From Isurus oxyrinchus (Eukaryota), in assembly GCA_026770705.1 (NCBI GenBank), contig JANJGN010000021.1, forward strand, positions 47,058,001-47,122,000: 64,000 nt of DNA, written 5' to 3'. This document shows positions 1 to 64,000 of this stretch, piece after piece (the stretch's first letter is position 1; each line of letters begins with the position of its first letter). Position numbers and translations under genes: made by a program. Under the pieces are notes generated by a model. That model ran no database searches and had not been told where the DNA came from. It saw only the letters and a list, made by a program, of their open reading frames with translations.

Positions 1-687
1 GCCATGGACAGGATGAGGAGATGATCCACAGGGCAGATGAAGGATGTGCGAGAGAATGAAAGATGATGCCCCTTGAACTGGCAGTGAGTGAGATTCCTGT
101 GGATGTGTGATGGACTTGTGAGTGTGTGAGTTGAGAGTGATGAGAAGAGTGACTTACCCTGGTGGAATGGAGGAGATCATTCATCCTTTTGTGGCACTGG
201 ATGACTGTCCTCTTTTGCAGGGCATTGGTGCTGACCACTGCTGCTATCGCCTCCCGTGTTGGATTGGTGATATTGCTTGCTGGTCTATGCCCAGAGCGGG
301 GGTAAAGGGCATCATGGTGGGCCTCCACTCCATCCAGTAGGTCATCCAGAGACATGTCACTAAATTGGGGGGCTGCCGTCTCCTTTGCTTTCGGGGTCAT
401 TTGTCACCTGAAGCAATCCTGGTCTGAAGACATGAAGTAGGCATGTGCTCTGGTGCGCTTTAAATATGGCGCCAGGATTGAGGAAGCGCTGGAGTCATGA
501 CATGGCAGGCAGATCCCAGCCTGTCCGCCAGTGATCGGCGTGTTCCTCGTGAATGCATAATTAGTGAGGCTGGACGCAGCGGGAATGGGATGATATGGCC
601 CGAAAAGCTGCCATTGCGGCTGGCGGGTAAACCATCCTTTTTCTTGCCTGCTACTACACTTTGTGCAAATCTGGGTCAATTCTGCCC
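1..687 (-). mobile_element. PIF/Harbinger-type element, terminal part with decayed Myb/SANT exon 1; runs off the window start
   Basis: The minus strand begins GGGCAGAATTGACCC (TIR-like) and aligns by eye to 18344-18560. The reverse complement of ~150-210 encodes IQCHKRMNDLLHSTR followed by a GTAAGT donor. Confidence 0.75.
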
Positions 688-2431
688 AGCAATTCAGCTT
701 CCTCATTTTGTCAGGCTCATAACTCCACTCAACCAGTTCCCCTGATGATGTCTTCCACACTTGTTTAAATGAAAGTTATTTTAAAAATTAACAGAAATTT
801 CCCAAAAAGCTCTCAGTGATAATATGGCAAGTCAAGCAAAATTTATAATGAAAGACTTGATGATACCTTAAGGAAAAATATTACTGATGGTTTGACTGCA
901 AAGTACAGCAAACAAGCTTGAGGGAACTAGAAACTACTAGTCACCTGTTTGCAATCTTAGCAGGAAAATGGTTAATGTCTTCACATTTTAGTGCTGTGCC
1001 CATTATTTTTATGGTGGTTTTGACCCATTTAAAATAAAGAGATTGATGTTTGTATTAAACTCACAAATAAAGAAACATCATATGTTTTGTTTGTTCAACA
1101 ATATTCCCTACTTTAATCTCCCAGCTTGTATTTATTGTCAACAACAAGTTTGTTACCTTTAATCTTTAATAAATTAACACCATGCCCTGTTATACCTCCC
1201 ACTACTGGCGCACATAATTTTCCTGGTACTATCGCAGATGTTACAGGCAGTGCTTACATCTCAAAGTGTTTTCTCTGCATTAGTGAAGCTAATGCCACAA
1301 GTGACTATAAATTTGTGCTCATTGTTTATCAAAATGAATCCCGCTCTAGTCACTTATGCTGCTAATCCCCCACCCAATAGCATTCCAACTATCACTTCTG
1401 GAAAGCTGTGTGCATTGACAATTTTTAACCCCTTCAAACTGGTGGGTCATGGGAAATTTCAGTTCCTCTGAATTAAATAGTTTTCGTTTCAGTTTTAAGT
1501 TTTGCACCTTGTCACTGAAACCAAACCTCACTGAATCAGCTTTGTTAATGCAATGATAAACTGATATGCGCTTGAAATCAATCTTTGACTTGATTTTCAC
1601 AGAATAAATGTGCAAGATGTGGCACTGAATAAGTCTGCTGCTCATGTTAGCACCGCGTTCACAACAGGATGAGAGAACTGGCCGTGGTGCTTTGAAGGTT
1701 AAAGCTGAAAGAATGTCCCATACCCTCAAAGCGCAACCAGGCATTGTCTACCCCTTCCTCCCACCCGCGTCCCCCACCACCACCCAACAAAATCCTGCAC
1801 TGTCCAGAGTTAATTTAAATTACAGCTGATGACACAAATATAGTCCATGGATGCTTGTTAGACAAGCAAAGTGTCTCGTTATGAAGTTAATGCAAGACCA
1901 AATATGACCAAATGTATCGTGTGACACCCGGGGTTCATTCGTTCCCCTGATTAAATTGTAGGTGAACCCGAAAGATTTTAGATATCAGCAGGCTTTGGGT
2001 TGACAGTGTGCAGAAGAGCAGTCAGCATCCTTTCTGCTGTTCTTGTGTTTTAACCATGAGTGACTTGTTATCTGTCTCAAATGGTCTCACTTAGAAATGC
2101 ACAAGGACATGTTCAAGACTCAAGCATAAATCCCCCTTTGGTGAAATATTTAGCACAAAAATTAATCAGCCGACAAGCAAGTGTGATGATATTTGAGGTC
2201 CAACCAGAGTTAGTGAAGGAGCTTAAAGTTCTTGTGACTGTTTAACTATTGGTGATTCACATCTGTTGCCTGTTCAAGATTTTGGTTCTCAGAGTTAGGA
2301 TCAATAGAGGCAGTGGAACGTAATGGGTGGAATTTTAAATGATAGCCCCAGCCAAAATGACAGGATCTGTAGCACGTTGGGAACCAGATTGCTGCTGGAG
2401 AGGGCTTTGCTGCAGTTGTTTAATCTAGGCT

Positions 2432-3950
2432 CTTAAAGAGGTAACTAATGAGGTGGTAGATGCGTTGGTGTTAATTTTCTAAAATTTGTTTTTGATTCTG
2501 GAAAGGTTCCATCAGACTGTATATTAGCAAATATAACCCGTCTATTCAAGAAGGGAGGGAGGCAGAAAACAGGGAACTATAGTCTAGTTAGCTTGACCCC
2601 TGTCATGGTGAAGGTGTTAGAATCAACTATTAAGGAGATTATAGCTGGGCACTTAAAGAAACTCAAGGTAATTGGGAAGAGGAAGCATGGTTCTGTGAAA
2701 GGGAAATCATGTTTAACCAACTTATTGCAGTTCTCTAAAGGAATAACATGCATATGGATAAAGGGTAGCCTGTAGACATGCTGTACTTGGATTTCTAGAA
2801 GGCATTTGATAAGGTGCCCCATCAAAGGTTATTGCGGAAAATAAATGCTCATGGTGTACGGAGTTATATAGTACATGGATAGAAGATTGGCTGGCTGCCA
2901 GAAAACAGAGGGTATGCATAAATGGGTCTTCGTGACAAGTGGATTCCTGCAGAAGTCTGTGCTGGGGCCTCAACTTTTTACAATTTACATCAATGTCTAA
3001 GATGAGGAGACTAAAGGCATGGTAGCTAAATTTGCAGATGACACAAAAACATGTAGGAAAATATGTTGCGAAGAGGACATAAGGAGGTTGCAAATGGATA
3101 TAGATAGGTTGAGCGAGTTGGCAAAAATCTGGCAGATGGAGTATAATGTGGGAAAATGTGAAATTGTTCACTTTGGCAGGAAGGATAAAAAAGCAAAGTA
3201 TTACTTAAATGGAGAACAACTGCAGAATTCCAAGGTGCAAAGGGATCTAGGTATTCTAGTGCATGAGTCACAAAAATTTAATATGTAGGTACAAGAAGTA
3301 ATTAAGAAGGTTAGTGGAATGCTATTACATGAGGAATTGAACATATAAGTAGGGATGTTATGCTTCAGTTATAGAGGGTATTGGTGAGACCACATCTCAA
3401 GTAGTATGTGCCATTTTGGTCTCTTTATTGAAAGAAGGCTGTAAATGCATTGGAAGTGGTTCAGAGGAGGTTTACGGGATTGATACCTGGAATGAGCAGT
3501 TGCTTTATGAGGAAAGGTGAGACAGACTTGGCTTGTTTCCACTGAAGCTTAGAGTAGAGAGGGGTGACTTCACTGAAGCATATAAGATCCCAAACAGTAT
3601 TGATAAGGTGGATGTGGAAAGGATGTTTCCTCTTGTGGGTGAGTCCAGAACTGTTTTAAAATTAGGGGTCGCTCTTTTAGAACAGAGATGAGGAAAAAAA
3701 AATTTCTCTCTGGGGTTTATGCGACTTTGGAACTCTCTGCCTCTGAAGGCGGTGGAGGCAGGGTTATTGAATATTTTTAAGGCAGTGGTGGATTGATTCT
3801 TGTTAGACAAGGGAATCAAAGGTTATCAGAGGTAGATGGGAATGTGGAATTCAAAGCACAAATGGATCAGCCATGATCTTATTGAATTATGAGGCAGGCT
3901 CGAGGGGCCAAATGGCCTACTTCTGTTCCTATTTCATATGTTTGTCTATT
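2432..3950 (+). mobile_element. CR1 LINE (family 1), 5'-truncated decayed RT and 3' tail
   Basis: ORF fragments read GKSCLTNLL, VAKFADDTK and WQMEYNVGKCEIVHFG. The 3' end is GAGGGGCCAAATGGCCTACTTCTGTTCCTATTTC. Many stops and frameshifts. Confidence 0.92.
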
Positions 3951-4189
3951 TGTATCCCACATTTGGGTTTCCTGGCCACTTGGGTGGGTGGGATGATACC
4001 CTGAATCTGTCAATGACGGTTCAGTAATTAAAGGTTGTTCGGTAAAGGGTGAACAGCAGGAGCACCTCATACTGATGTAACTTTGGATATAACTGTGATG
4101 CAATGTTATATGCTTAAGATAGTGAGATCTGGTGGGAAGCAGAATTACAATCTCATATAGAGTACTGAGATGTGTATATCGATCTGCAA

Positions 4190-5895
4190 AGATAAGACAG
4201 AAGCATTTGCAATAATCTTCAGCCAGAAATGGTCAGTGGATGATCCGTCTCAGACCCCTTAGATGTCCTCAGCATTATAGGTGTCGGTCTTCAGCCAATT
4301 CAATTCACTCCATATGATAGCAAGGAGCAGATGAGGACACTGGATACTGCAAAGGCTGTGGGCCCTGACAATATTCTGGCATTGGTCCTAAAGACTTGTG
4401 TCCCAGAACTTGCCAAGCTTTCCCAGTACAGCAACAACACTGGCAGTTACCTGGCAATGTGGAAAATTGCCCAGGTATGCCCTGTACACAAAAAGCAGGA
4501 CAAATCCAATCTGGCCAATTATTGCCCCATCAGTCAACTCTCAGTCATCAGTAAAGTAATAGGAGGGGTCATCAACAGTGCTATCAAGTGGCTCTTGCTT
4601 AGCAATAACCTGCTCACTGATACCCAGTTTGGGTTCCACTAGGGCCACTCAACTCCTGACCTCATTACAGCCTTGGTTTCAACGTGGACAAAAGAGCTGA
4701 ATTCCAGAGGTGAGGTGAGAGTGACTGTCCTTGACATCGAAGCAGCATTTGACAGTGTGGCACCAAGGACCCCTAGCAAAACAGGGATCAATGGAAATCA
4801 GAGGGAAAAATCTCCGCTGGTTGGAGTCATACATAGCACAAAGGAAGATGGTTGTGGTTGTTGGAGGTCAGTCATCTCAGCTGCAGGACATCACTGCAGG
4901 TGTTCCTCAGGGTAGTGTCCTCGGCCCAACCATCTTCAGCTGCTTCTTCAATGACCTTCCTTCCATCATAAGGTCTGAAGTGGGGATGATTGCTAATTGC
5001 ACAATGTTCAGCATCATTCACAACTCCTCAGATACTGAATCATTCCATGTCCAAACACAGCAAGGCCTGGACAACATCCAGGCTTGGGTTGACAAGTGGC
5101 CACCCTTGCACCTCACAAGTACCAGGCAATTACCATCCTCAACAAGAGAAAATCTAACCATCTCCCCTTGACATTCAATGGCTTTACCATTGCTGAATCC
5201 CTTGCTATTAACACCTTAGAGATTACTATTGACCAGAAACTGAACAGGCCTAGCCATATATATACCATGGCTTCAAGAGCAGAACAGAGGCTTGGAATCT
5301 TGTGGTGAGTAACTCACCTCCTAACTTCCCAAAACCTATCCAACATCTTCAAAGCACAAGTCAGGAATATGATGAAATACTCTCCACTTGCCTGGATGAG
5401 TGCAGCTCCAACAACACTCAAGAAGCTTGACACCATCCAAGACAAAGCAGCCCACTTGATTGGCACCCAATCCACAAACACTCACTCCATCCCACCACCT
5501 ACACACAGTGGCAGCAGTGTACCATCTACAAGATGCACCGCAGGAACTCACCAAGCCTCATTAGACAGCACATTCCAAACCCAAGAGCACTACCATCTAG
5601 AAGGACAAGAGCAATAAACATATGGGAACATCATGTGGAACTTCCACCACCTGGAAGCTCCCCTCCAGGCCACTCACTTTCTTGACTTGTAAACATATCA
5701 CTGTTCCTTCACTAATGCTGGGTCAAATCCTGGAACTCCCTTCCTAAGAGCACTGTGGGTGTACCTACAACACATGGATTGCAGCGGTTCAAGAAAGCAG
5801 ATCACCCCCACTTTCTCAAGGGCAATTAGGGATGGGTAATAAATGCTGGCCCAGCCAGTGAAGCCGTATCCCATAAATGATTTTTTTTTTAAAAG
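4190..5895 (+). mobile_element. CR1/L2-group LINE (family 2), 5'-truncated decayed RT and 3' UTR
   Basis: ORF fragments read KAVGPDNI, WKIAQVCPVHKK, LDIEAAFDSV and [10 protein letters not shown]. The tail CAAGGGCAATTAGGGATGGG-AATAAATGCTGGCC is shared with 26370-26630 and 47330-47992. Confidence 0.9.
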
Positions 5896-5996
5896 GAAGC
5901 ATTTTTTTTTACAAATAACAGTCTATGGTAGCATTCTTAGGTTAACAGGCAAGCCATAAAGAAACCCCATCTAGAAACCAAACCCAAAACAAGACA

Positions 5997-7562
5997 TGGT
6001 GGAGCTGATGGTTTCTGTCAACTATACATGCGCACAATCTGAAATGTGGTGGCAGCAGAGAGAGTGTAAAGATTCAGATAAACCCCTAGAGATAACTTCA
6101 GACTTGAGAGCCTTCTGAATTCTTGGAAAAGGATAGTAAGAAATATTGTCGACTTGCCTGAGAACAGAGCATCATTGTTGCTATGGATGCAAGCTGACAC
6201 AAAGACCCAGAGTCCAGACAGCAGTGAGTGTAGATCACAACCTACAAGCCAAACTACTGAAAGCAGCAACAGATGCAGAGCTTAGGGTAAGCATGAAGTC
6301 TTTGCCACTACCAGAACCATTCTGAAGCACTGAAGCATGGAAGACTCCCAACAGGCTCAACGCTGGGACAATTGGAGGAAGAGATTCTACAGATACAGAA
6401 CAGCTTCAAGTTTGCATAAAAAGAACCAGAAGGATCAGGTCAGTACCTTACGCAGTAGGGGCCATAGCAAGCAATGTTATTGCAAGACAGGGCATCGATG
6501 AGGCTTCGAGCTCATATGAGGAAACCCTCCAGATATTCAATTCGCAGTTCAGTGTTCGAAAAAGATGTGATCCTTAAGCGAAGGAAATTAATAAGAGGCA
6601 AAATCTGGTTGAATCCATGGACTCATTTATAAATGACCTATACAGACTCATGGGGAATTGTGCCTATGGGATCCTCGAAGGTGAATTAACACTTGATCAT
6701 CTTATGACTGGGGTCTTGGATGAAACCCTATTAGATTTTTTTGTAAATGAGAGAAAGTTTAACTCTGTCAAAGGCAGTACAAATAACAGAACAGACTGAG
6801 CTTAGGAAGTAAAACAGAACAGTTGCTCTTGGGGCAAGTGATGTCCCTTGGATAAAATTAAGTGAATCCATTCAATATGTTAGACAAAGAAGTGAAAGCG
6901 CATAAAGCAAATGCCCGCAAAAATCAGGAAATAGCGTTCCAAGCGTAATCTTGCAATGCTCTCGGCGTGGCAGGAAAACCCTACACTAGTGGAAAGAATG
7001 CCCAGCAGGAGGAGCTGAGTGCCACAACTGTGATGAGTTCGGACATTTCAAAATAGTCTGCAGATCCAACGTTCCAATAGCTCATAGGAAGAGAGAGATA
7101 ACAACAAAAACCAGATAAAGCTCAAGAAGTGGAAGAGCCACAAAAAGAATGAATAACCTTCTTAGGAAACAGTTAACGAAACAGAAAGTAATTACTGGAG
7201 CATTAAATTAGAAGTTGATGGTCACCCCACAGGATTCAAGCGAGATACTGGGACAGGGGCTCAGTATTATCTGATGAAGTAAAATGGCTTAAAAATATCA
7301 CATCACAGCCATCCTCTTATCCAATTGCAAGGTCCAGGAGGGACTATATTATAAGTAATAGGCCAACATTTGGCAAGGTTAAGATACAAGGATAAAGAAA
7401 TTGTGGAACCCCTGTATGTGACAAAGAACCAGGAGTCATCATTATTGAGCAGAAAAGCTTATTTGCAATTAAGGTTAATTCACAAGGATGATAAAATTGC
7501 TGATGAGCAGTGTAGTGAGGTATTCAGAAATGCATTTCCATCCTTAGTTTCAGGCTTAGGAA
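5997..7562 (+). mobile_element. Gypsy/Ty3-type LTR retrotransposon relic: putative PBS, gag with zinc knuckle, protease
   Basis: ...ACA is followed by TGGT (LTR end and PBS-like) at ~5994-6000. Gag-like WDNWRKRFYRYRTASSL..QVSTL and DSFINDLYRL...ELTLDHLMTG, a CCHC knuckle CHNCDEFGHFKIVC (~7020-7060) and protease-like FKRDTG (~7235-7250) are present. Frames are broken. Confidence 0.8.
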
Positions 7563-7564
7563 AC

Positions 7565-7708
7565 AGCCAATTTTGCTGTGCTCCCGCCTTCCTGAAAATT
7601 TAAATGGGGCGAGATGACGTTGGGGGTTCCGCCCAACATCATCTCACGTCATTTTATGCGTCAGCGAGCGGGCCCTGCCCCCGCTTGCCGACGGCAAAAT
7701 TCTGCCCT
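7565..7708. mobile_element. Harbinger-type MITE terminus
   Basis: Ends AAAATTCTGCCC. Its reverse complement resembles the start of the MITE at ~45974. Confidence 0.65.
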
Positions 7709-8509
7709 CTGTCTTTAAAGTCTTCCCAGCACAATCACTCCCCCCCCCCCCGCCCCGTGCTCTCACCCTGTGAACCCTGGCAAAATGGGGACCCAGGCAG
7801 TTGAAGGGTTAAAGTGCAGAGTTAAAGTGAAACTTAATGACCTATTTGAATATTTTAATTACTTTCTTCATAGTTTGATGGGTGTTCCCCACTCGTCTTT
7901 AAACTTGTCCAAGTCAAACCTGGAAAAGAGCAAAATGAAGCTAGGTTCCTGACCCCACCCACTTCTCAAGGATTTAATCCTGTGCCCTCACCCATGTCCA
8001 TCTCCCCTTGCCGGTTTAAATTTTGGCCAATATTTCTGTGGCAAAAGATGTGACTTGTAAAATAGATGAATTTGGCATTCAGATTTTACTTCTCTTTTCT
8101 AGCATCTGCCATATTTTGATTTTTTATCTGTAACTAGCCCCTCTGCACATATTTTAATATCACAGCCTGTCTGACTGCATGTGGAATTGGTGAGTAGGTT
8201 TTCCTTATGAGGGGCCATGTAATTAAAACAATGAATATATTTAGAATTACCTGATCTTTGTTACTAATTTGATGCACCCATAAAAGAATCTGTGTTTGGG
8301 GTGAAATAATGCTGTGCAATATTAGCACTTGAATGCACAGCGGGTTTTATTCAATTCTGTTACCTGCTCTTCTGTTGAAGGTGTTAACTCTCTTTTTAAA
8401 TATTTTTTTACAATAATAGGTTCACACTTTGAAATGGCAATAAAGGAAATTTGTTCTGAGCACATCTTGCACATGTGCTGTCAATGTCTCCTAAACAAGT
8501 GCATCGCCA

Positions 8510-8702
8510 ATTTTAAAGTCTCTACCTCACACTTTTTCACGAAGGCACTCCTTACCTATCTACTTTGACCAAGCTTTTGGTTATCTGCCCTAATATCTCC
8601 TTTTGTGTCTCAGTCTCAAATTCTGTTTGATAACATTCCCATAAAACACTGTGGGACATTTCACTACATTAAGGGTTCTGTATAAATGCAAGTTACTGTT
8701 GT
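8510..8702 (+). mobile_element. L2 LINE 3' end
   Basis: Reads TTTGACCAAGCTTTTGG...GGGACATTTCACTACATTAAGGG..TATAAATGCAAGTT, an L2-type tail seen repeatedly in the window. Confidence 0.75.
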
Positions 8703-8819
8703 AAATGAGCCTGGCCTGGGAAAATCCGTCGGGGTCAGCCCTCAATGGGACAAGTGCAGGCCAGTCCAGGAGAATTCATACTTGAACAGAAAACACAGCT
8801 TCATTGCCTAACTTACCAG

Positions 8820-8955
8820 AACAACAGCATACATTTATAAAGCACCTTTAATGCAGTAAAACATTCCAAGGCGCTTCTTCAGAATATTATTAAACAAAAT
8901 TTGACACCGAGCCACATTAAGAGATGTTCAGGCAGGTGACTAAAAGCTTGGTCAA
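8820..8955 (-). mobile_element. L2 LINE 3' end, tail-to-tail with the previous copy
   Basis: Reverse complement of the same tail: CATTTATAAAGCACCTTTAATGCAGTAAAACATTCCAAGGCGC...AAAAGCTTGGTCAA. Confidence 0.75.
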
Positions 8956-10143
8956 GGGGTTCCACCCACTGATTCCTGCATAAAACCTGTTGTGTGCTTG
9001 GAGGAGGCAATTGCCATCACCCTAAAGCCTTTGATTATGTTTGTACCATTCTCTGAGATAGTCAGCCTAGTTGAGAACTTATCCATTACGGAATGTTCCC
9101 GTTTCTCCCAGCGAATGGAGGGTGAGACAGTAGCATCCTCATCCACAAATACAGCGACATCTGGGAATGGTATTCTCAGATATTCACCAAGAATTATTGA
9201 AAATCTGTGGATGTCAGTGCATGGAAACTAGGAACCTTGTTCCACAATATTCAGTAACACAAGACATATTATAACACTCTCAATTTTAAAATTCTCATTC
9301 ATGTTTACAAATCTTTCCAGGGCCTCTCTCTGCTCCTTCAATGCTTACCTTACAAGCATCTTCAATTTTTATCACTCCAACATTGGCAGTTGTGCCTTCG
9401 AATGCCTAGGCCCTAAGTTTTGCAAATCCCTCCCTGAACTTGCCCAGCTGTCTAATCCTTTAAGATTCGGTATTCCATTAAAGTTACTGAACTATAGATG
9501 ACAATATCTTCAAATAATCTTTATTTTTCCATGTTACGTGCATTTACCGGTATAAAACTCAAACATTTCTTTCACACACTGATTAAGTGGAAACACAAGC
9601 TTCTTCATCTTATTAATAAAATACCACTATTGATGAATTCTACGTTGAATGAAGGGTTGAACAATGCGATGCTTTCCCTTTGTCAGTATCCAATGACAAC
9701 ATTGAGCTGTACCAGTTTGAAGATGGAGAAATTCTGTGTGCAACCTTCCTTAACAGCATCCTTCAGCTTTAATTTCACAAAAATACTTTCTGTAGGTGCT
9801 GAATGAGATTAGAGATTTTCCACACTACCAAATTCCATTGCTGTTCAAACAGAGATGTTCATTCACTGGAAGCAACTAGATTAATATCTCCATTAAAGAA
9901 GTGGCCAGAGGAGTTTGATATAAAATTGATAATATTTCACAGTGAAATTTGAACTCTTATACAGGCAATAAATTCCAATAATCTTGTACTGTTACTGAGC
10001 TCCCATTATCAATTCAATGGCTGGTATTTTATACTCCTGAGACATGATTGATTTTGTTTTGTCGAATCACTTTCAGATCGCTGCTCCAGTTAGTGTGAAT
10101 GGGATTACATTGAGTTGCATAGCTTTACAGCATTAAAAATATT

Positions 10144-12150
10144 GGGCGAGGCTTTGCCTCAAGTAGGGTACTGCAGAGGCCTTGCGCTGGGATTTATAGG
10201 CCCCCAGCAGCAGCTCCTTCCTGTACTGTTCGCGCACTGCTCTGTTAGTAGAAGCGCACGTGGAGTGAGGGGTGGGGGGGAATAGTGATGGTGACCCTGC
10301 ATGCATGGAAGGCTGTGAATGGACACTATGAACTGGCTGATGTGACACCAGGGTTCCTAATTTCAAATACAAATGTGAAGGCAGCATTTTTGTTGTATAC
10401 ATGGCAAACAGGCATAAAGCTGCCAAGTGGGTCATGAACCCAACTTGCGGCTAATTGATCTTTTGGATCTTTTCCTATTGCAAACTGCCTATAAGTAATC
10501 CCGGAGGTGTTTTGGCAGAGAGTTTTGCCTTATCTTCACAGTTAGGGCCAGGGGATATGGTGACCTGTCCAAACAAAGGCTGCATTATATGTGACAGTGC
10601 AATGCCTCTGGGATTGCAGCATGACAGGGGGATGGAGCAAAGGCTGTGGAGAGGGCAAGCTCTGCACGATGCCCTCTGCCAAGTTAGGGTGGACTCCTCC
10701 ATGCTCCTTGACAGTGACAGGAAGCCAATGCATCCAGCCATTTAGTCAGCTTGGCCATCAGTGTTCTCCTGTATGCCACCTCATCATAGCCCCCATCAGT
10801 CCTGGCTAGTAGAATTTAATTGCCACCTTGCCATCTGGCGAGCTGGCAAAAACACTATCTTTTACTCCCTGGCCTGGCAACAACCCACTCATTCCCATTG
10901 ACTTACTATGTGCTGATATCAACTCTATACCAGCCTCCAGGATACAGACAGTGCCAGTTGCGAGCGTTAGATCAAATGGCAGAGCCTCTTCATTGGTGTT
11001 GTGCGGTTGCTCTCTCTCTTTCTCCTTAAGCTGTTGTGGCTGGGCAGGCAACAGCTTCTGGGTGTTAGAAAACAGGAAATCAGAAGGGGAAGGCTGGTGT
11101 GAGGGAAGGGGTTTGGCAGGGGAGCAAGAGGTCCATGGCCACACCATCAGCAGCTTTCTCAGCATGCCAACTAACAAGACAGCAGTGTGATGGGGGTTGA
11201 AAAGGGGCATAATTGGCAGCAACATACTGTCATCTTCAATATTATTGATGATATTGGATGCCATGGGCTCTGTCACAGCCAGCTCCATGATGTGGATAAC
11301 TATGGGGCTCAAGTGATGCAGGCATCCTTGTGCCCAGTCAGCCCTGTTCTGTTCTCACCTATTGTATTTTACTTTGTTCTGCAAGAGAATGTATAGCACT
11401 GTGATTGGGTGATGTGCCTGCCATAGCTGACCAGATGGAGGTACATGGAGTCAACAGGATGTGGATGTGAGGCTGGCAACATTGGTAGGTGTGTGAGGGA
11501 TGGGTATTTTGGATATTACACATGAGACCTGATGCTGCTGGGCGAGTGATGTGGGCGTGATGCATTAAGCAACATGAGAGGCTGGTGATACAGTGGGTAG
11601 GAGCTGTCATGTGAAGAGGCATTCACTGGCTTTGGCCAGCTGCATGAAATCATTAGGCTTCTTGTAGCACTGCTGCCAGGTCCTCAGATCCGGACTCTGA
11701 GAATTGGCCTCACTGGCCATCTGCACCCATTCCCTTCTGGGGCCTCGTGGCCCCATACAGAACAATGGCCTTGCCTACTGCCCCCCTGAACCACTAATGC
11801 CTCTAGAAAGTCGCTTTCATCAGGCTAGAACCCTCTGTCAGCCCTGGTGTTCACCTTGCAATAATTTACATTGCAGCAACATTTTGTACCTTTAAGGTAC
11901 AGCCTGTCTTTAAGAAGAGCAAGCTGGTTGCACCACATGGTGGGCAAGTGATGCTGGCAGCCTCTGCTGTGCACACAGGCCGGAGGCAGCTTGGAGGAGC
12001 AGACAGCAGTGCTGGAATTGCTTGGGCCCATGCTACAATTGTGCAGATGAGGTGGGCACATGAAAATTATGAGGTGATCACCTCAACCTGCATTGGTGTG
12101 AACAGGTCATGATTTGTAATCCTTGTGCCCACAATCAGGGCAACCCAATC
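10144..12150 (-). mobile_element. Decayed Harbinger-type element with Myb/SANT remnant
   Basis: The reverse complement of ~11620-11720 encodes RTWQQCYKKPNDFMQLAK. The GC-rich body resembles 20740-21860 and 25170-25830. Ends are approximate. Confidence 0.6.
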
Positions 12151-13029
12151 TTTTAGCTCATTCCACCCCAATAGTCAGTCCCAATGTTTATGCTCCACAT
12201 GAGTCTTCTTCCATCTTATTTCATCTAGCCCTCTCTTCTGGGACAATTCAACAGACATGAAAAATTCAGAGCTTACATTGCTGGTTTTTCTGGTCAGGCT
12301 TCTGAACCAAAATGGCGTGAAATGGAGACTGTGTGCATTAGACCTGACGACATGTTAATCGTGTGTTGATGTGTCAACATCTTGTGTGTTATCTATAATG
12401 TTTGTACACATTCCTGGGGGGTTGTCCAAATGAATGCATTACAGTTTTCTTTTGGGTTGTTAAGCCTCAATTAAAGAGAAACATGCAATTTCTTCAGCCT
12501 TCTGTTCCAACTCCAGGTATCCTGTATACAAGCAAGGAACAGAGTGTGTTCCAGTATAGTGAGGTGACTCTTTAAGGTCGCTTTTCAGTATATTTGTTTC
12601 AGGAACATTTGCATTTCAAGCTACTGATATAAGCTGGTTCCAGTTCCAGTCAGGCAGAGTCTTCTCTCTATTGTTTGGGTCCCATTGAACTGGATATTTA
12701 ACCTGTTTAGAAGAAAGCACTTTGCAGTCTGAATGCAATGGCAAGCTTTCTTCCAACAGTTAAAAATATAAAAATTTGGAAGGAGGAGTTTCTAATCTGT
12801 AAAAGTTCCCAGCGTAACCAATGACCCTCCTCTGCCTCTATCCTCGCCACGTGCTCTACCCAGCTCCATGCACTATGTAAACCACATTTGTTACTGTACT
12901 AGATTTAACTCCATGAGATGTTAAACCTTAGACTGTGAACCCAACTCTTCCAGGGAGTCTCGCTGCTCCCTGATCCCTTTCCCTGGATTGATAAAGGTGA
13001 TAGGGTGTTTACTGTAAAGATGCACTCTA

Positions 13030-13200
13030 ACAAAAAAAAAAGTCGAATTAATCTTACAAAAAGCTTGATTGAAAAGGTAGGTTTTAAGGAGTGGCTTAAA
13101 GGAGGAAAGGGAAGTAGGGAAGTTTAGGGAGGGAATTCGAGAGTTTATGGTTTTGACAGCTGAAGGCAGGGCCAACAGTGAAGTGATTTGGATTAGGGAT
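13030..13200 (-). mobile_element. L2 LINE fragment
   Basis: Reads AAAAGCTTG..AAAGGTAGGTTTTAAGGAG...GGGAGGGAATTC...CAGCTGAAGGCA, the antisense L2 3' region. Confidence 0.65.
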
Positions 13201-13824
13201 GCGTCTTCCTCTGAAGAGATCACGGCAATTCTACCTCCAGCACTGGTGTACGACAAGGCAAAAATCAAGTTGGCATTCTGTGTGAGTAATGCACTCGAAC
13301 TCACCTGCTCTGGTCAATGGAATTACATTCTGAGAATGCCAGACATGCTATTACAGCTCCAGCACGCGCAGCACTCTAAACTCCACTCAACTGACATCCT
13401 CCTGAGAACAAAAGGTAAAGTAATTTGTCAGTCAATGCAGGAGGGAAATAGGAAGGAAACTACATCTTTCCTTTGCTATTATGTTGCCCCTACATTCTCC
13501 CTCACATCCAAGGAACAATAGCTCAGGTACAGTTTAAATTAGACCTGATTAATCAGTGCATAGGGGCGCAACAGCATTGAAAACAATCCAGGTTTCAACA
13601 TCAAAACTATATCCTTCCCTCAGTGAATGGTCATTCAGCAGACAGGCGAATGCCAGTTCCGTCACAGTTATTTAGCTGTGTCTCATATGAATACTGTCTT
13701 TGGTATTTATTTAGATATTTAAAGAATATATCTGCTTCGTCGGTAGGTGGCAATGCTCTGCATCTGCCATGGAATTCTTTCCTCAGGTAGATCTGCAGTG
13801 ATACAGGCAGCCTGTGGATTGCCC

Positions 13825-14598
13825 TAATATAAAAACAGAAAACACTGGAAAAACTTAGCAGGCCTGGCAGCAGGGAAACAGTTAGCCTTTCAAATCCATA
13901 TGACTCTTCTTCAGAACTGAAGAGAGGTAGAAATGTGTTGGGTTTTATGCTGTTGACGAGGGAGGGGTGGAGAAGGTGGAGCAAAATAGAAGGTCAGGGA
14001 TAGGTTGGAGGTCAGGAGAGATAAAATGACAAAGCTTTAATGGACACAAGGCAAAGGGAGTGGTAATGATAGTGTTAAAGACTAAAGCAGGTGTCAATAG
14101 TGGCATAAAGGTCTGATAGCAGAATGTGTTAATAGCAGAACAAGGGTCAGCACTTTCTGAAAGTAAAACATGAAAATAAGATAAAGACTGGCCCTTGGGT
14201 AGGGAGGGGAAGAGGGTAGAAAAAAACAAAATGGAGGACATAGTTCATGGTATGAAGTTGTTGAACTCAATGTTATGTCCAGAAGGCTGTAAAGTACCTC
14301 ATCAAAAGGTGAGGTGCTGTTCCTGCAGCTTGCATTGGGCTTCACAGGAGCATTATAGCAGGACAAGGACAGAAATGTGAGCTTGAGAGCAAGATGGTGA
14401 ATTGAAATGGCAAATGACAGGAGGGTCGGGATCATGCTTGTGGACTGAGTGAAGGTGTACCGCAAAGCGGTCACCCAGTCTGCATCTGGTCTCCCCAATG
14501 TAGAGCAGACCGCATTGTGAACAGCGAATAGAGTACACCAAATTGTCCCCACAGAATCCTGGTGGGAGGTGAGGGGAAGATGTGTTTGGTGGTGGTAG
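13825..14598 (-). mobile_element. Penelope-like element 3' fragment (GIY-YIG C-terminus and terminal repeat)
   Basis: The ORF at 14353-14541 reads VYSIRCSQCGLLYIGETRCRLGDRF..HL. It is homologous to the arms at 26695-28812. A decayed hammerhead-like motif lies at ~13880-13920 on the minus strand (CTGAAGA..GAGTC-ATATG-GATTT-GAAAG). Confidence 0.85.
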
Positions 14599-15439
14599 AT
14601 TGCCCTATTTAATTTGTACGGTTGTACCTGTGGGACTGGATAATTAGTGTTGCCCACGATGTTCAATTAATTGGTTCTTTTTGACATCTTCCCCACTTTG
14701 TGGAACACATGCGGAAGGTCGTCAAAGAAAAGGGAGAGATTCACAATGCCAAGGAATAATACTGAATCCCATCAGGCCATGCAGAGCCATTATAGCCAGC
14801 TGGGTGTAAATTAACAGACAGAATTACTCTGATTGTTGGAAAGCTGAAGTAAAAAAACCTTGCAAGCTGATAGATGGGTCATGGAAAAAAAAGACAAATT
14901 ATCAGAACTGAATTAAGATCTATTGTTAGGGCATGGCAGATAGAGTTTTACTTTCTACCTGCCTTGGCAACACTTGACTTGATGCGGTCACTAGGTGACA
15001 GTAATAGAAAAATTATCAGTCCTCATACTGAAGATTCTGCACCATGATTGGGACAAAATGAAATGAAGAGTGAAATGGACCATGGATTAATATCTGTTGT
15101 ACACTGAGTTAGCTCATCTTACTCAGAGTTGTAATAGGAATGCTAACATTAACCTCTGCACCCTTGTGTCAAGGAGGGTCAAAGTCAGTCAGTGTTTCCA
15201 TAGCTATCCATTAACTGCTGCTGGAAAGCAACATGCCTGATTTCAGCTGCGGACAGGATTGTATTGGGCTCAATTGTGATACCTTCAAGGTTGTAAATTC
15301 TACTGGTTTATGAATTGTTTGCCCACAAAGTTGCTGGAAGTGCAAGTGATTGCTGCATGGTGAGGGCAACAGGGCATCTGGAACCTTAGGGAACAATGAG
15401 ACAAGCATATATCTCCTTTGCCAATAGGTTCTAAGGATT

Positions 15440-15997
15440 GAGAATTAAACAGAGGAAGGACTGAGAAGTAATGTGGATTCAACTGAATGAGCTCAATGAC
15501 AATCAATTACAGGACAAAAAATGAAGAGAGGGAATGAAATATTGTATTAACAGAGAGAGAGAGAAAAAAAAGACTGGTAAGTGAACAAAAATAATTAAAT
15601 ACAATAAAATTTGACTTTTTAAAAATCTTTGAAAAATATCCACAACTCAAAGGAATGAGACTTCACACTTAGTTATTTACCTTCTGAGGCAGTCATTAAC
15701 AATTATCATGTCATGAAAAGAGTACTTACAATATTAATTACTAGAATTGATTTTCTGTGTCAAGCCTAGGACAATTAATATGGAGTGACATACAGCAACT
15801 TCATGGAACGCATGATGAGAATAAGGTTGAAGTGCCATTTTCACCAAGTTTATAATGGAGCAGAGCAAATCAGCAACTTGTGCTGATTTATAATTCAGAG
15901 GGCATCTCTTCTTCACCTTAAGCTGCTGGCCACTTTACACATTTAATAAAGGCATGCATTGTTCAGAAGCCATTATTTTTTCAGTAAAATCTGGCCT
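15440..15997. mobile_element. Probable non-autonomous DNA transposon fragment
   Basis: Ends in AAAATCTGGCC, similar to the Harbinger-type TIR ends elsewhere in the window. No coding capacity. Confidence 0.35.
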
Positions 15998-17039
15998 TCA
16001 ACTTCAGTGCAAAAAAAATTCCCTCTAATGGAAAATTATTCCCTGAATGATATAACAAATTGTTGTTTCTCTAAAATACAATATTTAATTAGGCTTTAAT
16101 AACTGTTTTGTATCCTGTCTCATGTGATGGGCTTGAATATCCTGTCACAGATGTCACCAGTGTATATCCAGAATGTTTAAGCAATTGCTTTTTGAATATA
16201 AACTGTTTTTAAATGATTCAATAGGCTCTAATTAAATGCTTTCAGATGTCAGACTGGTGTTAATGTGTTAGTTGTGATAATGATTGAATAATTTAAAATA
16301 ACCATGGGGATTTTTTGCCAGCTCTGATGAGAAAACTGTGCTTTGTTTCGCAAATAAGTTTAAAATCAGGAAACCTGATAAGAGGCAATGGATACCTCCC
16401 TAATCTTTTGGAGTTCTGAGTGGAAGTTGTAAAGTGTTGGGTTTCTGTGAGCAGTTATAGATTTTTGTCTGTAAGCTGGTGCTAGATTGAAAGGAAGTCA
16501 AAAATACAAAAAGAATAACCAAATCATCCACTACCATTGAGAAGTGTAGAAAATCTGAGTGATGAAATACTTTGGTGTATAAAGCATGGCATTTTCCTTT
16601 ATCACGTATAACAATAATTTGTCACACATTAGACAAACACTTTCTGGCCTCAGCAACACCAACATGTGTTGATGTCATTAAAAACTTGAGGCTTGCTTGC
16701 CAGTGCAGTTACCTGCTGTCACACTCCTGTGTCAACTTTTTCCATTACAAATTCCTGTGACCACATTTATAATGGGTTTTGCAAATTCATTACTCTGCTT
16801 GCAAAATTTGACCACTGGGTTCAAAGTGCTTTCTGATTTAAAAAAAAAGTCTTGGTCTTTTTCCATCAGTAATTGAAATTTCTAATATTCAAACTAACTG
16901 TGTAAACAAAATAAGTTAAATATTTTACTGCTAGCTTGGTGAGGGTTCCCTTGCTTGGTTCCACTCTAATTTACAAATTATAGGCAGAGCATTTCCAGCA
17001 GCAGCTTCTCTTCCTACCCCTGTACTACTACCTCCAGAT

Positions 17040-17980
17040 CCAGAGTACCCCAGAATCTACGACTGACCTCCTCCTCTTCCGTATCTTCATGCTGCCCTTG
17101 GCACATCATCCACAGATATTGGCCATCTTCAACATGTACACTGGAGACACCAATTGCCTTGATCCTGCCACCGGCTTTGAGTAATCAAACTATTTGGCTG
17201 ACATTCAGTCTTGAATAAGCCCCAATTTGTTTCAGCTAGACATCCGATTTGATCCCAACTTCTGATCCTATATCCTTTCCAACCCTGCCTCAGCCCATCT
17301 GCTGCTGAAACACTTGTCTATGCCTTCATCAGTTCCATCTTGACTTTTCCACTGCTCTCCTGGCGATCTTCCCATCTTGCTCTTCCTATAAATTTTATTT
17401 GATTCAAGCCTCTACTACCTGCATTCAGTCCAGTTCACCCATCACCCCTATTCTTGCTAAGCTACACTGACTCCTGAGAGGAGTTTTACAGCCCCATAGC
17501 AGCGGGGGCATGACTGTAAAATGTGGCGAGTCGTTCTAAAGTCTACTGACTTCGGTGGGATGGTAAATTCCGCCCACCCCCCCCCCCCCCCCCCCCCCGC
17601 CCAGTCTTCTAAAGCTTCAGGTTTAAAATTCTCACCCTCATGTTTAAATTGCTTCATGATCTCACCATTTCCTATCTTTACACTCCACCCTCACAACTCT
17701 TACTAAACTCCCAGTTCTTGTTTGGCTTCCCCCATTTGCCTCACCATTGGCGCCCAAGCCTTCAGCTGCCTAAAAATTATTTCTCTAAACCTCTCTGCCT
17801 CTCTATCTCCCTCCTTTTTTAGGAGTCATCTTGAAATCCAAGACTAAGCTTTTGGTCAGTTATACTAGTATCTCCCCCTTTGTTGGCACCCATTTTTTTT
17901 ATTATTCTTATTTCACTCCTGTGAAATTCCGTGGGACATTTTTCTGCTCTTAAGTCCATATATAAATGTATGTTTTGTTA
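17040..17980 (+). mobile_element. Decayed L2 LINE (RT remnant to 3' tail), interrupted by a ~100-bp MITE and C-run at ~17476-17600
   Basis: ~17068-17155 resembles the L2 RT segment LLF.I.MLPL...HMY..DTQL. The 3' tail reads GTGGGACATTTTTCTGC..AAGTCCATATAAATG. The insert ends GGTAAATTCCGCCC. Confidence 0.7.
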
Positions 17981-18122
17981 TTATGATTGCTGACAGAATA
18001 AAACCAGAGAGCAGAAATGGATTATCACCTGTCAGTGAACATCTTACAGCAGTAGGAGTAACAGCAAAAGCAGAGGTGATTAACTCTAGGTAAGGGGACA
18101 CCAAGAATTATCTATCAGACCT

Positions 18123-18327
18123 AAAAACAGAAATGCTGGCAATACACAGCAGGTTAAGCAATGTCTGTGGAGAGAGGGTTAACATTTCAGATCAATGAAC
18201 TTTCATTTGAACTGAATCTGAAATGTTAACTCTATTTCTCTCTCAACAGATGCTGCCTGACCCACTGAGTATTTCCAGAGTTTTCAGTTTATGTTTCAGA
18301 TTTCCAGCATCTGCAGTGTTTTGTTTT
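18123..18327. mobile_element. Short fold-back Penelope terminus (two inverted PLE 3' ends)
   Basis: Imperfect palindrome centred near 18205 (GTTAACATTTCAGAT...ATCTGAAATGTTAAC). Flanked by CTATCAGACCT and CTACAGACCT, a probable TSD. Confidence 0.75.
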
Positions 18328-18343
18328 CCTACAGACCTTTGTA

Positions 18344-19610
18344 GGGGTGGAATTGTCCCAGATTTGCACTAAGTGCGGTAGCGGGCATGAAAAAAGATGT
18401 TTTACCTGTCAGCCACAATGGCGGGTTTTCACGCAGTATCATCCGCTTCCCGCCTCATTAATTATGCAGCCACAGGAAATACACCATCTTGCTGGTGAGC
18501 AGCCTCTGAATCGCCCGCCACGCTGTTACCCCACTATTTCCTTGCTCCAGGTGCTATATGTAAACTGCAACCGTGCACACTGTTCTCAATGTTTGCAGCC
18601 CAGGACTGCTTCAGTGAAGACATGGCCATGAAAACCAAGAAGAGTTCAGTCACCCGTGACTGAAATGCCTTTTGGAGGCCCCCTTGTGATGTCCTCTACC
18701 CCCGTCTAGCCCAAGGAGGTGCAGCAATCTCACCACATCATCTTGTGAGGCAGTGGCAGAGGTGGTCAGTGCTAATGCTGCACAGAAGTGGTTCACCATC
18801 CAGTGCAGAAAGAGGATGAATGATCTCATCCCTGCTGCCAGTGTAAGGCAACCATCTCATTACTCTAAACTCACACACTCACGAGCCCATCACACATTCA
18901 CTGGAATCTTACTCACTGCCAGCTCAAGGGACATCACCACTCACTCCCTCACACACCCTTATATCTCCATCTGGCCTCATCTTCCCTGGAGACTGCCTCC
19001 TTAGCCCTCACCATATTGAGGCTGCTTGCAAAGATCAACATATGCCCCCACGCACACCCTGGGTTACCCTTCTTCCCCAGTACAGCCCTCACTTAGCTGC
19101 CTCTTCCCTTGCTTGCAGCCTCTTCACCACCTTCCCCAAACAAACCCTACCCCTGCAGCCATTGAAAAGCCTTACAGCTGGTCTGGTAGGTGGAGACCTG
19201 CCTGTGAACTCTCCTAATAGTGATATGGTGCTGCCTGTGAAGCCTGGCGCTGATGACCGTGAGTGCTGCCAGAAGCAAGATAGGCAAACAAGACTGGATG
19301 TCTGAGTGAAGTGCAGCTCACCAGGTGCATGTCACTTATGTATAGTCATGAAACATGTCGGCGTGCAATCACGCCAACGTGCCCAGATGATCCAGCGTGG
19401 GAGGATGATTCTGGCAAGCAAGGCTTATAATGAGATGCTAAAGTATTGAAATTAGGTTCCCAATGTGTGGCGGCGGGAAACGCAGCCCTCCATTGACTGA
19501 TGGGGCGGACAATTGCAAACTGTTTTCACAACGGTGTAAAACCAATTTTTGGCCTTCTCGCTATATTGTCTGCTCACGCCCACCACCAACGGGACAGACA
19601 ATTCTGCCCC
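18344..19610 (+). mobile_element. Non-autonomous Harbinger element with both TIRs and decayed Myb/SANT exon
   Basis: TIRs are GGGGTGGAATTGTC and GACAATTCTGCCCC. The ORF at 18753 reads AEVVSANAAQKWFTIQCRKRMNDL and is followed by a GTAAG donor. Confidence 0.8.
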
Positions 19611-20036
19611 TGAGTTATTTGAATCCAAGGGAGGTCTGGAGCTTTGAAGTGCTTTTTGGCAAATAAGCCATTGCTGGCAGATGTCAAGAGATGCACATGG
19701 ACTTAGAATTGCAGTTTGTCATTAGTTTGGTTTTGCCAGTAATAGTGACAATGATGTCAATCATTAATGTCCAAACTCCTCGAAACTCCATTTTATAATA
19801 ATGTTTCTCAGTGTTCATCCTATTGTGCTCATTGCAGATGAGTATGAAGAGAACACATTCATACATTTCTCTTGGGAAACATAATTGGCAATACAACTAC
19901 AGAAATGGGTTTATATTGTTATTGGATTCCAACCTCCTGCTGTCAAGTGTATACATATAATGATATGAAATCTGGAGATGTGTGCATCAACTTTAAAAGG
20001 AATCACACTACTTTTCACAATGCCATTGCTATTATT

Positions 20037-20725
20037 GGTGGCTTAGTTGGTAGCACTCTTGCTTTTGCATTATAAGGTTCTCAGTTCAAGACCCACGCCA
20101 GGCCTTGAGCACAATAATCCAGTGCCATACTGAGGGCGTAGCACTGTTGGAGGTACTGTCTTTTGGTTCAGACATTAAACTAAGGCTCCACTTGGGTGAA
20201 TATGTGAAATATCCTGTGGCACCATGTTGAAGAATAGCAATGGAATTTTCCATGGTTTCCAGGTGAATGTTTATCCCCAATTAATGTCTCAAAAAAGACA
20301 GACTATCTGGCCTTTATCACATTGTTGTTTGTTGGAGCTTGTTGCACACACATTGGTTGCCATGTATTCTACATTACAATAGCGACTGTTTCGTTGTGTG
20401 GTTGGCATCTAGGCGGGAGTTTTGGGGATTGTCTATCCTCCCAAAATACATTGCTCAAGTCTGTAGTTTGTCGAAACCGTTACTCTTTACCTACAGCAAG
20501 TATTTACACATTTGGACCTTTACACGAGGTTGGAGCTTCTCCTTCCACATCTCTCTTACTTCTTTGTAATGTGATCTTATATCATTATTATATCAGCATC
20601 ATGTATGCTTCTCATGTTAACCCTTTTCTCTACAGTGATAACACCTCAAAAGTACTTCATTTGCTGTAAATCACCTTAAAATGTCTGGTGGTTATGAAAA
20701 GCTCCATATAAATGGAAGTCTTTCA
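20037..20725 (+). mobile_element. tRNA-head Deu-domain SINE (SacSINE1/AmnSINE1-like), split by a solo LTR
   Basis: A box TGGCTTAGTTGG, B-box-like AGTTCAAGACC, Deu-like core GTACTGTCTTTTGG..GACATTAAACTAAGGC..ATCCTGTGGCAC and L2-type tail TATAAATGGAAGTCTTTC. Confidence 0.75.
20387..20634 (-). mobile_element. Short solo LTR (248 bp)
   Basis: TG...CA termini, flanked by GCGAC and GTGAT (degenerate 5-bp TSD). It interrupts a SINE that is otherwise colinear. Confidence 0.65.
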
Positions 20726-21061
20726 TTGAGTAATACTAAAGATATAGCGGATGCAACAGCCATGGTTCCTGATGTGTCCACAGCTGTTGGAAAAGAGGTG
20801 AGTAAGACACAAGATTTATCTATCTACCCAATGCTATGTCCATGAGTGGCTCTCCCACAACTCTGGACCCCTTTTCAGTGCCCCATCATTCACCCAGCAG
20901 CAGATCGTGGCACTTAGGACTCACCCCTAACATGGAGATACTCCACCTCACCCTCATACATCTACCAATGCTGTCGGCCTCACATCCACCTCTCGCTATC
21001 TCCAGCTACCCAGGCACAGAATGCACATCACACAAACACATTGTCACGAGATCACAAGCAA

Positions 21062-21200
21062 GGGGGTGAAAGGTTATTGGGGGTAGGCAGGAATGTGAGA
21101 TTAAAATCAGATCAGCCATGATCTTATTGCATGGCGGAGCAGGCTCAAGGAGCTGAGTGGCCTACTCCTGCTCCTAATTCGAATGTTCATATGTTTGTAT
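21062..21200 (+). mobile_element. CR1 family 1 3' tail
   Basis: Reads GATCAGCCATGATCTTATTG..GGCGGAGCAGGCTC..GGCCTACTCCTGCTCCT, matching 3865-3935. Confidence 0.85.
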
Positions 21201-21861
21201 GCTGCCCTCTCTTGCGTAGGAGAAGTTTACCCACAACAGGTAAGAGAGGTGGGTGACTGGGTAAGAACCGTCAAGAATCCATCCCTCGACACCCTTGAGT
21301 ATATAGGCCACAGGATCATGGGCACCAGTGCAATGGAGTCAGTGGCATCTGGCACTGCCAAGGTCACTCTGGATGACAGTCCGTCGTTGCAGTAGGCACC
21401 CACTTACTCCTCAGCCTCTTCCTGAAAGTTGCTATGAAATGGAGAATATCGATGGGGTAACCATGGACATTATGTTTTCCTCCTCACCCCTCCTTCCCTT
21501 CCCCTTAACCTGCTCTTCTGCTTTTGTAATTTCAGATAGCCAGGAACTGCTCAGCCACAGTGTCCTCAGGCAGAAGGATGAGTGAAGAAAGAGAGTTCTT
21601 AGGAAGAAGCAGCATAACTTAACATTCGCATCTACCAGCTCAGATAGTGGCACTGCTCAAAAGTTAGGGGCTAGGCTAATGGCTGGATCTGCACATGGTG
21701 AGTCACTGGGCATGACAGGACTGCAACCAGACCAGGGAGATAGGTCAACACATGTGAAAACACCCTGGAGGGTACGATCATACACCAGTTCTGTCTCAGA
21801 CAAGAATCTTGCTGGGACGGACTATCAGAAAACACTGATGACGATGCACATTAAGGTGCTT

Positions 21862-24800
21862 GAGCCAAGGTTTTCCAGTCTGGGCCTAAGTCCCGTGGCG
21901 GAGTGGGAGTGTTTCCCCTCTGTGGAACTCAGGGGGAAATTGTGCTGAGTCGCGCGATACTGGGCTCATTAATTATGCAGCCGGGGTTCCCCAACGATTT
22001 ATGTGGTGGAGTGAGCGGGATGTCTATCGCCCTACTGTCATATCTGAGCACCATATTTAAAAGGCGCCAAGATAGCTGCTGCTCTTGTTGAATCTGAATC
22101 TAGGATGTGGCCCGGAGACTGCAAGCCGCACTGGCACCCAGGTTTAGTGACGCATTCCTGGAGGTACTGCTGAATGCAATAGAGGAGAAGTGGGGCATCC
22201 TGTACCCCACAAATGGAAGGAGGAGACTCACCAGACTTACCAACCCTGCATGGGAGGCAGTCGCCAGGGTGGTGAGTTCAAACATTTCAGACTGGAGGAC
22301 AGCCCTGCAGTGCAGGAAAAGGATGAATGACCTCAGCCACACCATCAGGGTAAGTGAACCCTCTACTGCTCTAACTTACCTCATAGACTGGTGATAGGTA
22401 TCAGTGGACAGGCTACCATCCGTGCTGCTCGTGCATAAAGGGCTTCTCAACGTGAACTTCTGAGGCCTCATAGTCATACTTCAGTCCATATAGTCTGCAG
22501 GTACAGAGGTCATTACAGATCACTGACCCTGCCACACGGAGAGCTCGTACTGTGGAAGGGGGGGCTGGTGGGTTCTGGAGTAGAAGACACCAGCAAACAC
22601 AGCAGTTGCCATGCCTCCTTGTGCCTGCTCCTTCAATGAACATGAGCTCAGTGTTCTGGAGGGTGCTGTTAGTGGACTAGGTGTGGTGGAGCTTTCACAT
22701 GGCATACAGTAGCCCGAGGATTGCTGCTGTTGACTGGCAACATGTGTATGCTACCTGCATCCCAAGCGCTCTCAAACCATTTTCTCTCCTTGTGCAGGAC
22801 AAATTGGTGCACAACTATTGTGAGAGAGAGAGAGAGAGAGGATGGCAGGGGCACCTGACGCCATACGAAGAGCGGGCTGCCGAGCTGGCAGGGGAGGATC
22901 GGGAGCGGTCATGTGGAGGTCCAGCCTCCATCCAGTAAGGAACAAAGTTTAATGTCTGCACTTAGAAACCTAAGGCTCATGCGTGGTGCCACGTTGGAGG
23001 CAGCTCATGCAGTCGCTCACTGTTTCTCTTGCAATTGCAGGTGCCACCAAGAAGAGGATGAGGCCAGACCCTGAGACCGAGTCTACCACATCCAGTAGCC
23101 CACAGATGAGTGGGGGAGATAAGGGTGAACAAGACATTTCACTTGTAGAGCCATCATAGTAATCACCCGCACCCTCTACCAGCCCAGGTAGAGGTGGGTT
23201 CAAGAGTTAGTTCAAGCAGGGTTTGACATTCTGGTGGTCAGTGCCTGGGCGCGTTTCCGCAGGAGGAGGCAGGTTCAGCCAAGCTCACTGGCACTCAGAG
23301 GACTGCTGGGGAAGAGGCCCCTGCAGAGTCCAAGTCAGATGACGAGCCCCTGGAACCGGTCCTATACAGGGTGCTTGACATGTAGCAGGAGGCGGGGGAA
23401 CATCAGGTAGAGGTGTCGGAGGCCCTCAACAGAGTGACACGTGAGGTAGAGGAGTCTGGCTGCCTGCTCTCTGATGAAGTGGTACCGACCTGTGCGTGCA
23501 TTGATGTCTCCAAGGGGAGGGTGACGGATGCCATGGAGAATCTTGTCCAGCAGAACAACCAGTTTCTTTGGCAGATATGTGCAGAACTGGACTCCATCGC
23601 AGTATCCATCGGTGAGGTTTCACAGTGAGAGGGTGACAGGGCACCTCAGCCTCCATCCAGATGCCCCTTTTCCCCAAGGAGGAATGAAATGTCTTGTTCA
23701 CCCTTATCTCCCTCCCTGATGTGATTTCAATGCGATTCATTGTCCTTGAGCCTGTATGTGTCCCCATCCACCTGCCACCATCTTCAGAGGGACATCCCAG
23801 GCTGGGTCTATGTTCCCCAGAATCAGGCATGTGCAGGGAGGTAAAGTCCTTTGCCAGGGCCCTTGTGAGCCATGTGCAAGAAGTCTCCCACACACGCTGA
23901 GCCTTTGCCCATCACACACTCATCTGTTCCAGGGCCCTGGCATTATAAGTACCACATGCTGAGGTTTCCCTTCAGGTGAGATGACCTGCAGCTCCGACCA
24001 CCCCTGATGAGCCATATCTCAGGCAGCATCTCGAGATCACCACCACGAGGCTCTGGATAGTTGCGAGCTGCCATGGTTCGTGTTATGTTCAATGTGTTGT
24101 CCAATAACTTTAATCCTCCCCCTGTGACCCATACCCTTGCCCCATAACCATTGACCCCCCAGGTATAACATTTGACCTTCTCATAGTTACCCTCTGTCCT
24201 GTGCAGACGAATGTCCATGTCCCCTACCTTCCTGAGGAGCTCACCCCCATGCCAGTAGGTCAACCTCCCCTCATTCTGCCGACCCCCAGAATCCACTTTT
24301 ACATCCATATCCCCTCCAACAACTCTCAGTCCCCCTTCATCCAACATCACCGAAACCTCACCCTCCCACCCTACTGGCTCCATCTTTAACCCTCATCATC
24401 CCTTTCTATCAACAATTCCCTCAGTATGCCCCTCAAGACTCATCCATTGACAACACAGACCCCCCCCTCTGAACCCCTTTCTCCCCCACCTTTCCCTCCA
24501 CTCTACTGTCCGTACTCACCTGCACACCACCCCCCAACCCCCCACAATGTCCTACACACTCGCCCCACCTCTTCATTACTCGCCTCCTTGTCTAATGCCC
24601 TCACAAACACAGATCATCGGTGCCCAATGGCACCTCATTCAACTGTGCATCTGAAGCCCTAGGATCCACCTCCTGGAAGCACAAACAGCTCGAGAATCCA
24701 CGTGATAGATGCTCCACCTACCCACAGCTGCACGTAACCTGCAAAGCTCCATGGTCACTGGAGGCCTCCATCTCTTCCACTGTCCGCAAGCTGCTCCAGG

Positions 24801-25168
24801 TCTTCTTCCAGGTAAGCCCTGACATAAGCGCTGCTCATTGGTCTGGATGTGTTCCAGGCCGACGTCAAATTGCACCTGCAGGGAGGATTGTGGAGGGAGG
24901 GGGGCGGGAGTGAGGAGGGACACGGGTGGATGGTGGGGGAAAATTTCAGTCAGGGTTTCATCTGCATCCAGCCAATGGGACGCAAAAGTCTTCCCGACGA
25001 CCTCTAGTGGGAAAGGCGACCTGCCATTATCACGCCATGACGGTTGGGACCGGAAGGTCCTACCCTTGATTTCTGCCATCAGGAAACTGATTTTACAGTT
25101 CCCGTGTGATTGTCCCCACCAGCCCGCCACAACTCCGGTAGTGGTGGGATATAGGGACAATTCTGCCC
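21862..25168 (+). mobile_element. Nested Harbinger-type element carrying a spliced Myb/SANT gene
   Basis: It splits the host peptide MHIKVL|GVLAGL. The right end is GGACAATTCTGCCC and the left end is a degenerate GAGCCAAGGTTTTCC. Confidence 0.7.
22107..23630 (+). pseudogene. Harbinger Myb/SANT-like (MSANTD/trihelix-type) DNA-binding protein gene, three visible exons
   Basis: Exon 1 is 22107-22349 (APRFSDAFLEVLL...W..VA..V..RTALQCRKRMNDL, then GTAAGT). Exon 2 is 22798-22934 after a TGTGCAG acceptor and is in frame with exon 1. Exon 3 starts at 23041 after TTGCAG. It has a GTG start, an exon 2/3 phase mismatch and TAG TAA stops. Confidence 0.75.
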
Positions 25169-25949
25169 AGGGTGTATTGGCAGGCCTGTCAAACAGCCTC
25201 TAGTCATGGGATAAGAGCATGGAGGAGCTTGGCTCACCATGGCACAGAGTATCATCTAGAGCTTGGAGCCCATTCTTTCCACCTTGGAAATGGTGGGCAC
25301 CTCCATGGTAGCACTGCCGGTCTAACCCATGGTGAAGCATCTAATAGCCACTGTCTCAACTTCCACTGTAGCAGAGGCAAGGCTGTGACAGTGCAGGGTG
25401 GAAGCTCAGACAGAGAGACCGTAAGGTTCCTGGCTGCTGGCTTGCAGGCTCAGACAGCTGCCATTGTGGATGTAGACCTCACAGCAGTCCATCAATCTGC
25501 ATCCGCTGAAAGAATTGCTGAGCTGCCACCCCATGGGAGTGGCAGTGGCATGTGGAGCATGAACCTGCTGTCCTCGGTCAGGATGTCAGCGTTCATACTC
25601 CCACCAGTACATTTGCTGTGCTATCACCTCTCAGCCAGCCAGCCCACGCTGCTGCAACCCATTCCGAGGTAGATCCGAAGCCAGGGCCACAAGGCGCAGA
25701 GCTGCTCAAGGCAAGGCCATCTACTAATGAGGGTTTTCCACCAATCATGCTGCAGTTACTTCACAGCAGCGCTAAGCCAGACAAGAGCACCTGCAAAGCA
25801 ATTATAAAGGTGATGCATCAGAGCTTTTTTGTGTGACTGATGTGATGCTGTATGAATGTTTTTGCTGGTACCCTTTACTGGGTGATGTAGGCCAAAGGGA
25901 CTTTATGATGAGAAGTGTAAATTGGATGTACATTGAAGGAATCGCGGAA

Positions 25950-26260
25950 TTGAGGATAGGCTGAAGTGAAATCCTACTTAGCGGTCCCTTTCACTCCATT
26001 CTGTTGCATGTGGTCTCCTCCCTTCCCTCTCCTCCTCCTCCTCTTCTTCTTCCACATCCTGAGGTGGCCTCTGAATCTCAGGAGGAAGTGGCTGGGCCAT
26101 AATCATTTTGAGATTGTGGAGGACGCCACCACAAACACGGAGACTCCCTCAGGGATGTACTGGAGTGATTTCTCCTCCTACTCCAAGCAATCTAAATGCT
26201 TTCAGAGTCCGAATACTTGCTCCACCATATTTCAGTTGGCTCCAAGGCATTCACTGAATG
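25950..26260 (-). pseudogene. HARBI1-like Harbinger transposase C-terminal remnant
   Basis: The reverse complement gives NMVEQVFGL*KHLDCLE..SLQYIPEGVSVFVVA..LHNL followed by an acidic tract, matching the E..IG.LK.RF.CL...LHN region of HARBI1-type nucleases. Confidence 0.7.
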
Positions 26261-26369
26261 CCTCTAACTTCACATGGTGAGGAACAGTGCCTCAGGAGGT
26301 TTTGTTTCATAGAGGAGACAGTGATGGAGTTGTGTCACCACCTCCACGATGACCTGGAGCCTCATACTA

Positions 26370-26630
26370 CCACCTGGGAACACCACCAACTGCAAGATCC
26401 CCGCCAAGCTACTCACCATCCTGACTTGGAAATAAGTTACCTTCCTTCAGTGTCACTGGGTCGAAATCCTGGAACTCCCTCCCTAAGAGCACTGTGGGTC
26501 TACCTACACCACATGGACTGCAGCGGTTCAAGAAGGCAGCTCACCGCCACCTTCTCAAGGGCAATTAGGGATGGGCAATAAATACTGGCCCAGCCAGTGA
26601 AGCTCACATCCCATGAAAACTTAAAAAAAC
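26370..26630 (+). mobile_element. CR1/L2-group family 2 3' tail
   Basis: Matches 5625-5890. Confidence 0.85.
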
Positions 26631-26736
26631 GTTGGGATAGAGGAGAGGGTCAGGTGTGGAGGGTTAGGCCTCTGAGCAACTATCCTGTTTTCTGGAAAAA
26701 CTCAGCAGGTCTGGCAGCATCGGTGGAGAAGAAAAG

Positions 26737-26775
26737 AGTTGATGTTTCGAGTCCTCATGACCCTTCGACAGAACT
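26737..26775 (-). ncRNA. Minimal type-I hammerhead ribozyme-like motif in the left PLE arm
   Basis: The minus strand reads AGUU-CUGUCGA-A-GGGUC-AUGAG-GACUC-GAAAC-AUC-AACU. Confidence 0.55.
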
Positions 26776-28678
26776 TGAGTTTGAGTCCAAGAAAGAGTTG
26801 AAATATAAGCTGGTTTAAGGTGTGTGTGTGGGGGGGGGGGCGGAGAGAGAGAAGTGGAGTGGGGGTGTGGTTGTAGGGACAAACAAGCAGTGATAGAAGC
26901 AGATCATCAAAAGATGTCAACAACAATAGAACAAAAGAACACATAGGTGTTAAAGTTGGTGATATTATCCAAACGAATGTGTTAATTAAGAATGGATGGT
27001 AGGGGACTCAAGGTATAGCTCTAGTGGGGGTGGGGAGAGCATAAAATATTTTAAAATATTTAAAAATAATGGAAATAGGTGGGAAAAGAAAAATCTATAT
27101 AATTTATTGGAATAAAAAGGAAGGGGGAAACAGAAAGGGGGTGGAGATGGGGGAGGGAGCTCACGACCTAAAGTTGTTGAATTCAATATTCAGTCCGGAA
27201 GGCTGTAAAGTGCCTAGTCGGAAGATGAGGTGTTGTTCCTCCAGTTTGCGTTGGGCTTCACTGGAGCAATGCAGCAAGCCAAGGACAGACATGTGGGCAA
27301 GAGAGCAGGGTGGAGTGTTAAAGTGGCAAGCGACAGGGAGGTTTGGGTCATTCTTGTGAACAGACCGCAGCTGTTCCGCAAAGCGGTCGCCCAGTTTACG
27401 TTTGGTCTCTCCAATGTAGTGGAGACCACATTGGGAGCAACGAATGCAGTAGACTAAGTTGGGGGAAATGCAAGTGAAATACTGCTTCACTTGAAAGGAG
27501 TGTTTGGGCCCTTGGACGGTGAGGAGAGAGGAGGTGAAGGGGCAGGTGTTGCATCTTTTGCGTGGGCATGAGGTGGTGCCATAGGAGGGGGTTGAGGAGT
27601 AGGGGGTGATGGAGGAGTGGACCAGGGTGTCCCGGAGGGAGCGATCCCTACGGAATGCCGATAGGGGGGGGGTGAAGGGAAGATGTGTTTGGTGGTGGCA
27701 TCATACTGGAGTTGGCGGAAATGGCGGAGGATGATCCTTTGGATGCGGAGGCTGGTGGGGTGATAATCACCACCAAACACATCTTCCCTTCACCCCCCCC
27801 TTTCGGCAATCCGTAGGGATCGCTCCCTCCGGGACACCCTGGTCTACACCTCCATCACCCCCTACTCCTCAACCCCCTCCTATGGCACCACCCCATGCCC
27901 ACGCAAAAGATGCAACACCTGCCCCTTCACTTCCTCTCTCCTCACCGTCCAAGGGCCCAAACACTCCTTTCAAGTGAAGCAGTATTTCACTTGCATTTCC
28001 CCCAACTTAGTCTACTGCATTCGTTGCTCCCAATAAGATCTCCTCTACATTGCAGAGACCAAACGTAAACTGAGCGACCGCTTTGCAGAACACCTGCGGT
28101 CTGTCCGCAAGAATGACCCAAACCTCCCTGTCGCTTGCCATTTTAACACTCCACCCTGCTCTCTTGCCCACATGTCTGTCCTTGGCTTGCTGCATTGCTC
28201 CAGTGAAGCCCAGCGCAAACTGGAGGAACAACACCTCATCTTCCGACTAGGCACTTTACAGCCTTCCGGACTGAATATTGAATTCAACAACTTTAGGTCA
28301 TGAGCTCCCTCCTTCATCCCCACCCCCTTTCTGTTTCCCCCTTCCTTTTTTTTCCCTATAAATTATATAGATTTTTCTTTTCCCACCTATTTCCATTATT
28401 TTTAAATATTTTAAAATATTTTATGCTCTCCCCACCCCCACTAGAGCTATACCTTGAGTCCCCTACCATCCATTCGTAATTAGCACTATCGTTTAGATAA
28501 TATCACCAACTTTAACACCTATGTGTTCTATTGTTGTTGACATCTTTTGATGATCTGCTTCTATCACTGCTTGTTTGTCCCTACAACCACACCCCCCCTC
28601 CACTTCTCTCTCTCTCCGCCCCCCACACACACACCTTAAACCAGCTTATATTTCAACTCTTTCTTGGACTTGAACTCA

Positions 28679-28717
28679 AGTTCTGTCGAAGGGTCATGAG
28701 GACTTGAAACGTCAACT
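28679..28717 (+). ncRNA. Minimal type-I hammerhead ribozyme-like motif in the right PLE arm
   Basis: Reads AGUU-CUGUCGA-A-GGGUC-AUGAG-GACUU-GAAAC-GUC-AACU. Stem I is AGUU/AACU, stem II is present, a palindromic ACGU replaces stem III, and the cleavage triplet is GUC. Confidence 0.6.
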
Positions 28718-28826
28718 CTTTTCTTCTCCGCCGATGCTGCCAGACCTGCTGAGTTTTTCCAGGTAATTCTGTTTTTGTTTTGGATTTCCAGCAAGCGCAG
28801 TTTTTTTGTTTTTATCCTGTTTTCTG

Positions 28827-29400
28827 TCCTGGAGGTCTGAAGATGTGTGGGAATTGCTGATTGCCGCAGGATAGAATCGTTGTGGGTGCTCCTATGATAG
28901 TGGGTGCTCCTAGGATAGAAGGCATTCACTGGGATAAACTTCTTTGTGTGGTTGCACACCGAGTGCACATTGACTGAATAGTAACCATTGTGGTTGCAGT
29001 GCTGCTGTAGGAGCTCGCAGAACCACATGTGTGTGCTCGATGTCACCCTGCATCATTGAGAGGTCCTCTATCCTAGCAAACCTTAAGTGCCCTTTCATTC
29101 TGGTCTTCCCTCCTCAGAGAGAAAAGGGTGAAGTACCATCTCCTCCTTTTGAGAGCGTCGATCCTGGATATTTCTATGGGTGACGGATTGTGGCACGTTG
29201 TTGATGTCACCAGCTCCTGCTCGGAAGGATGCAGTTTCTTGGAAGGAAGTGCAACAGTGATCTTCACAGGCACTAGGAGGGCCATCATTGCTCCGGTTTG
29301 AGACGCCAGGTCATCGTGAAGGTGGTGACACAACTCCATTACTGCCACCTTTGTGAAACGAAATCTCCATCATGTCTCATCACAACATGGAAGTGATGCT
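28827..29400 (-). pseudogene. HARBI1-like Harbinger transposase, N-terminal and catalytic remnant
   Basis: Minus-strand fragments read VMELCHHL...VPVKITVAL, RFARIEDLSMMQGDIEHTHV and GYYSVNVHSVCNH..VNAFYPRSTH..DSILRQS. It continues past the PLE as G*LL (compare GWLLGD). Confidence 0.8.
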
Positions 29401-30194
29401 CCTGGAAGACCATATTATGGATAGGGTTTTCTAAGGAGAGCCCTCCTTTCTCTCCCTCTTTTCAGAGGTTCCCCTCCCTGCCTCCCTCTTTGCCTATCCT
29501 AATCATGTTGCAGAACAAATGACACTGCTATGTCGGCCTCCTTAACAAAATGGCAATGGTATTTTCTACCTTTTTGTAGTCAGCAAAACTTTCAAACTGC
29601 ACCAATAATTAAACATAATGCTTCCACATATTTTGCCTGAGCACTGGTAGGTCAAGCACATCTCAGCTGCAACCTGTTGAGTAGCCCTTTAAATAGCCCC
29701 AGAACAGGGACCATCCAGCTTTATGAACCTTCTTGCTTCTGGAATGAATGGGAATAGCCTGCACATTCATTGGCCAATTTTGACACCCTGGTGCTATGCC
29801 ACCTGCTGACCTCAGTGACATCATGATCTCACACATTCAGCAGCTTCAGTTACAAGCCACTCCAATTGGTACACGTCACGTGGCTTTGCGGGAAGCAGCC
29901 AGCAGTGTCTGCTGAACTACAATGCTGCAGGAAGGCCTGCTTAACACTGCCAGAAGTGGCAGAGATGAATGAATTTTGCGCCCATTGAGGTTAAATTGAG
30001 ACAGAGAAAAGAGGTTTACAACAAATATAAGATTCATAATACAGTAAAGAATAAAGCTTAATATCAAAAGTGCTAAGGAATTCTAGAAAAGAGAATGAGG
30101 GGCAAAGAGAGAGTATGAAAATGAATTGGTGACAACAAAAAGGGAACCCAAAAGTCTTTTAGAAACATAAATAATTACAAAGTAGCTAAAGAAG

Positions 30195-30492
30195 CAAGGA
30201 GTGGTGTAATCGTAGCATCTCTACCCCTAGGCCAGGTGTTCCAGGTTCAAGTCCCACACTCAGACTTGCTGGTCATGGAAAGTGGGTTCATATGTGGCCA
30301 AACCAGTTGATTATCAGCTTGTAAATTCTTCCAATACATCTGATGGCAGGCACTAAGAGTGGGAACATTTCTTACTCACCCATACCACAGCAGGCAATGG
30401 TAAACCACTGCCGTACTTTGCCAAGCATAATCATGGACCAATCTAATGGAAGTCTATGGTTGCCAATGCCCTCTTAGGGCATGGTACCAGAA
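30195..30492 (+). mobile_element. tRNA-derived SINE with RTE-like 3' region
   Basis: A-box-like TGGTGTAATCG, B box GGTTCAAGTCC and 3' GGCAATGGTAAACCACTGCCGTACTTTGCCAAG. The flanks AGTAGCTAAAGAA and AGGAGTTAAAGGA resemble a degenerate TSD. Confidence 0.6.
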
Positions 30493-31623
30493 GGAGTTAA
30501 AGGAATAGTGCAGCTGATTAATGAGGACAACAAGATCCTCTTATACAGGCAGAGTGGATGGCTGGTACGCTAAATCAATATTTTGCATGTCTTCACTAGT
30601 GTTGTCAATGTTGCAATAAAAGGAGTCATTAATGATATTGGACAGGAAAAAAATAGAGGAGATACCTAAAAGGCTCACAGTACATAAAATAGAAGAGTCA
30701 CCCAGTTTGGATGGGATGCATCCTAAGATGCTGAGGGAAGTAAAGACAGAAATTGCAGAGATTCTAGCCGCAATCTTCCACTCCTCCTTGGATTTGATGG
30801 TTGGTGCCAGAAAACCGGAGAATTGCAAATTTTAAGAAAGGGGTGGAATATAAAACCAGAAGCTACAGGACAATCAGCCTAATGTCTGTGGTGGAAAAAA
30901 TTTACGGGACATTATTTGGGACAAAATGAATTGACATTTAGAAAGCTATTGACTAATAAATGAAAATCAGTGCAAATTTGTTTAAGGCAAATCAGGTTTG
31001 ACTAAATTGATTGAGTTCTTTGTTGAAGCAACAGAGAGATGAAGAGGGTAAAATGGTTGATACTGTGATCTGGTGACTTTCAAAAGGCATTTGACAAAAT
31101 GCCACCTAATTAAACCCATAGGATTAAAGGGGCAGTGGCAGCAAATGTGCAAAGTTGAAAAAGAGACAGAAAGCAATAAATAACGGTTGTTTTTGAGTCT
31201 GGATGGATTGGTATTAGGATCACTGTAATTTTTGATATATATTGATCTGGACTTGGGGATACAAGACATCATTTCAAAGTTTGCAGATGGCATAACGAGA
31301 AGATTGACAGACTGGTGAAACAGGCAAAACACATGGCAGATTAAATTATTACTGAGAAGTGTGAAGTGGTATATTTTAGTAGAAAGAATGAGGAGCAGCA
31401 ATGTAAACTGTATGGGATCATTTTAAAGTGGGTGCAGAAACAGAGACCTAGGATGTATGTACATAAAAAAAATGAAGGTGGCAGGACAAATTGTTAAATA
31501 AAATGGGATCCTTGCCTTTATAAATAGAGGCATAGAGTACAAAAGCAAGGAAGTTATTCTAAACCTTCATGAAAGACTGGCTATGCATTAGCTGGAATAT
31601 TGTATCCAATTCTGGGCACTGCA

Positions 31624-31895
31624 TAAAGAGTAATGGGTTAATTAATTAATGAGACCATGTTAAATATGACATCAGGAGTCAGATGACCAAGAGGCTCCAA
31701 GAGATGTAGAAGAGTCCATGTCCTGAAAACTATGTACTTGCCCTGAGTTCTTTGTTCTTAGCACATAGTTTTAAGTAAAACTATACCGACTATTTCAAGT
31801 CTGTCATAGGAGAAGCAAAGCCTCAGCAAGGTATGATAAGAGAATAAGACATGTAACAGTAAAACCTCAACAGAGCTCAGTGACAAAATGAAACA
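31624..31895 (+). mobile_element. Short solo LTR-like insert (272 bp) in CR1
   Basis: Flanked by CTGCA and TTGCA; removing it restores the CR1 sequence TTCTGGGCA-CTGCA-CTTTAGGAAG. It ends GAAACA and has GGGTTAA near its start, like 20387-20634. Confidence 0.6.
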
Positions 31896-33065
31896 TTGCA
31901 CTTTAGGAAGGTTGTCAAGGCCTTAGGTAGGATGCAGAAGAGATTTATTCGAGTGGTACCAGGCGTGAGGGACTTGAGTTATGAGGAGGAACTGGAAAAA
32001 ATGGTGTTGTGCTACTTAGAGCAGAGAAGGTTAAGGGGACATTTGATAGAGATATTCAAAATCATGAATGATTTTCATAGTGTAAACGAGGAGAAACTGC
32101 TTCCAGTGGCAGAAGGGTTGGTAACCAGAGGACACAGATTTAAAGTGAATAAAGAACCAAAGGCGACATGAGGAGACTTTTTTTTACACAAGGAATGTTG
32201 CGATCTGGAGTGCACTGCCTGAAACTATGGTGGAAGCAGCTTCAATAATAACATTCAAAAAAGAATCTGATAAGCACTTGAAGGGAAAGAAAATTACAGG
32301 GCTATGAGGAAAAAACATGGGAGTGGGGGTATTGAATAGCTTCCAAAGAGAATTCACAAGCATGATGGGCTGTGAACCTATTGTTAACAACATTATCCTT
32401 CAAGATGTGAACAGGTTGTATTTAATTTTTAAACTGTAGCTCATCAAGGATTATAGAATTAATTTCCTGACAATATTAGTGCCGTCTGAGAGACAAGGTT
32501 AAATTTGCCTTGTGTGAGATCTTGATGAGCAGCGGCTCAAATAGATGTCAAAGCACAGAAAGTGCTGCAGTTATTTGGATAAGTGGCTGTTCTAAGTGAG
32601 TTGCAACCTGACTGCAAGTGACTGATGAGTCAGACTACATAAAGTAATATTTTACTCTTGATAACCAAAATTTGGAGCTAGAGCTTTAGCAAATTTTCAG
32701 AAACCAAAAGCAGGAGATTAAACCCAGAGAAGTTTGAGGAAGAAGTAAACTGAAATGTAACATTTTGTTCAAACTCACATGAGATGAAGTTGTGTTATTT
32801 ATAAAAGCACAATATAACTGCATACGTATATGCAAAATGTTAGCTGAAGTTAAGAAGAGGATGAAACAGGAGACAGACTATTCATAACCGCCTGATGGCG
32901 TATCCCAGGAGTCACAGCCAACTGCAGCAGGGGGAATTGTTTTGATGGAATACTTCTGTGGCAGGATCAAAAGCTGTCATATATTTCTGTAGAAATGAAC
33001 TTGATACAGACTTAAAACAGAATGTGCATGGCTGTAACCTTTTAGTATCTTACCTTTTGCTACAG

Positions 33066-33410
33066 TAAGAAAGACTTGCTTTTATATAATTCCTCATCCC
33101 ATCTCTCAAAACATCATGAGGTGTTTCACAGAATTAAATTCCTCTTTGAGTGCAGTGACTAAAGTTAGGAGTGCTGTCATAGCAGCCCTTTGTACACCAT
33201 AAATTCACACAAATGTCTACTGAAATGAATGACAAGATAATTTACGATGATGTTGGTCGGAGGAGGAACGTTGGCCAGGCCATTAAGAGAACGTCTTATT
33301 CTTTTCTCAGTAGTACCATGTGACTTATAAAATCCATTTTAATCACTGTAGAATATGCAAATAGGGCCTGATAGTACCGATGTAAAGCCACTGACCTGAA
33401 ACATTGCACA
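33066..33410 (-). mobile_element. Decayed DeuSINE-like copy
   Basis: Antisense tail AAGAAAGACTTGCTTTTATATA and a body similar to 49452-49885. Confidence 0.55.
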
Positions 33411-33421
33411 GAATCACCTGT

Positions 33422-34220
33422 TCTGAACTCTAAATTCAGTGGCGGGAGTGGAAATCGGAGTGGTTTCTGCTGGGGGGTGGGGGGATTGCGGGTGGGGGGG
33501 GGGGGGGGGAGGGGGGGGGTTGGGGGGGTGTGGTCGGTGGTGGAGGTAATGGGGGATGGCTGGCCACACACAGTCTTGTGCTGGTCAGCTCATTACTTAT
33601 GTATCTGTGCGGAACATGGTGAATCTTGTGGCGGGGGTGGGCAAGAATTCGCCTTTCTTGCAGTTATTTCATGGGGTTGAAGGTATGGGCATCTTATTTA
33701 AAGGGCACCTGGACAGCCTGCACCATCCCTTCCAGCTTTGCCCGGCCACTGCTCCGCCTTCCTCGTTAACACTTTCTCCCTTCCTTCTTCGGTCGTCTTC
33801 CACGCGACTTGCACTGCCACCACCCAGTCCCGAGCATAGGCTGGCATTTGCAGACACTCCCCAAGAGGACAATGCAACAGCAACTCACTTTTAATCATGG
33901 AAGAAGTCAATCTCTCCAGGTGCATGCCACGTTTGTTCTGTCGTGAAAGTGAACATTATAATTTCTTGTGGGCAGACCTTAATGTGGCGGGGGAACTTAA
34001 TTCTGGTGAGGTGTTTTTTTAATGAGCATGCATGACATGCTAATGCATGCTAAAGGACTTCTCAGCATTGCTCGTTAGGAAGCTCAACCCACTTTTAACC
34101 CAAAAACAGAATTCCTACAGTTCATCCCGATATCTGGAAACTGATTTTTGGCCTCACGCTAAATTAAGTTACCCCACCCGCCAAACTTCCTGCTGCTGGA
34201 AGGATCAGAAGATTCTGCCC
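33422..34220. mobile_element. Harbinger-type non-autonomous element
   Basis: GC-rich body with long G runs. The right end is AAGATTCTGCCC. Confidence 0.55.
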
Positions 34221-34224
34221 ATTG

Positions 34225-34290
34225 ACTCTCTTCGTTTCTCCACAGGTGCTGTCAGACCTGTTGAGTGTTTCCAGCATTTTTTATTTTTAA
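34225..34290 (+). mobile_element. Penelope terminal fragment
   Basis: TTTCTCCACAGGTGCTGTCAGACCTGTTGAGTGTTTCCAGCATTTT matches the PLE tail. Confidence 0.7.
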
Positions 34291-34550
34291 CCTCTGAAAA
34301 TACAGTTCTGGAGCATAGCTGCTCAGGCCTTAGTGTGGTGCTTGAACCCATTGGCTCCGAGTGTAATGAAATAGTGTGACGTACCTAAAATTATCCTGTT
34401 CAAGCCTTGACATCTTTGGAGTGAGACAAGTTTGACCGGGATTGTGAAGAATGAATCGAGAGCCAAATTAAGCATCGCTTGTGAAATAACTAGAAACAAT
34501 CCAATATCACAATCTCTTGATCACAATCCAGAGTCCAGCTGTGACTCCTT

Positions 34551-35237
34551 GGGCTGAATTTGCCCAGACCCCAAAGGTGCTGGGTTAGGAGTTGATGGGT
34601 GGCAGCAGGAAGATAACAGGGGGCCATGCCAAGACTGTTGTCAGGCACATTTTCACTAGGGGCAGGAAAGCAGGTCACAGGTAACCCTGGTGGACAGGTG
34701 ACTTACATCATTAAGGCCCCAAATAGGGACAATTTTACTGGCTCGCTAGCATTTTACTGGAGGTTACCAGCTTAATGGAGGCAGCCTCCCTGAGGCAGGG
34801 CAGGGTAGCCATCAGAGCTAGGTTCCCATGTCCCAAAGTGGGGGCTCCGACCAGGAAAGGCTGTCCCTGCAGCCTCAATGAGCCCTACAGAGAAGTTTCC
34901 CTTCCAATCCAATGGATCCACCACCCCACCCCCCACTCTACTTAATATATTTAATGTAACCACACCGAATATGCCTCCATTTTGAGGTGCCCTCGCGGTG
35001 CCCAACCTGGCTCAGCAGCGCTCACATCTCCTGGTGGCGCTGCCGAGGCCCCAAAGCTGCGAGCAGCATTGACAGCCCAGCTGCAATACTTGATAGGATG
35101 GTAAGCTTGGAGGCAGCCAATTAGGAGAATTTCTCCAGGAAGATCGCTGAGCTGGTTTCGCTGCCGGCAAGTGTGGACTCAGGATCCCCATTTGGATCCA
35201 ACCCCCGGGTCCTGAAGCCCACAGAAAAATCCTGACC
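34551..35237. mobile_element. Harbinger-type MITE
   Basis: Termini are GGGCTGAATTT and AAAATCCTGACC. Confidence 0.6.
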
Positions 35238-35246
35238 ATTTCACTA

Positions 35247-35640
35247 GAGTGTTAGCTTGGTGCATTTTTGCCTCAAAATCAGAATGCTGTGGATTCAATT
35301 TCCACTCTAGAACTGGAGCATTTAATTTATGCTGTCACTTCAGTGTAGGACTGAGAGAGAGCTGTATTGTATGTGGTGCTGTCTTCCAGGTGGAATGCTA
35401 AACTGAGGTTCTTTCTGTGAGTGCAGGTGGACTGTAACAGATTCCATGGAATTATCTGAAGGAGAGCAGGGATTTTTACTGATATCCCGCAGAAAGTCTA
35501 TCTTTTCAACCAACACCATCAGAACAGATCGGCTAGTCATTTATCGTGGTATTTTTGTGCGGCTTGCTGCTGAATAATGCTGACTACAGTTCAAATACAA
35601 TTAGTTGGCTCTGAAGTGCTATAGGACATCCTGTGAACAT
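35247..35640 (+). mobile_element. DeuSINE/SacSINE1-like SINE
   Basis: B-box-like GGATTCAATTTCC and Deu core GGTGCTGTCTTCCAGGTGG..TAAACTGAGG..GTGGACTGTAACAGATTCCATGG..GAAGGAGAGCAGGG. Confidence 0.7.
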
Positions 35641-35831
35641 GTCCTTTATTACTGAGATATTGGTAGTGACCACATTCTCCTGCTTGACATTGAATTCTAC
35701 AGTACTCATTTCTGTAATTACAGAGTGCAGAGTTATTGCATGATTGGACACACAATTTTCTGGACCAGGAAATGGATTCTCAGCACTTAGACTTCTTGCA
35801 TTACCATCTCCAAACCTGACTCAAAAACGTC

Positions 35832-36418
35832 AGACTGAATTTTCCCAGCCCCCCAAGGTGGCAGAAATGGAGGCAGTGGGGTGGAGTGGGAAAATAGCAG
35901 GGAGTCATGCTGGTCGACTCCTTGATACATTCCTGCCTCTGGGGAAATTTCCAAGGAGCGGATAGGAAAGGGGATTGGTTGTCCACCATATGGAGGTAGA
36001 GAGCAAATTTAATTATTAAGGGCCCAATTATGTGTAATTTTACTGGCTTTGACATTTTGCCAGTGGCCGAGCGTCCTCCCCAGGCAAATGTGGCTTAATG
36101 TAGTCTGGGGGTGAAGGTAGTGGTGGGGGGTGTTGGAAGGCTGCCTTTTTGAGGTGCCCTTGAAGTCTCTTATCTGCCTCAGCAGTGCTCCACTCTCCCA
36201 GTGGAGCTGTCAAGCTTCAGAACCGCCAGCTCTCTGATTGGCCTGCAGCACTGGGAACCTGACCATCATCCTTAATACGACAGTGAGCTTGAAAGTGGCC
36301 AATTAGGAGTTTGCATCTGGGAATATCACTGAACCAGTCTTTCTGTCAGCAAGTGCAAGCTTGGGACCCCAATCTGGTCCCAATGTTGGGTTTGCAAAGT
36401 CCATGGGAAAATCTTGCC
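35832..36418. mobile_element. Harbinger-type MITE
   Basis: Termini are GACTGAATTTTCCC and GGGAAAATCTTGCC. The body is related to 34551-35237. Confidence 0.6.
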
Positions 36419-36884
36419 TGTAATTTTTTTTCCCCTGATACTACTTCTTGCACTGTCTTCATCTCCCTTTTACTAGCGAGCACACTAGTGATAAATTACC
36501 TCAAAAGGTCAAGTGTTTCATTGCTGCTTAATTGACATAATTAGTTTGCTTGTTTAAACCACATGTCTGGTTTTCAGGAAAAAAAGATCATAAGTAGAAT
36601 TCCAGTCATATGACAGACTGCAAATACCACCAGTTTCATATTTGATATCTCTGTGGATTCACTGATGGCAGGATGCCCAATACTTTATTACCATCTCACT
36701 GCAAATGATAGTTCTGCAGATTTCCTTCAAAGATATACTAGTCAGCTTCATCCTCTTTTAGTGACCATTGCAGCAACTGTACTGGTATGTTCATGACCCA
36801 TGTTCAACCCGAATCGACAATTTGCTGATTCTCAAGAATTCCCTCTAATTACAATTTTTTGTAGTTAAACTCGAGGCCTAAATC

Positions 36885-37153
36885 TGTTGTAAGAGTTTGT
36901 TCAGTAGGTCTCACAAAGAGGTTCAGAGGCTTGTAAGTTTGAGCAGTAGTGTTTATTGGTAAGACATAACTGTACACATATGTACAAAGTATAGCCCAGA
37001 TTAGGAGCTAACTTCATGCTGACTCCTACTCGAGTCTCTCCTTATAGCTCTGTCTCCTGTCTACTGTCATGTGTCTCTCTTTACCGTACTGTGGGTGATA
37101 CTGTTCTCCAGTCCCACATTAACCCTTTCTATGCCAAACATCATTGTACTACA
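36885..37153 (-). mobile_element. Solo LTR (269 bp)
   Basis: TGTTGTA...TACTACA termini with a perfect 5-bp TSD AAATC (36880-36884 and 37154-37158). AATAAA is present on the minus strand near 36953. Confidence 0.8.
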
Positions 37154-38459
37154 AAATCCACTCATTTCCTTTTGTGAAAAATTATGAAACAAACCGACAT
37201 AATGACTGCTTGCCAAGCGAATGCACAATCTGGGGCAGATTCAGTCCTATTGTATTGTTTTTAGAATCCACCACCATGTCCTTTAAATTTGTTAACTCCA
37301 AACCAATTAGATAATATGCATGGCTAATGGATAAGATCAATCAGTGTTCAAATGAACATAGAGAAAGTGATTACAGCTAACCATGTGGAAGATAATTACA
37401 GCCAAGAAAGAATTAGCCAGAGTTGGAAATAGCTGGAGTGCCTGACAAAACATGGTCCACAATGTTCATGATTGTACTTTAGTTTATCAACAATATTACA
37501 TCATCCAGAAACCAAATCACAGTAGTGCATTAAAGTATTGTTCCAATGAATCCATAATTAACTATATTTTTACATTGTCTGTGTTTCTCGTTAGCGCAAG
37601 TGTTCAAATCTGCAACAGCACTTTTTTGTTCATTGTTGCTTAATTAATTCATAGTTAGGAAAGGAAATTATACAACTAATGGCTTCAGCAGCTGCAGGCA
37701 GTACACAGACTAGAGAAAGGAGAAAAATGAGGTACGGGGTACATTTTCTATGGAAAGAGATGCCTGACCAGCTACCAGTGCACATGGAGAAATATTCCAT
37801 CCATTGAATCCAGTGCACAACTGAAAAAACAGAAAGACAGTCATGGGTGAGAATGGGTGGAGAAGTTCAACATTGAGCTAGGGAGATATAGATCTTGGTT
37901 GAGGACAGAATGGAGATACTTAACAAAGTAATCATCTAATCTATACTTTGGCTCTGCAGTGCAGAGTGCAGTGCACAGTCAATAGTGAGCACATTATAAC
38001 AGATTGAAGGAGATAGATGTGGGTAGTGGGTGGGGTGATGTGTCATATTTGTCAAAGCCATTGCAGCCAGTAGTTGAATCAGATAGTCAATAGGACCATG
38101 CCGCATCCCATTCACTGAGGAACCCGCTTGAAGTTTAAGCCTTGCATAGTCCAGCCAAAATCTTTGCCATTGTAGAAGCTAGCACACTAGGAACTAGATT
38201 ATTTTGTTCATCACGGTCTCTAGTATTGTTTGATGTAAATATTTTTGTACATTAGCCCCATCTTCGTCACCAAAATCTGTTATATATTGAGAACTTGTAA
38301 AGAGAGACTGACACCAAGATGGCCAGATTACATGTTTAATAACGTTGTCATGTACTGGACGTGCTCATAGCATGAATACATTAAAAAAATTAAAAAGTGA
38401 AGCAGTGTAATAAACCACTTACAGGTATACAAACTCCAGCATATGACTTAAGAAATGAA

Positions 38460-38925
38460 TCACAGAATCTTTGTAGTGCAGAAGGAGGCCATTCCGCCCA
38501 TCGAGTCTGCACTGGCTCTCTGAAAGAGCATTCTACCTAGTCCCACTTCCCTGCCTTATCCCCGTAACCTTGCACATTCTTTCTTTTCAGATAGCAATCC
38601 AATTTGCTTTTAAATACCTCAATTGAACCAGCTTCCACCACCCTCTCAGGGAATTCATTCCAGGCTCCAACCACTCTCTGTGTGAAAAAAAGTTTCCTCA
38701 TCTCACTTTTACTCCTTTTGCCAATTATTTTGAATCTGTGCCCCCTAGTTCTTGATGCTTTCTTGAGTGGGAATAGTTTCTCATACCCCTCAGAATCTTG
38801 AATACTTCCATCAATTCTCCTCTCAACATTTTTTTCTCCAAGGAAGATATTCCCAACGTCTCCAATCTATCCTCATAGCTACAGTTCTTCATCCCTGGAA
38901 TCATTTTTGTGAATCTCCTCTGAAC
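38460..38925 (-). mobile_element. CR1 family 1 3' fragment
   Basis: The minus ORF reads RVQRRFTKMIPGMKNCSYEDRLETLGISSLEKKMLRGEL. The antisense tail is GAAGGAGGCCATTCCGCCCATCGAG. Confidence 0.85.
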
Positions 38926-38929
38926 TCTC

Positions 38930-39915
38930 ATAAACAAATAACCATGAATGCCAAATTTCAAAGGGAACAATAATTTATACTGCATGAGAAAAGAGGTGCT
39001 GATTGGTTGCAAGTCGGCTCTGATTGTTTTAAACATTGCCATGGTGAATGCACCAGGGGGCTATTGGCCCCATGGATGAATTCACTAATTGATTCTCTAT
39101 TCCTGTCTGCTGCAAACCTACCTTCACTGGTCAATATACACATTGGAATTCCTACAGCTCCGCGTGCTATTAAATAGGCCTTATTGGCAATCTCATATAT
39201 AGGGCCCAAGGCATTTGCTCAGTGTGCAAGCTTGATGCCAAAATCAGGCACATCAAAGCTATCCTACAGGATAATGGCTACCACAATCAGATTATTGCTT
39301 ACTGTGTATCACACATACTCACAGATGCACTCAAGGCTGTCATTCACTGAGAAGTGCCTGGTCTACCTAAAATTACCCTGGAAGGATAAAGTATCTCAAA
39401 CATTTAAGGAACAAGTGAAGTTAGCCATTTTATGCTGCTACTATGCAGTGGCAACATGAGTGGTGTTTTCCACTAAGAGGATGGTACCTTCAAACCAAAA
39501 AGACGTTCTGCCTACTACACAAGTGAGTAATATGGTATATGAATTTCAGTGCCAATGTGATGCCAGGCTATACATCCCAACAACTGGCAGATCAATTCAA
39601 AAAGCATTGTCCCTTTGGCTTTTTGCAATAGACAGAGTACTGACTGTACGCAACAAACTGGTTTTTGCAAAACTCAGAGCAGAATGTGCAATGTTAGATG
39701 TAATTCCACAATTGGAGAGCACTTACTGAACAATCTATATGTGCTAAGAATTTGACTAACAGCCAATTTAAGATTATCAGTTGGGCTCGCAATCTAACTC
39801 ACTTACGCTTGCTACAAGTTACATATATTCATATGCAGGGGTCTGTCCTCTTCAGGCAAAAGGAATATGTCCAGACATTGCACCTTTTCTTAAATAAACA
39901 AAAACATAGGAGGAC
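38930..39915 (+). mobile_element. Second Penelope-like family: thumb/GIY-YIG remnant with an inverted promoter-like segment at its 5' side
   Basis: Fragments read VYLKLPWKDKVSQ, KDVLPTTQVSNMVYEFQCQCDAR and FKIISWARN..HLRLLQ. The segment 38930-39070 reads CAATCAG..CCAATCAG..TATAAA on the minus strand. Confidence 0.7.
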
Positions 39916-39934
39916 AATTGCTCTTCTTCATACA

Positions 39935-40012
39935 GATTCGAAATGTTAACTCTGTTTCTCTCTCCACAGGCGCTGCCAGATCTGTAGAGTTTTTTCAGCA
40001 TTTTCTTAATTT
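39935..40012 (+). mobile_element. Penelope terminal fragment
   Basis: Reads GATTCGAAATGTTAACTCTGTTTCTCTCTCCACAGGCGCTGCCAGA. Confidence 0.7.
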
Positions 40013-40184
40013 TATCTCATCTTAGTCTATCCCCTTACTCCAATGGCACTCATCTGAACATCTCAACTTGTTCCACCCATCTTGCCTCTCATTTAAAATA
40101 CCAACTACCATGACAATTTTCTTAATGAGCTAACGTGATTGCTTTCCTCTCTGAACATCCACACCCAGCAGCTTCTCATCCTAG

Positions 40185-40520
40185 AGGCAGAATTTTATGT
40201 TCCCCAGCGGGTTTGTAGGTGGGGGGGGGGTAACTGTAAAATTTTCAGAGGGCTTCCCACCGGGTTCCTGCCCATCCTGACCTCTCCGCAATTTTATGCT
40301 GGACAAGGCCTAGGCCAACCTGCCTGCCTTTGCCTCAATTGAGGCCCTTAATTGGCCAATTATTGACCACTTAAAGGCCCTTTCCCACCCAGCCCCAAAT
40401 TTCAGGCCGATGGGAGGAGTTCCGGGGTAGAGGGGCAGCCTGAAAACTAAGCCTGTTCAGGCCTTGGGCAGGAAGGTTGGGGTGGTAGTGGTGGGGGGAC
40501 TCCATCAGCAGCCTCCTCAG
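40185..40520. mobile_element. Harbinger-type MITE left part
   Basis: Starts AGGCAGAATTTT. It has the GGCCCTTAATTGGCCAATT internal motif shared with other MITEs. Confidence 0.55.
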
Positions 40521-42442
40521 AGGAAGGTGAAGAATAGGTGGAAATGAGAAGCATAATAAGGATGATAGTTGGAAGCAACAGCAACAACATAATAATTGTT
40601 TTGGAGGAAGAAGTCAGGAAAATTGGCATGATATCTAGCACCCTCTGGGTTTCATAACAGCATTTTTTATCTGGTGGAATTAACTGGAGTTAAACAAGAA
40701 CTTGTTAAGGGAAAGAGCAAGTCTAGTCAAACATAGAAAGGTTGTAGTGGAGAAAGATTGGTTGGGACCCAATTAAGTTTTTGAAGTAAAGGGCATGAAT
40801 GTTCTAATGGAGTGGACTGGAGACATAGAAGAACTGGGCATTCATGGTAACGAGGAAACTGTATTGTGTGAATAACCTGAAACCTTCAATAAGGTGAAGG
40901 ATATCAGAAGACATGTGGATTTAGGTAGGTGGAGAAGGTAGAACAAGATAGCAAGCTAGAGCTGAGGTAAGAGGAGACAAGCTCAAATGGACAGCAACAG
41001 ACTTAACTGGAGGATCTGCTGGGACATCCCTGAGCCATCATCGGGAGCAGGCAGAATTGTAATCAATAAGTGCTGTGGCATTTGGTTGGTCTTTGTGGCT
41101 TATATCCACAGTTTGTGTATTACTTTTTCCAACTGCACACACTCAGTACATCAGACATATTGAAAATGCTGAGATCTAACTGAGTGTGGTGCTCTTATTG
41201 ATTCAGCTTGAGGAAATTTGGCAATGTGATTCACATAACTGATGCTTTCGTAAGGCAATCCATTACTGAAATTAAAGTGGAATACAATGGCTTCAAATTA
41301 CTGATCAAAAAAAGGTTATTATTCAACTAAACAATGGATAATTACCGCACATCTCATGAACATGTCATTTTCTGGATTAAAGTTCATTTCAACAGAATAT
41401 ACAATATTTAACTTATTCGTTACATGTGGGGTAGCCTCAGCTAAATAAAGCTTTACCTGTTTGTGACTTCTAAGTTATAGCTCAAATACACTTCAAAAAT
41501 CAATCCTTATTTCACAGCTCATTAATATCCAAACGTATCCTGTGCTGATTGCAATTAAGGTGATGACAAGCAGACAGACTTGAGGTTTTCTATTAGCAAT
41601 TTCCACAGTCATAATTTACCAGGTAATTGTCCGATAAATACTTCATGCCGTCATTAGGATGAGCAGGTGTTTTGCAGCAATCCAGCAAAAGTGAGCAGAG
41701 GCTTTGTCAGTGATTAGTGAGGGGGAAGAGAAGTTTTGTGCTAAAGAAATTCCAGTCACAGTGTATTAAGAGATTGGAAATCAGTGGAAGGAATGTCCCC
41801 TGAGTGCGCAATGGATGATCCTTGAAGTTGTTTCTTCTCCCATTCTGAGAGAAAATGTTATGACCTAGTGTTAAATTAGATCACCTTCAAAATGGTCCCA
41901 ACATGAAAAATGAGCTCGAAGAGAATGAGTTATGGTCTTTCTGCAGGACCACCCAGATGTTATTTTAACCATTGCTTTCTCTCTTTTTATGGCACTAACA
42001 AATATTCACAAGATGTTTGGGGACTACAACATGATGTTAGGCTCTGTTTCTTTTAAAGAAAAGCTATCATTATCCACCATTGTAATAATAGTGTGGAATC
42101 ATGGCAAGGGATCAGGTTTAGGAAGGTTAATATTTGGTAAAAGCAAAACTAGGAACAATGTTTTTGGTGTGTATTCATTGGTGTGATTTTTACAATGTGG
42201 CAGAACAAATGCACCTTTCCCCTATTTTGATCACCATTTCAAATATAAATCAAGCTTAAGGACTGAGCATCTGTTTTCATATTGGTTCAAAATATTAGTG
42301 TATTTTGTAACTAATTTGTATCACTGAATATTTTATTATGCAGACGATTTAACTATTGCTTTATGCTTACATAATAACTGCATAACAACATTATAACAGT
42401 CACAATTTTCAAAGTAATGGACTCTGTGAAGTGTTTGGAAAC

Positions 42443-43848
42443 TATTTAAAAAGGGAGGTAGAGAGAAAGCAGGGACTTATAGACCAGTCAGCCTGACGTC
42501 GGTAGTGGTGAAAATTCTAGAGTCCATTATAAAAGTTTTAATAGCTGAGCACTTGGAAAACAGTGGCAGAATTGGACAGAGTCAGCATGGATTTACGAAA
42601 AGGAAAACACACTTGACAAATCTACTGGAATTTTTCGAGAATGTTACTAGGAGAGTTGATGAGGGGGAGCCAGTGGATGTGGTTTATTTGGACTTTCAGA
42701 AGGCTTTCAACAAAGTCCCACGTAAGAGATTAGCGTGTAAAATTAAAGCGCATGGGATTGGGGATTGTGTATTGAGATGGATAGAAAACTGGTTGGCAGA
42801 CAGGAAACAAAGAGTAGGAATAAACGGGTCTTTTTCCGAATGGCAGGCAGTGACTAGTGAGGTACCGCAGGGTTCGGTGCTGGGACCCCAGCTATTCACA
42901 ATATATATTCATGATTTAGATGAGGGAACTAAATGTAATATCTCCAAATGACACAAAGCTGGGTGGGAGGGTAAGCTGTGAGGAGGATGCAGAGATACTT
43001 CAGTGTGATTTGGACAAGCAGAGTGAGTGGGCAAATGCATGGCAGATGCAGTATAATGTGGACAAATATGAGGTTATCCACTTTGGTAGCAAAAACAGGA
43101 AGACAGATTATTACCTGAATGACTATAAATTGAGAGAGGGGAATGTGCAACCAGACTTGGGTGTCCTTGTACACCAGTCGCTGAAGGTAAGAATGCAGGT
43201 GCAGCAGGCGGTCAAGAAGGCAAATGGTATGTTGGCCTTCATAGCCAGAGGATTCAAGTACAGGAGCAGGGATGTCTTGCTGTAGTTATGCAGGGCTTTG
43301 GTGAGACCGCACCTGGAATATTGCATGCAGTTTTGGTCTCCTTATCTGAGGAAGGATGTTCTTGCTGTAGAGGGAGTGCAGCGAAGGTTTACCAGACTGA
43401 TTCCTGGGATGGCAGGACTGACATATGAGGAGAGATTGAGTTGTTTAGGATTATATTCGCTGGAGTTCAGAAGAATGAGGGGGGATCTCATAGAAACCTA
43501 TAAAATTCTAACAGGACTAGACAGGGTAGATGCAGGCAGGATGTTCCCAATGGTGGGGGAGTCCAGAACCAGGAGTCACAGCCTGAGGATATGGGGTAAA
43601 CCATTTAGGACTGAGATGAAGAGAAATTTCTTCACCCAGAGAGCGGTGAGCCTGTGGAATTCGCTACCACAGAAAGTAGTTGAGGCCAAAACATTGTATG
43701 TTTTCAAAAAGGAGTTAGATATAGCTCTTGGGGCGAAAGAGATCAAAGGATATGGGGAGAAAGCGGGAGCAGGCTATTGAGTTGGATGATCGAAGCAGGC
43801 TCGAAGGCTGAATGACCTACTCCTGCTCCTATTTTCTATGTTTCTATG
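42443..43848 (+). mobile_element. CR1 family 1 LINE, best-preserved copy (5'-truncated RT and tail)
   Basis: ORFs 42505-42951, 42920-43285 and 43298-43780 read [35 protein letters not shown] and VRPHLEYC. A small deletion removes part of FADD near 42948. The tail is ..TTTCTATGTTTCTATG. Confidence 0.95.
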
Positions 43849-45973
43849 AAACAGGCTAGTATGATATGGCAGTATATAAATATACATCACATTTGCTTTA
43901 TTATTTATCATCATTAATGTCGGTAACTCCCTACTTTGGGCAGAGTATTGGTATTGAATGGCAGAGTATTGAGTCACTAATCCACTGCACTACAGGTGAC
44001 TTAAAGATTCAATTTCTCCCACTTTGTTCCATTTCCAATCATGGTTACATTGTTGTACAGCAAAATCCATTGAGAGCTAGCACTTCCCAACAGGGATAGA
44101 GGATATCAGGATAGAGGATATCAGGAAGAAAGTTATTCTGTGTGCCATCATACACAGCCTGTCAGAGCTGGTATATGGAAGAAGGCTCTCAGTTTTCTGT
44201 TCAATCACAACCATCAAGAAGCTGGAGGAAATGAGTGGAAAGAAACAATAAAAGAGGATGGACTTTTCCCTCCCTCGAAAAGCATGAGAGTATTAATTGT
44301 GTATGACAAGGCTCCCAGTGCTTGATAATGTGCAGGTTAAAGAATTGGGTTGAGTTCAGTAATTCCAATTTACAGTGATCTTGAGTTTCAGCTGATTAAT
44401 GGCTGATAATTTCAGGTTAGTGCTAATTGGCTGCACTACACCCCCTCCTCTCTCTCGTCTGATCCTCCGATTCGCCCTTGCTCCGAGCAAGGCTCTCCCC
44501 TAGGAATGGAATGTCGTATAAACTATCCTCCAGAGTAAACGTTACTCCGCAAGAATATTTAAAGTAACCTTTAGCACATCTGAGCCAATCTATTAAGCAG
44601 GGTTATCACACACTGAAAACATCTATTATCAGGGCTCAGAATTGATACAAAGCCTTAAAAAGTGTATGATTGTTCTTTAACCATCTCCTCTATATAACAT
44701 TCAAATAAAGTAAGTTAAAATGATCTGTGATGTCCAAATATCAATTGAAATTTCACAAGAAAAGATTCACAAGATTCAGGAGACAAAATAGGGAAGGTGG
44801 CATGAGTGTGACAGAAAAAGATAAAAAGTAGATTTTCACATTCGCTGCTTGCATGGGAATTTGACAAGTGGATGTACAGAACAGGGGGGTTCTAAAGGGC
44901 AGAGAAATCACTACCCTAGATTAATGTCCAGATGGTGAAGATGAAAATCTTATCTGGGAACTGTTAGGCAAGTAAGAAGTCATATAACTCAGGTCTATGT
45001 TTGCTTCTTTCAATTATATTGATTCTTTTGTACCCTTTTAACTAGTGACAAAGAGTTTTGTTGAAAGCTTAGTGATTATGTAGTCTACTTGAATAATTTT
45101 GAACAATGTATCTTGACCAGAATTAATATTAGTGAGGTTGACCAGTACTGGATCTTTATTAACAAAGCTCTTTGGAGGAATGCTTAGCATTATAATAGGA
45201 TTGTGTATTAGGGTAAGTTAGCCATTAAGACACAATGATAATGTAAATTAACATGTAAATAAACAATTTCGCTGCAGTCTTGAGTCCATGGATTATTCTG
45301 CCTGTTAGTACCTTGTCATGGAATCAATATGTGATTGACAATTTGAATGTCAGTCATAACTACTGTGAAGAATGGTGCCTTTCATTCTGCAGGAACTTCT
45401 TGTGTAGGTAATATTAATGATTAATCAATTGAGTCTCAATGAGTCTTGTTTTTTTTTGTACCTTGCAAAGCTCTGTGGCACATTTCCATGACTGCACAGT
45501 GCAACTTGTCAGCAACTAAACTATTGGTTCCATTGAAATTGTCATTTTTTTAAGCTCTTCATGTATCCTAATCCTCCCTAGAGATGGAGTAAAAGAACTG
45601 ACTGCAGTTTGTGAATTGGGGACTCTAATTGAGTCCTTAAGGATAACAACTACACGAAAGACAACTTGAACCACAATCATTGTTCTTGCTGTCAATGTGT
45701 CCATCCAACTGATAATGTGCTGCTCTGGAACCATGTTTGATTTCACACTATGATGATAGTTGACAGCTTGTCCGACTAATGTTTCAATATCTTCTGAGTT
45801 CCAAACTATATGCAAAAGAATTCAATGACTTGTATTCAAATATTGAGTGCAGGAGTATGCTTTGTAGCTGATTGCAAAGAACAGACCAGCATTCAAATTC
45901 CTGACAGTCAAACCTTTCATTATTTAGATCCTGAATGCTCCTTTTGTTTTATGCTTTTCCTCATCTGTTTCAT

Positions 45974-46705
45974 GGCCAGCATTTTCCGGTTGGCGAGCAG
46001 GGGCGGGGCCCGCTCACCGACGCGTAACATGACACGGGGTGACGTCAGGCATGTGTCCTGATGTCACCCCACGTCATTCAAATTGTCAGTTCGGCAGGAG
46101 CACATCCGAGTTAGATGCGCGCCCGCCGACCTGTCTAAAGCCAATTAAGGCCATTAAAAAGCCAAGTCATTAATGGCAAAACAAAACTCAGCAGGTCTGG
46201 CAGTCATTAATGGACCTGCCCGTCCAACCTTACGGTTGGCAGGCAGGCAGGGAGCCCAGGCGGGCTTGTGAAAATACAATAAACGTCATCCACGTGTGGG
46301 ATGAGGTTTCATGAGTGATTTTAAAAATGCAGAATATTTTACAATGAAAGTTATGGACATGTCCCAGCTCATATGACAGTGTCACATGAGGGGAAATGGT
46401 AGGGAGATTTTCTTCTAAACTTTATTGAAAGTTTTAAATCGGTGCCAATCTCCCTGAGGCAGCACTTTGCCTCAGGGAGATGTGTGCGCTCTTTTGCACG
46501 CATGCACAAAACAGCAGAGTCCCGGCTGAGGGAATTCTGCCCCCACCCCCCCGTGCCCACCCAGGGAGCGCTTGCCCTTAATTGGCCCGTCCACGTAAAA
46601 TGGCAGCGCGCCCCCAATTGGGGGCGTCGATAGGAAGCGCGCCCGCTCGCACCCACTCCCACACTCCCCCCCCCACCTCCGACGGGCAGTTCAGGGTAAT
46701 TTGGA
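45974..46705. mobile_element. CpG-rich Harbinger-type MITE
   Basis: Starts GGCCAGCATTTTCCG and is homologous to 7565-7708. It has an internal hairpin ATCTCCCTGAGGCA-GCACTT-TGCCTCAGGGAGAT at ~46448-46481. Confidence 0.65.
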
Positions 46706-47329
46706 CAAGGACTTCTTCATGAAAATATACAAATGATGAGCAGAAGAAAGACTAGTTACTTTGTCAAACTTGTCCGACACCTACAGTGTGTGGACCATCA
46801 TGATGATGGTCTCCCCCCCACCCCAGCCCTCCAACAACACTCACATGATCTCCTGGCAGAACAACAAAAACAGAAAATAAACTCAGGGAACTATAAGAAA
46901 ATTTGGAAAATTCCTCTCCAATCTTTACAAATGAATGAAACCAGTCCAACAGATCATATAGACCTTGCATAAATTAACCTTTAAAGCTAGTTCTGTTTTA
47001 TATGATGCAATCTGATCTGAGGCATGTTTCTCTGAAAAGATAACTTAGTTTTTCCTTCTCTTCTGACCTCTCCACACCTCAACCCCCAATATAGAGTACT
47101 AACAGTTCAACTACTGATTAGAATGGAAGATTTGAACCTCAGTTGTGTGTTGGATTCAAACAGTCTGCATTAGAGTTCAACCACTCATCCTGAACTTCAC
47201 TAGGTTTATTGAAGCTTCAGAAGCAGTATCTGTGGTTAATTATTTTGTATTGTCATTCTTGCCATTCCCAAAATAATCATTCACAATCTTCAACCAAATG
47301 TTGTCATTTACCAAAGTTGTGAAAGATCA

Positions 47330-47992
47330 ATATCCAGGGGTTACCATTGATCAGAAACTGAACTGGGCTAGTCATATAAATACTGCGGCTACAAGACCAG
47401 AGACTAGGAATCCTGTGGCCAGTAACTCACCTCCTGACTTCCCAATGCTTGTCCACCATCTACAAGGCACAAGTCAGGAGTGTGATGGAATACTCTCCAC
47501 TTGCCTGGATGAGTGCAGCTTCCACAACACTCAAGAAGCTTGGCATCATCCAGGACAAAGCAGCCCACTTGATTGGCACTCTATCCACAAACATTAACTC
47601 CCTCCTTCAATGATGCACAGTAGCAGCAGTGTGTACCTTCCTCAAGATGCACTGCAGGAACTCACCAAGGCTCCTTAGACAGCACCTTCCAAACCCACAG
47701 CCACCACCGTCTAGAAGGAGAAGGGCAGCAGTTAGATGGGAGCACAACCACTTGGAAATTCCCCTCCAAGCCACTCACCATCCTGACTTGGAAATATATC
47801 GCCGTTCCTTCACTGTCACTGGATCAAAATCTTAGAATTCCCTCCCTAACGGCACTATGAGTGTACTGACACCACAGAGACTGCAGCAGTTCAAGAAAGC
47901 AGCTCACCACCACCTTCTCAAGGGAAGTTAGGGATGGCCAATAAATGCTGGCCTCGCTAGTGATGCCCACATCCTGTGAACGAATAAAAAAG
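47330..47992 (+). mobile_element. CR1/L2-group family 2 3' fragment
   Basis: Encodes GVTIDQKLNW and is colinear with 5215-5890. Confidence 0.9.
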
Positions 47993-48154
47993 GTATAGCT
48001 TTATGAGCTGCCGAGCCTTCTTCCTTTAGTTCCTCCTTAAACCCACCTTTGGTCACCGTCCTTGGCTCGATGAAAAACCTGGAGAATTATGAATTCAAAA
48101 GGAGCAAGACTGATCCTCTTGGATCTATGAAACATTTGCGGGCAATTGCCAGTC

Positions 48155-49400
48155 ACGGAACAAGAGTAGGCCATTTAGCCCCTCGAGTATTTTCCAGCAT
48201 TTAGTGAGATCGTGGCTGATCCATGACCGAACTCCTTGCCCCAAACCTTTCAAATCTGTGATTAACAAAAATCTATCAATCTCAGATTTAAAATTAACAA
48301 CTGACCTAGCATCAATTGCCCTTTGGGAACGAGATTTTCAATGTTCTGCTAAACTTTGCATTTGGAATTTTATCCTAACTCCTATACTGAAAGGTTGAGC
48401 TCTAATTTTCAGACTACAACCAATACTAAACTCCCCAAACAATGGAAATGGTTTCTCCCAATCTGTCCTATCATTTCTCCTTAATATCTTGAATCAAATT
48501 ACCCCTAACTTTTCAAATTCTAGGAAATACAACTCTGGTTTGTAATTTAACCCTTGAGGTCCAGGTATCATTTTGATAAATGTACTCTGTACTCCTTCTA
48601 AGCTGTGATTCCCAGAACTGGTCACAGCATTCCAGGCTTTTTATAGATGAAGTTTGACTTCTAACAATGACCTCTAGATGTAAAGGCATGTGTTACTTTA
48701 GCCTTTTAGATTGCTTTCTGTACCTATTTGTGACATATTAATTATCTATGTAACTGGATCTGAAGTGTCTTTGGACCTCCACTATTTCTAGCTTTTCACC
48801 ATTACCCTGTTCTATCCTTTATAGGGTTAAAGTGAATGACCACACATTTGTCTACACTGAAATCCATTTATCACAGTTTTGCACATTCACTTAATTTATC
48901 AATATGTCCTTGTAATTTTATGCCTCCATCTGCACTACCTTCTATCTGACCACAACCTATCTTTGTGTTTTCAGGAAAGTGGCTTTTTTTCCCCATCATC
49001 TAAGTCATTAATAAATGCAATGAGTGATTGAGGCCCCAACACAAATCCTTGCATAGTGCCACTAGTCACATTCTGCCAATTAGAGTACTGGTCCATTATC
49101 CCTACTTTCGGTCTCCTCTGCTCAGCCAAGTTATTCCCAGGTCAATAATTTGCCTTCAATTCCATGATCTTCAACTTTCGCTAACACTATCTTATATGGG
49201 ACTTTATCAAATACCCTCTGATACTCTATAGAAAGAATGTCCGCAGGCATCACCCTGTCAACTACTTTAGTCACCTCTTCAAAACAATCAGTCTAGTTTG
49301 TCAGGCATTGCCTGCACTTTACAAGTCCATGCTGCCTCTCACTGATCAGCTGAAAAGTTTCAAGGTAATCAGGCACTTCATCCTTAATTATAAACTCTAT
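48155..49400 (-). mobile_element. Decayed CR1 family 1
   Basis: Antisense tail GGAACAAGAGTAGGCCATTTAGCCCCTCGAG followed by antisense RT-like sequence. Confidence 0.75.
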
Positions 49401-49451
49401 TAATACATCTCATAAGGCATCTGCATCTTGGATGATTGATTTTGATAAAGA

Positions 49452-49885
49452 AGAAATAAAGGCTTGCATTTATACAGCACCGCTTACAAGCTCGGGAAGT
49501 CCAATAACCCTTCACATCTGTTTTAGTACATTTGAAGTGTGGTCACTATTTAATATAGGAAACATGGTACTCAATTTGCACTCAGCACGTTCCCACAAAC
49601 AGTAATAAGATAATGATGTTGGTTGAGAGGTAAATGTTGATTGGGACACCAGAAGGATCTCCACTGCTTTTTTTTGAAATAAAGCCTCAGGATCCTTTAT
49701 GTGCACCTGAGAGGATAGACAGGCCGCTTTTTAAATATCTTATTCAAAAGATGGCACCTTTGATAGTGTAATATTCCCCCACTGGAATGTCAGCCTGGAT
49801 TATGTGCTCAAGTTTCCTGAATAGGAGTTGAACCCATGACTTCCTGACTCAGGAGCAAGAATGTTACCACTGAGCCATGGCTGAT
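49452..49885 (-). mobile_element. DeuSINE/SacSINE1-like SINE, near full length
   Basis: The minus strand has A box TGGCTCAGTGG, B box GGTTCAACTCC, the Deu core and the tail GCTGTATAAATGCAAG. Confidence 0.8.
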
Positions 49886-50119
49886 GCTGTATGTTGCCAA
49901 AATTGTGCCCAATTTAATGTGAATAAAATAAGGCCCCTCTGCATTGGATTGAATATGTACTGTTTACAAACTTCATATTGTGGTTCAAATTTACCCTGGT
50001 AATTAAGTCTGCCTGCGGTTCATTTGCCTGAATTACTGCATAAAAATTTTGCAAGTAGCATTCAGCAGAAAGTTACTGTATGGAACTAAGCTAAAACAGT
50101 GAAAGTCTCTCAAGACACA

Positions 50120-50420
50120 ATAACACCTTACATTTATAATGAGCCTTTGACGTAGTAAAACATTCCAAGGTGCTTCACAAAAGTCTAATCAGACAGAAAT
50201 TGACACAAAGCCAAAGATGGAAATATTAGAACACATGAGCAAATGCTTGGTCAAAAAGGTTGGCCTTAAAGGAGAAGAAAGAAGTGCTGAGGTGGAAAGC
50301 TTTGGGGTGTGAAATCCAGAGCTAAGGACCTAGATAGTTGTCACGGTCACCAATGATGGTGTGTAGGAAGTGGGAAATGTGCAAGAAACCAGAGTTCTGA
50401 GAGGGTTGTAAGGTGGGACT
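50120..50420 (-). mobile_element. L2 3' end
   Basis: Matches 8820-8955 and 13030-13200. Confidence 0.7.
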
Positions 50421-51026
50421 AGGAACCAAAAACAAAATTACTGGCAGCTTTCAGTAAGTTCATTAGTATTTGAACAAAGAAAAGATCTGTTAACATTTCA
50501 GGTGAGATCCTGCAACAGGCAAAGGGATGAGAAGTCCCCACCTAAAGAATCAATGTATTTTCCTCTTATAGTTGCTGACAATCCTGCAGTATATTTTGAG
50601 CTGCTTTCATTCTTGCAGAAGAAAAGGTTATCGTGCAGCTGAATGACATTCCTTAAAACAGCTGCCACTCTCCTTTGCCTTATTAGATGCTCAGTCACTA
50701 AGCTCTCCCTGTTCCTTGTCAGTTATAGTTTCCTCCTCTGTGAAGTCTAAGTTGCACCTTTTATTCTTGGAACACATTGTCTATCCATTTTGCATTAATT
50801 TCAGTCACAGCAGCATTTATAAAATGGTGAAAAGTTTCATTAGTGAACATTAACATGTGTTATCCCAGTATTTAGCATAAATTAGTATCAATTTCTCATT
50901 TTCGCTTTCTGCATTGTTCACAATAAAATGTTTCACTAGAATTAGTTGAAGTAAACAACTTATGATCATGGTGGGAAATTGGAGGGAGGCATTGGAACAT
51001 AAACAAGCTGATAATTTTGAAGTGAA

Positions 51027-51488
51027 AAGAACAAAAGACTTGCATTTATAAAGCACCTTTCACCGCCTCAGGACATCCCAAAGGAACTTTTCAGCCAATG
51101 AAGTAATTTTTACTTCACTGTTGTAATGTAAGGAAATGTAATCACCAGTATGCACAAAACAACATCTCACAAACAACAATGTGACAATAAACAGATAATC
51201 TGCTCTTTTTCTTCGAGATACCAGTTGAGGGGTAATTTTTGGCTAGGACACAGAAGAAAACTCACTTGCTCTTCATCAAAATAGTGCTAAGAATCTTTTC
51301 ACATCTACCTGAGAGGGTAGGCAGGACCTTAGTTTAATACGTCATCTGAAATATGGCACCTCTGACAGTGCAGTATACCCTCAGTACTGCACTGGAGCAT
51401 TGGCCTAGACCTTGTGCTCTGGAATAGGACTTGAACCCTTAACCCCCTGACTTAGAGATGTGAATGTTACCACTGAACTACAGCTGAC
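51027..51488 (-). mobile_element. DeuSINE/SacSINE1-like SINE, near full length
   Basis: The minus strand has B box GGTTCAAGTCC and Deu core GGTGCCATATTTCAGATGACGTATTAAAC. The antisense tail is AAAGACTTGCATTTATAAAGCACCTTTCAC. Confidence 0.8.
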
Positions 51489-52734
51489 ACTTAAGATATA
51501 TATTTCAGTTGATCCTTATAGACATCTTTACATTTCTTCAGGTGGCAATGCCTGGTTTCATCAGTTGCCCAGAGTAGAGTTTTGGCTCAGGGAGGAAAAC
51601 ATGAATATTTTCAATTTGTGGATACCTAAGAGGTCTCCCACCAAGGGCAGACCATTCTATATCATGTTTTAAAAGGAGCTCAATAAAATGTTTGATGATG
51701 AAACTCAATTGGATTTGATAGGGTTATGCATAGCCATATATAATCAAACACACTCTTCAACATTATGGCTCCAGATAATGTTAGAAGAAGTAGCTGTGAA
51801 ATGAAGCCATTAGGTAGGTTGAACTTCAGTGTTAGGAGAAATTTTCTGCTGTTTTCGCTCAGTTTCTATCAGAGATTAGGAATTAAATTTCAGGGAGTAC
51901 TCACTTGGCAGCTTACCCGTGTTTGGACACTTTCTTCAGGAAATTAAATAACTTGGAAGTGGTCTGTGACCATGCAAACTTAATGTGGCTTATGGAAGGA
52001 ACAGATATGATGGACTATGAAGATTTTCCTTTTACGCATTTGATATCTTTAGTTCTGCAGCACTATTCATTTTGATTGTTTTGTCACTATAAACACATTG
52101 AAGAGATTCAAAATTATTTTGAATAGTTGTTTTCACTGAAATTTGCTTTATTAGTATGGTCATTCACCCTGATTTTCGGGTAGTAGTTTAGGAGCTGGAT
52201 GCGGGAAATCAAGAGGAATTGGCTGTGCTGTCAGTTTTACATTTCTAACATACCAGATGCCTTAAGAAAGAATGCCCATTTTAAATGAGTGTTATGGTTG
52301 CTGATGACAAGAAACATCTTTGATGTCAGGGAAAGGGCAAAGTAATGTAAAGATAGATGTACTCTAGCTATTTCTTAACTATTTTCCCTTTGTTTTCCTT
52401 CTTCCTACTGTGTCAACTGAAAGAACTTATGCCTTTACCCCAATGCCATGTGAATCACTTTATCTGGTGTGCCTGAAACAAGCAGAGGGCCTGTGAGAAA
52501 ATGGTAGAAGGATCAGGCTGCACAGGAATCACTCTGCCCAGTACCAACAAGGTAAACTGAGCAGAAAATATATTGATTACTGCAGGTGGAGCCTCCTCTT
52601 CTCCAAAGCAAAGTGCTACAGCAAGCCCTTAAGGACATCATTATGACGTGTGACTCCCTGATTAACTGTAATATTAGATGCTCTCAGTGCCCCAGTAATT
52701 GCATTATGTGCTTCCAGTGCCAATACATGATTTT

Positions 52735-53300
52735 TCTTTAATTACTTCCCGGGAAGCAAGCATTACTAGCAGGGCCAGTTTTTGTGCAACACTGGTTGTC
52801 TGTGGGTCTTCTTCTTAAATTGTTGCCATCCATGTGGTACCCATGGTATCCACAGTGCTGTTAGTTAGGCAGTTCCGGGTTTTGATCCAGAGTTTATGAA
52901 GGAACTGAGGTTTAGGTTCAGCTTGGTATAGTGTTTGATCTTGAGTGGAATTTGCAAGTGGTGGTGTTCTCATGCACCTTCTGTCCTTGTACTTCTAGGT
53001 GGTGGAGGCTGCGCGTGAAGCTTGGTATAATGCTGCAGCACATTCTGCTGATCCACATTGCAACCATGGTGCAGGAGGTAAATAGTTAATGAAACACAAC
53101 ATATAGGGTGAGGAAGGCAAATGTTACCTTTTTAAAAATATATAAATGCTTGCTATATAGTCATCACTGGCAAGGGTGGCTTTTATTGTTTGTCCTTAGT
53201 TGCTCTGAAATCCTTTGAAGAACTTTAATGTCATTCACAGGGAAGTTAAGGCTCAACAACATTAGTGTGGGATTGGAGTAACATATGGGTCAGACTAGTT
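52735..53300 (-). mobile_element. Old CR1/L2-group family 2 3' fragments
   Basis: Degenerate antisense match to 5480-5880, with a second tail start near 53160. Confidence 0.55.
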
Positions 53301-55329
53301 ATGGCTTTAACCTATACAAAATAATGGGATTAGCAGTAATATAATAATGCTGATTGTAAAAGCTAGCCTATATTCCTCCAAAAAACTGACCTCTTAGACC
53401 ACACCATTGATTAACTCCCCTAACTCAGCAACTTCCTCTCTCTGTCCTCCTTTCTCACTCATTTCATGAAGCACTCTGGGATGTTTTACTATCTTAAAGA
53501 TGCTAAATAAATGCAAGTTCTTGTTGTGAATTAGTCATTGAAGCTATCGGATTATGTTTTCACCACATGAAATGCTGGGAATTTGATTGGTGTTTTCCAT
53601 ACTCTGTCCATTATTCTGTAAAACTGGGAAACTAATGAATTTAATATCCATGGGGATGGCCATTTCCTGCTATCAGGTTTCAGTAAACAGTGATTAAATC
53701 ATTCTAATTTTATTTTTATTGCAAGGCTCTGGGACGGGTGTTAAGAGAATCTAAATTTACGATTCATCTTTTCTTTTGTGAAAATCAGGAGAGTGTGGAT
53801 CTTATTGCATGTATAACAATGTGTGCTGTAGATGCTGCGATATGTCATAATTTTAACTATAGTGTTAATGGTCCTTCAGTGATATGAGAATCTAATTTCT
53901 CTGAAATAAATTGTAACCAGTTCTCATTCTTTTTAGATATAATGAGTAGTGCTGTCAGTTCTATTATGTTGTGCCAATTGTTACGCTATTTTGATTCTCT
54001 ACGTGTAATTTTATTTTGTATATTGTTCTTAATACTTTAGTTTAAATTAAATGTAAATTGTTCTCTAAATATTGAATTCCCCACATATTTTAACTGCATT
54101 CATTAAATTTGCTACATCATAAAACTTTCATATCCTGTGAATAAACCTCAACACACCCACTGTAGAATTACATAATTGTTACAGCACAAAAACAGACCAT
54201 TTAGCCTAACTTTTTTTAATGCCAGTGTTTATTCTCCCATTTATGCCAGTGTTTATTCTCCCATTTTATTTACTTCATTTTACCCTATACACCCTACGTA
54301 TTTTAGTATTCATATTATTTACACAATGCGACAGGAATCAAGATCCTATGCAGAGAAAAAGGGTGGTACATCACTGCAGCCTGTGAAGGTGATGCATGTC
54401 TGACATAATGTCTGTTGTCTGGGCTAATGAGGGCCAATTGTTGTTTTTGTCTGCTTTGGGGGGTCCAAATGCAAAACAAGGATTTGAATTCACATGTTCA
54501 TTCTACATATTAGGAGCAATTCTGCCATCAAACGCTCCCAGTGGTGAAGCCACCCTCACAGAGAAAGTAGGCTGGAGATGAAGCTTTGACATCCAGCTCC
54601 AGTCATTTTATTGATGGCCTACTCTTTGAAACCAACAGATTATCTTCTGCTTTGGAACATTAAAGACATGAATGCTTGTCACTGTCAACAGGTTCCAATT
54701 GGGGATGTTCCCCAACACCAACATTGTTGATAAGGCCCCATAATATGAATTATTCCTTACTTATAAAAAATCAATGGTGTAAATGTGCACAATGTTATAT
54801 AATAACTGAGCACTGGGTATGTGGATTATATACAGTTCAGGTAAATAACTTATCAGGGCAAATTTATGATGGGTTGATATCTTCCATTGTGCTGTACAAA
54901 TTGATTTTCACTCTCAGAATTTTAACAAAATCTCATGTTTAACTTATCTCCAGAAAAAGGCTAAATGGGACATATCTTTGTTGGATATATACTGAGAATC
55001 AATAATACCAGCTGCTGTCTTGTGGCATGGCTCATGAACTGATGCCACAGGACATGTGCCTGGAAGAGGCAGGTGTTGGCCAAGGCATAGGGTGAAGGTG
55101 AGTGCTAGGTTGAGTTTAGGGGAAATGGGTCGACTTACAAAAAACAGAGGAGAATGAAATAAAAATGAAGCTAAGCCCATGCTGCCTTCTCATTATTTCT
55201 GCAAACACCCTGTGCTAATCACGCTATTCATTGGCTGCATGCATCAGCACAAAATTGTAACTTCCAAGTCCGTAAAGGTAGTCTGTATTGCTTAAAGGGA
55301 AGGCTGCAGTAGGTGCTGAGAGTTGTGCA

Positions 55330-56000
55330 GGAGGTGATTTTGACATGGATAATGACAAAGCACAGGAGACAGCATGAGATATGTTTTTCCAATGCTGCAC
55401 TGGAGGTCATGGTGGAGGTGCTGGAAAGGAAGAGACTTGTCCCATATCTGAAGGGAGCAAAGAGGCTCCAGACAGAAAGACAAAAGGCAATGGGAGCAGA
55501 TAGCCATGGACATCAATGACAGGCATCTAACCTGTCTTGACTTGAATGTATTTCCACCAGAAAATCAATAGAGGATCAGTGACCCTTCACCTCTCTTCAT
55601 CCACCACTACCGCGCTCCCCACCCACCCCCATGCAATAATAGATGCAAACTGCAAGATGTTGCAAATATCATCAGCTCCAGACTGGAAGAGGAGCCAGAG
55701 GCATAAAAGTTCATCACTTTGATCACCTTCCACTGGCAATGTGATCCTTGCCTTGACTTGTGGTTGAAGTTTGTGGCTGCAGCAGTTGGCAGATTTCATT
55801 GAGGACATCCTTACCGAAAGAGAGACATCTCGCACCTTGTTCCTTACTGAGGCCTAGGTAGTTTTGCTCCCTTCACACCCTGGGTCAATACGACCTCCTG
55901 CTGAGAATCCTTCACCCTCTCCTCCCCTTTCTCTTCCAGCGGCTTGTCTTCCTTTACATGGCCATTGCTCATTCTCCCAATTATGCTATATTCTAAGAGA
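55330..56000. mobile_element. Internally deleted Harbinger: Myb exon remnant (+) abutting HARBI1-like N-terminus (-)
   Basis: The plus ORF reads FSNAALEVMVEVLERKR. The minus strand at ~55640-55810 reads EICQLLQP..QPQVKARITLPV..VMNFYASGS.FQSGADDICNILQF. Confidence 0.7.
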
Positions 56001-58146
56001 AAGACCTATTGTCCATCCATGCCTGAGAGCAACTAATTTGTGCAAAAATCTTTGAAGTCAGCAGAACTCCTTCAGCACCTGCCACACCAATCCCAGTAGG
56101 TGTTTGCAATTTGAAACAATATACTGCCATGTTCCACTACATTCTGAAGTTCAAACAATGTTTTATATTTTAAAACTTAATGGAAAAGGCTGCAAAAGAT
56201 GGCTGCCCGAGCATCACCTGACTTTGTTTATGAATTGAAACAACTCCCCTGTCTCAACAAGGGAAAAAAGGAACATTCCAGACTGTTGATGATTCAATGC
56301 TCTTTCCTGAAACTACTCCAAAATGGTATTATCAAATTGGATGGGTCATTCAAACACAAATACATTGACTATTTCAACTCTCACATTTTAAACCACAACA
56401 TATGAGTGTAATCTATGTGCACATCACCCCTTTGTTTCAAAAAAGGACTTTGAAAGTGTACAAAACACATAATGAGACAATAATGTTTCCTAAATGCTTT
56501 TAAATCAGTGAGAAGCTGCTACCGGACAGAGAGTTCCACTGAAAGTCATCAAAGTTATCTAAGCAGGCAAGGTATTAAACAACAATACCTAGAATGTGGG
56601 AGAATCTAACAGAAAGAAGACTTCTCCAACTTGTTTCAACTTCAAGTTTACCTGAGAACCAAGCTAAATTTGACTACAAGAAACTTCACAGTTGCTGAGA
56701 ATCCTTCATTTTCCAAGACCCTTGCTTCAACTTCAAAGCATCAAAACCATCTAAAAAAAACCAACACTGCCTCATGGGAGAGAGAGGCCATAAACTAGAG
56801 ACTGAGTTAAAATATGATTGTAACAGTACATTATTTTCATCTATATCTAATCATTATGTCTGTATGAATGTATATGAGATACGTGAGTGAGATGTGTTAA
56901 ATTCAGGCTATGTGTGAGAATAAATAAGTTTATTTGTTTTAAAACTCACAAAAACTTGCTGCTGGAATTATTTAATTGGGATACACACTCCAAAGGTAAG
57001 AAAATACACACCTCTTACATAAAAGCTTGCTGGTCACAGGCTGTAAAGTGAACACATAAATTCTGGCTGTGGAAATACAAAGCACCAACACTTGCAGAAT
57101 TATAGCCATAGCCAGAAAAACAATTAACAAGCAACTAACCTGTAAATAGTTGATCATTCCTTTAAATAAGACTGATGGTGGATGGCCGTTATGCTCCTTA
57201 ATGCAAATTCAGTTGTGTGAGGTTAAGAAAGGGCATTGACTGCAGCCTGAAGCTTCAAAACAGCAGTGTTGATGTCAAATTAGTGTTGTACTACTGATTG
57301 ACGGCATGATCTTCCTGCTCTGTATGCTTCTGCCGGGAGTTAGCTGCACATGCATGCATATCTTCATCAACATGACAACCAGTGTAATTCACAGCAGAGG
57401 TGTGCACATGCATACTGGACTCCATTTGGATCCCTGAATGGTGAATGTTACCAAGCCCAATTTTGTGTCCCAGGTGTCTCAACTTTGGAACGCTGCATAT
57501 GACACGACAGGTTTCTGCAGAACATTTCTGTGCCTAGGATGGTGTAATAATTTGCATTTAAAGCAATTCTATTACCAAAAGCTTTCATCTGTTCTAAGAA
57601 AGAATAGGTGTTGTCATGGCAGCTGCATCCCGGTGAAATTTCTTTTTCTACAATGTTATTAGTTAGGGTTTTTTAATGGAATATGAATGCTCAAATGGGG
57701 AGGTGGAGGGAGGATTTACATAATATGATTGGTATATGATGATAGTATAAAATAGCTCAAGTAACCAATTAGAAGGTGGAAATACAGTGATTAATCACTG
57801 AGAAAGAAGGTAATCAGCAGGCAGACCGATGATGATGATAGAGGTCACCATTCATCTGGAGGTCATGACAGACAATAAATTGTGTTCGAAAGATGGGTTT
57901 GAGCATAATTGCCCTGAATTTTTCTTCATTATATTTCTCAGTGTTTTAATGTTATTTTAATAATGGCCTTCATTGATTTCTTCATTATTTAGTGATGAAA
58001 AGATGTTAATGTTGGAAATCTGAAATTAAAACAGAAAATTGTACACATTTGTAAATTACATCTTATGTAAAAGAAATCCCTCATTACTCCCTTTATCATT
58101 AATCATTTTTTGAAAAAAAATCTTTGCAGTTATGTTAACATTATGT

Positions 58147-59550
58147 GGGGGAGAAATTAGGCTGTGTTTTTTAGGTGTTGGGTTGCAAAAATGGGGTCCA
58201 GAGTGCAACACTGATTAGATGCCACTGCTATAATTTTCAAACTTCACAGTCCAGCCCTAGCTTAATCTTAAATGCAAAATACTGCAGATGCTGGGCATCC
58301 GAAATAAAAACAGAAAGTGCTGGAAAAGCTCTGCAGCTGTAGCAGCTTCTCTGGAGAGAGAAAAAGAGTTAATATTTCGAGTCCAATATGACTTCTTCTG
58401 TTCCGAAAGTCAGATGGACTCGAAATGTTAACTCTGTTCCTCTCTCCACAGATGCCGCCAGACCTTCTGAGTTTTCCCAGAATTTTCTGTTTTTATTTTG
58501 CTCTCAATCTTGCACAGATGAACACAGGTTAATCAAAATGGTGGGTTCCCCACCAGTTCCATTTAAAGGAATCATGAACTACTTACAGGTTAGTTGTTGG
58601 ATTATTTCTTCTGTTTGCTGCTGCAATAGTCCGTGGGTTTGGAGCTTTCCAATACTTGGCTAATGTTTGAATAATCTACAGTGAGTAATTTGGCTGGTCT
58701 TAACATTGTTTTTTGTTCATTTAAAAGCTCATGCTGAAATAAGTTGCACCACCTACTCCTGTTAAGAAAGTGGGAAGCATGCTAATGAGTGTCCTGCTGT
58801 TTGTTTGGGTGAAGTGGCTTTCATGATTGAATTCCTGCCATTGTGTATGAGCTGTGAGTTGTGGATGCCAGAGTTGTAAGTGTGCTAAATGTGTGAGAGT
58901 AGAGCATATGAATTGAAGGGTTGAGTACAGTTTGATAGAAATTGTTTGTGGTGTATCGAATAGGAGCAGTGGATGAAGCTAGTGTGCAGTTAGGAGGATG
59001 TCCCATTTGAAGATGAACTCATTCACCTTAATGACTTGAGTCAGATCATTAAACTTCTTCCTGCACTGCACCCCTGTTCTTACACAACACTCCTGGCATT
59101 GACCTCTGCTGCTACTTCCTCTCACTACCCCTTGAGCATATGTCTGGAAGGCCTTCTGCTGATACAGCATGTATTTACTTCCTCTCATGTCTTGCATCAA
59201 GGCCTTCAGTGCAGTGTCTGAAGATCACAGTGTCTGCACTTTTCTATATTCAGCCGTTCCTTAAAGTATTAGAGCCCAGGTTCATTGTTCAAAGAATTCC
59301 CACCACTTCTTGCAACCGCAGTGCATCTTCCCTAGAAGAGGTGCAGACTGCCTTTGTCTAATATTAGCCATTCATGCTATCGGTCCCACTGCTAATGTGT
59401 GCCGGCAATGAAGGCAGTGTGCAATATGTAGAAATGATTTTAAGATAATGGGCAGCACCAACTTAATGTGCTACCTACAATGATGGATACAGGTAACTTG
59501 CATAGAGTGATTCCCACGTTCATTTTCAGTGTTAGCCAATTTAACCCCCA
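58147..59550 (-). mobile_element. Decayed Harbinger-type element with Myb/SANT remnant, containing a PLE fold-back
   Basis: Termini are GGGGGAGAAATT and AATTTAACCCC. The minus ORF reads RTGVQCRKKFNDLTQVIK, followed by GTGAAT. Confidence 0.65.
58274..58499. mobile_element. Short fold-back Penelope terminus
   Basis: Palindrome centred near 58400 (GAGTTAATATTTCGAGTCCA...TGGACTCGAAATGTTAACTC). The full tail is present on the left arm only. Confidence 0.75.
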
Positions 59551-59989
59551 GGAGTTTTATCAATTGATTCCTTTGTGTCTGTTGTGGTGAAATTTAGTGC
59601 TTGTAACTTTCTGACATGAAGAAATCAATAACACTCCTCCTTTCAAATGATGTTTTGCTGAGTCTTCTGACCTTTTACTTTCTCAGCACACAGGCTGCCC
59701 AAAGCACATCATTTCCCTGGATGACGTATGATTTAGTTGATCCTTTGCATTGTTTTCATTGAAACCTCACAGAGTACCAGCTAACGAAATAACCTTGACC
59801 TCCAGATGAAACAACAAATAACTAATCCTCAGGATCAAGTGCATTTGTGCAAGGTGCTTGTTGGGCCATCTTATGGAATTTCAAGGCTTGAATTTCCAAT
59901 AGCAATATAGGCAATGCTGGACTGAGCTGAAACAAATGTGAAGCTACTTCAGAGCCAGTAATTTTCATTCTCATTGCTTATGAACCCAA

Positions 59990-60450
59990 GAACATACGAA
60001 TTAGGAGCAGGAGTATGCCATTCGACCCATCGAGCCTGCTGTGCCATTCAATAAGATCATGGGTGATTTGATTCTGGCTTCAACTCCACTATCCTGCCTA
60101 CCCCCGATTTCGTTGATTTCCTTGTTAGTCAAGAACCTATCCATCTCTGCCTAAAAAATGACCCTGCCTCTACCATTCTCTGGGGAAGAGAGTTCCAGAG
60201 ACTCAACCCCTGAGAGAAAACATTTCTTCTTATCTCCATCTTAATGGGAGACCCCTTATTTTTAATCTGTGTCACCTAGTTCTGGTCTCTCCCACAAGGG
60301 GAAACATCCTTTCAGCGTTCACTGTGTCAAGCCCCCTCAGGATCTTATATGCTTCAAGAAGATCACCTCTCACTCTTAATTTCCAATAGACACATATGGC
60401 CCAGCCTGCCCAACCTTTCCTCATAAGATAACTGCCTCATGCCGGGATGC
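59990..60450 (-). mobile_element. CR1 family 1 3' fragment
   Basis: Reverse complement of the 3500-3940-type sequence. Confidence 0.85.
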
Positions 60451-61764
60451 TCACGGGTAAATGACCCAGTCATTTTTGAGACTGTTCAGTTAAGATGACC
60501 ATTTTAGATGAAAATTACCCGTGAAGTGTAATAGTCATTTTTTCAAGGTGAGTTCACTAAGTTTGCATAGTTTCAGGAGCATACTTGGACATGTGCATAT
60601 ACCCTATTGGACATGGGAGTGGAAACTGTGTAAATTAAAGAGATATAGAGGATTAAAGAGGAGGTGTGAAGAGGGGACACAAGTCATTAGATCTTTAGGA
60701 AGACAAACAGGAGAGAGTGAAGAATGATGGTCAAAATGAAGTGAAAGGAAACTTATGGTGTGGGCATGAATCTGTAGGTAATTGGTGGTGGAGTACGGAT
60801 TTCAGCCCCACCTGTCTAGCTGCTGAACTTAAACTAATGCTACATGGGGTCATGGTATAGAAGGTGGTCTTTCTTTCTGCTCCACCAGATCAAGCTCACA
60901 AATCAGCAGTACATCAAGTCTGAATCTGGAGGCAAATTCAAGGCTTCAGCTGATGAGTACGTCATTGTGTTGCCAGCCCTATACTCCAATTTAGCTGGTG
61001 GTGTCCTGGCACCAGAAGACACCAGTCTGTATTGAACTCATTGATAATTCTGACCTTCTAAAGACACTTCTTCATGGGCATTGATCGGTCACATGTGACA
61101 ATGCATGCACCTTTGGATGGTACCATCTTGACAGCTTGGCCAATTAGTTATGCTGGCTGGCCCCTTGGCATGTTTTCTTCATGCAGTACCACAGAGAACA
61201 CAACACATTGTGATTAAGAGCCATTCAAAGGAACACCTAGCATTCCAAGTATTCACATGTATCTTCCTGCATTCACATATACTGTTCAGTCTACCAGTGC
61301 ATCTTCCTTTGGAATTAGGTTTCTCTTCCTGCGCCAAAGTGAAGTAAGAGGATCTCTACCTGTAGATGAGGGATGTGGATACCAGCCTGTAGGCCCAGAA
61401 CAACTTTAATGCAGCCTGTCCAAGCTTGGATTCCCTTTACTTGTCCTGCTTTTCCTCCATAAATAAGAGATGGTGGGATTTCTATTGGGAAACCTATTCG
61501 TGGCTGAATGATTGAGGCAAAAATGCAGCAAAACAACTGGTTCAAAGGTTCATGAGAATCTAAGTGAATGCAGGCAAAAACAGAAGCTCAAGAAATGAAG
61601 AAATCTCTTAAAAATATTTAACTTAACATTACCTGACAATCCTGGACACAGTTCAAATGGGCATAGTTTATGAATTGACTTCCTGCAAGCAAGAATATAA
61701 GGAAATTAATTGCATAGTGTTGTGCTGGTGGTTTTAATATTCAAAAGAAAGTTCCAACTGAATC

Positions 61765-62630
61765 ATAGAATCACAGAGTTGTTACAGAGGCAAAGGAGGC
61801 CTTTTGGCCCATCGTGTCTGCACCAACTCTCTCAATGAGCAATTTCCTTAGTGCCATTCATCCGCCTTCACCCCATAACCCTGCATATTCTTCTTCTTGA
61901 AATAAGAATCTAGTTCCCTTCTGAATGCCTCGATTGAACCTGCCTCCACCACACTCTCAGATCTTAACCACTCACTGTGTGAAAAAGTTTTTCTCGTTTC
62001 ATTTTTGCTTCTTTTGCAAATTACTTTAAATCTGTGTCCTTTTGCTCTCAATTCTTTTGTGAGCGTGAATAGTTTCTCTGGATTTTCTGGTCCCGCCTAT
62101 GGCAGGAATCATCGCAGGTGGAACAGGAAATTTGGCGACCAGCAAAAGATCCATTGACTTCAGGCAGGATGTGGGCCCAGAAAATCCTGACCTCCCTATC
62201 TACTCTGTAAAGGCCCCTCATGATTTTGAATACCTCTGTCAAATCTTCTCTCAGCCCTCGCTTCTCCAAGGAAAATAGTCCCAACTTCTCCAATTTATCT
62301 TCCTAACTGAAGTTCCTCATCCCTACAACCATTCTCATGAACCTTTTCTGCACCATCTCTAATGCCTTTACAGCTTTCCTATAGTGAGACACCCAGTCTG
62401 GATGCAATACTCCAGCAGAGGCTAAACTAGTGTCTTATACAAGTTTAACACAACCTCCTTCCTCTTATATTCTATGCCCCTATTAATAAAGCCTAGGGTA
62501 ATGTAAGCTTTATTAACCACACCCTCTACCTGTCCTGCAACCTTTAATGATTTATGCACATATACATCCAAATCCCTCTGCTCCTGCACCTCCTTAAGAG
62601 TTGCACCCTTTATTTCGTATTGTCTCTCCA
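61765..62630 (-). mobile_element. CR1 family 1 3' fragment with a ~115-bp MITE inserted at ~62078-62192
   Basis: Minus ORFs read QRDLDVYVHKSLKVAGQV and EKLGLFSLEKRGLREDL. The insert termini are CTGGATTTTCTGG and CCAGAAAATCCTG. Confidence 0.85.
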
Positions 62631-62631
62631 T

Positions 62632-62870
62632 GGGACAGAATTTTTAGATTGGAGGGCAGGCACAATCGGCGGGTCCGGGATCAGCCGGGAATGGATCGCT
62701 GACCGCAATCGGACCCCCCACCATGATTTCATGCTGACTGGCCAAGTAACAGCCAGCCAGCTTGAAGCGCATGCCGAGAAGCTCAGCGCTGCCAGGGTGG
62801 GGGTGGGGGAGGGTGGGCACTGATGTCAGTGCGGGCATAGCCAAGCGCTGATGGAAAGCTCACTGAAGAG
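62632..62870 (+). mobile_element. Harbinger-type MITE left arm, truncating the CR1
   Basis: Starts GGGACAGAATTTTT and is CpG-rich. Confidence 0.65.
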
Positions 62871-64000
62871 AACTGTCTCAGGGCACTGAAGACCTGCCTC
62901 AGGGAACTGCCTCCAGGAGCTGAAGACCTGCCTCAGGGAACTGCCTCAAGGAGCTGAAGACCTGCCTCAGGGAACTGCTGCAGGGCATTGAAGACCTGCC
63001 TCAGGGAACTGCTGCAGGGCATTAAAGACCTGCCTCAGTGAACTGCCTCAGGGAGCTGAAGACCTGCCTCAGGGAACTGCTGCAGGGCATTGAAGACCTG
63101 CCTCAGGGAACTGCTGCAGGGCATTGAAGACCTGCCTCAGGGAACTGCTGCAGGGCATTGAAGACCTGCCTCAGGGAACTGCCTCAAGGAGCTGAAGACC
63201 TGCCTCAGGGAACTGCTGCAGGGCATTGAAGACCTGCCTCAGGGAACTGCCTCAAGGAGCTGAAGACCTGCCTCAGGGAACTGCTGCAGGGCATTGAAGA
63301 CCTGCCTCAGGGAACTGCTGCAGGGCATTAAAGACCTGCCTCAGGGAACTGCCTCAAGGAGCTGAAGACCTGCCTCAGGGAACTGCCTCAAAGGGCTGAA
63401 GACCTGCCTCAGGGAACTGCCTCAAGGAGCTGAAGACCTGCCTCAGGGAACTGCCTCAAAGGGCTGAAGACCTGCCTCAGGGAACTGCCTCAAGGAGCTG
63501 AAGACCTGCCTCAGGGAACTGCCTCAAAGGGCTGAAGACCTGCCTCAGGGAACTGCCTCAAGGAGCTGAAGACCTGCCTCAGGGAACTGCCTCAAGGAGC
63601 TGAAGACCTGGCTCAGGGAACTGCCTCAAGGAGCTGAAGACCTGTCTCAGGGAACTGCCTCAAGGAGCTGAAGACCTGTCTCAGGGAACTGCCTCAAGGA
63701 GCTGAAGACCTGCCTCAGGGAACTGCCTCAAGGAGCTGAAGACCTGCCTCAGGGAACTGCCTCAAGGAGCTGAAGACCTGTCTCAGGGAACTGCCTCAAG
63801 GAGCTGAAGACCTGTCTCAGGGAACTGCCTCAAGGAGCTGAAGACCTGCCTCAGGGAACTGCCTCAAGGAGCTGAAGACCTGCCTCAGGGAACTGCCTCA
63901 AGGAGCTGAAGACCTGCCTCAGGGAACTGCCTCAAGGAGCTGAAGACCTGCCTCAGGGAACTGCCTCAAGGAGCTGAAGACCTGCCTCAGGGAACTGCCT
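62871..64000. repeat. 34-bp minisatellite, about 33 units, continuing past the window end
   Basis: The consensus unit is GAAGACCTGCCTCAGGGAACTGCCTCAAGGAGCT, with a few recurring variants. Confidence 0.98.

Follow-up and report, generated by a model that had tools for sequence, protein, structure and literature searches.

A head-to-head palindrome in Isurus oxyrinchus as a probable ordinary insertion of an abundant Penelope-like element

Among endonuclease-positive Penelope-like elements (PLEs), an insertion layout that combines an inverted truncated copy, a one-sided tail and a target-site duplication (TSD) is already known. Inverted 5'-truncated copies at the 5' end and one-sided tails of 30–40 bp in PLE insertions are described in the part of PMC8557442 (Craig et al. 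2021) used here, which also states the origin of such inverted units to be unresolved, and the part of PMC3846280 (Arkhipova et al. 2013) used here gives TSDs around the whole complex insertion for Pen2/Pen2a of Adineta vaga. According to the sections of PMC11167929 (Frangieh et al. 2024) that we could use, a PLE protein in purified form cleaves the two strands of its target, extends them, and initiates copying at a pair of adjacent sites within the RNA which delimit the tail; the protein is predicted to be a dimer, and ribozyme cleavage was dispensable in vitro.

We have analysed a stretch of 64,000 nt of Isurus oxyrinchus DNA (GenBank assembly GCA_026770705.1, 4.98 Gb; contig JANJGN010000021.1, positions 47,058,001 to 47,122,000), which is called the window below and in which a first-pass annotation had described a Penelope palindrome of 2.1 kb formed in one insertion event. 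The palindrome is a real but ordinary insertion that changes nothing by itself, and we are highly confident that it represents one dead, ordinary insertion of an abundant Neptune/Nematis-type PLE. The two similar inverted arms of about 1 kb described in that annotation are indeed present: when aligned with each other, the left arm (26692-27697) and the right arm (27768-28762) give 957 matches, 37 mismatches (24 transitions and 13 transversions over 994 columns) and 13 gap columns. Both arms read outward, and the unit is therefore head-to-head with the element 3' ends at the flanks. The perfect 14-bp direct repeat reported around the unit was also found, since TATCCTGTTTTCTG occurs in the 64-kb window exactly twice, at 26681-26694 and 28813-28826 on the forward strand. 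The exact length of this duplication is ambiguous, because the last 3 nt of its left copy also match the end of the left arm and the first 4 nt of its right copy also match the continuation of the element.

The left arm is a 5'-truncated element copy on the reverse strand (26692..27766), which has no tail and stops 50 nt before the tail end, and the right arm is a 5'-truncated copy of the same element on the forward strand (27768..28812), which carries an 8-bp deletion near 28530 and ends in the 50-nt one-sided 3' extension (28763..28812, forward strand) that we call the tail. The earlier description, in which each arm had the same parts, thus holds for the GIY-YIG end, to which both arms translate, and fails for the tail, which is found on the right arm only. 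Measured to the same ruler, the right arm is 1,058 nt and the left arm 1,127 nt long, and the left arm extends 69 nt further at its 5' end. The spacer of 70 bp does separate the aligned arms (27698-27767), but it is not foreign DNA: on the reverse strand it consists of 69 nt of additional left-arm element sequence and one junction base. Positions 27698-27766 keep the reading frame of the left arm going and match the ruler copy L031, and in run X24, 2,944 raw reads connect 27698 to 27768 on opposite strands, the arrangement of an intact element. The centre joint has one extra base, at 27767, and no microhomology.

Judged from its sequence, the element is an endonuclease-positive PLE in which a reverse transcriptase (RT) is followed by a C-terminal GIY-YIG domain. 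The window arms are truncated and have no RT, and this order was read from L031, a near-complete relative that is 97% and 95% identical to the arms: in three frame pieces it carries a DKG motif, RVT_1 (E=0.0097) and GIY-YIG (PF01541, E=1.9e-4) in that order, with both scores below the Pfam cut-offs, and its 3' end is repeated at its own 5' end. In the left arm, a linker and GIY-YIG endonuclease remnant is open (27164..27700, reverse strand) and shows CX4CxxC and a CxxC between GIY and YIG; the frame is 179 aa long with the endonuclease at its end, and at a G run near 27663 it loses register with the piece upstream of it. The corresponding remnant of the right arm (27768..28303, forward strand) is interrupted by a stop at 28034-28036, in place of the second Cys of the CxxC. 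PF01541 matched the left arm at E=0.053 only and gave no match with the split right arm.

The stretch VYCIRCSQCGL(L/H)YIG, with two Cys between GIY and YIG and His residues after it, is found in the left arm and L031, and the linker CPRKRCNTC in the left arm, the right arm and L031. As far as the consulted part of PMC8557442 goes, a zinc-finger-like CX2-5CxxC linker is characteristic of Neptune and Nematis, and Penelope/Poseidon elements lack it. By this linker motif the element is of the Neptune/Nematis type, and the Penelope/Poseidon clade was ruled out since the linker zinc finger is present; the name given in the first-pass annotation is hence right in the sense of a Penelope-like element and wrong in the sense of Penelope sensu stricto. 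Neptune is reported as widespread in vertebrates in the portion of bioRxiv 10.64898/2026.07.22.740005 seen by us, and this vertebrate distribution favours Neptune over Nematis.

The family is very abundant. A 46-mer of the element 3' end has 76,017 exact matches in the assembly, versus 0 for the reversed control. Among the first 100 matches listed, which cover a 5.4-Mb part of a single contig, there were 28 pairs of neighbours less than 5 kb apart, and 18 of these were head-to-head, 3 tail-to-tail and 7 same-strand, an excess of the head-to-head orientation over the expected 0.25 (p=1.3e-5). Scaled up, this would roughly correspond to more than 10,000 head-to-head units in the genome, as extrapolated from one region. 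We also surveyed the layout in 79 stretches of ten kb (78 fetched ones and that of the window), which were selected for long arms or for markers of the lineage of the window arms and are not a random sample, and found 38 head-to-head units with a flanking repeat of at least 9 bp. After two units at L066 were dropped, in which the flanking repeat was element sequence, all 36 remaining palindromes, including the window unit, have repeats of 10–17 bp and exactly one tailed arm each.

Several palindromes of the family combine arms of 0.7–1.8 kb with spacers shorter than 40 nt, and because such comparable units exist in the genome, that of the window is not unusually stable. The view that a long palindrome of this kind should be rare or unstable was therefore not borne out: the layout is routine for this family and is published for the class. 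At L057:6120-8800, L139:1637-4347, L068:6251-8800 and L047:7629-8800, a third short element piece lies at the centre joint; several of these pieces directly continue one arm at its 5' end but lie in the opposite orientation, and look like a small twin-priming or fold-back patch.

We examined the lineage of the arms with markers that divide the family. The window arms differ at 0 of 19 lineage markers, while such concordance was found in 3.5% of 4,717 unlinked copy pairs, drawn from a pool enriched for the lineage of these arms, and both arms carry a marker with only 62 exact-pattern matches genome-wide. An origin of the arms from different subfamilies, which had been put forward as a possible refutation, was rejected at this locus because the arms belong to the same subgroup and no marker is discordant. 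A variant common to both arms is found in 6 of 246 matches, two of which are the arms themselves; this is weak evidence of lineage, about 1,000 columns having been inspected. The 8-bp deletion of the right arm was seen in 2 of the 62 matches of the small lineage and is likely to be recurrent. In the tree both arms fall in the same subgroup but are not sisters, each being nearer to some unlinked copy (2.7–2.8%) than to its partner, and no private change common to both was clear by the 5% criterion.

The difference between the arms is 3.63%, where palindromes have a median of 2.72% and a maximum of 3.72% (n=25, overlap of at least 400) and unlinked pairs a median of 3.73% (n=149), about level with the window arms. 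The window arms have private-change rates of 1.5% and 1.9%, which correspond to the 78th and 92nd percentiles and put them at the top of nine haplotype mates (0.4–1.5%). Their divergence (37/994) does not differ significantly from that of the flank to organism B (16/588; p=0.31). Most of the arm difference of 3.7% probably arose after insertion, but the mechanism does not guarantee this.

Among 26 palindromes with at least 12 shared markers, 13 differ at 0–1, four at 2 and nine at 3–9 sites, where at most 0.45 would be expected from recurrent mutation; 0–1 discordant markers were found in 12% of unlinked pairs. Units whose arms differ at 5–9 of 17–21 lineage markers are L138:1952-3939, L141:1619-6911, L146:1735-5590, L045:5476-8800 and L062:3937-8800, and the discordant sites span 630–700 nt in L141 and L146 and about 320 nt in L138. 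Haplotypes look mosaic throughout the copies compared. Discordant-arm palindromes apparently reflect different templates or later gene conversion. The proposal that arm divergence dates the insertion is consequently approximate at best, given nine of 26 palindromes discordant at 3–9 markers and window arms as far apart as unlinked copies, and the family counts warn against dating PLE arms in the style of LTRs.

Whether the unit exists in the genome as assembled and arose at one time can be judged from its boundaries and flanks. An assembly artefact, namely a fold-back chimera, is extremely improbable: contigs do break at the repeat, but the arms differ at 37 sites and by indels, a difference of 3.7% which argues against a folded-back read, the TSD and one-sided tail obey the rule of the family, and in run X1 a contig connects 17 nt of the tail with the right flank, a length below our 31-nt bridging rule. 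In run X7 (organism B) there is a contig of 1,716 nt that agrees with the window precisely from 28813 on, and the 91 letters before that point do not agree with the tail, so that this junction suits an empty allele. The left flank, swamped by repeats, had zero depth at 26650-26675 in all four runs mapped, and a search of the assembly gave no further near-identical copy of the right flank. In the flank 28813-29400, the X1 contig differs at 6 of 605 and the X7 contig at 16 of 588 positions, and several of the differences are common to both. Two successive insertions, in which a second copy entered in the opposite orientation at the 5' end of the one already present, would agree with arms as divergent as unlinked copies and not sisters in the tree, and with the density of the family in the genome; even so they are very unlikely, in view of the single 14-bp repeat that bounds the unit without a second duplication at the centre, the exactly one tail in 36 of 36 such units, the same small-lineage haplotype on both arms and the strong head-to-head bias among neighbour pairs. 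The claim of a single integration was thus sustained by the one duplication around the unit and the concordance at all 19 markers, and one source lineage together with one integration is, as read from these sequence features, well supported.

For the way in which one integration gives two arms, we regard two-strand priming at a staggered cut as the probable mechanism, on account of the longer untailed arm here, the clustering of untailed ends and the two-strand extension reported in the part of PMC11167929 available. The endonuclease would cut the two strands of the target at positions some 14 nt from each other; priming from the bottom strand at the outer RNA start site would give the tailed right arm, and priming from the top strand at the inner start site the untailed left arm; both cDNAs would stop early and be end-joined with one extra base, and fill-in would create the target duplication. 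The templates of both arms at the window locus are likely to have come from one source lineage. In 22 of 26 simple two-piece units the untailed end lies 22–37 nt inside the tail end, a cluster expected for a second start site, and the window unit, at 50 nt, is an outlier. The tailed arm is the longer in 13 of these 26 units and the untailed arm in 12, with one tie. Microhomology at insertion ends averages 1.14 nt (65 ends) versus 0.4–0.5 nt in shuffled controls, the control being too lenient since the repeat is defined as the longest exact match. Arm lengths are coupled, as eight of 21 long units are within 110 nt versus 2.2 by permutation, which requires that both arms be synthesised at the same time, that a single broken RNA serve as template twice, or that a subset of units arise by fold-back. 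Fold-back or self-priming, which is proposed in the consulted part of PMC3846280 and in which one cDNA or antisense RNA folds back and is copied, would give arms identical at birth with the spacer as loop; it explains the excess of near-equal arm lengths, including those of the window unit (69 nt), more simply than two-strand priming does, and it suits the 0–1 discordant markers in 13 of 26 palindromes against 12% of unlinked pairs. It is nonetheless rather unlikely for the window unit, in which the untailed arm is the one that extends further 5' (12 of 26 units share this) and the centre joint has no microhomology: unless the template is switched once more, a longer untailed arm cannot come from copying back along the tailed cDNA, nor a tail from copying the untailed one. 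The 3–9 discordant markers in nine of 26 units also stand against it, among them those of L138, where 9 of 19 markers are discordant and the arm lengths are only 31 nt apart.

An extension of two-strand priming, which we put forward tentatively and consider somewhat less probable than its absence, is that an RT dimer copies two separate RNAs at once, one per cut strand and start site, and stops both together. Such a dimer would account for the single tail of each unit, for the fact that either arm can be the longer, for near-equal lengths, and for discordant arms within one TSD; if scaled by the rate in unlinked pairs, the nine discordant units of 26 would correspond to roughly 45% independent templates. 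If this is true, PLE arms are not datable like LTRs. The family counts (one tail, either arm longer, coupled lengths, mixed lineages) discriminate between fold-back and two-strand priming, and the only lead from the window locus is the possibility that a single insertion copies two RNAs. We found no test of one versus two templates in the literature searched, which was mostly without subscription papers and supplements, and we do not claim its absence from print.

The ribozyme-like motif noted earlier in each arm is a minimal-hammerhead-like motif, at 26741..26771 on the reverse strand in the left arm and at 28683..28713 on the forward strand in the right arm, whereas the accompanying suggestion of a candidate self-cleavage site is unlikely to hold. 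Both copies have the core CUGUCGA with U at position 6, which departs from the consensus C3U4G5A6N7G8A9 given in the part of PMC7151607 that we used; moreover, the helix-III palindrome is broken in the left copy (ACAU for ACGU) and G10.1-C11.1 has become G-U in the right one. An A6C change sharply cut Mg2+-dependent cleavage in another hammerhead according to the same passages, outside which A6U lies. Single minimal hammerhead motifs were uncleaved in vitro and a dimer was required, as stated in the available part of PMC4209133 (Cervera and De la Pena 2014), where opposite-strand motif pairs 100–700 bp apart are already noted in metazoan PLEs. In the read-through RNA the sense motif would pair with the antisense arm, as suggested by the arm alignment and the fold. 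Self-cleavage of the window motifs thus appears unlikely because of U6, the further lesion in each arm, the published requirement for a dimer and sequestration in the hairpin, and the motifs are likely to be inactive.

U at core position 6 is a property of the family, being present in at least 139 of 145 copies at the fetched loci. The commonest form (74 of 145) has G12A13A14, a helix II with G10.1-C11.1, an extra base after A9 and a palindromic 15.2-16.2. The metazoan PLE hammerheads in that part of PMC4209133 likewise have no real helix III, a palindromic 15.2-16.2, an extra base after A9 and G10.1-C11.1, and differ from the window family in its core CUGUCGA and from the window copies in one further lesion each. 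An Rfam search gave no hammerhead family at E<=5; all of its 11 matches were under the gathering score, and most were models of miRNAs that fit the hairpin. The canonical core CUGAAGA is seen in an older copy of the window (13914, reverse strand). A U6 core in a family of at least 76,000 copies agrees with the report that insertion does not depend on cleavage.

A read-through transcript had been expected to form a long duplex, and this stands as a prediction: the 661-nt centre gives a predicted fold of −636 kcal/mol. RNA runs contain 0.05–0.29 of the words of the unit, attributable to other family copies. The idea that the host keeps or uses the palindrome as a source of dsRNA, as an endo-siRNA or ADAR substrate with a self-cleavage site, draws on this long duplex but is highly improbable, as arm differences accumulate evenly and comprise CpG decay in each of the ribozyme motifs, like units number in the thousands in the genome, and U6 is general among the motif copies. 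Furthermore, no host-gene domain was found in 62 stop-free frames of at least 95 aa in the rest of the window, a search from which short exons would escape. The palindrome is likely to be without function.

The window also contains other repeats. Older PLE pieces, about 75–83% identical, lie at 13826-14666 (reverse strand), 18208-18327 and 58275-58510, the last of which comprises at 58302-58498 a short inverted pair with 84-nt arms. About 50 nt to the left of the insertion is a LINE 3' end (26385-26628), which we take to be CR1-like, with copies at 5646-5889 and 47747-47991 and an RT domain at 4725-5168. A 73-nt inverted match (85%) between 26295-26367 and 29296-29368 flanks the unit, and the right flank is part of an old dispersed repeat that has 66–80% matches elsewhere. 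A frame at 22104-22391 (forward strand) has a Myb/SANT-like domain (PF13873, E=1.3e-4, above the cut-off) and is possibly a transposon-derived remnant. At 62870-64000 a 34-bp tandem array of at least 33 copies with 93% matches continues past the window end.

In twin priming of L1, a single RNA supplies the inverted and the direct part from stretches that do not overlap. The resulting 5' inversions resemble the window unit in that one TSD surrounds an insertion with an inverted part and both target strands prime, and differ from it in covering different RNA stretches, whereas both window arms copy the same 3' kilobase. Because the arms overlap over about 1 kb of the element, twin priming of the L1 type was ruled out for the window unit.

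Closer parallels are found among PLEs. PAc, the Poseidon element of Anolis, has two adjacent internal start points giving the tail, primes from both target strands and carries its ribozyme just upstream of the tail, as far as described in the part of PMC11167929 at hand; being of the Poseidon clade, it makes the in vitro work one on another clade than that of the window element, and within that part head-to-head palindromes are not derived and one versus two templates are not compared. With Neptune/Nematis PLEs the window element shares the C-terminal GIY-YIG, the CX2-5CxxC linker (CPRKRCNTC), the GIY-YIG with two Cys and, in L031, the DKG motif, and it differs from them in the U6 of the hammerhead core in its family. 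Published complex PLE insertions have the same head-to-head arrangement with an inverted truncated copy at the 5' end, a one-sided tail, a short TSD and a hammerhead-like motif within the terminal repeat; their tails are 30–40 bp, versus 50 nt in the window unit. Both arms of the window unit are about 1 kb long and include the endonuclease end in addition to the pLTR, and we regard neither difference as one of kind.
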